Assembly: GCA_036679605.1 (NCBI GenBank)
Contig: JAZDCZ010000347.1
Location: 1 to 64,000, forward strand
Source: Gemmatimonadota bacterium
Lineage (GTDB): Bacteria; Gemmatimonadota; Gemmatimonadetes; Gemmatimonadales; GWC2-71-9
Reading direction: 5' to 3'
Length of the DNA stretch: 64,000 nucleotides
Position numbers and translations under genes: made by a program. The notes beneath the pieces were generated by a model that was given only the letters and a program-made list of their open reading frames with translations, searched no databases and had not been told where the DNA came from. Shown piece by piece: positions 1 through 64,000 of the stretch (its first letter is position 1; every line of letters begins with the position of its first letter).

Positions 1-298
1 GTACTCGCGTGGTCAACGTGTGCCGCTCCGACGGCGACAACCGAATACGATGAGTTGGCATAGCACAATATACATGACAACCACTACCGAATCAATTGTT
101 ACAGTCCACTAGTATTCGGCGACTCCCGTAACGGGTTCGCATGCTACCCCAAGTCGCGTAGCGAATATACTGTCAAGAGCGCCCCTTGGGGTTACTCCAA
201 CAATCCCAACAACTTCGAAGATGTGGCTCATCGCGACACTTGGCAAGACGCTGCGTGGGCGGGAGATTGCCACGCTGCCTAGCGGGTTACCAAGCGGG

Positions 299-406
299 TT
301 ATCCTAACTCGTCCGCCGGGCTTGTCACGCCGAGTCCCGGCCCGTTCAACACATGCGGATAGATCATCGTCGTCCACACGTCCCGATGGCCGAGTAACTG
401 CGGAAC
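299..406 (-). pseudogene. intI: Degenerate C-terminal fragment of an integron integrase (IntI-like tyrosine recombinase)
   Basis: Manual minus-strand translation gives [35 protein letters not shown], matching the IntI tail VQELLGHxDVSTTMIYTHVLNxxxxGVxSPxD. An in-frame stop lies at 449-451 and there is no N-terminal part. Not in the ORF track. Confidence 0.8.
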
Positions 407-490
407 GCACGCTGCACCAACACCGCTGCGCCCACAGCCGCCTAGATGTCACCCGACGCCACCCTGTCGAGCAAGGCGACGGTCGGCTCC

Positions 491-2980
491 TTATGCCGCT
501 ACGGCGGACTCTCGCCTCTCCCCTTGACGGTATACCACCGCCGCAATCCCGTACGCACCCGCGGCCGCGACGAACAGCGCCGGCGATCCCAGCTCGAGTG
601 CGATCACCGCCGACAGCGGCGCCGCCACCACAGACGCAAAGCCGTTCGCAGCCCACGCCCACGAAACCAGAGCAGGATCTTCGCCGGTCAAGCGCCGCAG
701 ACCTAGGGGGAATTGCCAGCCCATCAGGAATGCCGCCGGAGCCAGCACGAGCATCGCCGCCAGCGCTCGTAGCACCAAGTGCGCGGGCTGGAGCACGTGC
801 ACCAGCGATAGCAGAAACCCCGCGCCGAGCAGCAGCAACAGCACCAATGCGATACCTGACAGCCAACCCGCCTCGAATCGAATCCGGTCCGACCAGACAC
901 TGCCAGCACCAGCACACACGAGAAACGCCGTGAGCACAGCCGCTACTGCATACACCGGATGGCCCAACAGAAGACTCAACTGTTGTATGGCGGCGATCTC
1001 GGCGGCCATGAACGCCAGGCCGATGGCCGCGAAGTACACCACGACCCGTGTCAATCGTCCAGACCGCACACGCCGGCGGCGCACGATCACAGGTAACAGC
1101 ATGAGGAGACCGGCGAGAACCACCGCCTGAATCAGCGTCGCCACGAGCGCGATGTATCCCCATTCGGCAAACGGCAGCCAACTTCCCCGGCTCTCCTTCA
1201 AGAACTCCGGCAGCGAACCAGCCCGAAGGAAATGGTGCGGATAGGGGCGCGCGTCGCTCACGGGCGCCACGTCGAAGGGATACGCTACCGCAAAACGTTC
1301 GGCGGCCTTCCTCCCCGCCGCCGCAGCGGCGGCCGCCTGGTAGAACGTGGGGTCGTCCAGCAAGTTGAACTCGGCCGCGGGTTCCTCGATTCCGGGATAC
1401 CAGTCCAGATCTACACCACACGCCCCGGCCCACACCCGCGCGGCGTCCACATCTCGCACGCCGAACCCCGAGGGCTTGATCAGTATCGTGACCGTTCCCC
1501 AACTTCGCGCAACCAACATCCCGCGGGACACCGCGCCGGGCTCGACACGTCTCAGCGCCTCCGCGGCAGTCAAGATCACCCTCACGTTGTCCCGCGGCGG
1601 CACGTTCACCCACCGTGTGACGGCGAACGCGCCTGCTTCACTCAAGAGCCCGATGTATCCCACATAGGCGTCGACGGTGTGGAGATAATCTTCGTTCAAG
1701 GAGTGGACGCCGGCGCTGCCTCCACCCAGCACTCCACCGGGTGCAATAGTCACCAGGTCGAATCGTTCCCTGCTGCGCGCGATGTACTCGCGCGCGTACC
1801 CCGTTACCCACCGTATGTTGCCGTCACCATCCAGCGAACTCGGCAGCCGCCCGAACCGATTGTGGAAGGCGACGATTGCCGGATGAAGCTCGAGCGCCGT
1901 GACGCGCCGCGCTCCGTGCACCAACGCGTTCTCGATCTCCAACCCGGCTCCCGCTCCGATTATCAGCACCGTAGTCCTACTCCCCAACACATAGGCGAGA
2001 GCGGACGGAAGCCAATGGAGCAGTGCCGATGCGCCGGAGTCATCTTCCCATCGCGTGGCGGCGCCCACGGTCTGTCCATCGAGAAACAGTGCGGTCTGGC
2101 GGGGGAATCGACCGTGGAACGCCAGTGAGAGCCCGGGGGCGTGCCGGAACGGCGCCGCATCGACCGCGACGGCCCAGCCGAGCGGGCTAGCCTCTTCAGC
2201 AACGCGCTTGGCCCCGGGGTACGCCTCCACCTGGGGTAATCCTTTATAGGGTGTTACATCGAGCCGCCATGGTGGGCTCGCCAACGCGGCCAGGGTGACC
2301 ACAGGCATCGCAAGCGCAACGCCGACGGCACGCAACCGCCGCCGGTCTTGCCGATCTCGGATCGTGAGCCATGCAACCGCGGCACCCAACGATGCGACAA
2401 CCGCAGGTATACCGAGGGCCGTAACAGGGGAGAACACCCACAGACTTCCGACAGCGACGACCGCGCCCGCCGCGGAGCCCAGGAAGCTCGCGCCATAGAT
2501 CCGTCCGGCACGCTCGCGTCCTACCGTGAGCGCAACGAGGACCGCGAACGCCGCCACGCCGAACGGAACGGCGAGCAGCAGGTAGATACCAGCCAACCTG
2601 ATCCATTGCGTGAAATCCCAGAGCAGCCGGCTCGAGTCCAGCGAGATCAGGTGCACCAGCGCCGGACTTGCGACGAGGAACAAGGGTGCCAGCAGGCTGG
2701 ACCGTGCGAACCACCGCAAGGCGCGTTCGAAGGTGAGCGGTCCGAGCAGCGTCATCAACGTGCCGCTCGTGCCGAAACCGAGCATCGCGATAGCGATAGC
2801 CATGTAGGCGAAGTGGTGGAAATGCTCGATGGCGAAGATGCGGACCAGCAGGACCTCGTAGCTCAACGTACCCGCCGAGAGGAGGGCGACCGTCACCGGG
2901 AAGCTCCGTGCCGCATCCCGCCCCGCACCGCCCCCGGTGGGAGGGCGGGAGAGCGGGAGCGCGGTACTGTCGGAAATCAC
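491..2980 (-). CDS. Membrane protein with a central spermidine-synthase-like SAM-dependent methyltransferase domain
   Basis: 829 aa; multi-TM N- and C-terminal regions flank a Rossmann fold (VLIIGAGAGLE, ALELHP, GYAREYI). GTG start is 4 nt after the pcm stop. Confidence 0.8.
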   Translation of the reverse strand: MISDSTALPLSRPPTGGGAGRDAARSFPVTVALLSAGTLSYEVLLVRIFAIEHFHHFAYMAIAIAMLGFGTSGTLMTLLGPLTFERALRWFARSSLLAPLFLVASPALVHLISLDSSRLLWDFTQWIRLAGIYLLLAVPFGVAAFAVLVALTVGRERAGRIYGASFLGSAAGAVVAVGSLWVFSPVTALGIPAVVASLGAAVAWLTIRDRQDRRRLRAVGVALAMPVVTLAALASPPWRLDVTPYKGLPQVEAYPGAKRVAEEASPLGWAVAVDAAPFRHAPGLSLAFHGRFPRQTALFLDGQTVGAATRWEDDSGASALLHWLPSALAYVLGSRTTVLIIGAGAGLEIENALVHGARRVTALELHPAIVAFHNRFGRLPSSLDGDGNIRWVTGYAREYIARSRERFDLVTIAPGGVLGGGSAGVHSLNEDYLHTVDAYVGYIGLLSEAGAFAVTRWVNVPPRDNVRVILTAAEALRRVEPGAVSRGMLVARSWGTVTILIKPSGFGVRDVDAARVWAGACGVDLDWYPGIEEPAAEFNLLDDPTFYQAAAAAAAGRKAAERFAVAYPFDVAPVSDARPYPHHFLRAGSLPEFLKESRGSWLPFAEWGYIALVATLIQAVVLAGLLMLLPVIVRRRRVRSGRLTRVVVYFAAIGLAFMAAEIAAIQQLSLLLGHPVYAVAAVLTAFLVCAGAGSVWSDRIRFEAGWLSGIALVLLLLLGAGFLLSLVHVLQPAHLVLRALAAMLVLAPAAFLMGWQFPLGLRRLTGEDPALVSWAWAANGFASVVAAPLSAVIALELGSPALFVAAAGAYGIAAVVYRQGERRESAVAA

Positions 2981-2984
2981 CGAG

Positions 2985-3701
2985 TTACCGCAGGCCGCTC
3001 AGCAGGGGGACGAAACGAACGGGCAGGAGATTGCGGGTGCGGATCTTCCCGGTCTTGTCTTTTTCGATCAGGATGAGGTTTTGGATCCCGTAGACGCTTC
3101 CCACGGGAATGATCATGCGTCCGCCGGGTTTCAGTTGCTCCACCAGGGCGGGCGGAATGAATCCGGCGGCAGCGGTGACGATGACGGCATCGAATGGTGC
3201 TTTGTCCTCCCAGCCGTGATGGCCGTCGCCATGGCGGGAGGTCACCCGGTCGAATCCGAGCCGCCGCAGGCGATCTCGCGCACTGGTCGCCAGAGCCTCG
3301 AAGATCTCGACCGTGTACACCTCGCAACCGATGTGCCCGAGCACGGCGGCCTGATAGCCCGATCCGGTACCCACCTCCAGGATCTTCATTCCGGGCTTCG
3401 GGTGTATCATCTCGGTCATGTAGGCTACGATGTAGGGTTGGGAGATGGTTTGGCCCAGTCCGATAGGAAGCGGGTGGTCACCATAGGCCCGGTCCCGGTA
3501 TCGGGGGGGTACAAACTCGTGCCGCGGTACGTTGCGCATGGCGTCGAGGGTTGCAGAATCGGCGACGCCGTAGGCGACGATGGTTCGCACCATCTCCCGC
3601 CGCCGCTCGCGGTATCGATCCTCGACGTCCTGGCCGGTCAGAGGCCCGGCCAGCACACAGAGCCCGGCCAGGACGATGGGCCCTAGAAAAACTCGCAGCA
3701 T
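2985..3701 (-). CDS. pcm: Protein-L-isoaspartate O-methyltransferase with a hydrophobic N-terminal leader
   Basis: VPRHEFVP, GQTISQPYIVAYM, LEVGTGSGYQAA, APFDAVIVTAA, QLKPGGRMIIPVG, VRFVPL. Start moved to ATG 3701 to avoid overlapping sixA. Confidence 0.93.
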   Translation of the reverse strand: MLRVFLGPIVLAGLCVLAGPLTGQDVEDRYRERRREMVRTIVAYGVADSATLDAMRNVPRHEFVPPRYRDRAYGDHPLPIGLGQTISQPYIVAYMTEMIHPKPGMKILEVGTGSGYQAAVLGHIGCEVYTVEIFEALATSARDRLRRLGFDRVTSRHGDGHHGWEDKAPFDAVIVTAAAGFIPPALVEQLKPGGRMIIPVGSVYGIQNLILIEKDKTGKIRTRNLLPVRFVPLLSGLR

Positions 3702-3798
3702 GATTCGCAGCCTCGGAGCAGTGGAGCTAGAAATATGAGCACTGCCCCACGCCCCTTCACTGCAACATTGACTCGCCCATCTCGATTCGTTCACCACA

Positions 3799-4260
3799 TC
3801 ACAACGCCAACTCCGGCGGTACACTCCATTCGACGGCCCACCGTCCGTCCTGACGGCCAAGACACACGATGGCCGAATTCCGGAACCGGACGACTTCGCT
3901 GTCGGAGTCGCCGGCGACCAGGAGACCCACCAGACGGCCCAAGAACGGCATGTGGCCGACCAGCATTACCGACTCGGTCTCGCTCGCAAGCGTCTCCGCC
4001 ACGGGGCTGACGTCGTCGTTCGGCTTGAGTCCTCCAATGGCAACGGCCCCGCCCGCCGGATGCAAGCGCTCGGCAAGAATCTCTGCTGTCTGCTGCGCGC
4101 GCCTTTTCCCACTGTGACGGATCTGAGCAACCTGAACCCCCGCCCGGGAGGCCCACTCGGCAACCCGCTCAACGTCCTCTACGCCGCGATCCGTCAGCGG
4201 GCGTTCGGGATCCTGAGCCTCTGTTTTTGCCTCGCCGTGCTGCACGAGAACGATCTGCAT
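3799..4260 (-). CDS. sixA: Phosphohistidine phosphatase SixA
   Basis: LVQHGEA, D-ERPLT-RG, HSGKRRAQQTAE, MLVGHMP; 153 aa. Confidence 0.9.
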   Translation of the reverse strand: MQIVLVQHGEAKTEAQDPERPLTDRGVEDVERVAEWASRAGVQVAQIRHSGKRRAQQTAEILAERLHPAGGAVAIGGLKPNDDVSPVAETLASETESVMLVGHMPFLGRLVGLLVAGDSDSEVVRFRNSAIVCLGRQDGRWAVEWSVPPELAL

Positions 4261-4287
4261 GGCCGCCTTACAACAGCCTTCGCGCTG

Positions 4288-7200
4288 TCATCGAACGACG
4301 TTCAGGAAGTCGAGTCCCCGGGTGAGCCATGTCGTGCAACCCGCTATCCGCTCATTGCCGAGCACCCATCCGGCAACGCGTCCGACAGCGTCGCTCAGGC
4401 GGAATACCGGAGGGTCAGAGTCCCCGAACGGCAGGCCCCTCGCCGGGGTATCGAGCATCAGATCCAGCAGCATATCCTCCGACTCGAAACGGACCAGGTC
4501 GCGCCGCGCTTGCGCGAACGCGGCAGCGAGGTCCTCACCCGGTCCGAATAGCAACTCGCGGACGTTGCTGCAAGGTACGAACGAAAGGTTGACGAGCATC
4601 TCCCAACGCTGACTGCGCAGGCGAGTCGTGTCCTGCAATATTGCCAGCATGTCCCGTCGGAGGCCCGCGACATCGTTGATGTTGATCTCGCCGCGAGCGG
4701 CGCGGAGTTCGTCTTCAAGAGCCACGACAGAATCGCGCCGCGCTCGCAGAACAGCGCCCTCGGGTCGGTCGGTGAGAGAGTAGAACCTGACAAGGCCGTT
4801 CTGCCCGAGACCCACTGTCACCATCCCGATGAGCGCATCGAAGAGCGTGTTGCCGTCATCCACCAGCCTGAAGCCGAACGAGATAGTCTCCCGCAGCGTC
4901 GTTTCCGCCTCGGCGTGGCGACCCTGCGCGAGGAAGAGCGCCGCCTTCTCGACGCTCGCGTATGCCGCTTGCTTCGTAGCGGCAAACTTCGGCATTGGCA
5001 TTTCCATCGCCGTGGCGGAATCCGTGAACGGCAGAACGAACCGGGCGCCAACGTAGTCCATGGCAGCGGCCCGCGCGACGGTCCGATATTCGTCCCATTG
5101 CGGCAGCGCGGCCAGGTGCTCGAGATATCTTACCTCGTCCGTGTTCAACCCGGACGCCGCATACTCTAGAATTGTCATGTGGTTCGGACCCGCCCTGACG
5201 GCGGAACTCTTCATCTGCAACGGTTGACCGTCGGGGCCCATGACCTCCCGATCGAACAAATCGTCGGGAAAGTCCTGGTCATGCCACCCCTCTGTGAGTT
5301 CCCGCGGCAGCGCGTGCTGTGGGAACGCGCCGGTTGAGGACCCGCCCGAACCCTGGAGTGTGTAAAACGCGCGACCCGCTTCGAGCGGCGTGATGGAGGA
5401 GTCTGGTGGCAAGGCAAATGCCCGGGCTGTTTCCGCGATACGCAGCCTGGCTTCGGTATTACTGACATTGACACCCAGCAGTAATACCGGCCCAAGCACA
5501 CCCACAAGACCGACCGGTGCAAAGACCGTGATGACCAGCAGCAGCGAGATCGCCACGACGAACGCGCCCACTCGGCTCGCCAGCGGCCGTGACGCCGCCC
5601 CGGATCCCAGGGACTGGCCGCGGCGCACCCGCTCGAATGTCTCGGTCCACGATGCGGCTATCCGGGGGTCCCCTCCTCGCAGGCTGCGGTGCCGGCCCAG
5701 TCTCGCACGCCCGGGGCCGACGCTCCGCGCTTCCTTGTGAGCGAGCGACGTGGCGACAATGAGAAGGACCGCCGACGGTCCAAACAGGAGGTACGGTGCT
5801 GCGCCCGCTCCGACCAGCCCCCCGACCGCGAGCCACACGAGCGGTACCAACGCCAGCACCGGGACGAGCCCACCCACCAGCAGGATGCTCTCTCGCAGGA
5901 GCCGTCCCTTGCGCAACGTGTCCCGCGTTGGGGGCGCGAGCGTCGCATATTCGCGCATCCCGGCCACGAGCGCCCCCGTGTCGCCCCGGCGGTCCGCCAG
6001 CGCCTCCGCCACCGAGAGCCAGCCGAATCCGGAGCGCACCGCCCGCGTCGAGGCCGCCGCTACGCGAAGCAACTTCCAGACGGCCGCGAACAGGGTGAAT
6101 ATCCCGGCCGTTCCCACAATCCATATCGTCAGCGTGGCGAAGGAAGTGACGGCTGACGACAACTGGGGACCCAGGGTGAGGAGGGCCAGGAACCCAACAA
6201 CAGTGAGCAGGCTACCAGCCCAGAACAGTCGGCTCACAGGCGGCAGCCGCCCGTGGAGTTCGGCAAGCCCGGGCGGCGGCCACTCGAGCAGCACTTCGGC
6301 GCCCGGCGTAAAGCGCTGAGCGACCTCATGAGCCGAGGGGCGCTCGGTTGCCTGCTTGGCCAGACAAGCACTCACGACACTCTCCAGCTCGGGATCCACA
6401 TGATCCCGCACCTCGGAAAGCGGCCTGGGCGTATCCCTGAGGTGCGCTGCCACGAGTTCCTGCGGCGAGGTTGCGGTGAACGGTCCCGCTCCACTCACCA
6501 GTTCATAGCCCAACAGCCCCAACGCGTAGATGTCGGTTTTCTCGGTCACATCCTCTGCGAGCAACTGCTCGGGGCTCATGTACCGGGGTGTCCCGACCGC
6601 CATCCCCGTCTGCGTGAGCCGGGTGTCTCCTCCTTCCTCTCCCGTCGATCGCACGGCCGCGATGCCGAAGTCCGACACCAACACCCGATCCGACTCATCA
6701 TCGTACAGGATGTTGGCCGGCTTGATGTCGCGGTGAATGATCCCCAGAGAATGGGCGACGGCCAAAGCCGATGCCACTTCGCCGATGACGCGCCGTGCCT
6801 CATCCTGGTCGAGCGGTCCTTCCTTCTCCAATCGGTCCGCCAAGCTGAGGCCGCCGACGTATTGCATCACGAAATATGGAGTCTCGTCTGCCAGTTGGCC
6901 CACACTATGGATCGCCACGATGTTGGGGTGCGTGAGCCGGGCCACCGCCTGCGACTCGCGCTCGAAGCGCGCGCGGGCCCCCGGGTCGGCCGCCAGCGCC
7001 GGCGCCAGCACCTTGACAGCGACCAGGCGCTTGAGCGCAGGCTCACGTGCCAGGAACACGCTGCCCATCCCGCCGGTACCGAGCCGGCGGACCAAGATGA
7101 AGCTGGGACTCAACGCGCGGCGCAACTCGGCTTCAAGCGCTACGAGGTCCTCGTCCGACGGGCCCGCAGGCAGCTCGCTGCTGGGCGTGGTGGGAGCGCT

Positions 7201-7299
7201 CGGAGTCACGGCGCCACAGGTAGGGCAGGTGTCGTCTGTTGCCCCGAGTTTGGAACCGCACCTAGGACAGAATAGCCATTCGTTCATGATGACTCGCAT
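4288..7299 (-). CDS. Membrane Ser/Thr protein kinase with an N-terminal zinc ribbon
   Basis: CPRC...CPTC; LGTGGMGSV, VAVK, HRDIKPAN, DFG, GTPRYMSPE; several TM segments, then a helical C-terminal domain. Start could be 7287. Confidence 0.9.
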   Translation of the reverse strand: MRVIMNEWLFCPRCGSKLGATDDTCPTCGAVTPSAPTTPSSELPAGPSDEDLVALEAELRRALSPSFILVRRLGTGGMGSVFLAREPALKRLVAVKVLAPALAADPGARARFERESQAVARLTHPNIVAIHSVGQLADETPYFVMQYVGGLSLADRLEKEGPLDQDEARRVIGEVASALAVAHSLGIIHRDIKPANILYDDESDRVLVSDFGIAAVRSTGEEGGDTRLTQTGMAVGTPRYMSPEQLLAEDVTEKTDIYALGLLGYELVSGAGPFTATSPQELVAAHLRDTPRPLSEVRDHVDPELESVVSACLAKQATERPSAHEVAQRFTPGAEVLLEWPPPGLAELHGRLPPVSRLFWAGSLLTVVGFLALLTLGPQLSSAVTSFATLTIWIVGTAGIFTLFAAVWKLLRVAAASTRAVRSGFGWLSVAEALADRRGDTGALVAGMREYATLAPPTRDTLRKGRLLRESILLVGGLVPVLALVPLVWLAVGGLVGAGAAPYLLFGPSAVLLIVATSLAHKEARSVGPGRARLGRHRSLRGGDPRIAASWTETFERVRRGQSLGSGAASRPLASRVGAFVVAISLLLVITVFAPVGLVGVLGPVLLLGVNVSNTEARLRIAETARAFALPPDSSITPLEAGRAFYTLQGSGGSSTGAFPQHALPRELTEGWHDQDFPDDLFDREVMGPDGQPLQMKSSAVRAGPNHMTILEYAASGLNTDEVRYLEHLAALPQWDEYRTVARAAAMDYVGARFVLPFTDSATAMEMPMPKFAATKQAAYASVEKAALFLAQGRHAEAETTLRETISFGFRLVDDGNTLFDALIGMVTVGLGQNGLVRFYSLTDRPEGAVLRARRDSVVALEDELRAARGEININDVAGLRRDMLAILQDTTRLRSQRWEMLVNLSFVPCSNVRELLFGPGEDLAAAFAQARRDLVRFESEDMLLDLMLDTPARGLPFGDSDPPVFRLSDAVGRVAGWVLGNERIAGCTTWLTRGLDFLNVVR

Positions 7300-7582
7300 G
7301 AGGGTCGGTCAGAAGGAAAAGATGCCGTCCGATTCGGACGACCGCCAGCCCCAACGCTCCTGAGCGGCGACCCGGGTCATGAACAATGCCAGCGAACCAA
7401 CACCATGTCCAAATCCACATCCGTGTAGCCATGGACGAGGATGTTCGCATGGTTATTCCCCTAGCGATCCCTGCCGTCAATTCGTATCCTTCGTGCCGTT
7501 CGCGGCTGGTGATGTGAAATACCGCGGTTTCAGGACCGATCCCGCAGATGACGAGCGGGTTTCCACCCAAACGGAGTAGCTC

Positions 7583-8382
7583 ATGACACACGCGAGTGCC
7601 TCCCTCACGAGACACCGTTTCGGTCAGACGGCCCGGCCCGAGGCCTGGTGGTTGCAGCCCTTGGTTGTGTTCTTGGCGCTCGGCGCCTTTATCGCCTACT
7701 CAACGTGGGCGGCGTTTCAAGGCACGCACTACCATTTCGGGCCCTACCTGTCACCGTTCTATTCACCCGAACTGTTCGGAGATTCGCCCCACAGCTGGTT
7801 CGGCCCCAAGCCACAGTGGTGGTTCAGCTGGCCTGGTCACCAGCATTCCTCATCTTATGGGCGCCGGGCGGGTTCCGATTCACGTGCTACTACTATCGCG
7901 GTGCTTACTACAAAGCGTTCTGGAGCGATCCTCCGTCGTGCGCGGTCGGTGAGCCACGTAAGACCTATCGCGGAGAACATCTTTTCCCCCTGATATTCCA
8001 GAACATTCACAGATACTTCCTCTACCTGGCGCTTCTGTTTCTGGTCTTCCTGTCATACGACGTGTGGAAGGCGTTATGGTTTTTGGATCCTGCCACGGGC
8101 ACGGAGACATTCGGAGTTGGCGTTGGCACTATCGTGCTCGCGCTCAACGTCGTATTCCTTGGCAGCTACACATTCGGCTGTCACTCGCTGCGGCATCTCG
8201 TGGGCGGTCGGTTGGATCTCCTGTCGAAGGCTCCGGTGCGCCGCACCGCGTATCGTTGTGTAGGGTGCTTCAATAGGCGGCACATGATATACGCTTGGAT
8301 GAGTCTCACGTGGGTCGGGTTCTGCGACATCTACGTGCGACTGTGCTCTATGGGGATCTGGACCGATTGGAGAATTTTCTAA
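7583..8382 (+). pseudogene. Sdh1-type succinate dehydrogenase membrane anchor (Rv0249c-like), split by a frameshift near 7832; possibly a sequencing error
   Basis: The frame starting at 7583 gives WWLQP...YLSPFYSP...WFGPKP. The second frame continues WSPAFLILWAPGGFRFTCYYYRGAYY...QNIHRYF...GCHSLRH. Its stop overlaps the sdhA start (TAATG). Confidence 0.8.
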
Positions 8383-10202
8383 TGGCCGGATACGAAACTC
8401 ACGAGCACGACGTATTGGTAATCGGCGCGGGCGGGGCCGGACTGCGCGCGGCGATCGCCGCATCTGAAGCGGGCGTTTCGGTGGGCCTGGTAAGCAAGTC
8501 ACTGCTCGGCAAAGCGCACACCGTAATGGCCGAGGGCGGCATCGCGGCGGCGCTCGCCAATGTAGACGACCGCGACGGTTGGAAGGTCCACTTCGCCGAT
8601 ACGATGCGGGGCGGGCAATACATGAACGACTGGCGGATGGTGGAAATCCACGCCAAAGAGGCACCCGACCGCGTGCGCGAGTTGGAGGCGTGGGGTGCAG
8701 TGTTCGACCGAACCAACGACGGCAAGATCCTGCAGCGAAATTTCGGTGGCCACGCCTACCCTCGGCTTGCGCACGTCGGCGACCGCACAGGCCTCGAGAT
8801 GATTCGGACATTGCAAGACCGTGGAGTCCACCGCGGAATGGACGTGCACATGGAATACACCATGCTGACACTCCTTACCGACGGCGGTCGTGTCGTCGGT
8901 GCGTTCGGATACGATCGGCAGCGCGGTGGCCTCCATCTATTCCGTGCAAAAGCAACGATCCTCGCCACAGGCGGGCTGGGCAAGTCCTACAAGATCACGA
9001 GTAACGGATGGGAGAATACTGGAGACGGTCATTCGCTGGCGTACCACGCAGGCGCCGAATTGATCGACATGGAGTTCCTCCAGTTCCATCCGACTGGAAT
9101 GGTATGGCCTCCCAGCGTGCGCGGGCTCCTGGTAACCGAAGGTGTTCGCGGTGAAGGCGGGATCCTTGTGAACAGCAAAGGCCGCCGTTTCATGTTCGAC
9201 GATATCCCCGCGCTCTACACCAAGCAGACCGCAGACAACGAGGAGGAAGGTTGGCGCTACACTCAAGGTGACAAGAACGCCCGCAGACCTCCCGAACTGT
9301 TGACGCGCGATCACGTTGCCCGGTGCATACTGCGGGAAGTGAGGGAGGGGCGCGGGAGCCCTCACGGCGGGGTGTTCCTAGACATCGCGTGGATCAAGCA
9401 AAGACTCTCCAAGGCCGAGGAGCACATCAAGAAGAAGCTCCCCAGCATGTACCATCAATTCAAACGGCTGGCCGACATCGATATTACCCAGCAGCCGATG
9501 GAGGTAGGACCGACCACGCACTACGCTATGGGCGGCATCAGAGTAGATGCCGACTCGCAGATGTCGACCGTGCCCGGCCTGTTTGCAGCGGGCGAGTGCG
9601 CCGCCGGTCTCCACGGCGCCAACCGACTTGGTGGCAACTCGCTGTCCGACCTAGTGGTGTTCGGCAAACGGGCCGGAGAATTCGCCGCCGGCTATGCAAA
9701 GGAGCACGACTTGGGGACTGCCAACGAAGATCAAATGGCAGCCGCGGCAGAGCGGGCCGAGGCTCCGTTTGAACGCGCGTTGCACGGCGACGGCGAGGGA
9801 CCGTATCAGGTGCATGCCGATCTGCAAGAGATGATGCAGAACCAGGTCGGAATCGTGCGACGAGAAGAGGAAATTAGCCAGGCGATCGACGGAATCGAGA
9901 AAGTCCGCAGCAGAGTAGAACGACTCGCCGTTCACGGTAACCGCGATTACAACCCGGCGTGGCACACGGCTATGGACCTGACTCACATGCTAACGGTATC
10001 GGAAGCAACTGCGCGGGCCGCTATGGCACGGCGCGAGAGTCGCGGGGCGCATTTTCGAGACGACTACCCGGAGAAGGACGAAGAGCTAGCCAAGGTTCGT
10101 AACACGGTGAAGAAGGGGCCGGACGGCAGCATGCAGGTGACCAGCGTGCCCGTCAGCGAAATGCCACCGGAACTCAAGCTGATCATCGAGGAGATGAACT
10201 GA
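8382..10202 (+). CDS. sdhA: Succinate dehydrogenase/fumarate reductase flavoprotein subunit
   Basis: VIGAGGAGL, KAHTVMAEGG (FAD histidine), QFHPTG, HYAMGG, HGANRLGGNSL, RRESRGAHFR. ATG at 8382. Confidence 0.95.
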   Translation: MAGYETHEHDVLVIGAGGAGLRAAIAASEAGVSVGLVSKSLLGKAHTVMAEGGIAAALANVDDRDGWKVHFADTMRGGQYMNDWRMVEIHAKEAPDRVRELEAWGAVFDRTNDGKILQRNFGGHAYPRLAHVGDRTGLEMIRTLQDRGVHRGMDVHMEYTMLTLLTDGGRVVGAFGYDRQRGGLHLFRAKATILATGGLGKSYKITSNGWENTGDGHSLAYHAGAELIDMEFLQFHPTGMVWPPSVRGLLVTEGVRGEGGILVNSKGRRFMFDDIPALYTKQTADNEEEGWRYTQGDKNARRPPELLTRDHVARCILREVREGRGSPHGGVFLDIAWIKQRLSKAEEHIKKKLPSMYHQFKRLADIDITQQPMEVGPTTHYAMGGIRVDADSQMSTVPGLFAAGECAAGLHGANRLGGNSLSDLVVFGKRAGEFAAGYAKEHDLGTANEDQMAAAAERAEAPFERALHGDGEGPYQVHADLQEMMQNQVGIVRREEEISQAIDGIEKVRSRVERLAVHGNRDYNPAWHTAMDLTHMLTVSEATARAAMARRESRGAHFRDDYPEKDEELAKVRNTVKKGPDGSMQVTSVPVSEMPPELKLIIEEMN

Positions 10203-10945
10203 TGGCGACCGCGATATTCAGTATCTGGCGCGGCGACGCTACCGGCGGAGATTTCAAGACGTACGAGATCGAAACAACCGATGGCATGGTGATTCTAGAC
10301 GTGGTACGCCAAGTGCAGGAGCAACACGCCAACGATTTGGCTGTGCGATGGAACTGCAAAGCCGGCAAGTGCGGATCCTGTTCGGCAGAGGTGAACGGCA
10401 TGCCGAAGCTGATGTGCATGACACGGCTGAGCGAGCTGCCGACGGACGACACCATCTCAATAGCACCGATGAAGGCGTTTCCGGTGATCCGCGATCTGGT
10501 TACAGACGTGTCGCACAACTACGAGGTAAAGAAAAAGATCAAACCGTTCAAGCCGCGTGCCCCGGATGCTGCGGATGGCACTTGGCGCATGTACCAAAAG
10601 GACGTCGATCGTGTGCAGGAGTTCCGCAAGTGTATTGAGTGTTTTCTTTGCCAAGATGTCTGCCACGTGTTGCGCGAACATCACTTGCACGATGAGTTCA
10701 TCGGCCCAAGATTTGTGGTGCACGCCGCGCAACTCGAGATGCATCCCATCGACGACGAGGACCGTCTGGATGACCTCCGCAAGCTGCACGGGATCGGTTA
10801 CTGCAACATCACAAAGTGCTGCACCAAAGTCTGCCCGGAGGACATCGCGATCACCGACAACGCGATCATTCCCCTCAAGGAGCGCGTGGTTGACGAGGCA
10901 TACGATCCGCTGCGAATGATCATGCGGCTGCTGCGCCGCGAATAG
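10202..10945 (+). CDS. sdhB: Succinate dehydrogenase/fumarate reductase iron-sulfur subunit
   Basis: CKAGKCGSC...C, CIECFLCQDVC, CNITKCCTKVCP; TGATG coupling to sdhA. Confidence 0.95.
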   Translation: MATAIFSIWRGDATGGDFKTYEIETTDGMVILDVVRQVQEQHANDLAVRWNCKAGKCGSCSAEVNGMPKLMCMTRLSELPTDDTISIAPMKAFPVIRDLVTDVSHNYEVKKKIKPFKPRAPDAADGTWRMYQKDVDRVQEFRKCIECFLCQDVCHVLREHHLHDEFIGPRFVVHAAQLEMHPIDDEDRLDDLRKLHGIGYCNITKCCTKVCPEDIAITDNAIIPLKERVVDEAYDPLRMIMRLLRRE

Positions 10946-10987
10946 ACGAGAATGTGTCGCTAGCCGGCTGCGCGAAGGAGGTACACG

Positions 10988-11488
10988 ATGTTTGAACTCA
11001 AGACGTTGTCGAAGGAAAGCGTCGGTGCCGCGCTGGAAAGAGCAGAGCGCTACCGACTTCTGAACGAACCCAGAGAAGCCGAAAGCATTTGCCGCGACAT
11101 TTTGCAGATCGAGCCGGAGAACCGACAAGCACTGGTCACTCTGTTGCTGTCGTTGACCGACCAATTCGAGACCGGGAAGAAGGGAGGGGTCGAGGAGGCA
11201 CGCACCTTGGCCGCCAAATTCACCAACGAGTACGACCGATCCTACTACTCCGGTATCATTAGCGAGCGACAAGGCAAGGCGTCACTCGGCCGGTCAGCAC
11301 CCGGCGCGTGTTCCGTCGCCTACGGATGGTTCCAGGAGGCGATGGACTGGTACGAGCAGGCTGAGCTGATCCGGCCGGCCGGAAACGACGACGCGTTGCT
11401 GCGCTGGAACACGTGCGCCCGCATCATCATGGCAGACAAGAACATTAGACCGGCACCCGAGGATGATTTCCGGCCGATGTTGGAGTAG
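10988..11488 (+). CDS. Hypothetical helical (TPR-like) protein
   Basis: 166 aa; GGAGG RBS; helical pattern AESICRDILQIEPENRQAL; follows sdhB. Confidence 0.7.
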   Translation: MFELKTLSKESVGAALERAERYRLLNEPREAESICRDILQIEPENRQALVTLLLSLTDQFETGKKGGVEEARTLAAKFTNEYDRSYYSGIISERQGKASLGRSAPGACSVAYGWFQEAMDWYEQAELIRPAGNDDALLRWNTCARIIMADKNIRPAPEDDFRPMLE

Positions 11489-11580
11489 CGCGTCGGCGGC
11501 AAGCGATTCATCACTGCCCCAACGACCGACCACCCTTTTCGATCAGTATTCGTCTGCGCAGAATACTCGTCGTTGGACGT

Positions 11581-14217
11581 TCATCTCCCCACCCTGGCCT
11601 TTAACTCCTCAAACCAATTCGCCACGACGGTTAGGGGCACCGACCCAGTCCCCGATTCAACTTTGACCATGAGGAATCCACCACCTCGCGGGTCTACATC
11701 GTAGGCGGTGTGGTTGTTTCCACCCTGGTAGCGGTCGTCGAACAAGGCCTCACGTCTGGTGACTCTGAATGACGGCGAGGTTTGAACGGCCGCGGCCATC
11801 ATCTCGCTGCCTGTGCGGTAGAACAACTCGCTTTCATCCCGGGCCCACGCCGGTTCGCTACCACCGTCGATCGACACCTGTGTCTGCCCAATAGGCTCCG
11901 GGAACGCGCGCACGTAGATCTCGTCGCGTCCCGATTGATTGGAGACGTACGCCAACCAACGCCCGTCCGGCGAGAGCGCCAAAGCTCGCTCGTCGAAGGT
12001 GCTCTGAGCGAAAGCCCGCGGTGTTCGATCTTCTCCGTCTAACGGTGCCACCAGGATGTCTCTTCCGGTGTTTGGATAACTTTCCCTGAACGCAAGCCAT
12101 TTGGCATCGGGCGACAGAGCGCTCTCCCAAACGTTGTACTCGCTCTCAAAGAACAGCTCCGCCCGGGTACTACCATCCGCCGGGAAGGAATACAGGTTTT
12201 GCCCTCCATCTCTCGAAGATGAATAAACCACCCGCGCGCCGTCGGGAGTCCACGTCGGGTAGACGTTGGTCCCTTCGAAGGTTCTTACCGATAGCGTGCG
12301 CTGCTCGACATCGTACAGCCAGATATGATCGCCAATTTCCACGGCCACTCGATCGCCGCTGGGGGAAAAGCGCGGATAGCCGAAGGCCAGGGCTCTGTCA
12401 TCGAGCACGGTCTCTATCCCCTGACGGTCTACCGTCACCAGAACGCCGCCCTGCACCCCGGCTCCGGGAACGAAAACCAGAGAACCAGTTCCCGAAACTG
12501 CCAGCTCTACCGCCCCTCCCCCCGCCACGGCCACACCCTCCAAGAGTGGAATGGCTTGGCCGGTCACCGCTAGGCTCCCGATGTCAAACGGCACGGCCAC
12601 CGCGGTGCCGTCTGATCTGGCGTACACCAAATGCCCCGTGCTGGCGTAGTGTGGGCCCGTACCCACCTCCGAAAGCCGAGTTACCACTCCCGACTCCAGC
12701 GAGGCAACTGCAATCTGGGCCTCGGTGACGCTACCCAACCAATTGGTGAACACCACAGCCTTGCCGCCGGGCAGAATTTCCGGCCAAATATGAGAGGCCT
12801 CTCCTGCCGCGGTGTCCGGCACGGTAATGGCTTCGGGCGTTCCGCCCGCACCCGGAACCCGCATCAAACCACCATTGGGCACACCAAACACGATTACGTC
12901 GCCTGGTCCCCAACTGGCGCCCAGTATCAGTCCGGTTTGCGCAATGGGCAGGGGCGGCCCGCCAGCGGCGGGCACTTTTTTCAATTGTCCATCGGCAAAG
13001 AAACCCAACCACTGTCCATCAGGCGAGAAAAACGGTTGAGACGCGCCCTCCGTGCCGGAAATCGGCCGCGCCTCGAGTTCGGCGATGGCACGACCGTAGA
13101 GTTGTGTTCCACTTTCAGCCTGGCCGCGATATACCAATCGCGAGCCATCAGCAGAAAATGCCACGTCTACTCCCGTGGTATTGTCAAACCGCTGGTCTTC
13201 GCCCGGTGTCACAATGAACCGTACGGCCTGTGTTCGTGTTGTGGGCACGGGTTTGAGCCAGCCCCACAGTGCCATGCCCGCCAGCACCGCCGCCACGGCC
13301 GGCCACGCGAAGCGCGACCACGGCGGCTTCCCTTCGGCCTCCTCCCCTACAGCCGGCACAGGAGCCGCGGACGGTAGCGTGAACGCCGTGTTAGTAAGCG
13401 CCTCGGCAAAATCCGCCGCACTCGTAAAACGATCGGCGGGTAACTTGGAGAGCGCCTTGGTAACGGATGCCGCAACGTGCGACGGCACAGTATCTCGATG
13501 GGTCGTAACAGGCGGCGCCTTCTCCGTTATCACCTTCGCCACTATCGCTTGCGCGGTAGAGCCCTGATACGGCGGATCGCCCGCCAGCATCTCGTATAAC
13601 ATCGCGCCGAGCGAGTACACATCGCTGCGTGCATCCAGCTCACGATCGCCCATCGCCTGTTCGGGACTCATGTAGTGCGGCGTTCCTATCGAGAGTCCCG
13701 TCTCGGTGAGCCGCTGCCCGCTCGCCTGACTCACGGCTAACGCAATCCCAAAGTCAGCCACCAGCGCCTGGCCGTCGTGCATCAGGATGTTCTCGGGCTT
13801 GATGTCACGGTGGATCACACCCTGCCTATGGGCATAGTCCAGAGCCGCCGCAACGCATTTCGCGATCTCTACCGCGTTCTCGATGGAAAGCTGCTTCTCG
13901 CGATTCAGCTTCACCCGCAGCGATTCCCCTTCCACATAGGGCATCACATAGAACAGGAAACCGTCGGCATCGCCTGAGTCGTGCAGCGGCAGGATGTGGG
14001 GATGCTGCAGGTTTGCCGTGACCTCGATCTCTTGCAAGAAACGCTCGGCCCCGATCATCGCCGCGAGTTCCGGCCGCAATACCTTCAGCGCGACCTTGCG
14101 GTTGTGCTTCGTATCGTGGGCCAGATAGACGGTCGCCATTCCGCCTTCGCCCAAATGGCTCTCGATGCGGTAGCGGTCGGCTAGTGCCGTGGTGAGTTGG
14201 CCGGTTATGTCAGGCAT
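11581..14217 (-). CDS. Ser/Thr protein kinase with a TM helix and TolB-like PD40 beta-propellers
   Basis: LGEGGMATV, HRDIKPEN, DFG, GTPHYMSPE; repeated SPDG/TPDG motifs. Confidence 0.93.
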   Translation of the reverse strand: MPDITGQLTTALADRYRIESHLGEGGMATVYLAHDTKHNRKVALKVLRPELAAMIGAERFLQEIEVTANLQHPHILPLHDSGDADGFLFYVMPYVEGESLRVKLNREKQLSIENAVEIAKCVAAALDYAHRQGVIHRDIKPENILMHDGQALVADFGIALAVSQASGQRLTETGLSIGTPHYMSPEQAMGDRELDARSDVYSLGAMLYEMLAGDPPYQGSTAQAIVAKVITEKAPPVTTHRDTVPSHVAASVTKALSKLPADRFTSAADFAEALTNTAFTLPSAAPVPAVGEEAEGKPPWSRFAWPAVAAVLAGMALWGWLKPVPTTRTQAVRFIVTPGEDQRFDNTTGVDVAFSADGSRLVYRGQAESGTQLYGRAIAELEARPISGTEGASQPFFSPDGQWLGFFADGQLKKVPAAGGPPLPIAQTGLILGASWGPGDVIVFGVPNGGLMRVPGAGGTPEAITVPDTAAGEASHIWPEILPGGKAVVFTNWLGSVTEAQIAVASLESGVVTRLSEVGTGPHYASTGHLVYARSDGTAVAVPFDIGSLAVTGQAIPLLEGVAVAGGGAVELAVSGTGSLVFVPGAGVQGGVLVTVDRQGIETVLDDRALAFGYPRFSPSGDRVAVEIGDHIWLYDVEQRTLSVRTFEGTNVYPTWTPDGARVVYSSSRDGGQNLYSFPADGSTRAELFFESEYNVWESALSPDAKWLAFRESYPNTGRDILVAPLDGEDRTPRAFAQSTFDERALALSPDGRWLAYVSNQSGRDEIYVRAFPEPIGQTQVSIDGGSEPAWARDESELFYRTGSEMMAAAVQTSPSFRVTRREALFDDRYQGGNNHTAYDVDPRGGGFLMVKVESGTGSVPLTVVANWFEELKARVGR

Positions 14218-14393
14218 GACGGCCACGGATGATCATAAAAACGGTTTTTGATCGGCTTCAATAGGGGCATGAGGACACCTAATGGACATGGAGGACACTA
14301 AGATGGCTGTGGATCCACCGGAAGGCCAGTGCGCAATGCCGACCGCACACTCAGCCTCGCCGGAGGAGCCGTCTCCACTCTATGGTTACACAG

Positions 14394-14428
14394 AAAAAAA
14401 CGGTCGGGCAACTCTCGCTGCCCGACCG
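14394..14428 (-). terminator. Rho-independent terminator of the TBDR operon
   Basis: Minus strand reads CGGTCGGGCA-GCGAGAGT-TGCCCGACCG-TTTTTTT, 35 nt after the TBDR stop. Confidence 0.88.
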
Positions 14429-14463
14429 TAGCTTGTTAGCTCATTCCTCTATCTTGCAGGTCG

Positions 14464-17400
14464 CTAGAAAATGTACCGGAAGGCAAGCTGCGCTTGGAAC
14501 TGGAGAATGAGATTGGAACCCAATAGGTCTTCCTGGCCGAACCGCGAGTTGACCGAATAGAGGAGCCGATTGTTGGCCCGGTCGAACGATTCTGCGTTGA
14601 TCACTTCTCGGTTCGCAGCGAAGACACCCGTGACGCGGCCCAATCCACAGACGCCTGAAGTTGGATCGAAGTCTTCAGCCTTTTCATCGCACAGCAGCCG
14701 ACCCAGACCATTTAGCACGTTGAAGAAATCCACCTGGATCTCGGCGCGTTTGCCACCTGGAAGATTGAACCCCTTTGTAACGCGAGCGTCGAGATTGTGA
14801 GTCCAGGGGAACCTACAGGTGTTGCGGTCGACGATACCACCCACAAAGTCGCCAAGGCAACTGTTCTCGCTTAGGAGTTGAGCGTAGAGATCTCGCTCCA
14901 CCTGCTCTTCGGGAGTGCCCGCCGATTCCAGTGGTAAATCAGCGGCTGCGAAGATGAAGGGACGATCGTTGAACTCCAGGCCGTCACCGTTCAGGTCATC
15001 GCCGCCCTGTACGGACCAGGGCCGTCCGCTCTGGCTGCGCCAGATCGCGCCGATCTGAAAGTCCAATGGGAGTCTCGCCTGAACGGTCGCTATGAACGTA
15101 TTCGTGCGGGCGAAGTCGCTGCGGCCCCACGAGTGATCGGAGTCACCGAATCCGCCGATCTCGTTCGGGCCGAACGCCCCCAGGCTCGGATCGTCGTACC
15201 CGCCGCTAGCCGTACAACATGAATACGGTGAGTTGTCCCACGCCTTGGTATACGTGTAGGACGCGGTGAAGTTGACGTTGCGGCTAAGACGATGATCTGC
15301 CTCAATATTCACTATATAGGACCGAGCTCGGCCGTCATTGAAATTCACGAACACGTCGCTGAACGCCAAGTTGCGACGGGCGCCGGTCTCGTTCCCGCCG
15401 GTGGGATTGAACTGGCTTTCTGGCGTAAACACGCGACGATTGCTCTCGCCAGAAATCGTGAACTGCATGTCGCGCAGATTGAGATTGCGGACGGTGTACA
15501 GGTTGGTCGATTGAGAGAACAGCAAGTCCACCGATACACGCGTCCGGTCGCCCAGTGCGGTTTCATAGCCGACATTGGCCTTGATCGTCTCGGGCAACTC
15601 AAAGTCATCGACCCATAGAGTGTACGTCGGCACCCCTCCGGCCGCCTGCGACGCACACGTGATCGGGCTGTTATCACCATTAACGGCCCAGCCACCAAAG
15701 CCGTCGACCGGCGGCGGGGCGTCCGGATCGCCATCGGCAGCCGAGCCATTACAGATGACCTCCTGAAGTGGTCGCTCGGTTTGCAACACGTTGCCGCCCA
15801 GCACGGCCGGCACTCGACCATAGAAATACCCCACACCCGCCCGGACCACCGACCGCCCATCCCCTCTGAGATCGTATGCCAACCCGAGTCGAGGTGAAAT
15901 GTTGTCGTTATCCGTCGGCGCGAATCCGGTCTTGAAGCCGAACGCCCGTTCCACATCGATTACGGGGGTCGGGCTGTCGCGGAACGCCTGCTGACCGTAT
16001 CGCAAGCCAAGCGTAGCAGTCAGCTTTCGTGTAACTTGCCACTCGTCCTGGGCGTAAACTGCCCAGTCTATTACATCGAATGTGGACCGCGGAATGCCGC
16101 CGCCCTGTTGGATTGGCCGGAAGAATGTTGCCGGACGGAAGTTATCGAAGTCATCTACACTGTTGAAGACGAACTCCCCCGCGCCCTGGTTTTGCGTGCC
16201 AGGATTCATGAATTGGTTCAGAATGTGAGTAAAGAGAAAGTTCCCGCCGACTTTGACGGTGTGGTTGCCATACACCTTGGTCAGGTTGTCGATGAGTTGG
16301 AACTTCGTCTCTTCCAGGTTGTTGTTGAACGAGGCGAACGAACCTCCGTAGCGGATGCGCTGACTGCTCGGCAAATTGACCGTGAGTGCGGGTCTCAGAT
16401 CTTTTCCCTGGCGGGGACGCGTCTCATGCGAGATCTGCGTGCGAAGCACGTTGAATGTGTTGTCTCCCAATACCGAATTGAGTTCGCCAACAAACGAGTT
16501 CGAGTGACTCTCGAGCTTTTCTGCGCGGGAGATGCCGTAGGCGAAATCGAAGTTTCCGTTCCACTCGTTGTCGTTGTTGAAGGTCGAGAAGTTGTGACGC
16601 AGAGTAAGCCGGTGGTTTGCGTTGAGCGTCCAATCGACCCGGCCAAAGATCGTTATGGCATCGGACTTTGTAGAGAACGGATTGTAGCCCCCGCGCGGGT
16701 TGTTCGTGACGCCATACTTGTTTTCCAGAATATCGAAGTACCGTTCGATATCGTTGAATACCAGCGAGTCCTCTTCTGCACCTCCGGGAGCGAACCGGGA
16801 TTGGGAGATCGGCAGTTGTGGCTCCCGCCTGCGCTGCGCGTCCACAGAGACCAGGAAGAACGCCTTGTCTCGAATGATAGGACCGCTCAACCTTCCGGCG
16901 AATTGCTGTACCTCGTAATTGGTGGTGATCTCGGGGTCGCTTGCATCCTCGATGAATGGGCTAGCTGTGAGCTTATCGTCACGAAAATTGGCGTAAAGAC
17001 TCCCCTCGATCTCGTTGGTACCGCCCCGAGTGACTACGTTCACGATCCCACCGGAGTATGATCCATACTCTACGTCAAATCCGTTCGTAATGATTTGCAG
17101 CTCACGGATCGACTCGAGCGAGAAGACGAACGGAATCCTGGACCCGCCGCGGTTCTCGCCGAAGAACGAGTTGTTGGCATCCACCCCATCGATCTGGATG
17201 CTCGTCTGCGATGCGCGCTGGCCCCCGATCGCGAACTGGCCACCGGTTGTTCTTCCAGGATCGGGAGCAACGAGACCTGAAAGGTTTACAAAATCGACGA
17301 AGTCGCGGCCCAACGATGGTAGCTGCTCGAGTTCCGCCGTCCCCACCAACTGCGTCATGCCACCATCGTTGACATCTATGGATATGGGAAGAGCGGTGAC

Positions 17401-17781
17401 GGTTAGGGCTTCCAATGCCACTGCCGCCGTGGTCAACGAGAAATTGGTGGGAGAGGACGAGCCCAGGGTCACTGCGACGCTCGCGGCCATGCTGGGCCGG
17501 TATCCGATGATCCGGGTCGTCACGTCGTATGTGCCCGGTGGCAGCAAGCGGAGAACGTATAGACCGTCGTCTGATGTTCGAGACACACGCTCGAAACCGG
17601 TCTCTACGTTACGAGCCGTGACCAGCACGTCGGCAATTGCTTGGCCCGAGTTGCTGTCCGTGATCCGGCCGCGAACGTTACCAGTCGTGCTGACGTTCTG
17701 CGCGTGGGTCGGTGTAGCCTCAATTGACCCCAGCAATGCGATGGCGCCGACGGCAACGAGGAATCGGATTGACTTGCTCAT
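14464..17781 (-). CDS. TonB-dependent receptor (Oar-like) with an N-terminal carboxypeptidase-regulatory-like domain
   Basis: Signal peptide MSKSIRFLVAVGAIALLG...HAQ; plug motif IDGVDANNSFFG, EYGSYSGGIVNVVTRGGTN; YAQDEW; ends in RYIF. Confidence 0.92.
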   Translation of the reverse strand: MSKSIRFLVAVGAIALLGSIEATPTHAQNVSTTGNVRGRITDSNSGQAIADVLVTARNVETGFERVSRTSDDGLYVLRLLPPGTYDVTTRIIGYRPSMAASVAVTLGSSSPTNFSLTTAAVALEALTVTALPISIDVNDGGMTQLVGTAELEQLPSLGRDFVDFVNLSGLVAPDPGRTTGGQFAIGGQRASQTSIQIDGVDANNSFFGENRGGSRIPFVFSLESIRELQIITNGFDVEYGSYSGGIVNVVTRGGTNEIEGSLYANFRDDKLTASPFIEDASDPEITTNYEVQQFAGRLSGPIIRDKAFFLVSVDAQRRREPQLPISQSRFAPGGAEEDSLVFNDIERYFDILENKYGVTNNPRGGYNPFSTKSDAITIFGRVDWTLNANHRLTLRHNFSTFNNDNEWNGNFDFAYGISRAEKLESHSNSFVGELNSVLGDNTFNVLRTQISHETRPRQGKDLRPALTVNLPSSQRIRYGGSFASFNNNLEETKFQLIDNLTKVYGNHTVKVGGNFLFTHILNQFMNPGTQNQGAGEFVFNSVDDFDNFRPATFFRPIQQGGGIPRSTFDVIDWAVYAQDEWQVTRKLTATLGLRYGQQAFRDSPTPVIDVERAFGFKTGFAPTDNDNISPRLGLAYDLRGDGRSVVRAGVGYFYGRVPAVLGGNVLQTERPLQEVICNGSAADGDPDAPPPVDGFGGWAVNGDNSPITCASQAAGGVPTYTLWVDDFELPETIKANVGYETALGDRTRVSVDLLFSQSTNLYTVRNLNLRDMQFTISGESNRRVFTPESQFNPTGGNETGARRNLAFSDVFVNFNDGRARSYIVNIEADHRLSRNVNFTASYTYTKAWDNSPYSCCTASGGYDDPSLGAFGPNEIGGFGDSDHSWGRSDFARTNTFIATVQARLPLDFQIGAIWRSQSGRPWSVQGGDDLNGDGLEFNDRPFIFAAADLPLESAGTPEEQVERDLYAQLLSENSCLGDFVGGIVDRNTCRFPWTHNLDARVTKGFNLPGGKRAEIQVDFFNVLNGLGRLLCDEKAEDFDPTSGVCGLGRVTGVFAANREVINAESFDRANNRLLYSVNSRFGQEDLLGSNLILQFQAQLAFRYIF

Positions 17782-17852
17782 AATCGGCTTATTTCCATTT
17801 GAAGTCCGTCGAACCGGTGATAGCGAAGCGGCATAGCGAGAACCTCTGAACT

Positions 17853-18905
17853 TTAGTTGCACGCCACCACCTCCATGTCAGCCGCATCCATAGATCTGAG
17901 GAAGATCTGCCCAGCTCCTGAGAAGGTCGCCCCGAATCCCTGGAAGTTGTAGCACAACCCAAGAGTGAAAAGGTTAGGGAGATCGGCTTGAGGGGCCACG
18001 CCGGTAAGGACCCGGATAGTTACGGCTCCGCTTCCGTCATCTATCAGCGCGTTCGATCTGCTGGCCTGTGTTCCGAATTGTGCAACCAATTCGGCCTTCT
18101 CGAGCCGTACGAATCTACCTTGGAGCAAATCTTTAAAGTCTGCACCGGACGCTGCCAGTGCGGCTGTTGTCACCGTGTCCGGCTGCGGATTGGGCTCGAC
18201 GCCCTGTACCGTATCGCGGAGCACAGGGTTCAGAAATTCAAAGTCACCAGAGAACTCACCCGTGTTAGCTCCAATCTCCAACTGGTCACCGACCTGGATA
18301 CCGATGCCTTCCAAGTTAGTTGCGCCGAAGATCACAGCACCGGCGGTAGCGTCTTGGATGTACGTGCGACCTGTTTCGACTTGTCCGGGGAACGATGTCA
18401 CCAGGCCTCGAACGACAACGAAATCACCGCCAGACCCTAGATCCTTTGCTTCAGCGATCGTTATGAGGCATCCCGGTCGTCCGCGCACCTCGGCAAATCG
18501 AGTCTCTTTTATGAACACCGATACCTGAACCGGATTCTCACAAATGCTGACGGAATCCGGGATGGTCAGTGTATCGAACGACATGTCGTGCGTGCCGGCT
18601 GTAACGTTGAGGAAACTGAAGCGGCCATCAGCTGCGGATACCTGCGTAGAGCTGCCCGCCAGCGTAACGTCAGTGCCTCGGTCTCTAAGTGTGATCCCGA
18701 TACCGGCAATCGCGAAGTCGCCATCGGACGGGTCAAACAGACCATCTTCGGAGACATCGAAGAAGAGGAACCCCTCGATGTCCCCGGTTCCGTCGAGCTT
18801 CACCTGTGGGTCGATGTCCGTGTCGCACCCCACCATCGCGGCGATGGCGGCCAAACCGAACCACCGAATGCCGGATCGGACGCGCAAAAGCATGTTGGAA
18901 TCCAC
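17853..18905 (-). CDS. Lipoprotein with an SdrD-B-like domain and a tandem OB-fold module
   Basis: Lipobox MVGC; GFLFFDVSEDGLFD (SdrD/Cna-B-like); VRGLVT...YIQDATAG...VGD...G (YhcR-like OB fold). Start uncertain (18893, 18905 or 18947). Confidence 0.72.
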   Translation of the reverse strand: MDSNMLLRVRSGIRWFGLAAIAAMVGCDTDIDPQVKLDGTGDIEGFLFFDVSEDGLFDPSDGDFAIAGIGITLRDRGTDVTLAGSSTQVSAADGRFSFLNVTAGTHDMSFDTLTIPDSVSICENPVQVSVFIKETRFAEVRGRPGCLITIAEAKDLGSGGDFVVVRGLVTSFPGQVETGRTYIQDATAGAVIFGATNLEGIGIQVGDQLEIGANTGEFSGDFEFLNPVLRDTVQGVEPNPQPDTVTTAALAASGADFKDLLQGRFVRLEKAELVAQFGTQASRSNALIDDGSGAVTIRVLTGVAPQADLPNLFTLGLCYNFQGFGATFSGAGQIFLRSMDAADMEVVACN

Positions 18906-18948
18906 TGGATGTCTTCCTCTTAAACAGTTCATAGTTCGAATCGTCACG

Positions 18949-21915
18949 TTACTGCACGTCCTGCGGGTCTCGCAGCTCGATCCGCGGCCCCAAAGTGTTT
19001 CGATCGTCCGTAGCCAGGATGCCTGTGACAGTTACGCTCGCCCCGACGGTCCAATCGGCCGACGCACGTCCGTTGCGGCTGTCGACGAACACCGTGAACG
19101 TGGTGCCGGCTCCGTCGGTTAGAAACACCATATGGTTGTCAAAGCTGAACACCTGTAAGCTGTCGACCGTACCCGAAGCCGACACCAGTTCGCCCTGGAA
19201 GTTTCCGGCGTTCACCTGGGCTCCAGTGACCGTACGCGGATTCGGAACCGATTCTGATCCAAGCGCGATTGCGTCGGTTAGTGTGGAGACCTGGGCTTCG
19301 CCGCGGAACGCCCCTCCTGTGCCCACCAGGAGAATCCGGTCGCCCCGCTGGAGAGTCCCTGCAATATCATTGCCGTCGAATACGTTGATACCACCCGTCG
19401 CATCTTGCAGGTAGTAGCTACTGATATCCCACGATTGTTGCCACGTGACCACTCCCTGCACGGCAACCACAACGCCACCCATGCCACGCGCAGCAGAGAC
19501 GCTCGTGCCAATATCAGTCGTGAAGCGGGCCTCGACGCGCGGTGCCGGCGTGTTGCGATCGTCAGTTCCCAACACGCCCACAACATCGTAGCGTGCACCG
19601 ACGACCCACATTGCCGCAGTTAACCCGGTCCGGTTGTCCGCCAATACCGTGAACACGGTTCCCGTACCATCGTCGATGGAAACTGTCTGTGTCCCGAACC
19701 CGTCAACTGCCACGTTGGTAACGGTGCCACTGCCCTTGACGAGTTGCCCCTGGAACTGACCGCCGTTGATCTCCGCGGCAGTGGCAGCTTGCGGGGTTGG
19801 CAGCGACTGCTGGCCCAAGACCGTCAGCTGGTTGACGGTGCCGATCTGTACCTCTCCACGGAACGAACTAACGACTCCCGTGATCTGAACGACATTGCCT
19901 TCATCCAGCATAGGACTGGCGCCGTCGAACACCGAAATGCCGCCGGTGGCATCTTCGAAGAAATAGACGCGATCATCCCATTGGTTCTGCCAGGTCACTA
20001 CGCCCTGGACAGTGACCGTCTGCCCGTCCATCCCGCGTGCCGTTGCGATGGTGACGTTGGCCACAGCAGCTACCACGTCAGTTGGGCTCCGAAGCTCGAT
20101 TCGCGGAGCCAGCGTGTTCCGGTCGTCCGTGCTGAGCACGCCGGTAATGCGGGACGTGACACCTACCGTCCAATCTGCGGAGGCGCGCCCGTTCCGGCTA
20201 TCGACGAACACGGTAAAAATTGTTCCCGCACCGTCAGTGGCGAACACCATGTGGTTGTCGAAGCTGAACACCTGTAAGCTGTCAACCATACCCACGGCGG
20301 TTACGAGTTCGCCCTGGAATGAGCCGGCGTTGATTTGCGCACCAGTCACGACCCGCGGCAGCGGCACCGCTTCATTACCGAGCGGGAACACCTGGGTGAG
20401 CGTGGAGATCTGGGTATTGCCGCGGAACGCGCCTATCGTGCCCACTACTCTGATGCGGTCACCCGCTGCAAGCGTCCCAGCAATGTCATTGCCGTCGAAT
20501 GCGTTGATACCGCCTGTAGCATCTTGCAAGAAGTAGCTACTGATATCCCACGGCTTCTGCCATGTCACTACGCCCTCGATAAACACAGACGCCCCGCTCA
20601 TCGTCCTGGCGTCTGCGATAGACGTGACCGCACCGCCCAACGCAAGGTCACTGGGCTGACGTAGTTCCAACCGCGCCGAGAGGGTGTTACGGTCATCGAA
20701 GCCGAGGACACCCTTGAGGGTCACTTCACTTCCCACCGTCCAGTCAGTCGAAGCAACCCCGTTACGGCTGTCGACGACCGCGGTGAATATCGTTCCGGCA
20801 GCGTCCGTGAGGAACACGGTGTGGTTATCAAAGTTGAAGACCTGCAGACTGTCGACCTTGCCGTCTATCGTGACAAACTGTCCTTGGAACGAGCCCGCAT
20901 TGATCTCGGCGCCAGAAACCGGCCGGGCCGTCGGCTCGCCGACAGCGCCCAAGGCCTGCACGGTTACGATACTGTTGAGTTGGACCTCGCCGCGGAACGA
21001 ACTCTTGGTTCCGGTTATCCGGATGCTATCTCCAGCCAGCAGGCCGCCCGACGCCAAGAATGCGACGGTATCTCCGTCGAATACTGCGAACCCTGCCGTG
21101 CCATCCTGCAGGAAGTACTGGCGCTTGTCCCACTGTGCCTGCCACGTGACCACGGCCTCTATCGTGACCGTTCTGCCGTCGGGAAGGCTACGGGCATCTG
21201 AGGCATCAATCAGCAGATCGCCGGTGAACTCGATGGGAACTGCCGCTTGAACATCGGCCGAGACGGTAATCGATTGGGTCAAGCCGGCCACGATGGTCAT
21301 GCTGGGGAGTGGAACGACCTCCAAGGTGTAGGCGCCTGGCCGGAGAGTTTCGAACATGTATGCACCGGCCGCGTCCGTCGCGGTCTGCGCGAGGGTGTCG
21401 CCAGTTGTCACTTGACCTTGGAACAGCAACAGTGGGATGCCTGCTGCCGGCGTGTCGTCCGCGGCATTGAACACCGAGTCACCGTTGTCGTCGCGGAAAA
21501 CCACGCCCGCGATTACGCCCGGCAAAAACGAGTGCCGGAACTCCGCCTCAATGGTACCTCCCTCAAATTGAGCGGCCACCGTTGGCTTGCTCGACGTCGC
21601 CAGAACGGCTCCCGCCGGGACCACTCCGGTGAAGGACAGCTCGTAGCCCCCGGGGGTCAGCTGGAAAGTGGCCAGGCCACTGGCATCTGTATCTTGGGAT
21701 GCTGCGGTTTCATCGGCGGCCACAGCACTGACGGTGATGGAAGCAATCGGAATATCAGTGGCGGCATCGAAGGAACCGTTGCCGTCAGCGTCCACATACA
21801 CGCGGACATTCAAGGTCGTGGCGGTACCCTCTACCAGCGTGATACTGTCGTCGCTGCAACTAAGGGAACCAATGATGACGACAGCAAGCAACGGCCGTAG
21901 GAAAGAGCGAGTCAT
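18949..21915 (-). CDS. Large lipoprotein with two SdrD-B-like domains and four tandem double-OB-fold repeats
   Basis: Lipobox SLSC; VYVDADGNGSFD and VFRDDNGDSVFN; four ~185-195 aa repeats with VVTWQxxWD...QDATGG...FQGxLV...DDRNT. Confidence 0.78.
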   Translation of the reverse strand: MTRSFLRPLLAVVIIGSLSCSDDSITLVEGTATTLNVRVYVDADGNGSFDAATDIPIASITVSAVAADETAASQDTDASGLATFQLTPGGYELSFTGVVPAGAVLATSSKPTVAAQFEGGTIEAEFRHSFLPGVIAGVVFRDDNGDSVFNAADDTPAAGIPLLLFQGQVTTGDTLAQTATDAAGAYMFETLRPGAYTLEVVPLPSMTIVAGLTQSITVSADVQAAVPIEFTGDLLIDASDARSLPDGRTVTIEAVVTWQAQWDKRQYFLQDGTAGFAVFDGDTVAFLASGGLLAGDSIRITGTKSSFRGEVQLNSIVTVQALGAVGEPTARPVSGAEINAGSFQGQFVTIDGKVDSLQVFNFDNHTVFLTDAAGTIFTAVVDSRNGVASTDWTVGSEVTLKGVLGFDDRNTLSARLELRQPSDLALGGAVTSIADARTMSGASVFIEGVVTWQKPWDISSYFLQDATGGINAFDGNDIAGTLAAGDRIRVVGTIGAFRGNTQISTLTQVFPLGNEAVPLPRVVTGAQINAGSFQGELVTAVGMVDSLQVFSFDNHMVFATDGAGTIFTVFVDSRNGRASADWTVGVTSRITGVLSTDDRNTLAPRIELRSPTDVVAAVANVTIATARGMDGQTVTVQGVVTWQNQWDDRVYFFEDATGGISVFDGASPMLDEGNVVQITGVVSSFRGEVQIGTVNQLTVLGQQSLPTPQAATAAEINGGQFQGQLVKGSGTVTNVAVDGFGTQTVSIDDGTGTVFTVLADNRTGLTAAMWVVGARYDVVGVLGTDDRNTPAPRVEARFTTDIGTSVSAARGMGGVVVAVQGVVTWQQSWDISSYYLQDATGGINVFDGNDIAGTLQRGDRILLVGTGGAFRGEAQVSTLTDAIALGSESVPNPRTVTGAQVNAGNFQGELVSASGTVDSLQVFSFDNHMVFLTDGAGTTFTVFVDSRNGRASADWTVGASVTVTGILATDDRNTLGPRIELRDPQDVQ
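18952..21216 (-). repeat. Four intragenic tandem repeats of about 555-580 bp
   Basis: Approximate units 21216-20635, 20634-20071, 20070-19507 and 19506-18952. Units 2 and 4 share long identical DNA stretches, e.g. AAGCTGAACACCTGTAAGCTGTC. Confidence 0.85.
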
Positions 21916-22141
21916 TCGGTGCTCCGGAACACGTGGTCGAAAAAGATTAGTTGGCCTATCAAAATGTCCAAGCAGCGCTATCTTTTGAAACAATCTCTAT
22001 AAAGTACTGACAAGTTTTTTTAGACTGACTATGAAAAGGACCTACTTACAGATAACAGCGTCACCCGTGCGGTCTCGGATCGGGAAGATCCTTCGTATTT
22101 TCTACCACTTGGTACCGACCGCGTCAAGAGGCCGGCCAGGA

Positions 22142-23350
22142 TTGACGCTGAAGACGATCCTGACGGGATTGCTCCTCATTTCGTGTTCCGGTGGTAACAC
22201 ACCGTCTGATCCCGGTGACCGCGCTCCTACGATCTCGATCGTCGGAGTTACGAACGGTGATTCGGTACCAAACCCAATAACCATAACGATTTCTGTCGAT
22301 CTCGGCGGTTTCACAGCCGAACTCAATGGGACGTCGTTCACATCGGGCCGAACCGTTAGTGATCCCGGAGATTACGTCCTGACAGTCGATGCTCGGAACG
22401 GTGAAGCGGTCTCCTCGTTGGAACTCCGGTTCACTATCGTCCTTGGGGGCGAAACTCGACTGATAGTCCGTTTCTTCGATCTGGGCGAGAACGAATCCGG
22501 CGGCGGCGGCGACGCGATCTTACTCACGGACTCATCGGGCGCGGGGCTTCGTCATATCGTAATCGATGCCGGGCCGGCCGGTATTGCAGCGTCGGATCCC
22601 GATTTTGTCTTCCGCCGCCTCCAACAGTTAGGCGTGGACACCATCGATGCTATGATCCTCTCGCATGCCCACGCCGATCACTTCGATGGCATGTCGGCAA
22701 TCCTGTCAGGGATATTCGTGCGTCGTTTTTTCTATAACGGCCAGGTTCGAAATTTCTCCCGGTACAACAACACCATAACGCTTGCCGGGCAACGAGCTGG
22801 TGAAGTCACGATTCCCTCGGTCGTCGTCGACTTGACCTTGGGCTTCGGAACCACGCCCACGGAATTGGCCGTACTGACACCGCTTACGACCTTCCTCGGA
22901 AACGCTGCGGCCGACGGCAGCCAGATCAACGAGGGTTCGCTCGGTACCGATGTGCGAAAAGGAACTTTTCGGATGTTTTTCACGGGAGATTCAGAGGTGG
23001 CGGCGAATCAACGCTGGCGGACGCAGTTTGCAGCGAGGACCCAGAACCTAACAGCTCTCAAGGGGGGACATCACGGGGCCAATGACGCCACATTCGACAA
23101 CGGCTTCAACGGAAACTCGGCCTGGCTTACCCACACTGCACCAGAGATTGCCGTCATCAGCGCAAACGGCGTCACCCATCCACGCCGGAACGCCACCTCG
23201 AAATACATGTCGCTTACAACGACTCGGACATACTGCACCAACGTCCACGGTGACATCGAAATTCGGATCGCCGAATCCGGGATGTTCCAGGTAACGGTGG
23301 AGCGGAATCCCGCCGCAGATTGCGTTCCTGGAAGGGACGCGAGCACCTAG
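22142..23350 (+). CDS. ComEC/Rec2-type metallo-beta-lactamase-fold hydrolase lipoprotein with an N-terminal Ig-like domain
   Basis: SHAHADHFDG, FTGDSE, LKGGHHGA, AVISANGVTHP, YCTNVHGDI; lipobox LISC. TTG start at 22142 is inferred; the ORF is open from 22031. Confidence 0.82.
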   Translation: MTLKTILTGLLLISCSGGNTPSDPGDRAPTISIVGVTNGDSVPNPITITISVDLGGFTAELNGTSFTSGRTVSDPGDYVLTVDARNGEAVSSLELRFTIVLGGETRLIVRFFDLGENESGGGGDAILLTDSSGAGLRHIVIDAGPAGIAASDPDFVFRRLQQLGVDTIDAMILSHAHADHFDGMSAILSGIFVRRFFYNGQVRNFSRYNNTITLAGQRAGEVTIPSVVVDLTLGFGTTPTELAVLTPLTTFLGNAAADGSQINEGSLGTDVRKGTFRMFFTGDSEVAANQRWRTQFAARTQNLTALKGGHHGANDATFDNGFNGNSAWLTHTAPEIAVISANGVTHPRRNATSKYMSLTTTRTYCTNVHGDIEIRIAESGMFQVTVERNPAADCVPGRDAST

Positions 23351-23361
23351 TAAGGGGCACA

Positions 23362-23394
23362 CCTTCATCAAATCTTTCAGAAATCTTCATACAA
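23362..23394 (+). promoter_or_regulatory. Three 11-bp-periodic direct repeats, possible OmpR/PhoB-family binding site
   Basis: CCTTCATCAAA / TCTTTCAGAAA / TCTTCATACAA, upstream of the radical SAM gene. Confidence 0.4.
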
Positions 23395-23498
23395 CAGGAG
23401 CCCTGTATGTAGAAATTACCAGGTTAGCGACATTACTACACTGGAGACGAAAATATGTGTGACTGGTTGACCAAGGTAACGGCCTGGGACAGCGGGCA

Positions 23499-25178
23499 AT
23501 GATTCAGGCAATGTCGGCTGACTCGATCGAGCATCCTCGCCATCCCTTGAAATCCCGTGCACGAGTGCTGCTGACCAGCGTATTCGGCCCCTATGCACAG
23601 GACGACGAATACGGCAGTCGGGCAATCAACCCGATGGAACTGTACCACAACCAGGTTACCAGAGTACAGCGAGCATTCTCACTCAGAATGTTTCACCGGT
23701 CCTGGGGCCTGATGCTGATCAAGAACAATATCTCAGCACCATGCACGTTGCTCGATTTCCCGTCCCTCGATCGGTTCGTCGAGGAAATTACCGCCGGTCA
23801 ATACGACATCGTGGGCATCGGAGCGATCCAGCCCAACGTCTTGAAGGTGCAGAAGATGTGCGAATTGATTCGCCAACATCTACCTAATGCCACCATCGTC
23901 GTTGGAGGACACGTCGCGAACGTGCCTGCCCTAGAGTCACGGATCGACGCTGACTACATCGTGAAGGGTGAAGGCGTGCGTTGGATGCGTCGTTTTCTCT
24001 CAGAGGATGAAAGCGCTCGCATTAAGCATCCGCATATCGTCTCAGGGATCGGCGCGCGCACCTTGGGACTGACGCTCCGTGGCAAGCCGCGCGACACGGC
24101 GGCCACCCTGATCCCTTCCGTCGGCTGTCCTCTGGGCTGCAACTTCTGCGCGACCTCCGCGATGTTCGGTGGCAAGGGCAAATTTGTCCACTTCTACGAA
24201 ACGGGAGATGAACTGTTCGAGGTCATGTGTGAACTTGAAGCGGCCATGCGCGTGCAGTCATTTTTCGTCATGGACGAGAACTTCTTGTTGCACCGAAAGC
24301 GCGCTCTGCGATTGTTGGACCTCATGGTGGAACACGACAAGCCATGGGCCTTGTACATCTTTAGCTCCGCCAACATTCTGCGCAAGTACACGATCGAGCA
24401 GTTGGTCGCGCTCGGAATTTCCTGGGTCTGGATGGGGCTCGAAGGAGAGGGCGCGGAGTATGCAAAACTCAAGGGCACCGACACCAAGGCGTTGGTCCGT
24501 TCTCTACAGTCACACGGTATTCGTGTGCTCGGCTCCACTATCATTGGCCTCGAAGAACACACACCCGACAATATCGATGCCGCCATTGATTATGCCGTCA
24601 GCCACGACACCGAGTTTCATCAGTTCATGCTATACACGGCTGTAGCGGGAACTCCGTTGTACGCTCAACACAAGGCAACCGGTATGCTCGTTGATGACTC
24701 CGAATGCGCCGACGCCGACCGCCATGGGCAGTTCAAGTTCAACCACAAGCACCCGCATATCAAAGACGGACAAGAAACGGAGATTCTGTTGAAGGCCTTC
24801 AATCGGGACTTCAAGATAAACGGACCGAGTATCGTGAGAGTCGTGCGAACGACGTTACAGGGATGGCAGCGGTACAAGCACCATCCCGACCTGCGGATCC
24901 GAAGGAGGTTTGCCTTTGAGGCCCGCGACCTGTCTGTAAGCCTTGCCGGTGCTATCTGGGCGGCCCGCAGGTGGTTCCGCTCCAATCCGGTTCTTAAGCC
25001 TAAGATTACGGAAGTCTTGAAAGACTTGTACCGGGAATTCGGGTTCAAGTCTCGTGTGTTGGCACCGCTTGTCGGGCGGTACCTTCAGTTCACACTGCGG
25101 CGTGAGGAGCGGCGCTTACGACGAGGCTGGACCTACGAGCCGCCCACATTCTACGAGAAGGCGACTAACCAAGCATAG
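23499..25178 (+). CDS. Cobalamin-binding radical SAM protein
   Basis: B12-binding region (DIVGIGA...IVVGGH...GEG) and CPLGCNFC; DEN, GLE and GTPLY motifs. Confidence 0.9.
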   Translation: MIQAMSADSIEHPRHPLKSRARVLLTSVFGPYAQDDEYGSRAINPMELYHNQVTRVQRAFSLRMFHRSWGLMLIKNNISAPCTLLDFPSLDRFVEEITAGQYDIVGIGAIQPNVLKVQKMCELIRQHLPNATIVVGGHVANVPALESRIDADYIVKGEGVRWMRRFLSEDESARIKHPHIVSGIGARTLGLTLRGKPRDTAATLIPSVGCPLGCNFCATSAMFGGKGKFVHFYETGDELFEVMCELEAAMRVQSFFVMDENFLLHRKRALRLLDLMVEHDKPWALYIFSSANILRKYTIEQLVALGISWVWMGLEGEGAEYAKLKGTDTKALVRSLQSHGIRVLGSTIIGLEEHTPDNIDAAIDYAVSHDTEFHQFMLYTAVAGTPLYAQHKATGMLVDDSECADADRHGQFKFNHKHPHIKDGQETEILLKAFNRDFKINGPSIVRVVRTTLQGWQRYKHHPDLRIRRRFAFEARDLSVSLAGAIWAARRWFRSNPVLKPKITEVLKDLYREFGFKSRVLAPLVGRYLQFTLRREERRLRRGWTYEPPTFYEKATNQA

Positions 25179-25185
25179 GCGTCTT

Positions 25186-27492
25186 CTAGGACACCGATGT
25201 TTGGTCCAGTAGCTCCCTAACACGGACCACCAGTTCGGTGAGCGTCCAAGGCTTGCTGAGAAATGGGAGTCCTGCATCGAGAGCCGCGCTCTCGCGCACG
25301 TCACGCGCTGTGTACCCACTGGTGAACAAGAACTTCAGGTTTCTGCCTTCGCGCTTCAGAGTATCGAACAATTCACGACCGCCCAACTTGGGCATGATTA
25401 GATCCGACATAACCAGTTCGACCACCGACCCGTGCGTCCGAAGCAACGCTAGCGCATCTTCGCCGTCCCCGGCCGTCAGCACCGTGTAACCAAATTTCTC
25501 AAGAATCCGCGTCGCAGAACGAAGCAGCTCCGGCTGGTCGTCGACTACTAGGATGGTTTCTGTACCGCCCCGGAGTTCTGGAGCCGATCTGGGCAGGTGT
25601 GTCAAAACGCTCTCCTCACCTACCTGCCCTTCCACGATGGGAAAGAAGATCTTTATCGTGGTCCCTTGTCCGAGTTCGCTGTAAACGTCGACAAAACCCT
25701 CGTGCTGCTTAACCAACCCATAGATCATCGCCATCCCGAGCCCGGTTCCAATTCCCGGCTCTTTCGTCGTGAAAAAGGGCTCGAATATTTTTTTCTTGGT
25801 GGCCTCGTCCATGCCGGTTCCCGTGTCGCTCACCGAGAGGCATACATATTCTCCTGGTTCTCCCCACCCGTGCGTAGAGCGATATTCATCGTCGAGCCAC
25901 GCACGGCGCACCTCGATGCGCAAAATGCCGCTTTGCGGCATGGCATCACGTGCATTGTTGGCCAAGTTCAGAACGATTTGTTCTACGGCTGCCGCATCGG
26001 CGTTGACAGCACCGGCCGATTCTTCCATGCAAAGGCGGACATCTATGCGCGCGGGCAAAGCCCTACGCAACATGTCCGACATTTCGGAAACGACTATCCG
26101 TAAATCTATAGGTTTCAGCTCGATCGTCTGGCGGCGGCTAAAGCCAAGTAGCTTGCTCACCAGCTCTGTACCCCGCTGGGCGGACGTTTGTAGATCGCGC
26201 AACGAACTGAGTAGTTCGCCATCACCCTCCGGAAGGGAGTGCGCGATGAGATCCGCGTTACCCCGGATTACGGTGAGGAGGTTGTTGAAATCATGGGCGA
26301 TGCCCCCTGTTAACTGGCCCACGGCTTCCATCTTCTGCGACTGACGCAGCTGATTCGCGAGTTCAACCTCATGCGTCACATCACGCTTGACCGCGACGAA
26401 GTGGGTTATCTTTCCTTTGCCGTCTCGTACCGGAGTGATCGATGCGTCTTCCTCGTACAGCGTTCCATCCTTTCGCCGGTTAGTTATGTGTCCTTCCCAA
26501 ACACCCCCGCCTAGAATGGTCTCCCAAAACTGTTGGTAGAATTTCCGGTCATGCTTCCCGCTCTTCACCATCCGTGGGTTCTGGCCGACTAGCTCCGCAG
26601 CCGAGTAGCCGGTCGTAGCTTCAGCCGCAGGGTTCACATACACGATCGTTCCGCCGATGTCCGTAATGACTACGGACTCTACGGCTTGTTCCATGGCGGC
26701 AGTTAGCAACACTTGTTGCTTCTCCACGCGCCTGAGTCCGGTGATGTCCAACACCGTACCGACCATTCGGACGGGTATGCCGTGCTCATTACACTTCACA
26801 TCTCCGCGCGCACGGACATAGCGCACGTCACCGCTCGGCCGTACCACACGGTAGTCGATTTCATAGGTCCGTTTATCGGTCAACGCCGCCGCAATTTGCT
26901 TCAGCACAAAGTCCCTGTCCTCTGGATGCACCAGATTAGCTGTAGCGGCATACGTCGCCTCGTGTTCCTCCGGATCGATCCCGAAAATGCAGTACGTTTC
27001 GTCGGACCAATACATGTTGTCCGTAACCAAATTCCAGTCGATGAAGCCCAAGCTGGCCATGCTCTGCGCTGTGCGTAGCCGCTCCTCGCTTTCTCGCAAC
27101 TTCTCCAGTACCCGCTTACGGTCGGTGACGTCACGCACGACCCCACCAGTTCCTATAGTTATTCCCGCCTCGTCGCGAATCACCGAGATCGAGGCCTCTA
27201 CCGTTCGCCTTTCGCCATCCTTACGAATGATCTCCCAGCCGAAACCGCAAGCCGGTGCCCCCGTCCGATAGATCGAGCTGACGGTCGCCCGCACCGACTC
27301 CGCATTTGCGTCGTCCATGACTCGGGAGCTGTCCGATCCTAGAAGTTCGTCAGGCGTGAAACCGAGCATTTTACAAAGCTCGTCGTTCACGAAAGTGAAC
27401 GTGCCCCCAACGTCTACTTCGTAGTACCCCTCCTTCATGTCTCGAAGGATCGACTTGAGCTTTTCGTCACATGGGCTCTGCATGGCGTACAT
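25186..27492 (-). CDS. Hybrid sensor histidine kinase with three PAS domains and a receiver domain
   Basis: PAS/PAC repeats; GIAHDFNNLL H-box, NARDA, DTGTGM, FFTTK, GTGLG; receiver VVDD...SD...KP. Start uncertain (27483-27501). Confidence 0.92.
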   Translation of the reverse strand: MYAMQSPCDEKLKSILRDMKEGYYEVDVGGTFTFVNDELCKMLGFTPDELLGSDSSRVMDDANAESVRATVSSIYRTGAPACGFGWEIIRKDGERRTVEASISVIRDEAGITIGTGGVVRDVTDRKRVLEKLRESEERLRTAQSMASLGFIDWNLVTDNMYWSDETYCIFGIDPEEHEATYAATANLVHPEDRDFVLKQIAAALTDKRTYEIDYRVVRPSGDVRYVRARGDVKCNEHGIPVRMVGTVLDITGLRRVEKQQVLLTAAMEQAVESVVITDIGGTIVYVNPAAEATTGYSAAELVGQNPRMVKSGKHDRKFYQQFWETILGGGVWEGHITNRRKDGTLYEEDASITPVRDGKGKITHFVAVKRDVTHEVELANQLRQSQKMEAVGQLTGGIAHDFNNLLTVIRGNADLIAHSLPEGDGELLSSLRDLQTSAQRGTELVSKLLGFSRRQTIELKPIDLRIVVSEMSDMLRRALPARIDVRLCMEESAGAVNADAAAVEQIVLNLANNARDAMPQSGILRIEVRRAWLDDEYRSTHGWGEPGEYVCLSVSDTGTGMDEATKKKIFEPFFTTKEPGIGTGLGMAMIYGLVKQHEGFVDVYSELGQGTTIKIFFPIVEGQVGEESVLTHLPRSAPELRGGTETILVVDDQPELLRSATRILEKFGYTVLTAGDGEDALALLRTHGSVVELVMSDLIMPKLGGRELFDTLKREGRNLKFLFTSGYTARDVRESAALDAGLPFLSKPWTLTELVVRVRELLDQTSVS

Positions 27493-27685
27493 GACAGTCA
27501 CACGGGCTCCCTGGAGCATCGTTTTTGAGGGCCACCACTGTGGCGCTCCTTCAGTTATTATGAAAACAAACGGACTCCAAAGCGGGTTCCATCGATCGTG
27601 CCTTGCAGTAGTTGTCCCGTCGAGTACATTGACGAGATGTGAAGTGTAATGGGCCCGGGTAATTGGTTCAGCAAGGAGGCTCGAA

Positions 27686-28390
27686 ATGACCGCCGTCGCA
27701 AGAAGTTCCGCTCCCATCTTCCTGTTGCTCGCAGCTATCGCGACACCAGCTCTCTCCCAGGACCGGATTCTCACTCTTCATGACGTGAGTTCCGTGCTGG
27801 GTGACCTCATAGCTGGTACACCACTCGATTTCGTTGCAAAGGAGGAGATCAAGTATGGTGTGACCGGTAAGGCGCAATACGACGAGTTCCACCGGTCTTC
27901 CGCCATAGCCTATGGCGGTTTTGTGATCGGACAGGGACTGACAGATGACGCAACGATGAACCTGAAAAAGTATGCCCGCAACAAGGCCGCCGTGGCCGAA
28001 CTACAAGAGGAGATCTCGGCCTTGACCGCCGGGGCTGACACGTCCGAATGGACGATCGAGCAATCACTTGCGGTTCTTCAGGCCGCAAAGGCAAAAGACC
28101 AGCTCTCGGACGAAGAACGAGCTTACATGGTCAAGACGGCAACTCACCTCGCCGCTTGCATGCTAGTAGTCAAGAGTTCGATCTCAGCGTCCACTGAACT
28201 AACCGGTCAAGCTCCCGGGCTGATCAAGGGTGCGCGCTCGGCGTTCGGGTTGCGCAAAGCGGGAGGCGCCACGAAGAACGTGAAACGCAGCGCCGATCGT
28301 ATTAAGGCTATTCCGACGGATGGGCCTAAGCTCGTCGAGTCGCTCGTCGTGCTGTCGAAGGGCCTCAGCATGGTGTCTGGTGGAGCTTGA
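27686..28390 (+). CDS. Secreted helical hypothetical protein
   Basis: GGAGG RBS; signal peptide ending ALS-Q; Ala/Lys-rich helices; stop overlaps the next gene. Confidence 0.7.
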   Translation: MTAVARSSAPIFLLLAAIATPALSQDRILTLHDVSSVLGDLIAGTPLDFVAKEEIKYGVTGKAQYDEFHRSSAIAYGGFVIGQGLTDDATMNLKKYARNKAAVAELQEEISALTAGADTSEWTIEQSLAVLQAAKAKDQLSDEERAYMVKTATHLAACMLVVKSSISASTELTGQAPGLIKGARSAFGLRKAGGATKNVKRSADRIKAIPTDGPKLVESLVVLSKGLSMVSGGA

Positions 28391-29331
28391 AGAACTTTTC
28401 TCGATCTGTAGCCCTCCTGGTCGCTGTCGGCGCGGCGTTGCCAACCGGCACCGCCGCGCAACAGCGTGACCAACACCTGCGCCTTCCGCCAGGATGGAAC
28501 GATGCCTATTTCGAGAAGCTCGCCGAAGGACTCAGTCCCAAAACCGTCGTTGCGGTAATGGACTTTGCCGGCGGGGAGCTGCTCGAAAAGCGACTCCGTT
28601 TCCGAATGTCGGACATGCTTATCACGTCGCTCGTGCAGGCCGGGCGGTTCACGGTAGTAGAGCGCGAACGCATGAACGCCGTAATCGCCGAACAGAACTT
28701 GCAGCAGTCAGGGCGAGTCGATCCGGCAACTGCTGCTCGCCTCGGCAAATTGCTCGGCGCCGAACTGGTAGTGTTCGGACTCGTCACACAAGCCGCAGAT
28801 CAGAAGATCGACAAGTTCGCCTACGACCTCGTGCGAGTTGAGGTCGCCGTGGACGTTCGCGCCGTGAACACCACCTCAGCACGAGTTGTGATCTCCGAGA
28901 CCGCTCGGGGTACCGCCGAGGACAAGATCATCACCACGGCGAGCGGCGACGTGGTGAGTGGTCCTACCAACTACGATCCACTCTATCTGAACGCGACTGC
29001 CCAAGCACTCGACAACGCCGGTCAGCTGGTCTCGACTGCTGCGCCGCTCATCGGGTTCGTGATAAGCGTTAAAGGGCAGGAAGTAGTAGTCGACCTCGGC
29101 GCGGGACGAGGGGTCAAGCAGGGAGACCGATTCATCGTCTTCCGTCGCGGCGAGGAGCTGAAACACCCCGTAACTGACGAACGCATCGGATGGGACAAGA
29201 CTGTCCTCGCCGCACTCGAGATCGTTGCGACCGAGGAGAGCCTCTCGACGGGTAAGATAGTAACTGTTGTGGACCGCGAAGTGGTCATGAAGCCGGGCGA
29301 CTTAGTAATCTACAGCTCTACTGAACGGTAA
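28387..29331 (+). CDS. CsgG/HfaB-family protein with a FlgT-like C-terminal domain
   Basis: VAVMDF, LVQAGRFTVVER, EQNL, AARLGKLLGAE; C-terminal DLGAGRGVKQGDRF...HPVT. Confidence 0.82.
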   Translation: MKNFSRSVALLVAVGAALPTGTAAQQRDQHLRLPPGWNDAYFEKLAEGLSPKTVVAVMDFAGGELLEKRLRFRMSDMLITSLVQAGRFTVVERERMNAVIAEQNLQQSGRVDPATAARLGKLLGAELVVFGLVTQAADQKIDKFAYDLVRVEVAVDVRAVNTTSARVVISETARGTAEDKIITTASGDVVSGPTNYDPLYLNATAQALDNAGQLVSTAAPLIGFVISVKGQEVVVDLGAGRGVKQGDRFIVFRRGEELKHPVTDERIGWDKTVLAALEIVATEESLSTGKIVTVVDREVVMKPGDLVIYSSTER

Positions 29332-29360
29332 GATCGAAGCCGCTGCCGGAGAAAACGCGA

Positions 29361-30626
29361 ATGCGCCTTGCTAGAATTGTCTTGAGCTTGGTCGGCTTGG
29401 TCGCGCTCGCCGCCACCCAGCTACAGGCACAAGAAACAACACTCCTCCGTCCTGCCCGCGTGTTCGACGGAGTCGATCTGCACGAAAAGTGGGTAGTGCT
29501 GATCGAGGGCAACCGCATCGCGGCGGCCGGGCCTTCCAGCTCGGTCCGCGTACCACAGAGCACCCGCGTGATCGATCTCGCGGGCCTGACACTCACTCCC
29601 GGTCTCATCGAGGGACACTCGCACATCCTCCTCTACCCCTACAGTCAGACTCCGTGGAACCGGCAGGTCCTGGATGAGTCGCTCGGCTTGCGAACCGCCC
29701 GCGCCACGGTGCACGCACGGGCGAGCCTCATGGCCGGCGTGACGACGATGCGGGATCTGGGAACCGAAGGGGCAGGCTATGCCGACGTTGGAATCAAACA
29801 GGCAATTGAGCGCGGGGTTATCCCGGGACCACGACTTATCATCGCCACCCGGGCCATAGTCGCGACGGGCAGCTACAACCCCAAAGGAGCACCCGAGTTC
29901 TCATTGCCAAAAGGGGCTGAGGAGGCAGATGGGTACGACGATCTCGTTCGCGTAACCCGCGACCAAATCGGTCGGGGAGCCGACCTGATCAAGGTCTACG
30001 CCGACTACCGCTGGGGGCCGGATGGCACAACACAACCAACATTCACTCAAGACGAGTTGACGACCATAGTGCAAGTCGCGGAGAGTTCGGGTCGAAATGT
30101 CGTCGCACATGCGTCCACTTCAGAGGGAATGAAGCGCGCTACACTGGCCGGCGTTCGAACGATCGAGCACGGAGATGGCGGCACACGCGAGGTTTTCGCA
30201 TTGATGGCCGAACACGGAGTGGCACTATGCCCGACCCTGGCAGCTGGAGACGCCATTCTCCAGTACAATGGCTGGCACAAGGGGGTCGATCCGGAACCCG
30301 CACGCATCCAGCGTAAGCGGGAGAGTTTTCAGTGGGCGTTGGATGCAGGCGTACAGATATGCTTCGGCGGTGACGTTGGTGTTTATCCACACGGCGACAA
30401 CGTGAGAGAACTCGAGTTGATGGTGGAGTACGGCATGCCGACGCTCGATGCGCTGACCGCCGCAACATCAGGGAACGCGACTGCCTTTGGAATCGAAAAT
30501 CAGGTTGGACGCATCGCGGAGGGCCTGCTGGCAGATGTCATCGCTGTTGACGGAGATCCGACGCAGGACATCTCTGCGCTCCGGAAGGTGCGGTTCGTGA
30601 TGAAGGACGGGAAGGTCTACCGATAG
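29361..30626 (+). CDS. Secreted metal-dependent amidohydrolase (Xaa-Pro dipeptidase-like)
   Basis: PGLIEGHSH, GVTTMRDLG, IK, AHA, IEHG, GGD; signal peptide. Confidence 0.88.
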   Translation: MRLARIVLSLVGLVALAATQLQAQETTLLRPARVFDGVDLHEKWVVLIEGNRIAAAGPSSSVRVPQSTRVIDLAGLTLTPGLIEGHSHILLYPYSQTPWNRQVLDESLGLRTARATVHARASLMAGVTTMRDLGTEGAGYADVGIKQAIERGVIPGPRLIIATRAIVATGSYNPKGAPEFSLPKGAEEADGYDDLVRVTRDQIGRGADLIKVYADYRWGPDGTTQPTFTQDELTTIVQVAESSGRNVVAHASTSEGMKRATLAGVRTIEHGDGGTREVFALMAEHGVALCPTLAAGDAILQYNGWHKGVDPEPARIQRKRESFQWALDAGVQICFGGDVGVYPHGDNVRELELMVEYGMPTLDALTAATSGNATAFGIENQVGRIAEGLLADVIAVDGDPTQDISALRKVRFVMKDGKVYR

Positions 30627-30647
30627 ATATGATCCGGCCCGACCGGA

Positions 30648-31904
30648 TCAGGCACCCAACCTCAACGCCAGATACACCACCGTCGTACCACCTAGTAGTA
30701 CCAGTCCCAGGTATGAGAGCGCGAGCATCGCTCGCCCGGGTCGTTGCTCCCGTGGTACGTCACTCGATGTTACCGTACGCAAGTTCAGGTACCCCAACAC
30801 CGGTGCCGTTGCAAACGTAAAGATCGTCGCAAAGTCGATCATCGGTGTGAGATTGTCGGTGAAGAAACTCAGTCCCACGACGTTGAGCACACCAAACACC
30901 GTCATCGTAACCCAGTAGCTCGGGCCTATCGAACTATCCGCGCCCGGTTCGTCTCTTGAACCTATGTTCTTGGTGCAACGGTCTATGGCACGAGGGAACC
31001 CGTCGATGACGACGAGCGTGGTCGAAAAAATCGTCGTGAGAACTGCCACTAGCACCAATGGCCGTGTCGCGCTACCCAGCGTGCGAGTGTAAAGGTCGAC
31101 CAATTGCGTGCTAAAAACCGGTCCCGCCTGGCTGAACTCTTGCCCCTCGCCAAACATCACCGCAGTCCCCAACAGTAGAAAAGCAAACGCCAAAATACTC
31201 GTGCCCACGTAACCGATCTTGAAGTCGAGGTTGGCAGCGGCAACGCTGGCGCGTTCCCCCACCGTCCTGTCTTTCGCTAGCGTCCAGAGCGAACTCATGA
31301 CGGACACTTCGACGGCGGATGGCATGAAACCAACCAAGGCCAGCAAGAAGCCAAGGCGAATCGTTGTGCCTGACGCCGGCCAGAGCCCCGCGGTCGAGAA
31401 GTCGACACGCGGCGCCGCCATCCCGGCCGCGATCAAGGTAGAAACAGCGAGAGCTGCTACCACAGCTTTGACCGCGTAATCGAGGCCACGGAATCGTCCG
31501 GCAATCAGAAGTGCGGCACACCCAACGTACACCGATCCGCCGATCACCCAGATCGGCCACGTGAGTCCGAACGCAAACCGTAATAGAAAAGACATAAAGA
31601 GCAGAATCGCAACTTGATGGATTACGGCCGTGACAAGAGTCATCAGGAAGTACAGCCACAGGGCCCAGGACCCGATCCGACGATACCCCTCGACCAAACT
31701 CTTGCCCGTCGCGGCAGCGTATCGCGGGCCGTATTCAAAAAAGGGGTACTTGACGATTAGAGCGAGGAGAATGACGCCGGCCAATCCGAATCCCGCCATC
31801 GCACCGGCGCGCGTCGACTGCACCAGATGAGACACGCCTATGGCGGCCGCCGCCCACATGAGTCCGGGGCCAAAGGCTTTCCAGAACCCTGGCGGCAATT
31901 TCAC
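30648..31904 (-). CDS. Nramp-like divalent metal cation transporter
   Basis: GPGLMWAAAAIGVSHLVQSTRAGA, KYPFFEYGPRY, GFMPS; about 11 TM segments. Confidence 0.82.
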   Translation of the reverse strand: MKLPPGFWKAFGPGLMWAAAAIGVSHLVQSTRAGAMAGFGLAGVILLALIVKYPFFEYGPRYAAATGKSLVEGYRRIGSWALWLYFLMTLVTAVIHQVAILLFMSFLLRFAFGLTWPIWVIGGSVYVGCAALLIAGRFRGLDYAVKAVVAALAVSTLIAAGMAAPRVDFSTAGLWPASGTTIRLGFLLALVGFMPSAVEVSVMSSLWTLAKDRTVGERASVAAANLDFKIGYVGTSILAFAFLLLGTAVMFGEGQEFSQAGPVFSTQLVDLYTRTLGSATRPLVLVAVLTTIFSTTLVVIDGFPRAIDRCTKNIGSRDEPGADSSIGPSYWVTMTVFGVLNVVGLSFFTDNLTPMIDFATIFTFATAPVLGYLNLRTVTSSDVPREQRPGRAMLALSYLGLVLLGGTTVVYLALRLGA

Positions 31905-31959
31905 CTTCTCAGATCGACCACTGAGCTAGGTTACCTTCGATATTCCCAAGTACTACCGG

Positions 31960-33705
31960 TCAGAACACCCAAGTTGCAATCAGCCCGACGGCAACGTATC
32001 GATAGTCGGTGTCTCCTGTTGCAAAGGTCGAGGCCCCGGAGCGGGAATACACGACCTTGAACCCGACGTCTCGCCCGGGTGCCACGAGATATGTTACCCG
32101 ACCGTCCAAACCGATCACGCCATCCAGCGACCCATCCGATCCGATCTGCTGCAATCCAGGCGCAGCCTCCGCGACAAGACGCCAAGCTTCGAAATCGTGA
32201 TGCCAGCTGACCGGCGTCTCTACAAGCAGGTAGAAATTTGGATCGAAATATCCATCGGTCAGATCCTTTTCATAACCGAACGCCCGAAATCGGCCGCCGA
32301 CGCCCCAGCCATTGGCGATCTCCCGGGTTACCGAGAAGCGGCCCAGAGTCCTATTGTTGTCTTGCGTGCCCGACAAGGTGGCACGAGATATTTCGGCAAT
32401 GAGCGCCCAACCCCGACTCGGCGACGTGCTGGCTACTGCAGTAAGTTCGGCGATAGAAACTCCCTTCTCTATCAACAAGGCTGTGGCATCGACAGATCCA
32501 CGCCGATACGTCACGGCGCCGTTTACGGGATACCGACGGGGAGTCGACACACTCGCGAACCCGTTGAAGAAAGTACGGCCGGTGATCCCGTTTGACCCGC
32601 TGGCACCAACTGCACCCGTGATATTCCAACCGGGCACCAAATATCCCGTCAAACTCACCGTCGCACCCTCGGCAGAGCGATCGGGAACGCCTATCCTAAA
32701 CTCCGTCTGCCTGAAATAGCCATCAAAGCCTACAGCAAGTCGCGGGTGTGGATGCCAACCAGTTCTCAACTGGAACGTGGTCATGTCGTTGCCATCGGAG
32801 TCGTTCTCGCGCGTGATCGCAGCTCTCGCCCGAGGGCCCAACACGGAGTGAAGTTCTCGTCGCTCGTCCTGCATGACATTTTCGTCAGACGGTTCGGCTC
32901 CTGGCGCCTGGACCATAAGCTCGAAGGCCTCTGCGGCTCGACCCTGCCAGCGCAGAGTCTGCGACAGACCCGCGATGGACTCCCCCTCGGTTGGGTCCAA
33001 CTCGATCGCTCGCTGCCACATATCTTCGGCGTCGATCAGGTCCCCACTCCATGCCGTCGATCGAGCAAGGCCGCGGAGCGCTTGCAGGTCAGTGGAGTCG
33101 TCGCTCATGATGGATTGGTAAATCGTACGAGAGGAATCCAGTTTCCGGGACCAGGCAAGTGCCTGCGCCAATCCAAGCCGTGCGCTCCGCCGCGCAGCAC
33201 TGGGGTTGGGCGCAACCTCGAGGAGCCTCTCATAGTTCGCCCGCGCCTCATCTACCTGACCATCCCAGGACGCCACCTGCGCCCTAAGTTCGAGCAGACC
33301 GAGATGTCGCGGACTGCGTTCCATTAACGAGTCTAGGGCCCGGCGGCTACTGGAGAGGTCGCCTCCCCAGGCAATGACCCTAGCCCGATCTACCTGCGCG
33401 TCGACATTGTCAGGCGACACCTGCACCAGTTGATCCAACAGGATGACTCCCTCCTGGTAACGCTGCGTCCATGCCAGGATCATACCCAGGCGATACAGTG
33501 CCTCGGCGTCGCCAGAGTCAGCCGCCAGCCGCTGAGAGTAGAGACGTTCGGCCGCTGCGAGGTCTCTGCGGCCCCACGCCTCGCCCGCGGCATCTTCCTG
33601 GGCCCACACAGATTCGCAGATCGTCAATCCGAGCAAAACCGCAAGAAACCCGCCGAAGAAAGGTCGGGCGGTACACAAAATGCTAGGCGCTAAAGGGTGT
33701 TTCAT
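31960..33705 (-). CDS. TPR-repeat protein with a C-terminal outer-membrane beta-barrel (YaiO/PgaA/BcsC-like architecture)
   Basis: Signal peptide; TPRs each containing a W (LAW, IAW, ASW); amphipathic beta-strands, GYFDP, terminal WVF. Confidence 0.75.
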   Translation of the reverse strand: MKHPLAPSILCTARPFFGGFLAVLLGLTICESVWAQEDAAGEAWGRRDLAAAERLYSQRLAADSGDAEALYRLGMILAWTQRYQEGVILLDQLVQVSPDNVDAQVDRARVIAWGGDLSSSRRALDSLMERSPRHLGLLELRAQVASWDGQVDEARANYERLLEVAPNPSAARRSARLGLAQALAWSRKLDSSRTIYQSIMSDDSTDLQALRGLARSTAWSGDLIDAEDMWQRAIELDPTEGESIAGLSQTLRWQGRAAEAFELMVQAPGAEPSDENVMQDERRELHSVLGPRARAAITRENDSDGNDMTTFQLRTGWHPHPRLAVGFDGYFRQTEFRIGVPDRSAEGATVSLTGYLVPGWNITGAVGASGSNGITGRTFFNGFASVSTPRRYPVNGAVTYRRGSVDATALLIEKGVSIAELTAVASTSPSRGWALIAEISRATLSGTQDNNRTLGRFSVTREIANGWGVGGRFRAFGYEKDLTDGYFDPNFYLLVETPVSWHHDFEAWRLVAEAAPGLQQIGSDGSLDGVIGLDGRVTYLVAPGRDVGFKVVYSRSGASTFATGDTDYRYVAVGLIATWVF

Positions 33706-33724
33706 AGCAATAATTTGTCAGCAA

Positions 33725-33759
33725 TGTTTCGTCATATCCGATCGGCAGATGAGGAAACA
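33725..33759. promoter_or_regulatory. Inverted repeat in a divergent promoter region
   Basis: TGTTTCGTCAT (33725-33735) and ATGAGGAAACA (33749-33759), one mismatch, around the palindrome CCGATCGG. Confidence 0.45.
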
Positions 33760-33864
33760 ATAACGCCCGTGTCCCCTGTAAGAGAAGTAGGCAATAGAGG
33801 TGCTGATCATTGGGACTCCGGTGTATATTCCCGTTCCCCAACAGAGACGATAGAGGCACCCCGC

Positions 33865-35286
33865 ATGGACGACTCAGTAAGAGACAAAGGCACCATCTTC
33901 AATAAGTCGGTGGCCCTCTTCGCCCTAGTGCTGATATTCGGTTGTTCGGATGGGTCTTTTACAGATCCGACCGGAGAGTCTCAAGACTCCCAGCCTGGGG
34001 TCGCCACCGAGCAGGTAGCCCACCTAGTCGTTCAGAACGACGCAACCGTCTTGCGGCAGCGAGTGACCTATATGGGCGGGCTGCAATTGGTGCTGACTCC
34101 GCTGCCGGCCAGTGTCGCACCCAACACGGCGGCGAGCAATCAAGACGACGACGATGAAGACGACTTCCGCATGCTGCTCGTTGCCGAGGTCGCCTCTCCC
34201 GAACTAAACGGTACCACGCTCCAGGCCACACACGTTGTCGTCCGCGGCAAGAGTGCGCTTGTATCCTACAACGTTCAGGGTGCCGAGCGAGCTGGCGGAG
34301 TGGACGTATTAGACGTTCACAATTTGGACGAAGTAATACTCACCTCTGAGGCCTTGTTCTTAAATACCGATGTTGGCGCGCTCGATCTACATGACCGGCG
34401 GCTCTTTCTAGCCACTTCCACCGGCGACGAAGGGTTTGAATCGCCTGCAGTGCTCGAAGTAATCCAAATGGACAAGGATACGCTTACCGAAGAGACAGTT
34501 AGGGTCGATCTACCGAGTTTTGCCGGCACCGGAGTCGTAGCCCATGGTAACTCGGTGTTCGTAACCTCCGGGACAGGCGGACCAGGGGTAGGGGGACTGT
34601 CTGCTTTCAGTCTCAATAGCCTCGAACGCAACTTCTTCGCAGAATTCCCCGACGCTAGGGCAGTGGACATTCACGGGAGCGAAGTCGTTGCGATGCGCGG
34701 CACGCCCGGTGAAATACGAATATTCGATAGAGGCTCGGGAGAGTTGGAACGCGTTTTTCCGTCGGGAGGCGCAAATATTGCGGAATCCAAGTCCACAGTG
34801 CAGGTGGCGCGCGGTCTGATATTCTACGCTGCAGGCGACGAAGGGCTAAGGGTTGTGGACTTCAAGACCGGCGACGTCGTTGCCGAGCTTCCCGTACCCG
34901 ACATCAAGGGAGTTGATCCGGCTAACGCCGTTACAAACGCCGTCTCAATCCACGGCAATTTGGTGTTCCTCGCTAATGGCGGGGCCGGGCTGTTTGTCGC
35001 ACGAGCGAACAAGGACCTGGACGACGAAGACGACGAAGATGAAACCGGAGACGGCGGCGGGAACCAGGACACGTTCGGCATCGACCTCCTAGGACGCGTA
35101 GAGTTCCCCGACGGGGAGTCCGTCAACTTTGTAGGTGGCCGAGGAAACCTGTTGTTCGTGGCCACGGGCAGAGGTGGACTCAAGATCATCAAGATCGAGC
35201 GAGATGACGACGACGACAACGAGAACGATGAAGACGATGATGGTGATGACGACGAGGGAAATGATGACGATGACGACGGTAACTAG
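33865..35286 (+). CDS. LVIVD-like beta-propeller lipoprotein with Asp/Glu-rich tracts
   Basis: AGAGG RBS before ATG 33865; lipobox IFGC; blades such as GDEGLRVVD, ANGGAGLFV, TGRGGLKII; acidic tail. Confidence 0.75.
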   Translation: MDDSVRDKGTIFNKSVALFALVLIFGCSDGSFTDPTGESQDSQPGVATEQVAHLVVQNDATVLRQRVTYMGGLQLVLTPLPASVAPNTAASNQDDDDEDDFRMLLVAEVASPELNGTTLQATHVVVRGKSALVSYNVQGAERAGGVDVLDVHNLDEVILTSEALFLNTDVGALDLHDRRLFLATSTGDEGFESPAVLEVIQMDKDTLTEETVRVDLPSFAGTGVVAHGNSVFVTSGTGGPGVGGLSAFSLNSLERNFFAEFPDARAVDIHGSEVVAMRGTPGEIRIFDRGSGELERVFPSGGANIAESKSTVQVARGLIFYAAGDEGLRVVDFKTGDVVAELPVPDIKGVDPANAVTNAVSIHGNLVFLANGGAGLFVARANKDLDDEDDEDETGDGGGNQDTFGIDLLGRVEFPDGESVNFVGGRGNLLFVATGRGGLKIIKIERDDDDDNENDEDDDGDDDEGNDDDDDGN

Positions 35287-36689
35287 GATTCAAATCCGCG
35301 GCGGCGCATCTCCCCCCAGTGCTTGAAGCCCCATAGTGCATTCCAGAAACCCTTGAGCCGCCAGAAAACTGTAAGTTGGCGATACCCAAAGGGCTCCACT
35401 AAGGCATATCCTACCAAGCGGAAGAGATCGCTAAACCGACCGTAGACCCTGAACGTCGTTTCCTCGAGAATTATGGCACTAATACTCAAAAGCACTTGAT
35501 ACCCAAGCGCCACCGCAAAAAACAGTAGCGCGAATTGCAAGCTCAGGATCCCCAAGACCATTCCCAATATCGTGAGCAGATAACCCATGACTTCGGCCAC
35601 CGGCGCAAGCATCTCGCCGAAGAAGAAGAATGGCATCGTTACCATGCCCACCCTACCGAACTTGGGATTGAACAAGAGCCGGAGGTGAGACGTCATAGTA
35701 ACTATGAGACCACGGTGCCACCGTTCGCGCTGCCGTCCATGAGTGCGTAAGTCTGACGGAACCTCCGTCCATGCCACGGGATCGGGTACGAACGGGATGT
35801 CATAGGGGACTCCCTCTTTCCGAAGGTGCTCGTGCAGGCGTACCACGATGTCGAGGTCCTCAACCACATTACCCGAAGTGTATCCGCCGATGTCCAACAG
35901 ATAGTGCCGCTGAAACAAGCCAAACGCCCCGGAGATTATCAGGTTGCCACCCAACTTGTTCCACCCAAGACGGCCGAACAGAAATGCTCGCAAGTATTCG
36001 GGAACCTGTACGGCAGAGAGGAAACCACGAGGCACACGCGCATCTACGACGTGTGCGTGTTCGACCCTGCAGCCATTGGCCACTCGGATCGAACCACCGG
36101 CGGCGGCCACGTTTTCACCTAGGAGGAACGGACGAACAAGTCGCAGTAGAGCATCTCGAGCAACCAACGTGTCGGCATCGACAGCCACAACAAGCGGGTA
36201 CCGCGCTGAGGTCAATGCAACGTTCAACGAATCTGCCTTGCCTCCGTTTTCCTTGTCAATAACGAGAAGCCGGCTGCGCGTTCGCGATCGATAGAACGCC
36301 CGGACCGGTTGCGTTTCGATTTGTCGCGGGAATGCCGGAGGTACCTCGTACAGATCGAAGCTCGCTTGTAGTCGGTGCATCGTGTCATCGTCGGACCCGT
36401 CGTTCACAACGATCACCTCGTGCTGCGGGTACTCGAGAGCTAGCTGTGCCGCCACACTCTCGGTAATACTGGCTTCCATGTTATGAGCTGGAATAATGAT
36501 CGAAATCGGAGGCAACGCCTCCGATCCGACATAGCTCTTGAGATCCTCCAGCCGCATGATGTTCCAGTGTTTCCAAATCTCCGGGACAGCGAGCAGGAGC
36601 AGGAGCGCATAGAAGGAATTGACCGCGAGAAAATACCATATGATCGCGTGGTCGGCAGACACTATAGCGGAGACAATGAGATCGTACAT
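35283..36689 (-). CDS. Processive GT2 glycosyltransferase (PgaC/IcaA-like polysaccharide synthase)
   Basis: PAHN, VNDGSDD, KENGGKAD, VDAD, VED, QRERW; N- and C-terminal TM helices. Confidence 0.9.
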   Translation of the reverse strand: MYDLIVSAIVSADHAIIWYFLAVNSFYALLLLLAVPEIWKHWNIMRLEDLKSYVGSEALPPISIIIPAHNMEASITESVAAQLALEYPQHEVIVVNDGSDDDTMHRLQASFDLYEVPPAFPRQIETQPVRAFYRSRTRSRLLVIDKENGGKADSLNVALTSARYPLVVAVDADTLVARDALLRLVRPFLLGENVAAAGGSIRVANGCRVEHAHVVDARVPRGFLSAVQVPEYLRAFLFGRLGWNKLGGNLIISGAFGLFQRHYLLDIGGYTSGNVVEDLDIVVRLHEHLRKEGVPYDIPFVPDPVAWTEVPSDLRTHGRQRERWHRGLIVTMTSHLRLLFNPKFGRVGMVTMPFFFFGEMLAPVAEVMGYLLTILGMVLGILSLQFALLFFAVALGYQVLLSISAIILEETTFRVYGRFSDLFRLVGYALVEPFGYRQLTVFWRLKGFWNALWGFKHWGEMRRRGFES

Positions 36690-36693
36690 CAGT

Positions 36694-37755
36694 TCAAGCC
36701 GAATAGTCCTTCACCGCGGCCTCGGTGAGCCGTAGTGCATAGTTTGCCATCTCGCTCGCGTAGCGATCGTCGCCGCTCGCCACTGCCTTGAGTTCTGTTG
36801 TGCCACACGTACCTATCTGCCGGAGTGCAATCGCAGCTCGAAGCCGCACCCACCAGTTGGCGTCCTGCAGCGCCCCACGGAGCACCTCTGCTGACCGGTC
36901 GTGACCAATTATGCCGAGCGCAGACGCAGCTCGTGTCCGAACCTCCCACTTGGTATCAGCAAGCATCGTTTCTAGCGCGGCGCCGGCGCACTCTCCACCA
37001 TAATGGGCAAGCGCGCGTGCAACCGCCCCCCGGACGCCCTTGTCTTCGTGATCTGCAAGTTCCAGGACACGATCCTTCAAGTCGGGAGCAGTGAGCGCGC
37101 CAGCTAGCCTAACCAAGTCGCATAGTTCGAAGACCGATCGGGGAGCCGACAACCTAGTCTTCAACACCGGCACTAGCGGCGGCCCAACTTCGACTAGTTT
37201 GTCGAACATGTACTGCCGCACCACTCGACGGGCGCTTACCGCCTCGCCGAGTAGGGCCTCCAGAATATCCGGGTCGTGCAATTGTGAGACTATCGAGATC
37301 GCTGCGAGCTTGACGGCCGCGTGTCTATCTCCAATGAGCAACCGAGCTGCCTCGAGATCCGCCTCGGCACCGAGAATCGCAAGCGCTCTCGCACTCATGA
37401 GGCGATGCCACCAAAGGCGCGATCGCACGTAGCGAGTAGTGACAGTCAAATACCAATGCGATAGCCTGATATACCCCGCAACCAATTCCCATCTGTCGGC
37501 ATGATTTTGACTTGCATGCTGTTGCAAAACGGCAGTTACGTTGTCAAACCCACAGCGGTCGATTTCTTGCACCAGTTCTTCACTGGTCAGTTGACCATTC
37601 AGAGTTTTGTGAACGGCTAGGCTCAGGCGACTTTGTTCACGTTCACGCCTCACTATGCGAATGGAAGTTCGCCACCGACGTACTGCCAGAAATATGAAGG
37701 TGACAACCAGGAAGGCGCCCTGCCCTATGGCAATCACAATGAGAAAAGTCTTCAT
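36694..37755 (-). CDS. Membrane-anchored HEAT-repeat protein
   Basis: N-terminal TM helix; HEAT units such as VRGAVARAL, WEVRTRAASALG, WWVRLRAAIAL; ends 4 nt before the GT2 start. Confidence 0.82.
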   Translation of the reverse strand: MKTFLIVIAIGQGAFLVVTFIFLAVRRWRTSIRIVRREREQSRLSLAVHKTLNGQLTSEELVQEIDRCGFDNVTAVLQQHASQNHADRWELVAGYIRLSHWYLTVTTRYVRSRLWWHRLMSARALAILGAEADLEAARLLIGDRHAAVKLAAISIVSQLHDPDILEALLGEAVSARRVVRQYMFDKLVEVGPPLVPVLKTRLSAPRSVFELCDLVRLAGALTAPDLKDRVLELADHEDKGVRGAVARALAHYGGECAGAALETMLADTKWEVRTRAASALGIIGHDRSAEVLRGALQDANWWVRLRAAIALRQIGTCGTTELKAVASGDDRYASEMANYALRLTEAAVKDYSA

Positions 37756-37941
37756 GGAAGCAAACAACCTCGGTTCTGAGTCCTGTCCTGCGCCTGCTCG
37801 GTGAGCCAACGGCCACCGAGCGGTACGATGATGCGCGGCGCGTAAGATGCACACTGGGCCTCAAGAGCGCGAGTGCCGGTTACTTGACCCGATATCTAAG
37901 GCTACCTTGAGCTCACGACTGGAACTCAAACAGGTGAAGCC

Positions 37942-38445
37942 ATGGCCGCACAATCATCGTTCGATATATCGACCGGCGCCGATCTCCAGGAGGTCGATAA
38001 CGCTGTCAACCAGGCACGGAAGGAGGTCGCGCAGCGCTACGACTTTAAGGGAACGCACTGTACGATAGAGTTCGACCGAAAGAGCGCATCAATCAAATTA
38101 GAAGCGGACGACGACTACCGCATCAAGGCGTTGTGGGATGTCCTGCAATCGAAGCTCGTTCGCCGCAAGGTCCCGACCAAGAATGTGACCGCCAGCGATC
38201 CCGAGCCGGCGGGCGGGGCCCGGGTTAGGCAGCAGATCTCCCTGCAACAGAGCATTCCACCAGATACGGCGCGCGCGATCGTGAAGGACATCAAGGATCA
38301 AAAATTGAAGAAGGTGCAGGCAGCCATTCAGGGAGACGAGGTGCGAGTGTCGTCACCCTCGCGCGATGCTTTGCAGGCTGTGATCGAGTTCCTCAAGGCC
38401 CAGGACTACGGTGTAGAGCTGAGTTTCGGGAACTATAGGGGGTAG
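37942..38445 (+). CDS. yajQ: YajQ-family nucleotide (c-di-GMP)-binding protein
   Basis: SFDI...EVDNAVNQ...RYDFKG, KVQAAIQGDEVRV, RDALQ, FGNYR. Confidence 0.95.
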   Translation: MAAQSSFDISTGADLQEVDNAVNQARKEVAQRYDFKGTHCTIEFDRKSASIKLEADDDYRIKALWDVLQSKLVRRKVPTKNVTASDPEPAGGARVRQQISLQQSIPPDTARAIVKDIKDQKLKKVQAAIQGDEVRVSSPSRDALQAVIEFLKAQDYGVELSFGNYRG

Positions 38446-38454
38446 GGTAGGTCC

Positions 38455-41088
38455 CTACCGACTCGACCCCCGCAACACGAAGAGATCCCCCAACCTATCA
38501 GTGACGCTGAACACGATCCTTCCATCGGAAGTCCACGACGGGAAATCGATGATTCTCGTGGGCTCAGTAAACGCGTGCAAGAGCTTCGGCTCGCCACCTG
38601 CCGTTGGCACCGTATAAAGGTCTCGGTGGTCGCGCAGAAACAGGATCTGCGTCCCGTCCGGGGAAACCGCAGGATGCGCGTCGTCAATACCCCCGGTCTT
38701 CATCTGACGGAACTCGGCGGTACTGAGGTTCACCGACCACAGGGTCACCGAACCGACATCGTCCAGATCAAAGTAAATCGTTTTCCCATCGGCAGACCAA
38801 GTTGGGCTCCCCGTGAGGCCATCTGGCGTCGGAATCAACGTCAGGCTGCGACCATCGACCGACGCCCGATAGAGTTGCGACTGGCGCACCGGAAAATAGA
38901 CGAATGCATCGGTCCGTTGATCTCGCCCGCGAAACGCAATCTGGCTGCCATCTGGTGAAAATGCCGGATCGTCCGCCAAGAGATGTGTCCCCACGACAGT
39001 CTCACTGCCGGTAGAGAGATCCTGGATCACCAAACCCTGCTCGGTACCATACGCGATGCGGTTGCCGTCCGGAGACCATGCGCTGTGCCTCGCTCCCGCA
39101 CGACTGACCTGCCGCATTTGACTCGATGACAATTCCAGCATCCATAACTCGTCCGTGCCGGTGCGGTTCGAGTAGAAGAGCAGTTTAGCGCCATCAGGTG
39201 AGACACGCGGATAGTCTTCTGTGGTAGTCTCCGAGGTGAGTTGCGCGAGCCGGTCTTCGGTTGGGTCCAGAGCCCAGACGTCGGGCGCGGTGTGCAACGT
39301 CGCATAGGCCAAGCCGGACCCGTCGGGCGCCACAGCACCGCTTATATCTTCACCTACTCCCGTGGTAAGCCGTTCCGGTGGTCCCTCGGGACCAGGGGAA
39401 TCCGCACCAAACGGGACGCCCCACAAGTTGAGCGACCCGCCGCGGGTCGACGAGAATGCAATCCAGCTGCCATCGGGAGACCAAGACGGGCGAAGCGCCA
39501 CTGCCGCTCTATCGAAGGTGAGCTGCACGGGACTGGAATCCCCCACAGCCGGAATGACATAGAGATCCCACCCCGTCGCAGTGCTGGCCCCGCCCACATA
39601 CGCGATCCACGCACCGTCCGGTGACCATGCTAGTCCCGCAACCCGTGGCTCCACGCCCTCTACCCGCGATACCGATTGATCGGCCACCGACACGATGTAT
39701 AACCGCCAATTGCCGTCCCGCGCCGACCGAAACGCGATGCGGCTGCCATCCGGTGACCAACTCGGGTCGTAGGCGTCGTCGGCCAACTTCAACACAGTGC
39801 CACCCAATGCCGGCATCACGAAGAGATCTCCATTCCGGCCGTAGGTATACGGCGCCAGCTCACGGGCCCCACTGAAAATTCCCAAACGCCCGCCGCGATT
39901 ACGTGCCGACACGAAGGCGAGTTGCGTGCCGTCGGGCGAATAGGCAGGCTGAACCTCGTCGACACCGGGTGCTCCGATACGAATAGCCTGGCCACCATCC
40001 ACCTGCCGCATCCACAAGCCGAGATGGCCATCCTGCGACGAGGTGTAGACCACAGTTCGTCCGTCGGGAGACCAGGTCGGTTCAGTCTCCAGCCCCGGTA
40101 GTGTAGTGATCCGTTCGAGGTCGGTGAGCGCGGGAATCGGGCTCGATGAGCCGGACAATACGACTCGCACCAGAACCCAGACCGCTGCAACGACCGCAAC
40201 TACGGCAACCGGAACAGTCCAGGACACTCGGAGCTGCCGCCGCTCCGGCTGCACAGTCACGGTCGCCACGGCTTCGGCGAATTCGCCCGCTGTGTCATGG
40301 CGGTCTGCCGGCACCTTTGACAACGCGCGGTCCAACGCTGCTTCGATGTGGAGCGGCACCGTGTTACGCCGAATGCGAATCTTTTGTGGTTTTTCGGTGA
40401 TCACCTGCGCAATAACCGCTTGGACATTGGTACCGGTGTAAGGCGGATCACCGGCAAGCATTTCGTATAGTAGGCATGCCAAAGAATAGACGTCGCTTCT
40501 CGCGTCGACGTTGCGGTCGCCCGTCGCCTGCTCAGGACTCATGTAGGACGGAGTGCCAAGCGACAGGCCCGTTTCGGTCATCCGTTCGCCGGCGGCCGCA
40601 GAGACCGCCAACGCAATACCAAAGTCCAGTACCATCGCACGACCCTCGTGCAGCACGACGTTCTCGGGCTTGATGTCGCGGTGGATCACTCCCTGCCGAT
40701 GAGCGTAATCGAGTGCGGCGGCTATGTCCCTGGTTATCTCGATCGCATCATCGATCTTTAGTTGCTTCTCCCTAACCAACTTGGCACGAAGTGTCTCTCC
40801 CTCGATGTACGGCATCACGTAATACAAAAACCCATCGGCCTCGCCGGAGTCGAACAACGGTAGGATGTGCGGATGCTGAAGATTGGCGGTTACCGTGATC
40901 TCTTTCAGAAATCGCTCGGCACCAACTACGGCAGCGAGTTCGGGACGGAGAATCTTGAGCGCGACCGGACGGTTGTGCTTGAGATCGCGTGCCAGATACA
41001 CAGTTGCCATCCCACCCTGCCCCACCTCGCGCTCAATGGCGTAGCGGTCCGCAAGTGCTACGTTCAGACGATCGACTAGTTCAGCCAT
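38455..41088 (-). CDS. Ser/Thr protein kinase with a TM helix and PD40 beta-propellers
   Basis: GQGGMATV, HRDIKPEN, DFG, GTPSYMSPE; many WSPDG repeats. Confidence 0.93.
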   Translation of the reverse strand: MAELVDRLNVALADRYAIEREVGQGGMATVYLARDLKHNRPVALKILRPELAAVVGAERFLKEITVTANLQHPHILPLFDSGEADGFLYYVMPYIEGETLRAKLVREKQLKIDDAIEITRDIAAALDYAHRQGVIHRDIKPENVVLHEGRAMVLDFGIALAVSAAAGERMTETGLSLGTPSYMSPEQATGDRNVDARSDVYSLACLLYEMLAGDPPYTGTNVQAVIAQVITEKPQKIRIRRNTVPLHIEAALDRALSKVPADRHDTAGEFAEAVATVTVQPERRQLRVSWTVPVAVVAVVAAVWVLVRVVLSGSSSPIPALTDLERITTLPGLETEPTWSPDGRTVVYTSSQDGHLGLWMRQVDGGQAIRIGAPGVDEVQPAYSPDGTQLAFVSARNRGGRLGIFSGARELAPYTYGRNGDLFVMPALGGTVLKLADDAYDPSWSPDGSRIAFRSARDGNWRLYIVSVADQSVSRVEGVEPRVAGLAWSPDGAWIAYVGGASTATGWDLYVIPAVGDSSPVQLTFDRAAVALRPSWSPDGSWIAFSSTRGGSLNLWGVPFGADSPGPEGPPERLTTGVGEDISGAVAPDGSGLAYATLHTAPDVWALDPTEDRLAQLTSETTTEDYPRVSPDGAKLLFYSNRTGTDELWMLELSSSQMRQVSRAGARHSAWSPDGNRIAYGTEQGLVIQDLSTGSETVVGTHLLADDPAFSPDGSQIAFRGRDQRTDAFVYFPVRQSQLYRASVDGRSLTLIPTPDGLTGSPTWSADGKTIYFDLDDVGSVTLWSVNLSTAEFRQMKTGGIDDAHPAVSPDGTQILFLRDHRDLYTVPTAGGEPKLLHAFTEPTRIIDFPSWTSDGRIVFSVTDRLGDLFVLRGSSR

Positions 41089-41106
41089 TGGGACAATATG
41101 AGAACA

Positions 41107-42219
41107 CTACCGGACCGGAAGCATCACGTGACCGTACGGAGTGCCTGACCACATCAACCACGGCCCTCCGGTAGAAGGATCGGTGGGAAAATTCGCCAAG
41201 TCGAGCAACTTGGCGGTCAGGTACATCATCAGATGAGGTCCGCCGACGATCCAGTCTTGCCCCGGAGGTGGAGCCGTGGCACACACATCCTCCAAATCTG
41301 CACCACTACCTCCCTGAAGCATGTAGGAGAATCCGATGGACGTCAGGTTCGGCGGTGTCACTCCTGCTCCGAAAGCATCCTCCCACATCCTGGCCACTGG
41401 ATTATTGCACGAGGGATCGTTCGATGGAGTGATGGGAGAGTCAGGGTAACACGTCCAATGACTCTTACCTTCCCTCAGCACTGTTACCTCCGACCTCGGC
41501 CCCACAGCGAATCCCAAAACTCTGGCCTCAGCGGCTATGGCATCGACTGTGGCGCTCAATGCATTCTGCATGCTCCATTCTCTATCACCAGGATTCAACC
41601 CCGTAGTGTCTGCCACATGAGCCGGTCCGGTTGGGATCATGATGTGCGCGTAGGGCGTGCCCGCCCACATAATCCACGGACCGCCACCAACCCTGCTGGT
41701 CGGAAGGCTAGTCGAATCCAACGTGCCCGGCGGGAAAAACAGCATCACATGCGGGGGATCGACCACCCAGTCCTCTCGACTTGGCGAGGGAGGTACGAAA
41801 GGATCCGAATCGCTCATGGTCAAACCGCCATGCAACATGTATCCCACGCCGATGGATGTGAGCGCCGGCGTGGTCTTGGCACCTATAGCCTGAATCCAAA
41901 GCGCGGCCATCCCGTCTATGCACTTCGGATCGTCATACGGAACGCTGGGAGCGGTCGGATAGCAGGTCCAACCATTGGATCCCTGCCGAACCAAAGATGT
42001 CCCCCCGCCTCCAACGAAATCCATTATGGTCGCGTCCTTAGCGATCGCTTCCGGACCCGCGCTCATCGCGTTTTGGATCGTCCACTCGGGAGATCCTGGC
42101 TCTGGGCCAGCCGATTCATCGCCACCACCATCAGCGGGGCTACACGCCACAAGCGTGAGAGCCAACGCAGCCAGGCAGAGGCTCGGAGACGAGTGTTGAG
42201 TCAGCCGGCGCATCCACAT
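41107..42219 (-). CDS. Lipoprotein made of two tandem copies of an uncharacterised domain
   Basis: Lipobox LVAC; duplicated QNAxSA...WTCYP...DPxC...YMLxGG...PHxM...GGPWxMWxGTPYxHxMxP. Confidence 0.75.
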   Translation of the reverse strand: MWMRRLTQHSSPSLCLAALALTLVACSPADGGGDESAGPEPGSPEWTIQNAMSAGPEAIAKDATIMDFVGGGGTSLVRQGSNGWTCYPTAPSVPYDDPKCIDGMAALWIQAIGAKTTPALTSIGVGYMLHGGLTMSDSDPFVPPSPSREDWVVDPPHVMLFFPPGTLDSTSLPTSRVGGGPWIMWAGTPYAHIMIPTGPAHVADTTGLNPGDREWSMQNALSATVDAIAAEARVLGFAVGPRSEVTVLREGKSHWTCYPDSPITPSNDPSCNNPVARMWEDAFGAGVTPPNLTSIGFSYMLQGGSGADLEDVCATAPPPGQDWIVGGPHLMMYLTAKLLDLANFPTDPSTGGPWLMWSGTPYGHVMLPVR

Positions 42220-42309
42220 AAGATAGGGGTTCGCGACTCCGCTGGCGAACTCGACACTCTGTCGGCGTCTGGGTGTATCTTCGGTGTCTGTATGAATAGG
42301 ATCTCAGCC

Positions 42310-43098
42310 ATGGCCAAATCGACACACTTCGCATGCGCTCTCGGCGGCCTAGTCCTGGCGATCACGGCGGCCTCGGCCGGTACGATTGCCGCTCAAACCG
42401 TGCGTGGAGTGGTTATCGACGAGCTGGGTAATCGATCGGTCGCAGCGGCGGCGGTTCTCCTGCTGGCGGAGGACGGTACGATACGTGGAGGAATCATCAG
42501 TGACTCGATGGGTGCCTACTCCATCACGGCTGCCGCACCCGGCAAGTATTCCATTAGAGTCGACCGAACCGGATACAGCACGCTGACCACACCTCCGTTC
42601 GACATCGCCGTCGGCGACAACATCGATCTGGAGCTTCGGGTCGCGAGACAAACCATCGTGCTTGACCCGGTAACCGTCACCGGTGTGGCAGAACGCACGG
42701 GCCCCGGACCGCTAGCAGGTTTTTATCTCAGAAAAGAGCGCGGAAGGGGTGCGTTTGTCACCCGCGAAGAGATTGAGCTGAAAGGCAACCCTGATTTCAC
42801 GGCTCTGCTTCGGGCCAAGGGTCACCGTGTCCGCGTTGTGCCCATGGTAGTGGGGCTGTACCAAGTATACACAGTACGATTCAGTGGAACCGGCGGCGCC
42901 CAACAAGACTGTCCACCGGTGGTTTACTACGACGGCATCAAGATTGGGCAGATCGACGAATTAAACCCGGATCGGTTCTTCTCAACGTCCGGGATAGAGG
43001 CGATTGAGGCCTATCCGCCAATGTTGGCCCCTCCGGAATTTCAGGATTCGGCATCAGGATGCGGAGTGATCGTCGTTTGGACCCGGCGCGCTCGGTAG
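42310..43098 (+). CDS. Secreted protein with a carboxypeptidase-regulatory-like domain and a TonB-plug-like domain
   Basis: Signal peptide ending AAQ; VRGVVID; GFYLRKERGRG; CPPVVYYDG, IEAIEAY, CGVIVVWTR. Confidence 0.75.
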   Translation: MAKSTHFACALGGLVLAITAASAGTIAAQTVRGVVIDELGNRSVAAAAVLLLAEDGTIRGGIISDSMGAYSITAAAPGKYSIRVDRTGYSTLTTPPFDIAVGDNIDLELRVARQTIVLDPVTVTGVAERTGPGPLAGFYLRKERGRGAFVTREEIELKGNPDFTALLRAKGHRVRVVPMVVGLYQVYTVRFSGTGGAQQDCPPVVYYDGIKIGQIDELNPDRFFSTSGIEAIEAYPPMLAPPEFQDSASGCGVIVVWTRRAR

Positions 43099-43138
43099 CA
43101 GTCAAGAGACCAGTTGCAGGTGTCTGCGATGGCTCGTC

Positions 43139-44140
43139 TTACCTGTGCGAAATCACGACTGTAGGTTTGGACGGACCAAGCGATTCGAACTCGCTCTTGG
43201 CAAAGCCTGCGTTTCGGAACATGGCATCGAACTCGCCGGCGGTATATGCATCACCGTGTTCTGTCGTTGCCAGCATGATGAGAGTAAAGCAGGCCGGATA
43301 CGGAGGCGAAACACGATCCTCGTTGGGTACCGGCTCCAGCGTAACAGCGTGACCAGTCGGACTGAGAGCACCGTGCACTTTGCGCAGGAATGTCTCGCAG
43401 GTGTCGGTGTCGAAGTGGTGTAAGAAATTTGTGAGCAGAACGAGTTCGTACGGCCCGCCAAGGTCCAACTCAAGCGCACTGCCGGCCATCGTATCGAATC
43501 GGTCCTCCACACCTGCCTTGCGTGCGTTATCTCGAGCAACCGACAGCACGTTGTCCCAATCCACCGCCACTACACGAACATCGTCGTTGCGCTTTGCCAA
43601 CTCGATACCATACAGTCCGTGTCCAGCAGCAATATCCAACACATTGCCCTTTAGAATACCGCGAGCTTCCAACAACGTCGCAATCTGATCTGCGTGCGAG
43701 CGTGCCAGTGGTTCCATCGACTTGGCAAACTCGATCCACACCGGATGCTCCGGCCGCATTGTGCCCGCGTCACCCATAAGAGTCCCACCGTTCCGAACGA
43801 CGGCTGCTATATCGTCAAAGGCGCTAACGAACTGCGGAGCGTTCAGGAACCCGGAAACGGAACCGAGATATGCCGGAGAATTGCAGTCGAGAAAGTTGGC
43901 CGCTAGTGCCGTCAGAGCGTAGCCGCCGGAATTCTTCGTGAGAAAGTCGGACACCACGAGATAATCGCAGAGACTGCGTACGCCCCGTTCGGTAGCATCA
44001 CATTGTGCGGCAATGTCGGCGGCGGTATACGCCCCCTCACCAATGGCCGTGAACAGGTCCAGATCGATTGCCCCTTTAAGGGCCGCCGATTTCTGATAGG
44101 CTATCAGGGTGTCGATGATGACTTCGGGCGAGTCGGTCAT
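43139..44140 (-). CDS. SAM-dependent O-methyltransferase with a dimerisation domain
   Basis: AIDLDLF N-terminal domain; VLDIAAGHG, VDW, NFLHHFD. Confidence 0.88.
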   Translation of the reverse strand: MTDSPEVIIDTLIAYQKSAALKGAIDLDLFTAIGEGAYTAADIAAQCDATERGVRSLCDYLVVSDFLTKNSGGYALTALAANFLDCNSPAYLGSVSGFLNAPQFVSAFDDIAAVVRNGGTLMGDAGTMRPEHPVWIEFAKSMEPLARSHADQIATLLEARGILKGNVLDIAAGHGLYGIELAKRNDDVRVVAVDWDNVLSVARDNARKAGVEDRFDTMAGSALELDLGGPYELVLLTNFLHHFDTDTCETFLRKVHGALSPTGHAVTLEPVPNEDRVSPPYPACFTLIMLATTEHGDAYTAGEFDAMFRNAGFAKSEFESLGPSKPTVVISHR

Positions 44141-44143
44141 GTA

Positions 44144-44251
44144 GAACTCTGAACATCGAACACCGAACTCTGGACGTCGAACGCGTACAGGTCGAAATCA
44201 ATGCGAGCGAACCGATCACGGTCGATGTTGGACATTGGAAGTTGGACGTTC
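44144..44251. repeat. Inverted arrays of 7-bp repeats forming an imperfect hairpin
   Basis: GAACTCT GAACATC GAACACC GAACTCT GGACGTC GAACGCG ... CGATGTT GGACATT GGAAGTT GGACGTT. Confidence 0.7.
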
Positions 44252-46907
44252 ATCTCCCCATCCTCTCTTTCAATTCCTCAAACCAATTCAACACCACGGT
44301 AATCTCCCGCGGCGCCGACTTGGGCGGAATCTTGACCATCAAGAAGCGTTGGCCGTCCGGCGTGACATCGAAATCCGGCGAGAAATTCGAATATGCATAC
44401 GGACCCTCGAAGATTACCGTCGGTATCCCGACGTCACCGGTAGCAGGATCGAATGTTGCACTCATCATCTTCTTGCCGTTGCGATAGACTATTTCGCGTC
44501 CTCCGCGCGTCCATCGTGAACCAAACGCACCATCAGTCGAGACCCGCATACGACTGGTCGTCACATCCGGAAACGGTGCAACATAGATCTCGGACCGGCC
44601 AGATTGGTTTGACGTGTAGATGAGCCACCTGCCATCTGGCGACACCGTAGGAGCGCTCTCGCCGAACGGAGTGTTGATGACGGGAGTTCGCTCACCGGAG
44701 CCGTCCAATTGCAGAGACCATAGATTCGCATCAGGACTGCTCTCGTGGAACAGCATGACGCCGCCGTCCGGAGCAATGGAACCCGCCTGCTTGTCGTTCG
44801 GACTCGTCAGCAACAGCTCCTCTGGCGCACTCGCGTCGGCAGCGCGCCAGAAGAGGTCGAACTGCGGTTCCTCCGCCGAGTAGACGACCTTGCTACCATC
44901 CGCCGTCCAGACCGGTCCAAACGCCTCCGACGGTCTGCTGGTGAGTCGGTCGTTGACTCCTCGCGCAAGATCATAGACCCACACATCTCGGCTACCCCGT
45001 TCGATCGTGAGAGCGATGCGTTTGCCGTCAGGGGACAGCACCGGATCAGAGTAGAGACCGGGCGCTTCGAGAACGAGTTCCTCCTTGCCGGTGCGATCCA
45101 CCCACATAAGGAATCTGTCGGGATACCACACTGACGCAGGGATGTACGCGAGTGTGCCGTTCTCGGCGATCGCGACGGCCGCCAAGCCATTCGGACCGCC
45201 CACCGCGATCTGTTGCAGCACTGGTTCTGCCTGTCCGCGCACTTGAAGCCCACTAAGATCGAAGGGCACCGACAGCATCGCGCCGCCCCGTTGGTATAGC
45301 AGGTGTCCTGTGGGCAGGTATCGTCCGTAGGTTGCCCCTTCGACGATCGTCTTGATCTCGCCAGTCTCGAACGAATACACGGCAATCCGCGATCGATCGA
45401 TGGGCGTCGAGAAATTCGTGAAGAGAATGGCCTTGCCCCCGGGAAGGAGCTGTGGGTACCAATGTCCCAGTTCTCCGCTGGTAGTGTCGGGCTCGGTGAG
45501 CTGCAAGCCGGTACCACCTGCGGCCGAGATCTGCCACAATCCATTCTGATAACTAGGCGTATAGATGATTGACCCGTCTTGTGTCCAGGTCCCGCCCGCC
45601 CATCGTGCCGCGGCCAGCACTATGGGAGCGCCGCCATCCACCGAGATCTTCTTGATGCTGTCATTGGCAGTGAATGCAATCCACTCGCCGTCCGGTGAGA
45701 AGAACGGGTTTGCGGCTCCTTCTGTGCCGCCAAGCGGACGGAAGTCAGGTTCATCCAGCCGGCGGAGGAACACCTGATCTTCCTCACCACGAATACCTAC
45801 CACGGCCAACAACATCCCGTCACGCGAGATAGCAACATACGGACGGCCAGTGTTAGACATCTGATCCTGTGCCGCCATCCGAGCTGTGAGTAGCACCGGT
45901 TGACCCGAAGTTGATCCGCCATCAGCAAGCACTCGCGCACCGAACCAAGCGATCGCTAGGAGTACGAGCACTACTGGCCACGGCAGAGACGGCCGCATGA
46001 GCCGCGACCGAGAGGCGACTTCGGCCTCATGACCTGCAGCCTTCTCGGCAGCGGGGGTACTGACCGGTACCAGCCCCGGACGTGCCAACGCCTCGGCAAA
46101 CTCTGCCGCCGAGTGGAACCTGTCAGCCGGCAGTTTGTTGAGGGCCTTGTGTATACTGGCAGCAACATGACTCGGCACGGTATCCCGCGCGGCGGTCACC
46201 GGCGGCGCCTTCTCGGTAATAACCTTTGCGACTATCGCCTGCGCCGTGCTCCCTGTGTACGGTGGGTCGCCCGCCAACATCTCGTACAGCATCGCGCCGA
46301 GGCTGTACACGTCGGAACGCGCATCCAACTCGCGATCGCCCATCGCCTGCTCGGGGCTCATGTAGTGCGGCGTACCGAGGGAGAGTCCCGTCTCAGTCAA
46401 CCTTGTACCACCAGCTTGTGACACCGCCAAGGCAATTCCGAAGTCAGCCACCAGCGCCTGGCCGTCGTGCATCAAGATGTTCTCGGGCTTGATATCCCTA
46501 TGGATCACATCATGCCTGTGGGCATAGTCCAACGCAGAGGCAACCGCCGTGGTGATTTCGATTGCTTCTTCAATGCCTAGTTGTTTCTCGCGGACAATCG
46601 TTTCGCGTAACGATTCCCCTGCTACATACGGCATCACGTAGAAAAGGAAACCATCCGCATCTCCCGAGTCGTGCAGTGGCAGTATGTGGGGGTGCTGCAA
46701 GTTGGCCGTGACTTTGATCTCGTTAAGAAAACGCTCGGCGCCGATTAAGGCCGCGAGTTCCGGCCGCAACACTTTCAGCGCGACATTGCGGTCGTGTTTG
46801 ATGTCATGAGCCAAATAGACTGTCGCCATGCCACCTTCGCCGATGTGCTTTTCGATGCGGTAGCGGTCGGCTAGGGCCGTGGTGAGGCGTTCGATTATCT
46901 CAGTCAT
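44250..46907 (-). CDS. Ser/Thr protein kinase with PD40 beta-propellers, paralogue of 11581-14217
   Basis: Near-identical kinase domain; same C-terminus NWFEELKxRxGR. Confidence 0.93.
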   Translation of the reverse strand: MTEIIERLTTALADRYRIEKHIGEGGMATVYLAHDIKHDRNVALKVLRPELAALIGAERFLNEIKVTANLQHPHILPLHDSGDADGFLFYVMPYVAGESLRETIVREKQLGIEEAIEITTAVASALDYAHRHDVIHRDIKPENILMHDGQALVADFGIALAVSQAGGTRLTETGLSLGTPHYMSPEQAMGDRELDARSDVYSLGAMLYEMLAGDPPYTGSTAQAIVAKVITEKAPPVTAARDTVPSHVAASIHKALNKLPADRFHSAAEFAEALARPGLVPVSTPAAEKAAGHEAEVASRSRLMRPSLPWPVVLVLLAIAWFGARVLADGGSTSGQPVLLTARMAAQDQMSNTGRPYVAISRDGMLLAVVGIRGEEDQVFLRRLDEPDFRPLGGTEGAANPFFSPDGEWIAFTANDSIKKISVDGGAPIVLAAARWAGGTWTQDGSIIYTPSYQNGLWQISAAGGTGLQLTEPDTTSGELGHWYPQLLPGGKAILFTNFSTPIDRSRIAVYSFETGEIKTIVEGATYGRYLPTGHLLYQRGGAMLSVPFDLSGLQVRGQAEPVLQQIAVGGPNGLAAVAIAENGTLAYIPASVWYPDRFLMWVDRTGKEELVLEAPGLYSDPVLSPDGKRIALTIERGSRDVWVYDLARGVNDRLTSRPSEAFGPVWTADGSKVVYSAEEPQFDLFWRAADASAPEELLLTSPNDKQAGSIAPDGGVMLFHESSPDANLWSLQLDGSGERTPVINTPFGESAPTVSPDGRWLIYTSNQSGRSEIYVAPFPDVTTSRMRVSTDGAFGSRWTRGGREIVYRNGKKMMSATFDPATGDVGIPTVIFEGPYAYSNFSPDFDVTPDGQRFLMVKIPPKSAPREITVVLNWFEELKERMGR

Positions 46908-46943
46908 TACTGGATGGACTGCGACGGAACAGAAAAGGAGGAA

Positions 46944-47032
46944 CTGCCACGGATGATCGTTTAGGACACGGATCCGTTGCTCGGGCAGTGCAAGCGGAGC
47001 AAGTCCGTGTCCGAATCAATGATCCGCGGCAG
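46944..47032. repeat. Long imperfect palindrome (REP-like element)
   Basis: CTGCCACGGAT pairs with ATCCGCGGCAG, GGACACGGA with TCCGTGTCC, and TTGCTC with GAGCAA. Confidence 0.72.
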
Positions 47033-47172
47033 CGTACTGGTGAAGTGGACAGAGAACTCATTGGTCGGGCCTAAGATGACCTCCAGCGCCGCTAAGCGCC
47101 ACCCTGAGCCGAGAGACAGCACCTTGATACGGCCGAAGCCCTTGATCGTTTATTTCACATTTCACCGAACCG

Positions 47173-47207
47173 CCACTCCCCACTCCCCACTCCCTATTCT
47201 CTACTCT
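47173..47207. repeat. Heptamer tandem repeat
   Basis: CCACTCC x3, then CTATTCT and CTACTCT, just upstream of the HAD gene. Confidence 0.7.
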
Positions 47208-47218
47208 ACCTTACACCC

Positions 47219-47914
47219 ATGTCCACGGGCCAGCTAGCCACTTTGCGCCAGACTCTGCCGCAGCTCTGGAAGATCCTGTCACAACTACAACCGACCTTCC
47301 ATCTAGACAGTGCATACGAGGTAAACGCTGAATTCCTGAACAGACACGAAATTCGCGCAGTATTGTGGGATGTCGACGGTACGATCATGTCGTATCACGG
47401 ATCCGATGTGGATACTGCGTTCCCACAACTGCGCCATCTATTCGTACACGGTCCGGCCCGCCATGCAATCCTCTCAAACTGCGACGAGCGTCGCTTCGAT
47501 GAGCTGGCGGCAATCTTTCCCGAAATTCCTATCGTGCGCGGTTATACCACCGCTTCCGGTCCCGTCTTTCGTCAGACATGGCACGGCGAGGATACCCACA
47601 CATCTGAACAGATAGAAGCGCTATTGTCGAACGGCGCTCGGCAGATGCGCAAACCCGCCGGTCAACTCGTGCACTACGGAATGGAGCTGCTAGGGATCGA
47701 TGATCCACAAACAGTGCTGATGGTGGGTGATCAGTACCTCACGGACGTCGCGTCGGCGAACCTCGCTGGCGCGTGTTCCGCCAAGGTCCCCACCTTCCAC
47801 CGCGACACCTTTCCTTTCTCAATCCGAATCAGCCAACGGCTCGAACGGCTTGTGTACGCTCTTGGATCCGCCATTTTCACTGCCTCTGCAACTTCCCCCA
47901 GCTCCCGGGGTTAA
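47219..47914 (+). CDS. HAD-family phosphatase (YqeG-like)
   Basis: WDVDGT, LSN, RKP, MVGDQYLTDV. Confidence 0.82.
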   Translation: MSTGQLATLRQTLPQLWKILSQLQPTFHLDSAYEVNAEFLNRHEIRAVLWDVDGTIMSYHGSDVDTAFPQLRHLFVHGPARHAILSNCDERRFDELAAIFPEIPIVRGYTTASGPVFRQTWHGEDTHTSEQIEALLSNGARQMRKPAGQLVHYGMELLGIDDPQTVLMVGDQYLTDVASANLAGACSAKVPTFHRDTFPFSIRISQRLERLVYALGSAIFTASATSPSSRG

Positions 47915-47945
47915 GATCCTATGGAATGGCAGTGAGGTAAGAGCC

Positions 47946-49649
47946 GTGAACGCGCTCCGTTTGATATTGTCGCCTGCAGCAATCTTGGCTCTAGGTCTGG
48001 CAGCTCAGCCCGCGACCGCTCAGACTATCCGCGGTACTCTCGTCGATAAAGCCACCGGCAGCCCTTTCCGCGGCGGGTTCGTAGTGCTATTGAGCGACAG
48101 CGGAGTAGCACTTGGGCGCACACTGACCGATCTGAGAGGCGAGTTTGCGCTCGTGGCGCCCGCAGCAGGCCGATACCGACTCAAGTCGGCCATCATTGGA
48201 GTAAAGACAGAGCTTTCATCGGCCATCGACGTCGGGTCCGATGAGGTCGTCAACTACCGGTTCGAGATCGCCGCCACGTTGATCTCGCTCAAGACTTTAG
48301 TGGTCGAAGGTGAACGCACCTGCGAGGTCGAGGGACCCTCAGGACTCGCGGCTGCAACCCTGTGGGGTGAAGCCCAGAAGGCCTTGAACGCCGTAGCGTG
48401 GACCGAGCGTCAAGGCATGCTGAGGCACCGTCTTGTCCAGTACGAAAAAGAACTCGATCCACAAAGTCTCGAGATTCGCGAGCAAGAGTTTTCGTCGGAG
48501 GAAGGTGTGTTTCAGGGCAGTCCGTTCATGGCCCCGACTGCGGAGAACCTCGCGAAGAAGGGATTCATCCAAAGAACTCGCAGGAACAGCTATTACTATG
48601 GCCCCGATGCCGCCGTGCTCCTTTCGGACGAGTTCGCGGACCTTCACTGCTTCTCCATCAGCGCGAACAGTCAGGACAAAGAAGGCCTCGTAGGACTCGC
48701 TTTTGAACCCATCCCAGACAGGAAGGTCTCAGATATCCAGGGGGTCATTTGGATGGATGACCGGACGGCTGAGTTACGCTTTCTCGAGTATGGCTACACA
48801 ATGTTGCCATGGGATATCGACGCCTCCCATATCGGAGGGCGAATCGATTTTGAGCACCTTTCTAAGGGCACCTGGATCGTGCGCCGCTGGTGGATTCGGG
48901 CGCCGGTGGTCCTATACCGTCGAGCGAGTATCTATCGTGGCGAGGACCCATTCCTGGAGGCGATCACGGAAACTGGCGGGTGGGTAAGCCTCACCCAAAC
49001 TGCAGACGGAGAAACCGTGAGCATTGGACGTGCTTCACTGACCGGGGTACTGGCCGGCGGCGGGTCAGCACCGGTTGCCGATGCGTCGATCATCCTTGTC
49101 GGGCCGGACTATACAGAAACTCGCACAGACAGCGCGGGACGGTTCTGGTTCCAGTACCTGACACCGGGCACGTATGCGGTCACCTACGCCATAGCCGAAA
49201 CTTCTGAGTTCCTACCGCCACCCGGTGAACTTGCGCTCTCATCCGATCAAGCGGTGACCATACGGCTCACCGTTCCTATACCGTCAGCGCGACGTTCGTT
49301 CCTATGCCCCAATTCGAATTTGGAATCCGCATTCGGCACCGTATCGGGACTCGTACGAGATGCGATAACTCGGCAGCCGCTCGGCGACGCACGGATCGTG
49401 CTCTCCGGCAATCGACTGGTCGCGAAGTCCGACGGCACGATGTACCGCGAAGCAGTTCACGTCGAAGGGATCTCGGACTGGACAGGCTACTACAAGATCT
49501 GTGACGTACCATCCGGCGTCACCCTCGATGTGCAGGCTCACCTCACGGGATGGACTGCGCCGCCTACATCGATTCGCATCATGCCAAGAAGCATATCAAG
49601 GGTCGATGTGTCACTCACTGCGGTTGAGGTCCCGGGGCGCAACAACTGA
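47946..49649 (+). CDS. Secreted protein with several carboxypeptidase-regulatory-like domains
   Basis: GAGG RBS before GTG 47946; signal peptide ending ATAQ; IRGTLVD, TDSAGRF, GLVRDA...ICDVP. Confidence 0.75.
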   Translation: MNALRLILSPAAILALGLAAQPATAQTIRGTLVDKATGSPFRGGFVVLLSDSGVALGRTLTDLRGEFALVAPAAGRYRLKSAIIGVKTELSSAIDVGSDEVVNYRFEIAATLISLKTLVVEGERTCEVEGPSGLAAATLWGEAQKALNAVAWTERQGMLRHRLVQYEKELDPQSLEIREQEFSSEEGVFQGSPFMAPTAENLAKKGFIQRTRRNSYYYGPDAAVLLSDEFADLHCFSISANSQDKEGLVGLAFEPIPDRKVSDIQGVIWMDDRTAELRFLEYGYTMLPWDIDASHIGGRIDFEHLSKGTWIVRRWWIRAPVVLYRRASIYRGEDPFLEAITETGGWVSLTQTADGETVSIGRASLTGVLAGGGSAPVADASIILVGPDYTETRTDSAGRFWFQYLTPGTYAVTYAIAETSEFLPPPGELALSSDQAVTIRLTVPIPSARRSFLCPNSNLESAFGTVSGLVRDAITRQPLGDARIVLSGNRLVAKSDGTMYREAVHVEGISDWTGYYKICDVPSGVTLDVQAHLTGWTAPPTSIRIMPRSISRVDVSLTAVEVPGRNN

Positions 49650-49739
49650 GCCCGCGGGGTCTTGAGCATGCGCGTGGTCTCTTCCGACGCCTCGACATAA
49701 CGTCTGGCCCCCTTTCGCACACCCTGCCTGTCCCAAGCC

Positions 49740-51038
49740 CTAGTTCCTAGCCCGATACCGCTCGTAAAGCCTCTTGTGCTTGTTGTCCATGTCCACGGGT
49801 CTTCCGTCAATCAGGACGTGAAGGACCTGTGTACGGATCTCCAGCGGATCTCCGTCGGTCACTATGAGGTTTGCGATCTTTCCTTCCTCTACGGTTCCCA
49901 AATCGGCGCCCAGACCGAGGATCTCGGCGGGATAGCGCGTGATCGACTTGATGGCCTCGTCATGTGGCAATCCGAACTTGACCGCATTGGCCGCCTCATA
50001 TGGAAGTGTGCGAGAAGGCGGGTTCGGGCCCGCCGAAGCCCAGCCGGTCATCGCAAAACGTACGCCGCCTTGGTATAACTCGGCCGCATTGTTGAATGCC
50101 CTATAGTAAGGATCGTCCTCAGTCGCAGGCATGTTCTGAGTCGCTCGCAACAACACAGGGATGTCCTTCTCCGCCAGCAACTCTTTTTCCTTCCAAGCGT
50201 CACGTCCGCTCACGAGGATCATTCTCACACCCTGGTCCTCTACAAACTCTACGGCATTGCGGATGTCGCGGGCGTCGTCCGCCAGAATCAACAGGGGAAG
50301 TTCGCCCGACAAGACGGGGATCATCGCCTCGAGCTTGAGATCCCGCGATCGAGTGTTCCCGTCGGCTACTGCGTGTCTATACTCGCGCGCATCTTCCAGC
50401 CAACCACCAAGCTTGGACACGCCATCTCGGTATTCCTTCTGTACTTCCTTAAAAGATCGATTCTCCACGGAGAAGGTTTGGAAGTTGAAGCGTCGCGTCT
50501 GCATACTGGGCCAGTTGAGCACCATGCCGACCGACGGATCCACGATCATCTCCTCGATAGTCCAACCATCCAGGTTGATCGCCGACGCTCGGCCGGCTAT
50601 ACCACCGGCTCCAGTCGAGGGAGCAGCTACCACATGCGTGATACCATTGGCGCGCGTGACCGGGATGCGCTCACTCGCAGGGTGAACCGCCGTTGCAGCC
50701 GACAGCTGGGGATTGAAATCACCCAGTTCGCGGACGTCGTTTGTAACCGTTACAGCGTTGATCTCCTGCAAACCCAGTTGACTGTACGCGTTGAACATGC
50801 CCGGGTATACATGGAGCCCTGATGCGTCGATCACATCAGCCCCAGAAGGTATTGTTACTGCCGCACCGACAGTCACGATCCTGCCGTTGGAAATGATCAC
50901 GGTTCCATTGGCGATCGGATCTCCGACCAGCGTGTGGATCGTGGCACCGCGAATCGCATAAGTAGTACTCTCATCCTGAGCGACCAGAGCCGGGACGAAC
51001 GAAACAACCCCTATAAGTGTCAAGGCGAAGGCTTTCAT
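49740..51038 (-). CDS. Amidohydrolase-family protein, probably non-catalytic (HxH replaced by AYS)
   Basis: Signal peptide; YPGMFNAYS; GTVEEGKIANLIV. Confidence 0.82.
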   Translation of the reverse strand: MKAFALTLIGVVSFVPALVAQDESTTYAIRGATIHTLVGDPIANGTVIISNGRIVTVGAAVTIPSGADVIDASGLHVYPGMFNAYSQLGLQEINAVTVTNDVRELGDFNPQLSAATAVHPASERIPVTRANGITHVVAAPSTGAGGIAGRASAINLDGWTIEEMIVDPSVGMVLNWPSMQTRRFNFQTFSVENRSFKEVQKEYRDGVSKLGGWLEDAREYRHAVADGNTRSRDLKLEAMIPVLSGELPLLILADDARDIRNAVEFVEDQGVRMILVSGRDAWKEKELLAEKDIPVLLRATQNMPATEDDPYYRAFNNAAELYQGGVRFAMTGWASAGPNPPSRTLPYEAANAVKFGLPHDEAIKSITRYPAEILGLGADLGTVEEGKIANLIVTDGDPLEIRTQVLHVLIDGRPVDMDNKHKRLYERYRARN

Positions 51039-53758
51039 CGGATTACCTCCTCTACGCCCTGCGGTTCGGTGGTCACACGGGGCCGTTTGGGCTTCGGCGC
51101 TTTCTCGAGGGCCTTCCTCTCCGCATCGATCGCTCGCTGACGCTCTCGATCGCCGTCAATGTCGAAGTAGAGTTTGCCATCGACGAAAGTCTTTTGCACC
51201 ACTGCAAGGTTATCTAGCGGGTGCCGATCGTAGATGACTAGATCTGCATCCTTTCCAACTTCGATCGAACCGATCGACTCGGCGACACCGAGTTGGCGTG
51301 CCGGATTGATCGTGATCAGCGAGAGTGCCTCTGTCTCCGATAGGCCACCCCACTTGATCGTCTTCGCTGCCTCTTCGTTCAGGTGCCGCATCTCCTCAGG
51401 ACTATCAGAATTTATGGACACCGTCACGCCCTTCTCGGTCATGATGGCGGCGTTGTAGGGAATAGCGTCGTATGCCTCGACCTTGTAAGCCCACCAGTCG
51501 GAAAATGTCGACGCCCCAGCACCATGTTCCGCTATCTCCTTGGCCACCTTGTAACCCTCTAGCACATGCTGGAATGTCGCGATCTTGAAGTCGAACTCCT
51601 CAGCAAGTCTGATTAATTGGAGGATCTCGTCGGCTCGGTACGAATGTGCATGCACGAGCCGCTCTCCCCGCAAGATTTCCGCAAGCGATGCCAGCTTGAG
51701 GTCACGCTGCGGCGGAAGAGCATCCTTACTCCGCGACCCGCGCGCATTGTAGTCATCCCAATCAGCTCGGTATTCCTGTGCTTCGACGAACGCTGCCCGT
51801 ATTACGTCCATCACTCCCATGCGTGTGGACGGGTAACGGTCAGGGTTACGATCGCGCTTCGGGTTCTCGCCCAACGCGAACTTGATGCCGGGCGGGGCAC
51901 CCTCGAGCAGTAGACCATCCGCGTCTGCGCCCCACCGCAACTTGATTACTGCGTTCTTGCCACCTATTGGGTTGGCACTACCGTGGAGGACGTTGACCGT
52001 CGTGACGCCGCCGGCGAGCGCGCGATAGATATTGATATCATCGGGGTTCAAAACGTCTTTGATACCCACCATCGCCGACACCGCAACGCTTCCTTCGTTC
52101 GATCCACCGGCAATGTGCGAATGGGCATCGATGATCCCCGGCATAACGAATTGTCCGGCTGCATCGATGACATTGGCACCGCGTGGCGCCGAGATGTCGG
52201 TCCCAACGGCCGCGATCTTGCCGTTGCGCACGACGACCGAGCCACCCTCGATGGTCCCGTTCGTAACGGTGATGCGGAACGACGGACCAATCAGAGAGCG
52301 TAGCTCTACATCCGAGGACGTGGATTCAGCTTCCTCTTCACCGGTCCCGGTGCTGTCATTCGCATCCTGGGCCCCACGTCGCATTGCCATTCGCCGAGGG
52401 TTCTCGTCGTCGTCGGGCTTGGACTCGAAACGCTCGCCATCGACGAACACCATCTTCACCTTCGTGTCTTCGTCCAGCAAATCACCATTCGTAACCACCA
52501 GGTTTGCGATCTTGCCTGCGTCGAGGCTACCCAAACGATCAGCCGCACCGAAAATCTCGGCTACCGACAGGGTCAGGGCGCGGATCGCGGCGTCGGCGTC
52601 GAGGCCGGCTTCCGTTGCCTTCCGTGCCGCAGCGATTACTTCGGCCGGCCGTTTGATGCCATCCGAATAAAAGGCAAAGCGCACGCCTGCTTCGGCCAGC
52701 CTGGCCGGTGTCGTGGGTGCGAGCAGTCGGAACCGAAGTACCTCTAGTTGAGTGTCGGCCTCAGGATCACCGTCTTCAGGAGCCTTTGGCCAATCGAGGC
52801 TGACCAGCACGGGCAGTTTTAGTTGTGCAAGTAGAGGAGCCACCTCATAACCGCTGTGAAGGCCGTAGATGATCGCCCTCGCGCCAATCTCGTCGGCCGT
52901 ACGGATGGCCCGTTTGATCTCGGTGGCGGTCGAAGCCGGAAACAGCAGTTGCTCTTCTCCGGAGCGAACCGCCGTCAATGGCTCGAGAGCGCGGTCGTAC
53001 GCCGGACGTTCGCGCCCCCGGGGGTCGCTCTCATACCTGGTCCAGGCCTGTGCGTAGTGCTCCGCGTCGAGAAAGATCTGCTTCACATATGCAAATGCAC
53101 CCATTAGAGATGACGGATACCCGCGGTGTCCCCGCCCACCTCTCAAGTTCATTCGGAGTGCGACCGGTGTCTTCACCACCATGTCGTTGGGCCGCTCACC
53201 CGCCAGGTCGATCAGGGCAGCATGCCCCGGAAAGAACCCTCGCTCTGGAGCGGTCACAACCGACGTAAAGCCAGCTTGGCGCCACGTCTGGAGCTGCTCG
53301 TCATCCGGCTGCAGTTGGTCGGCCGCCATCACCCATGTAAAGGTGGCTGGTCGGTCAGCAGGACCACGCGAATAGGGAGAGTCCGCCGCCTGGCCGCCAC
53401 TACCTGCCCCTCCCCCACGCGGGGTAGCTGCACGTCTCACCGCAGGCCCGCTTCCACTCGGACGGGAAAGCCCAAGTGTGGTAAGCCCGTCTATCAAGCC
53501 GGGATAGACCGTAAGGCCGGACCCGTCGATGACCCATGCATCACTCGGGACATCGACCTTCGCTCCAATGGCGGTTATGACACCGTTCTTTAGTACGATC
53601 GTCCCGTTATCGATCGTGCGCCCCGATACTGGAACGAGTCGCGCGTTCTCGATCGCGTAGTGTGAATGGCGACCTGCCTGCTGTGCCACGGCCGGTATCG
53701 GCCCGAGCAGCATGACCGCGGCAACGCACATAATCGATCTCATGCGAAGGTGAAACAT
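51035..53758 (-). CDS. Double-domain secreted amidohydrolase
   Basis: Domain 1 YPGLIDGLT lacks the histidines; domain 2 has PGIIDAHSH, HAHSY, FQH, NSD; ATGA overlap with the next gene. Confidence 0.85.
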   Translation of the reverse strand: MFHLRMRSIMCVAAVMLLGPIPAVAQQAGRHSHYAIENARLVPVSGRTIDNGTIVLKNGVITAIGAKVDVPSDAWVIDGSGLTVYPGLIDGLTTLGLSRPSGSGPAVRRAATPRGGGAGSGGQAADSPYSRGPADRPATFTWVMAADQLQPDDEQLQTWRQAGFTSVVTAPERGFFPGHAALIDLAGERPNDMVVKTPVALRMNLRGGRGHRGYPSSLMGAFAYVKQIFLDAEHYAQAWTRYESDPRGRERPAYDRALEPLTAVRSGEEQLLFPASTATEIKRAIRTADEIGARAIIYGLHSGYEVAPLLAQLKLPVLVSLDWPKAPEDGDPEADTQLEVLRFRLLAPTTPARLAEAGVRFAFYSDGIKRPAEVIAAARKATEAGLDADAAIRALTLSVAEIFGAADRLGSLDAGKIANLVVTNGDLLDEDTKVKMVFVDGERFESKPDDDENPRRMAMRRGAQDANDSTGTGEEEAESTSSDVELRSLIGPSFRITVTNGTIEGGSVVVRNGKIAAVGTDISAPRGANVIDAAGQFVMPGIIDAHSHIAGGSNEGSVAVSAMVGIKDVLNPDDINIYRALAGGVTTVNVLHGSANPIGGKNAVIKLRWGADADGLLLEGAPPGIKFALGENPKRDRNPDRYPSTRMGVMDVIRAAFVEAQEYRADWDDYNARGSRSKDALPPQRDLKLASLAEILRGERLVHAHSYRADEILQLIRLAEEFDFKIATFQHVLEGYKVAKEIAEHGAGASTFSDWWAYKVEAYDAIPYNAAIMTEKGVTVSINSDSPEEMRHLNEEAAKTIKWGGLSETEALSLITINPARQLGVAESIGSIEVGKDADLVIYDRHPLDNLAVVQKTFVDGKLYFDIDGDRERQRAIDAERKALEKAPKPKRPRVTTEPQGVEEVIR

Positions 53759-53897
53759 ATCGCTACTCCAATCTCAAGTGGCGGCGGGATTTGCTGAACT
53801 AGAGTTTTCTATTGAGCTAAAGGTATCATCGGGACGGCAATGTGCGAGTGGCGAGATGCCGGGCGAACTCATTCGGCCTACTTTTCCCGCTTCCCGG

Positions 53898-55577
53898 CTA
53901 CTTGTTAATCTTCCCCCACGTATCCCTCAGACTCACAGTCCGGTTGAACACCAACGCACCGGCCTTGGAATCGACCGGATCGCTGATGAAATACCCCCGC
54001 CGCTCAAACTGATATCGCGTGCCCGGTGCGTCATTTGCGACGCTTGGCTCAATGCGACTGCCATTCAGGACCACACATGACTCGGGATTCAGATAATCAG
54101 TGAATTCCTTGCCATCGTCCGTGGCCTCCGGGTTGGGCACCGTGAAGAGTCTGTCGTACAGGCGCAGTTCGGCTGGCAGTGAGTGCGACGCGGACACCCA
54201 GTGGATGGTCCCCTTTACCTTCCGACCGTCCGGTGTGTTCCCGCCACGCGTCTCGGGGTCGTACGTGCAGTGTACCTCTACGACATTGCCCGCTTCGTCT
54301 TTCACGACGTCAGTGCACGTAACGAGATATCCGTAGCGCAAACGCACCTCCCGCCCTGGAGCTAGCCGGAAAAACTTTCGTGGTGGATCCTCCATGAAGT
54401 CGTCGCGTTCGATGAATATCTCGCGTGTGAATGGAATCCTGCGCGAGCCCTCTTTGGGTACGTCTCGCGGAAAATACGGCGCGTCCAGCTCCTCTGTCTT
54501 ACCCTCGGGATAGTTCGTGATCACTACCTTGAGCGGCTGCAACACACACAGCACACGCGGCACCTGCATGTTCAAGTCGTCACGGATCGCATGCTCCAGC
54601 TTGGCTATATCCACCCGGCTGTCGGTACGCGCAACACCGATGGTATGGCAGAAGTTGCGAATGGCCTCAGGTGTCACACCGCGTCTGCGCAAACCGGCGA
54701 TGGTGGGCATACGCGGATCGTCCCAGCCTGACACACGCTTGTCCTGCACCAACTTCAGCAGTTTGCGTTTGCTCAGGACGGTGTAGTCGAGATTGAGACG
54801 CGCGAACTCGGTTTGTTCCGGAGGACGGTCGAAGCCGACTGCCCTCACCAACCAGTCGTATGGTTCACGGTTGTCCTTGAACTCGATACTGCAAAGCGAA
54901 TGCGTGATACCCTCGATTGCGTCGGAGAGGCAGTGCGCAAAATCGTACAGCGGATAGAGACTCCACTCGTCGCCACGGCGGTAGTGACGGGCATGCCTTA
55001 TCCGTAGGAGCAATGGGTCGCGCATTACCATATTGGCATGACCCATGTCGATCTTCGCCCGCAACACATGGGAACCGTCCGGAAGCTCGCCGCCCCGCAT
55101 TGCCTCCAACAGGGCAAGATTCTCCTCGACTGACCGGTCACGATTAGGGCTGTTGAGTCCCGGCTCAGTTACTGTACCCCTATACTTGCGAATCTCCTCT
55201 TCATTCAGGTCATCGACGTACGCATTACCGTCCTTGACCAGCTTGATGGCAAAGTCGTAGAGTTTTTCGAAGTAGTCCGAGGCATGGTGTTCCCGATCGT
55301 ACCAATCGAACCCCAACCACCGTATGTCTTGCTTGATCGCATCCACATACATCACATCTTCTGTGTGCGGATTGGTGTCGTCGAATCGAAGATTGCACAC
55401 ACCTCCAAACTCAGCGGCGACTCCAAAGTTGAGGCATATTGACTTGGCGTGTCCAATATGCAGATAGCCATTGGGTTCTGGCGGAAACCGCGTCGTCACC
55501 GGCCTACCGTACTTGCCTGATTCTACGTCGCGAGTGATCATCGCGCGTATGAAATCCATGCCTCTCGTATCGACCAT
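53898..55577 (-). CDS. glnS: Glutaminyl-tRNA synthetase
   Basis: TRFPPEPNGYLHIGHAKSI, FDDTNP, VLSKRKL, GWDDPRMPT, EVRLRYGY, KVKGTIHWVS, YQFERRGYF; no YqeY tail. Confidence 0.97.
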   Translation of the reverse strand: MVDTRGMDFIRAMITRDVESGKYGRPVTTRFPPEPNGYLHIGHAKSICLNFGVAAEFGGVCNLRFDDTNPHTEDVMYVDAIKQDIRWLGFDWYDREHHASDYFEKLYDFAIKLVKDGNAYVDDLNEEEIRKYRGTVTEPGLNSPNRDRSVEENLALLEAMRGGELPDGSHVLRAKIDMGHANMVMRDPLLLRIRHARHYRRGDEWSLYPLYDFAHCLSDAIEGITHSLCSIEFKDNREPYDWLVRAVGFDRPPEQTEFARLNLDYTVLSKRKLLKLVQDKRVSGWDDPRMPTIAGLRRRGVTPEAIRNFCHTIGVARTDSRVDIAKLEHAIRDDLNMQVPRVLCVLQPLKVVITNYPEGKTEELDAPYFPRDVPKEGSRRIPFTREIFIERDDFMEDPPRKFFRLAPGREVRLRYGYLVTCTDVVKDEAGNVVEVHCTYDPETRGGNTPDGRKVKGTIHWVSASHSLPAELRLYDRLFTVPNPEATDDGKEFTDYLNPESCVVLNGSRIEPSVANDAPGTRYQFERRGYFISDPVDSKAGALVFNRTVSLRDTWGKINK

Positions 55578-55579
55578 GC

Positions 55580-56977
55580 CTACTTCAGCACCTTTCCGAA
55601 GAACTCTTTCACCTCTGGCACACCACCCTGTAACACGACATAACCGTCGTGTGGTTCGCGATCAGTTATTTCACCGGCGACGGCGGTTGTCATCAACCGG
55701 CGCACCTCGTCTGGACTATCTGGATGTACTCCCAACGCCCAGCCGAGCTTGATATACGCAACTTCCGGCAGCATGTTCGCCAGCGGCACCACCCCTAACT
55801 GCAGTATCTCGCGTCCAGTCTCGTAAACGTGCATCTGCACAAACCCCCACAGAGTCTGCAACGTCATGTATATCTGCACACCTGCGTTCCGTGCTCTCTC
55901 AAGCGCTGGATACATCGCGCGATTTACGTGGCCCAAGCCCGTACCAGCTAATACTATTCCCTTATATCCGCAATCGATCAGCGCGTCGATCACATCAGCC
56001 CGCATTCCCGGGTAGTAGTATGTTAGTGTTACCATATCATCGAATACTGCCTTGATCTCTACCTCAGTGTCGTCACGCCGCGACGCGCAGTCATCTTTTA
56101 GCTGCGTGATCTGCCCCTCCTCTACCATCGCCAGCGGAATGTCGCCCACTGTACGGAAGGTACTTCGGTAGGAACTGTGCATCTTGCGCACACGAGTTCC
56201 GCGGTGCAACAGGTTGTAACAGTCGGAGGTGGGACCGAACATGCACACCATCACCTCGGCGATCGGTCCGTGTGCGGCAGTCCATGTAGCGTTGATCAGA
56301 TTGAGCGCTGCGTCAGATGAAGGGCGGTCAGACGAGCGCTGGCTACCGACGAGAACTACGGGCACAGGAGGCCGCTGGATCATGAAACTGAGCGCTGCCG
56401 ATGTATGATGCATGGTATCCGTACCGTGACCGATCACAACCCCGTCATATCCCGCACGAATCGCTTCTCCAACCCGCTCGGCCACAATCAGATATTGTTC
56501 CGACCCCATGTTTTCCGAGAATACGCCAAACAATTTCTCGGTCTCCAAGTTGCAGATGTCCGCCAGCTCGGGAACCGAGCCATACAGTTCGCCCGGTGTG
56601 AACGCCGGGATCACTGCACCCGTTCTGTAGTCCAACCGCGAGGCGATCGTACCACCCGTCCCGAATAGTTTGACTCGCGGATGCGTCGGATCGAATGGAA
56701 ACTCCTTCTCAGGAATCTTGTAGTTGGCCTGACGGTACCCCAACTCCTCCACCGACTGCACACCGTCGTACCGAACTCCTATGTTGTAGCCGCTCGTCAG
56801 CTTGAGTACAATGTGCAACTCGTCGCTGGTTTCGGAGCGAGGCAACACCAGACCCTCAAACTCACCGCTCGAGGTTCGGATCCTCACCTCACTCCACACT
56901 CCGAAGTTAAGCCTCTTCATGAGATCCAAACATGGGCCGCGATACCCGCGGTAACGCTCCGTAGCAGCAGTGCTCAC
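55580..56977 (-). CDS. gatD: Glu-tRNA(Gln) amidotransferase subunit D (archaeal type)
   Basis: GatD N-terminal domain (EGLVLPR...IVLKLTSGYNIGV), TGGTIASRLDYRTGAV, HGTDTM, GSQRSSDRPSSD, RGTRVRKMHSS; GTG overlaps the gatE TGA. Confidence 0.93.
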   Translation of the reverse strand: MSTAATERYRGYRGPCLDLMKRLNFGVWSEVRIRTSSGEFEGLVLPRSETSDELHIVLKLTSGYNIGVRYDGVQSVEELGYRQANYKIPEKEFPFDPTHPRVKLFGTGGTIASRLDYRTGAVIPAFTPGELYGSVPELADICNLETEKLFGVFSENMGSEQYLIVAERVGEAIRAGYDGVVIGHGTDTMHHTSAALSFMIQRPPVPVVLVGSQRSSDRPSSDAALNLINATWTAAHGPIAEVMVCMFGPTSDCYNLLHRGTRVRKMHSSYRSTFRTVGDIPLAMVEEGQITQLKDDCASRRDDTEVEIKAVFDDMVTLTYYYPGMRADVIDALIDCGYKGIVLAGTGLGHVNRAMYPALERARNAGVQIYMTLQTLWGFVQMHVYETGREILQLGVVPLANMLPEVAYIKLGWALGVHPDSPDEVRRLMTTAVAGEITDREPHDGYVVLQGGVPEVKEFFGKVLK

Positions 56978-58977
56978 GATACCGCCTCTGGCGCCGGTTC
57001 CATTACAACCGCTTCGAGCTTGGTGCGGACGATCATTGGATCCACTTTGCCCAAGAACTTCGGCATGACCTGTCCCATGGCCCAACGAACTAGAGTAGTG
57101 GTTGACCGACCCGGCATCGCCAAAATATCGGTTGCTACATTTCGAACCGCCTCCTCCAACCTATCATCGTCGTCAGTATTACCGCTGTGTCTCAGGATGA
57201 TCTCATCTACCGACACAGCCGGTGAACTGATCGCCATATCGATGAGTCGGTCCAGTGCTTCAATACGAGTCTCGCCGCGCTCAATCGCCCGGACTAGCGG
57301 TCGCGCGCGCTCCGGATCGGGGAGGCCTTGCGGCCTGCCCGCACGCCAGTGGAACGGAAGCCGTTTCGCCAAGGATGCGGCAAGGCGGCGAGCTACGATG
57401 CCGGACTCCGGCTCCACATCATCGAATAGGTCGGCCCACGACGCACGCGCCAGCCGTCTGGCCGAGTCCGCGGTCAGACCCAACTCCATGTAACGACGCT
57501 CCCGCGCCCAAGGAGTTTCGGCTAGCGCGACACGAATAGTTTCTACCAATGAATCTTGAATCGGCAACGGAGGTGTATCGGTGTCCGGATACATCCGCTC
57601 CGCACCCGGAAGAATGCGCTCGAATCCCGTTGTTCCATCAGCATTGGCCTGCCTGGTCTCCGCCGGTACACCGATCAGCGCGTCCGTCGCACGTAGCAAC
57701 ACCTCACGCGCCGCGATCGCTGTATCACGCTCGCTTCCCCAAAGCAGCACTATCGCATCACTACTGTCACCCTTCATTGATTTGCGCAGCTTACTCCACC
57801 TTGATTCAGTCAACATGCTATCGTCGGAATGTGTCATGAACGGCCGGTGGATCGGGCACCCGATCACACGCACTCGCTCGCTCAACTCGTGCGCGAAGTT
57901 TAGTCTCGGCTGTGTGGCATGCGAGAGCAACCCCCCAAAGCCTGGAAGACGTACTGCGCACGCAGTTTCATCTCGATTTACAGCGAAAAGGGTGCGCTCC
58001 ACCAGCTCGGACGCCTCCCACGGTAGACCTTCGTCCGGAATCTCGAGGAGATCGCGCGTTACACCTCGGTGGTCGAGTTCGTTCTTGATTCGCAAGAGGT
58101 TGAGTTGCCGCTGTGCCTCGATGTGAACCAATTGCGGCAGCCTGCGATGGTATGACACCCCCTTGATTTCGACTCTCCGCCCGCCGGCGATGGACACGTT
58201 CACGTCTTGCCGAGCGGCACCCGGCCCCCGTCTTATTTTCCCGGTCGCCCTTGCCACCTCGGCGAGCAACTGCCCTGCCGCCTGTACCTCCAGCGGCGTG
58301 TACAACTCAGGCTCGGTAACGATCTCGGTGAGCGGCATCCCAAGCCTATCCGTGCGGAACGTTATGCGGTGACCGACATCCGAAACTTCGCGACACGAAT
58401 CTTCCTCTAGCGACAGTTGCCGAAGGTGCAGCTCACGGTCGACTCCAAGTTCTGGAATGGTCAAGGGAATAGCGCCACCCAGTGCCACCATCGCGGTCCG
58501 CTGAAAGCCCGTGGGGATCGAACCGTCGAGATACTGTTTGCGCATGACGTGTAGTTCGGACACGAGATTCATCCCCAGCACTTCCGCTAGTTCGATCGCA
58601 ATCCGCACTGCTTCATCGTCGATCTCGAACGGAGGCGTGTCGTCGATCTCATAGGTGCATACCGTTCCGCGTTCCAGCAGGTACACTATTTCCTTTCGCG
58701 TCTTGAACTCCATGAGCGCGGTGCCATCATACTCGCCGAGTTCGCTCAATGTCGGCCGCATGTGGCGAAGAACCTCAGCATCGTGATGGTCGACGTATTG
58801 ACCGGCCGGACAGCGGCAGAACAGCTTGGACCTGGTGAGGAGCTGCTGGTGAACCTCGAGCCCAGCCATGAATCCCAGCGTGTCGTAGTCCGCCCGATCC
58901 AACTCGCCATATTCCTTAATAGGGAAGTCGAGCGCAGGGTCCCGACGGGGGTTCAGTTCTCTCACAATCGTGGTCAT
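56974..58977 (-). CDS. gatE: Glu-tRNA(Gln) amidotransferase subunit E (archaeal type)
   Basis: GLEVHQQL..KLFCRCP, RPTLSELGEYD, DGSIPTGFQRT, LEEDS, DRLGMPL, RQDVNVSI..G.RVEIKGV, internal insertion with HSD, GVPAETR, RMYPDTD, MGQVM. Confidence 0.93.
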   Translation of the reverse strand: MTTIVRELNPRRDPALDFPIKEYGELDRADYDTLGFMAGLEVHQQLLTRSKLFCRCPAGQYVDHHDAEVLRHMRPTLSELGEYDGTALMEFKTRKEIVYLLERGTVCTYEIDDTPPFEIDDEAVRIAIELAEVLGMNLVSELHVMRKQYLDGSIPTGFQRTAMVALGGAIPLTIPELGVDRELHLRQLSLEEDSCREVSDVGHRITFRTDRLGMPLTEIVTEPELYTPLEVQAAGQLLAEVARATGKIRRGPGAARQDVNVSIAGGRRVEIKGVSYHRRLPQLVHIEAQRQLNLLRIKNELDHRGVTRDLLEIPDEGLPWEASELVERTLFAVNRDETACAVRLPGFGGLLSHATQPRLNFAHELSERVRVIGCPIHRPFMTHSDDSMLTESRWSKLRKSMKGDSSDAIVLLWGSERDTAIAAREVLLRATDALIGVPAETRQANADGTTGFERILPGAERMYPDTDTPPLPIQDSLVETIRVALAETPWARERRYMELGLTADSARRLARASWADLFDDVEPESGIVARRLAASLAKRLPFHWRAGRPQGLPDPERARPLVRAIERGETRIEALDRLIDMAISSPAVSVDEIILRHSGNTDDDDRLEEAVRNVATDILAMPGRSTTTLVRWAMGQVMPKFLGKVDPMIVRTKLEAVVMEPAPEAVS

Positions 58978-59098
58978 CGCGGTTGGAATAATAGCGCCGC
59001 CGGCATCGAAAGGCAGGCGGCCCCTCACGTTGACCCACGCACCCCCGCGTCGTACGTTTCGCCCCCACTAGAGAATACGACCCCTTGAAGAGAGATCC

Positions 59099-60409
59099 AT
59101 GACCCAAGTTCGTGTGCGGTTCGCACCATCGCCAACCGGCTTCTTGCATGTGGGTGGGGCCCGGACCGCCCTGTTCAACTGGCTCTACGCCAGAAAGACC
59201 GGCGGCAAGTTCCTCCTCAGGATAGAGGACACAGATCGGCAGCGATCATCAGACGAGCATGTCCAAGTAATTCTGCAGGGACTCGAGTGGCTGGGCCTGG
59301 ACGTGGACGAAGACATTGTCTTTCAAGGGGCGGGAATCGAACGTCATAGGCAACTCGCAGACCGCCTTCATGCCGAGGGCATGGCCTACGAGGATGATGG
59401 GGCGCTACGGTTCCGCATGCCCACCGACGAGATCGTGTGGGATGACGCAGTTTACGAGCGTATCAGCTTCAAGGGCTCGGACATAGAAGACTGGGTAATC
59501 CTACGGTCCAACAGGACACCTACCTATAACTTCACGGTAGTGGCCGACGACCTGGAGATGGGCATCACTCACGTAATGCGCGGTGACGACCATCTCTCTA
59601 ATACTCCAAAGCAGATCGCCGTATATCGAGCGCTGGGACACGAGCCGCCGGTGTTCGTGCACCTACCAATGATCCACGGTCCCGACGGCAAAAAGATGTC
59701 GAAGCGCCACGGCGCTACCGCAGTTGGTGAGTACCGTGCACTCGGCATCCTACCGCCCGCCATGCGAAACTTCCTAGCGCTGTTGGGCTGGAACCCAGGC
59801 GATGATAAAGAACTGTACTTCACGACCGAGGCGCTGATCGATGCGTTCTCGCTCGAACGCGTTCAGAAGAAGGCCGCGATCTTCGATATGACAAAGCTAG
59901 AGTGGATGAATGGACAGTACATGAGTCAGTCGCCGCCGGAGGACCTTCAACCGCTTATCGAGTCGGGATTGAAGGATCACGGAGTCGATAGTACCACTAT
60001 CGAACGCGCTCGCTTGCTGCGCGCGATCGAGGTGACCGCCGAGCGCGCCCGCACCACGATAGACCTGGCCAAACGCGTCGCGGTGCGGTTCAATCCCGAT
60101 CTTATCGTGCACAAAGACCCCAAGGCCCACAAGCTGATTACAAACGATCCTGACGGATTCCGGATGGCGCTCCGTGCCGCCGCCGAGCGGTTGACCGCAT
60201 TGAGCGATGACCGGTGGGAGCCCACAAAATTGGAGACCGAATTGCGAGCACTTGCGGAGGAGCTGGGATTGGGTGTCGGCAAGGTATTTCAGCCGATCCG
60301 CGTCGCTATTACCGGAGAGACCGTTTCCGAGCCGGTGAATTTTCTATTGGAAGTGGTTGGAAAAGAAGAGAGTCTCAGACGGATGGCGGCGGCACAGGAC
60401 TGGTGCTAG
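59099..60409 (+). CDS. gltX: Glutamyl-tRNA synthetase
   Basis: RFAPSPTGFLHVGG, LRIEDTD, PTYNF, HVMRGDDH, KMSKRHG, LLGW, and an anticodon-binding domain (PIRVAITG). Confidence 0.96.
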   Translation: MTQVRVRFAPSPTGFLHVGGARTALFNWLYARKTGGKFLLRIEDTDRQRSSDEHVQVILQGLEWLGLDVDEDIVFQGAGIERHRQLADRLHAEGMAYEDDGALRFRMPTDEIVWDDAVYERISFKGSDIEDWVILRSNRTPTYNFTVVADDLEMGITHVMRGDDHLSNTPKQIAVYRALGHEPPVFVHLPMIHGPDGKKMSKRHGATAVGEYRALGILPPAMRNFLALLGWNPGDDKELYFTTEALIDAFSLERVQKKAAIFDMTKLEWMNGQYMSQSPPEDLQPLIESGLKDHGVDSTTIERARLLRAIEVTAERARTTIDLAKRVAVRFNPDLIVHKDPKAHKLITNDPDGFRMALRAAAERLTALSDDRWEPTKLETELRALAEELGLGVGKVFQPIRVAITGETVSEPVNFLLEVVGKEESLRRMAAAQDWC

Positions 60410-60449
60410 GTGGGGCTACTGTTGGGCCGCACTGGGATAGCTCCCGCAT

Positions 60450-60839
60450 CTACAAGATCTGCCGTGTCACCATTTTCCTGCGGCACTGGGTACAGTGAAT
60501 TCGGCGCATCGCAACACCCTGCCTGACGATAGCAGGGCCCAGCATAAGATTACCCTCGCATTCCGGACACCAAACCCCCGCTCCGGGATGCGACATCATA
60601 CGCCGTACCAGAGACGCCGCCTCCAAAGAGTATATAGCCTGGGGCGGGCGTCTTCGCTCCGGCGAAGCGCGTCGATCCTGAACATTTCGGCGCTCGGCCA
60701 CCACAGCATGCTGAGCCGTGACTTCACCACCGCGTCGATCTAACGCATGGCGGCGGTCGTCTGAGGATCGGATGTCTCGAATAAACCTGCGCACTGCACG
60801 GCCCTGTAGTTCCTCGAGCAACTCATTCACTGGATGCAA
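60450..60839 (-). CDS. Hypothetical protein with repeated (D/E)RR motifs and a zinc ribbon
   Basis: GGAG RBS; DDRR..DRR..ERR..DRR..ERRR; CPEC...CTQC. Confidence 0.6.
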   Translation of the reverse strand: MHPVNELLEELQGRAVRRFIRDIRSSDDRRHALDRRGGEVTAQHAVVAERRNVQDRRASPERRRPPQAIYSLEAASLVRRMMSHPGAGVWCPECEGNLMLGPAIVRQGVAMRRIHCTQCRRKMVTRQIL

Positions 60840-61098
60840 GATTCACTCCTGTCGTGCCTGCATTTAGCTTGATCCCAAACCCGGTGCGATCGAACGTGGC
60901 TGCATATAGTAACGAAAATACAGGTCCTCCCAATAGCATGTGGCCTGGAGTTGAGATGTTGCCGAGATGAAAAGTGTACTGGAAGCGGCCAGGGCGCCAC
61001 CTATTGGAATTCCTGGATCGGTGTGTGCGTGACGACTGCAGCCATTCCCAGCCTCAGGCCAGGAACGGCGTTCTCAAGTACGCGCCTCTTCGGACTGG

Positions 61099-61590
61099 CT
61101 AGCCCAAAAGGCCGTGATCACGCAGAGATTGCCGTAGAGCAGGGCGGGCACGCCATAGGTAGTAGCCCATGCAGATCGCCGCAATGAGATTTCCGACTGC
61201 TACGTTGGCCCACGCCAATGCGGCCAGCAGAGGAGTGAACATCAGCGCAACTACTCCATTGAACCCGAATTCGAACACGATGAAGAACTCGATCAACAAC
61301 CACAGCGCACCAGGAGATTTCTCAGCCTCGGCGATCATGGCGGAAGCCACAGTGCCAACGAAGAGAAAGACGAGTACGTGCATTGCCGTATACATAGAAA
61401 CAGACTGGAAGCTGATGCTGACCGTTGCGGGGTCGCGAAGCCCAAAGAACACAGCCGACCCCAAAACAGCGGGGGTAAAAAACGGTCGGCCCGCTATCAC
61501 GTCGACAATGAGAAACCAACCCGCCACCGCGCCCGCCCCAATCAGGCCAGCGATGAACCCTTCCCGTACAATACGTTGGCGTGTCAACAT
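61099..61590 (-). CDS. Hypothetical four-TM membrane protein
   Basis: Four hydrophobic segments, PFFTP motif; start overlaps the narK stop. Confidence 0.7.
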   Translation of the reverse strand: MLTRQRIVREGFIAGLIGAGAVAGWFLIVDVIAGRPFFTPAVLGSAVFFGLRDPATVSISFQSVSMYTAMHVLVFLFVGTVASAMIAEAEKSPGALWLLIEFFIVFEFGFNGVVALMFTPLLAALAWANVAVGNLIAAICMGYYLWRARPALRQSLRDHGLLG

Positions 61591-63152
61591 GGGATCTCAG
61601 CTTTCTTCCGAGCGTAGAACCACCAATTCACAGCAAGGCAGGTCACATAGTAGCCGGCGAAGCCGTACAATGCATACTCGGGCGTGCCCGCCGATATCTG
61701 CCCACCGAAAATACGCGGAATCAGAAAGGCGCCATACGCCGCCACCGCCGATGTCCAGCCGAGCACGGGGCCGGCGAATTCCGGCTTGAAGATGATCGGG
61801 ATCATGCGGAAGGTCGACCCGTTACCGATACCGGTGGCTATGAATAGCACTAGGAATAGGAAGAAGAATGGCCACCAATACGCTTCCGGCGTCGCTGTGG
61901 CCCCTGCCGCCTTGACAAAGTAGGCTACGCCAAGCGCCGAAGCAATCATGATCACGGTATCCCAGTGTGTCACACGGGCACCACCGAGCTTGTCCGAAAG
62001 CCACCCTCCCACTGGCCTCACTAGCGACCCAACCAACGGGCCCAACCAGGCATATGCAAGTGGATTCGGTGCGTTGGGATTGAGCGAACCGTCGGGAAGC
62101 GAGCCGAATACATCCTGGATGAGTTTGGGAAACGCCGCCGAGTATCCGATGAAGGATCCAAAGGTCATCGTGTAGAGCCACGTCATGACCCAGTTGTGTT
62201 TCTTGCGAAAAATAACGAACTGGTGAACCAGGTTTTCGCGGACTGGGCCCGGCGTCACATATCGCATCACAAGTAGTGTGACGCAAATGGTTATGGCGAG
62301 CACGGCAAACACCTTCACCAGATCTGGAAGTCCGAATGTTGGGCCTAGCAGCAAGCCGATGCCAACTGCAGCCCCAAACAAACCCAACGTTTCGAGCCAT
62401 AGCATCTTCCCAATGGCGACCGATGCTGGCCCAACTCGATGCATCGGCAGGTTGTTCATGAAGAGAAACGCCAGCACGGAGAACACTGCAAGTGCCGGCA
62501 CCCAGATCAACCCGCTGTTCTGGATCCAGATAGTTGCGCCACCGAGTTCCGCCGGCAACTGGCTACCGTCACCGCTCAGTGCTCCGAACACGGCGAATGT
62601 CATCACCCACGGCAGGAGCACCTGCATCACGCTCACGCCGAGATTCCCAAGGCCGGCGTTCAAACCGAGCGACAGCCCTTGCATCCGTTTCGGAAAGAAA
62701 AAGCTGATATTCGACATTGACGAAGCAAACGCACCTCCGCCGAAGCCACTCAGAGCCGCAAGTAGAGCGAAGATCGTATAACTCGTCTGCGGACTCTGTA
62801 GGGCAACGCCGACGCCGGCTGCAGGCACAATCAGGAGCGCGGTCGTCACCGCAATGACGTTTCGCCCACCTGAGATAGCGATCATGAACGAATTGGGAAT
62901 CCTAAGTGTCGCGCCTACGAGTCCAGCGATGGCGGGAAGCGTATACAGCTGGGTCTTGGAGAAACTGAACCCTAGATTCTCCATTTGTACAATGATGATG
63001 GACCAATAGAGCCAGATCGCAAATGCGAACAGGAGGCACGGTATCGAAATCAAGAGATTTCGAAACGCGATCTTGCTACCGCGGCTCCGCCAGAACTCGT
63101 TCTCCTCTACCTCCCACTCTACGATCGCACCACGGTGCTGTACACCGGACAT
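61584..63152 (-). CDS. narK: NarK/NasA-family nitrate/nitrite MFS transporter
   Basis: WEVEENEFW, GFGGGAFASSMSNISFFFPK, GLGNLG, TFGSFIG, GIGNGSTF. Confidence 0.93.
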   Translation of the reverse strand: MSGVQHRGAIVEWEVEENEFWRSRGSKIAFRNLLISIPCLLFAFAIWLYWSIIIVQMENLGFSFSKTQLYTLPAIAGLVGATLRIPNSFMIAISGGRNVIAVTTALLIVPAAGVGVALQSPQTSYTIFALLAALSGFGGGAFASSMSNISFFFPKRMQGLSLGLNAGLGNLGVSVMQVLLPWVMTFAVFGALSGDGSQLPAELGGATIWIQNSGLIWVPALAVFSVLAFLFMNNLPMHRVGPASVAIGKMLWLETLGLFGAAVGIGLLLGPTFGLPDLVKVFAVLAITICVTLLVMRYVTPGPVRENLVHQFVIFRKKHNWVMTWLYTMTFGSFIGYSAAFPKLIQDVFGSLPDGSLNPNAPNPLAYAWLGPLVGSLVRPVGGWLSDKLGGARVTHWDTVIMIASALGVAYFVKAAGATATPEAYWWPFFFLFLVLFIATGIGNGSTFRMIPIIFKPEFAGPVLGWTSAVAAYGAFLIPRIFGGQISAGTPEYALYGFAGYYVTCLAVNWWFYARKKAEIPC

Positions 63153-63216
63153 CTCGGTCTCCTTAGTTACTTCTGTTGACGACTAGGGTGGAAGCTCATC
63201 GATAACGCCGAGTGAT

Positions 63217-64000
63217 CTAGTTCCTGCTTGCTGCCGTCGCCATGTCATGTACCATGGGTCCATCAGCCTCGATTGCAGTCGCCAGCCCCGGAGCAGCCGC
63301 ATGCAAAATGCGTCGAACGACTACAGTCAGCCAGACGAGGCAGGCAATCGACACGGCGAAAAGAAACATCCAGGTAGTAGTCCACAATCCGAATCCGTCG
63401 AGCATGTAGCCGAAGACGATGGGACACACGAAACCACCGAGGCCACCTAGCACCCCTACAAGACCGCCGACCACACCGACATCATCTGGGAAGAAGTCAG
63501 GGATGTACTTGTAGACAGCCGCCTTCCCGATACCCATAGCGATGCCGATTATGAAGACCAACGCCGTAAAGATCCACACGTTGGCTTGGAAATAAATGTG
63601 CGTGACACCACGAGCAACAAGTTGCTTCTTGCTAACCGGGTCCCCCACATCTACGATCGGTTCCTGCCACGTGGTGATAACGGGAAGGACTAGCGCCTGA
63701 CTCTCGGTGTATGTTTTGAGCGCGTCGCCGTTAGCTTTGAGTGGGTAGTCTCGGTCATCAATCGTAATGACGTCGGCCGACACGTCAGTTACTGTGCCCG
63801 CACGCGCGGCCATCACACCACGTCCCGGTGATTCGATGTCCATTTTCGGAAAGATCAACAGCAGACAACAAACAGCAATGACGGAGAGAACAGAATAAAG
63901 GACTTTCCGGGGCCCAACCAGATCCGACATCCATCCGCCCAGCGCGCGGATGAGACTTGACGGGAGTGAAAAGATGGACGTCATCAACCCGGCCATGATG
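63217..64000 (-). CDS. narK: NarK-family MFS transporter, 5' end outside the window
   Basis: RALGGWMSD, MGIGKAAVYKYIP, GGLGGF; frame is open to the window edge. Confidence 0.82.
   Translation of the reverse strand, partial: IMAGLMTSIFSLPSSLIRALGGWMSDLVGPRKVLYSVLSVIAVCCLLLIFPKMDIESPGRGVMAARAGTVTDVSADVITIDDRDYPLKANGDALKTYTESQALVLPVITTWQEPIVDVGDPVSKKQLVARGVTHIYFQANVWIFTALVFIIGIAMGIGKAAVYKYIPDFFPDDVGVVGGLVGVLGGLGGFVCPIVFGYMLDGFGLWTTTWMFLFAVSIACLVWLTVVVRRILHAAAPGLATAIEADGPMVHDMATAASRN

Follow-up and report, generated by a model that had tools for sequence, protein, structure and literature searches.

Organization of the locus

The window, i.e. the whole stretch of 64,000 nucleotides that was analysed, comes from a Gemmatimonadota genome (G000) and contains the genes of a GatDE-type amidotransferase next to those of a glutaminyl- and a glutamyl-tRNA synthetase (GlnRS and GluRS, Table 1). 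The gatD start and the gatE stop share a GTGA, and the 2 nt from the gatD stop to the glnS start are a translational-coupling distance. The first-pass annotation had described intact gatE and gatD genes with this overlap, glnS 2 nt further on and a divergent gltX, and the coordinates bear this out. There is no sigma-70 consensus in the spacer between gatE and gltX, where the scan for promoters and terminators stayed at chance level.

Table 1. Genes and intergenic spacer of the gatE-gatD locus (positions within the window)
Feature	Coordinates	Strand	Description
gatE	ATG 58977 to TGA 56974	-	667 aa; kinase/transamidase subunit of GatDE, bacterial-clade type
gatD	GTG 56977 to TAG 55580	-	465 aa; glutaminase/asparaginase subunit with GatD_N domain
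glnS	ATG 55577 to 53898	-	559 aa; ordinary bacterial GlnRS, no YqeY tail
gltX	ATG 59099 to 60409	+	436 aa; short bacterial GluRS
spacer	58978..59098		121 nt from the gatE start to the divergent gltX start; presumably a promoter region used by both

The contig that carries the genes is unbroken. In GC and GC3 the four genes resemble their neighbours, the depth is uniform, and a Logan contig of 12,216 bases spans positions 50026-62193 with zero letter differences, but it may derive from the very sample that was assembled and is thus not independent. Independent support comes from other genomes: gatD lies after gatE in 68 of 70 informative loci, so a chimera is unlikely. The chance that an assembly or binning artefact placed archaeal DNA in a bacterial bin is, in our view, practically nil. 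Contamination of G000, a metagenome bin, is 6.3%, and the bacterial carriers among the matches listed are all MAGs; however, the pair lies between bacterial gltX and glnS genes on a single contig, GC3 and depth are uniform, carriers include single-contig and megabase-contig genomes, and the bacterial copies form a clade of their own, which together refute this explanation.

Identity and conservation of GatE and GatD

The two proteins are a true GatE and GatD, as first annotated, and not a GatB with an ordinary asparaginase, since they pass the family cut-offs and miss the GatB models. GatE reaches 479 bits (cut-off 456) and 421 bits (cut-off 319.6) with NCBIfam models (TIGR00134 and PRK04028 were tested), while GatB models give at most 151 bits against a cut-off of 338. 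GatD (TIGR02153, PRK04183) reaches 491 bits (cut-off 324, gatD_arch) and 488 bits (cut-off 310). It has the Pfam domains GatD_N (PF18195), Asparaginase and Asparaginase_C, retains the motifs GGTIAS, HGTDT and RKMH, and matches PDB entry 1zq1_A with an E-value of 5e-116. The top PDB matches of GatE are 2d6f_C and 1zq1_C, and the same structures (1zq1/2d6f) are the top Foldseek matches of its AF2 model (pLDDT 91.9), in which all domains, i.e. cradle, insertion, helical domain and tail, are there.

Mg is coordinated in GatE by His15, Glu157 and Glu184 (PMC2330236). Their equivalents here are H44, E192 and E219 (in the 668-residue query), and all 41 bacterial GatE proteins share these residues and R257; their cradles have an identity of 0.70. 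The GatE-specific insertion (approximately residues 311-437) is confidently modelled and aligns with the archaeal AspRS-like insertion; its Foldseek matches to AspRS are weak, and the Pfam GAD domain is not matched in this GatE but is listed for some relatives. Bacterial GatD proteins show unusually high conservation (62-85% to the GatD of this locus).

Other parts of GatE have changed. A GXXAXGX tail motif and a conserved, positive short loop are described as hallmarks of the protein (PMC2811023). This GatE departs from them: its tail reads TTLVRWAMG, and its loop reads RRGPGAARQD as opposed to the archaeal KRGLGTIRQD. The tRNA-binding tail is also less conserved in bacteria (0.25 vs 0.36). 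A conspicuous difference is found at position 240 of the Mt protein, which corresponds to position 276 of the bacterial GatE: all 57 archaeal GatE sequences have Gln there and none of the 41 bacterial ones does, and it is missing from 80 of 80 further bacterial-clade loci as well; a literature search on Gln240 found nothing relevant. Judged from sequence, the best explanation is that the locus would encode a functional, tRNA-dependent GatDE-type amidotransferase, belonging to a subfamily of GlnRS-containing cells.

tRNA-Gln and the synthetases of the host

The candidates for tRNA-Gln were hand-picked from pattern matches, and G001 was left out. All 22 that were checked have a U1-A72 first pair (4 of 4 in G000, and 18 of 18 in a further 12 bacterial carriers), and an A1-U72 tRNA-Gln was not found among them; no true tRNA-Gln was present among the pattern matches of G066. 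The idea that GatDE serves one tRNA-Gln isoacceptor finds no support in this uniformity. The host tRNA-Asn genes on contigs C81 and C334 have U1-A72, too. The loss of Gln240 does not simply mark a change to U1-A72, because a bacterial-clade GatE of Thermoplasmatota lacks this residue yet its host tRNA-Gln has A1-U72.

The bacterium has, as first annotated, a GlnRS alongside GatDE: the glnS that adjoins gatD passes TIGR00440 (733 bits, cut-off 426), has GlnRS matches in the PDB, and its glutamine-pocket columns are invariant. A special GlnRS in GatDE carriers was considered and rejected, as no column splits 27 GatDE-positive from 17 GatDE-negative sequences, and positives and negatives are intermixed in the tree. 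The GluRS (TIGR00464, 444 bits, cut-off 290) is a helical-type enzyme as in bacteria, not an archaeal one, and lacks approximately 45 residues of the catalytic-domain insert in the alignment with its kin. In a tblastn search of G000 the gltX at the locus was the only one found. The short type of GluRS also occurs in kin without GlnRS (G011, G021), where it must be non-discriminating for this very reason. Reading the specificity from one Arg of the anticodon domain proved uninformative, since this residue is present here but also in those kin whose GluRS has to be non-discriminating.

G000 has no gatB and no gatA above the cut-off (best amidase 196 bits against 481), and it has three strong AsnB-family genes. 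A glutamine synthetase family match was found in 80 of 80 genomes searched, and it was weak only in the carriers G067 and G071. A lack of this enzyme is thereby rejected as the reason for GatDE, and the suggestion that GatDE supplies tRNA-dependent glutamine is weakened.

Distribution in bacteria

The literature consulted describes GatDE as archaea-only, and the first-pass annotation repeated this view. It does not hold, as the gatE-gatD pair is spread over many uncultured bacterial phyla (at least 538 and at least 599 related stretches in two scans). No third gene is conserved beside the pair across phyla, and no neighbour recurs other than aaRS genes, which in this lineage are glnS and gltX. 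The complete arrangement of gatE-gatD-glnS with divergent gltX is present here but is local to some Gemmatimonadota: of 50 loci with room, only 3 have glnS directly after gatD. The general pattern is that the genes occur in the same genome. GlnRS was found in 48 and AsnRS in 49 of 50 GatDE genomes. In this set gatB is missing from 22 genomes and kept in 28 (26 whole, 2 split); the single-contig genome G036 has no gatB either.

There are exceptions. Some carriers are without GlnRS (G068, G224, G427), and apparently only G224 (95% complete, 130 contigs) is without both GlnRS and GatCAB. Conversely, two kin (G029, G037) have GlnRS and no amidotransferase, hence GatDE is dispensable in this group. 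GatDE has a patchy distribution, being present in 16 of the 301 genomes of the phylum sample, and since one kin clade in the GluRS tree is GatDE-positive in 12 of its 13 members, the association within the family is not independent. As to mobile carriage, 0 of 14 pattern matches were in viral contigs, and the plasmid matches amounted to one haloarchaeal plasmid record.

Phylogeny and archaeal relatives

In the GatE, GatD and joint trees the bacterial proteins form one clade beside the Loki/Heimdall Asgard copies (branch supports are SH-aLRT only). The sister of this clade is a second Heimdall paralogue, also in genomes with GlnRS; GlnRS is found in 6 of 8 Heimdall genomes vs 0 of 42 other archaea. 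One Thermoplasmatota genome has a bacterial-clade GatE together with GlnRS, and in two Thermoplasmatota genomes with archaeal GluRS, both incomplete, the bacterial-clade GatE is the sole GatB/GatE match. In Lokiarchaeia, which have no GlnRS, GatE shows the same active-site signatures, and a Glu-tRNA(Gln) role is therefore compatible with them.

With five or four bacterial GatB proteins as outgroup, FastTree placed the root, with no support, on the stem of the bacteria, in the mixture model it fell between the bacteria-plus-Asgard group and canonical archaea (91/86), and the AU test on rooting gave p = 0.438. A likely history is one transfer out of Loki/Heimdall Asgard archaea followed by spread among bacteria. 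That bacterial GatDE is instead a relic inherited from the last universal ancestor appears improbable to us, although the AU test does not reject it.

Proposed role

We favour, at somewhat better than even odds, the view that GatDE acts here as a Glu-tRNA(Gln) amidotransferase whose first-pair recognition is relaxed and which corrects or adds to the output of GlnRS. Among the roles suggested at first pass, backup or proofreading is thus the best reading, a prediction made from sequence. The host GluRS, as a descendant of a non-discriminating enzyme, may still load some Glu onto tRNA-Gln; GatE would phosphorylate the misloaded Glu, and ammonia freed by GatD from Gln or Asn would convert it to Gln-tRNA(Gln). 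The main flux would pass via GlnRS, and GatDE would clear mischarged tRNA or top up the supply, possibly fed by Asn when Gln is short. It would replace GatCAB where this was lost, as in G000, and its first-base-pair reading would have loosened or changed to admit the U1-A72 tRNA of bacteria. GatDE is probably a second or clean-up route because it is nearly always in genomes with GlnRS, which should render it superfluous. The invariant active sites, the intact pairs, the retained AspRS-blocking insertion, the absence of gatB from G000 and from 22 of the 50 genomes, the short GluRS type shared with kin that have no GlnRS, the active-site signatures shared with Lokiarchaeia, the altered Gln240 and loop and the sole GatE of two Thermoplasmatota genomes argue for this role. 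Against it, a clean-up enzyme would be redundant in the 28 genomes that retain gatB, an efficient Glu-AdT should sometimes replace GlnRS and GatCAB together, which only G224 seems to show, GatDE is dispensable in the group, the tail is less conserved, and the Thermoplasmatota copy without Gln240 goes with A1-U72 tRNA-Gln.

Other explanations have to be weighed. GatDE might have been repurposed, performing the same ATP-dependent carboxylate amidation on an aminoacyl-RNA or similar carrier with a substrate other than translational Glu-tRNA(Gln), its link to GlnRS reflecting a shared niche or lineage. We find this rather unlikely: both direct synthetases in nearly all carriers, the changed GatE tail and presumed first-pair contacts, the conservation of GatD and the second paralogue in Heimdall genomes speak for it, but only aaRS genes recur as neighbours, in this lineage glnS and gltX, and a bacterial-clade protein is the sole GatE of two archaea that need Glu-AdT (incomplete genomes). 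An Asp-tRNA(Asn) amidotransferase, making asparagine on tRNA as GatCAB does in Bdellovibrio and Deinococcus, is given a low probability. Such a role is documented for an AdT beside GlnRS and AsnRS (PMC4206432), the first pair of the host tRNA-Asn would fit, and AdTs ignore the anticodon. However, the insertion that blocks AspRS binding is retained and G000 has its AsnB-family genes. Moreover, the AspRS loop has Leu (RRDLGG-type) and not His, the mark of a non-discriminating AspRS, in G000 and 29 of 30 genomes checked, G084 being the exception; a literature search on the AspRS His/Gly marks found nothing relevant.

GatDE could also be a physical partner of GlnRS that corrects Glu misloaded by GlnRS itself, the only beta-barrel-type GlxRS in the bacterium and in this respect like the archaeal ND-GluRS bound by GatDE. 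The co-occurrence in three settings (bacteria, Heimdall archaea and one Thermoplasmatota genome), the binding of archaeal GatDE to its own GluRS without tRNA and the 2-nt distance at this locus are consistent with it. Nevertheless we consider it decidedly unlikely, given the fully canonical GlnRS pockets with no column specific to carriers, the rare adjacency of glnS and the carriers without GlnRS; the predicted complex of GatE (28-474) and GlnRS (6-556) scored 0.00, which speaks neither for nor against binding. Finally, there is a slim chance that GatDE is a mildly useful or near-neutral passenger, and that the GlnRS link only reflects which phyla and sub-lineages carry it. The patchy distribution and the kin clade with 12 of 13 positive members fit a passenger, whereas invariant active sites, pairs intact over many phyla and the recurrence of the GlnRS link in archaea, where GlnRS is otherwise absent, do not.

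GatDE counts as a signature protein of archaea, and the GlnRS/GatDE split between the domains is usually explained by the lock of GatDE on A1-U72 tRNA. The subfamily contradicts both views, with GatDE in many bacterial phyla and GatDE together with GlnRS in bacteria and some archaea. We put forward tentatively, at a little under even odds, a GlnRS-companion subfamily that crossed the domain border more than once, with members in Heimdall archaea, many bacterial phyla and Thermoplasmatota, shed the need for A1-U72 and brought both Gln-tRNA(Gln) routes into one cell. With similar reserve, we speculate that it may be a quality-control or Asn-fuelled glutamine-coding route, of which we found no description in the literature searched. 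Both routes in one cell, the residues that read the first base pair and GatDE in the last universal ancestor become testable, and the data point to an Asgard-to-bacteria transfer of a translation enzyme. A word of caution is that gatD and gatE are unsafe as archaeal markers in metagenomes.

Comparison with known systems

It is useful to compare the locus with the archaeal GatDE systems (M. thermautotrophicus 2D6F, P. abyssi 1ZQ1; TIGR00134/TIGR02153). Both subunits, the domain order, the fold, the insertion domain and the Mg-binding and glutaminase motifs are common to the two. Unlike in archaea, the host here is a bacterium with GlnRS, AsnRS and U1-A72 tRNA-Gln, Gln240 and the GLGTIRQD loop are changed, and the tail is weaker. 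The partner GluRS belongs to the helical type of bacteria, whereas the archaeal pathway has no GlnRS and an archaeal non-discriminating GluRS. The nearest relatives of bacterial GatDE are those of Lokiarchaeia/Promethearchaeia, Njord-, Jord- and Heimdallarchaeia. Twelve columns (e.g. in RKxYLDGSxP and YPDTD) are common to Asgard and bacterial sequences as opposed to other archaea, and 3 go the opposite way; however, Asgard archaea retain Gln240 and A1-U72 tRNA-Gln, Loki genomes are without GlnRS, and in the Heimdall sister copy, a second paralogue, gatD is divergent from gatE. No bacterium with both routes to Gln-tRNA(Gln) is known according to PMC4206432. The closest parallel in bacteria is the GatCAB of Bdellovibrio, Deinococcus and Thermus, an amidotransferase kept despite both direct synthetases, but the enzyme there is GatCAB, which was not found in G000, and it makes Asn-tRNA(Asn) (PMC4206432).

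Gene organization and identity of the proteins

The positions that the first-pass annotation had assigned to the four genes were all borne out by the sequence, and their base composition is that of the adjoining genes. That annotation had also considered a chimeric junction; one public contig, perhaps from the same sample, covers 50026-62193 unchanged.

Genes of the locus in the window (GatE residue numbers refer to a 668-residue query in which one residue precedes the start Met)
Gene	Position	Strand	Remark
gatE	58977-56974	-	
gatD	56977-55580	-	GTGA overlap with gatE
glnS	55577-53898	-	begins two bases past gatD
gltX	59099-60409	+	strand opposite to gatE-gatD-glnS

Around the locus, two amidohydrolase-family genes lie 3' of glnS on the same strand (49740-53758), and two membrane genes that by eye resemble nitrate/nitrite transporters lie beyond gltX (61584-63996); neither pair recurs beside gatDE at other loci. 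The GluRS is without about 45 residues of the catalytic-domain insert, a short form common to many related genomes, both GatDE-positive and GatDE-negative.

The window proteins are members of the GatD and GatE families. In profile searches they passed the archaeal GatE/GatD family cut-offs and failed those of GatB, as the annotation had proposed. Among solved structures, the two archaeal GatDE enzymes match them best, and these also come first for an AlphaFold model of GatE (mean pLDDT 91.9); the nearest named relatives are from Gemmatimonadales, which points to the host group. Alignment shows that the catalytic columns of GatE are invariant and that bacterial GatE retains the insertion domain, which in archaeal work is tied to binding of GluRS by GatDE and exclusion of AspRS (PMC2943598). 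One 969-aa chain (P0036) combines GatE, GatD_N and asparaginase domains, possibly a GatE-GatD fusion or an assembly read-through.

Distribution and co-occurrence with other genes

GTDB genomes were scanned with the window GatE (at least 538 related stretches among 600 matches listed) and with distant members (at least 599 among 601); the scans overlap and are no census, and taxa were read from the best 80 matches of each. All best 80 of the first scan are labelled bacterial, among them Gemmatimonadota, Eisenbacteria, Krumholzibacteriota, Acidobacteriota, Planctomycetota, Myxococcota, deltaproteobacteria, Ignavibacteria, Marinimicrobia, Bacteroidota and Aminicenantes, while those of the second bring in Zixibacteria, WOR-3, Caldisericia, Fermentibacteria, Chlorobi and, from the archaea, two Thermoplasmatota. 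The bacterial records among the matches listed in both scans are all MAGs. Among the best 80 loci of the first scan, gatD follows gatE in 68 of 70 with room for it (64 within 300 nt), glnS follows gatD in only 3/50, and no other neighbour gene recurs across phyla. At one locus (L029:8968-9933) a 255-aa ORF that by eye looks like the Asp/Glu racemase family sits between gatE and gatD. Many of these proteins are named GatE by the NCBI and JGI pipelines, so bacterial GatE already lies in databases.

Fifty carrier genomes were taken from these 80, picked for spread and longer contigs. GlnRS was found in 47 (46 above cut-off), or 48 counting G086, where glnS is cut by the contig end; AsnRS was found in 49, and GatB was whole in 26, split in 2 and not found in 22. 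The association with GlnRS recurs in related genomes (n=61; glnS in 9/9 gatE-positive vs 14/52 gatE-negative, with the unpublished G015 counted as a non-carrier) and in a sample of the host phylum, in which gatD occurs in 16/301 genomes (glnS in 14/16 carriers, 15 with the cut copy, vs 125/285 non-carriers, the unpublished G177 among them; Fisher p 0.001). Note that the three samples have some genomes in common and that the related genomes are not independent; neither of the two unpublished genomes is by itself the basis of any conclusion. In one GluRS clade 12 of 13 members are GatDE carriers. Carriers without GlnRS are G068 (two gltX and gatB), G070 (2.6 Mb), G224 and G427 (with gatB); conversely, the related genomes G029 and G037 have GlnRS without any amidotransferase. 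Another relative, G008, rated 100% complete (340 contigs), gave no match for GatB, GatE or GlnRS, probably an assembly gap.

The host genome (96.5% complete, 6.3% contaminated) was checked for gatCAB and a second gltX, as the annotation had suggested. The GatB/GatE domain is present once, as gatE, and no amidase reaches the gatA cut-off; gltX and glnS are both single. AspRS, LysRS and AsnRS are also encoded, as are two genes of the glutamine synthetase family and three strong members of the AsnB family. One of its contigs (C343, 155 kb) carries, at about 50000-116000, the second glutamine synthetase family gene and many additional tRNA genes (Met, Asn, Glu, Gln); a mobile element or contamination might explain this.

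Recognition of tRNA

Archaeal GatDE reads A1-U72 (PMC2330236, PMC9499178), and it acts poorly on Glu-tRNA(Gln) from bacteria (PMC2943598). The archaeal pair, to which the annotation had drawn attention, was not found in bacterial carriers: tRNA-Gln has U1-A72 in 4/4 genes of the host genome and in 18/18 from 12 further carriers, and A1-U72 in the archaea examined (8 Heimdall, 3 Loki-group). Eight GatE columns are conserved in archaea and altered in bacteria, the clearest being Gln at position 240 (M. thermautotrophicus numbering), present in 57/57 archaea, 0/41 bacteria and 0/80 further bacterial-clade loci; this Gln is reportedly (Oshikane 2006) a residue that touches the first pair. According to PMC2811023, a conserved loop of GatE lies at the first pair. 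The Thermoplasmatota GatE of the bacterial clade lacks Gln240 in the presence of A1-U72 tRNA-Gln, which suggests that first-pair specificity in this clade is relaxed rather than switched.

The GlnRS proteins are ordinary: their pocket columns are invariant, and no column separates carriers from non-carriers. The window GluRS has the anticodon-domain Arg, as do relatives whose GluRS must be non-discriminating, and the residue is uninformative on specificity. The AspRS loop position is Leu in 30 of 31 genomes, which we take to be the mark of a discriminating AspRS.

Evolutionary history

Bacterial GatE forms a single clade (41 rows, FastTree support 1.0) in which phyla are interspersed. In an LG+C20 tree (35/98 rows) bacteria group with Loki-, Njord- and Heimdallarchaeia with full SH-aLRT support, and Euryarchaeota, TACK, DPANN and Thorarchaeia fall outside; the GatD tree (33/72 rows) and a joint tree (22 rows) concur. 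Twelve GatE columns tie bacteria to the Loki/Njord/Heimdall copies against other archaea, and 3 point the opposite way. The sister of bacterial GatE is one of two paralogues of certain Heimdallarchaeota (support 90, 81 and 97 in three trees; two paralogues in 5/5 checked); the GatD tree instead favours Loki (support 90). Two Thermoplasmatota copies branch basally within the bacterial clade, each the sole GatB/GatE match in a small bin (1.4 and 1.1 Mb), and one of these genomes has a GlnRS gene within a tRNA-Gln cluster. With a GatB outgroup the root tentatively falls on the branch that separates the canonical archaea from the group of bacteria and Asgard; an AU test does not reject monophyly of the archaea (p 0.438). 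The simplest account is a single transfer from the Asgard side, then spread among bacteria.

Bacterial-type GlnRS occurs in 6/8 of those Heimdall genomes (5 whole, 1 split) vs 0/42 other archaea. A brief mention of GlnRS for Heimdallarchaeia occurs in bioRxiv 10.1101/2024.07.04.601786, and PMC5388404 reports none among the archaea analysed there. In two Heimdall genomes (G379, G377; L236:1180-3105 and L237:1183-3105) a bacterial-type core nested among bacterial GlnRS bears an N-terminal extension like that of the host archaeal GluRS, and tRNA-Gln is A1-U72. Known GlnRS reportedly do not charge such a tRNA. The second Heimdall GatE (L230-L234, in gatE-gatD tandem) clusters with its Loki counterparts; its branch is very long (1.4-2.4 changes/site), as though constraint had been lifted. 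In one Thermoplasmatota genome (G425), glnS (L510:8454-10646) is flanked by tRNA-Gln(CTG), tRNA-Gln(TTG), tRNA-Glu and a tRNA-Gln-like gene of shortened anticodon loop (ARAGORN '???'); at L509, gatE is followed immediately by a glutamine synthetase-like gene.

Proposed role and comparison with the archaeal pathway

We propose that GluRS would leak Glu onto tRNA-Gln and that GatDE, alongside GlnRS, would amidate the Glu-tRNA(Gln) to give Gln-tRNA(Gln) with Gln or Asn as amide donor, a prediction from sequence that we hold slightly better than even. Archaeal GatDE uses both donors about equally (PMC2330236). No other amidotransferase was found in the host genome or in 22 of the 50 carriers; against such repair, gatB is also retained in 28 carriers, and GatDE is dispensable in related genomes.

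Bacterial GatDE is real and widespread. No report of it was found in the titles and abstracts searched, which covered few subscription journals; passages of PMC11580382, PMC2978374, PMC4027206, PMC9976931 and bioRxiv 10.64898/2026.05.29.728689 have no bearing on it. Reviews as late as 2022 describe GatDE as archaea-only (PMC9499178, PMC8007984, PMC2811023), and PMC4206432 states that no bacterium was known to possess the two routes to Gln-tRNA(Gln) together. Two features define the archaeal GatDE pathway, an A1-U72 tRNA-Gln and the absence of GlnRS, and the host genome departs from both.
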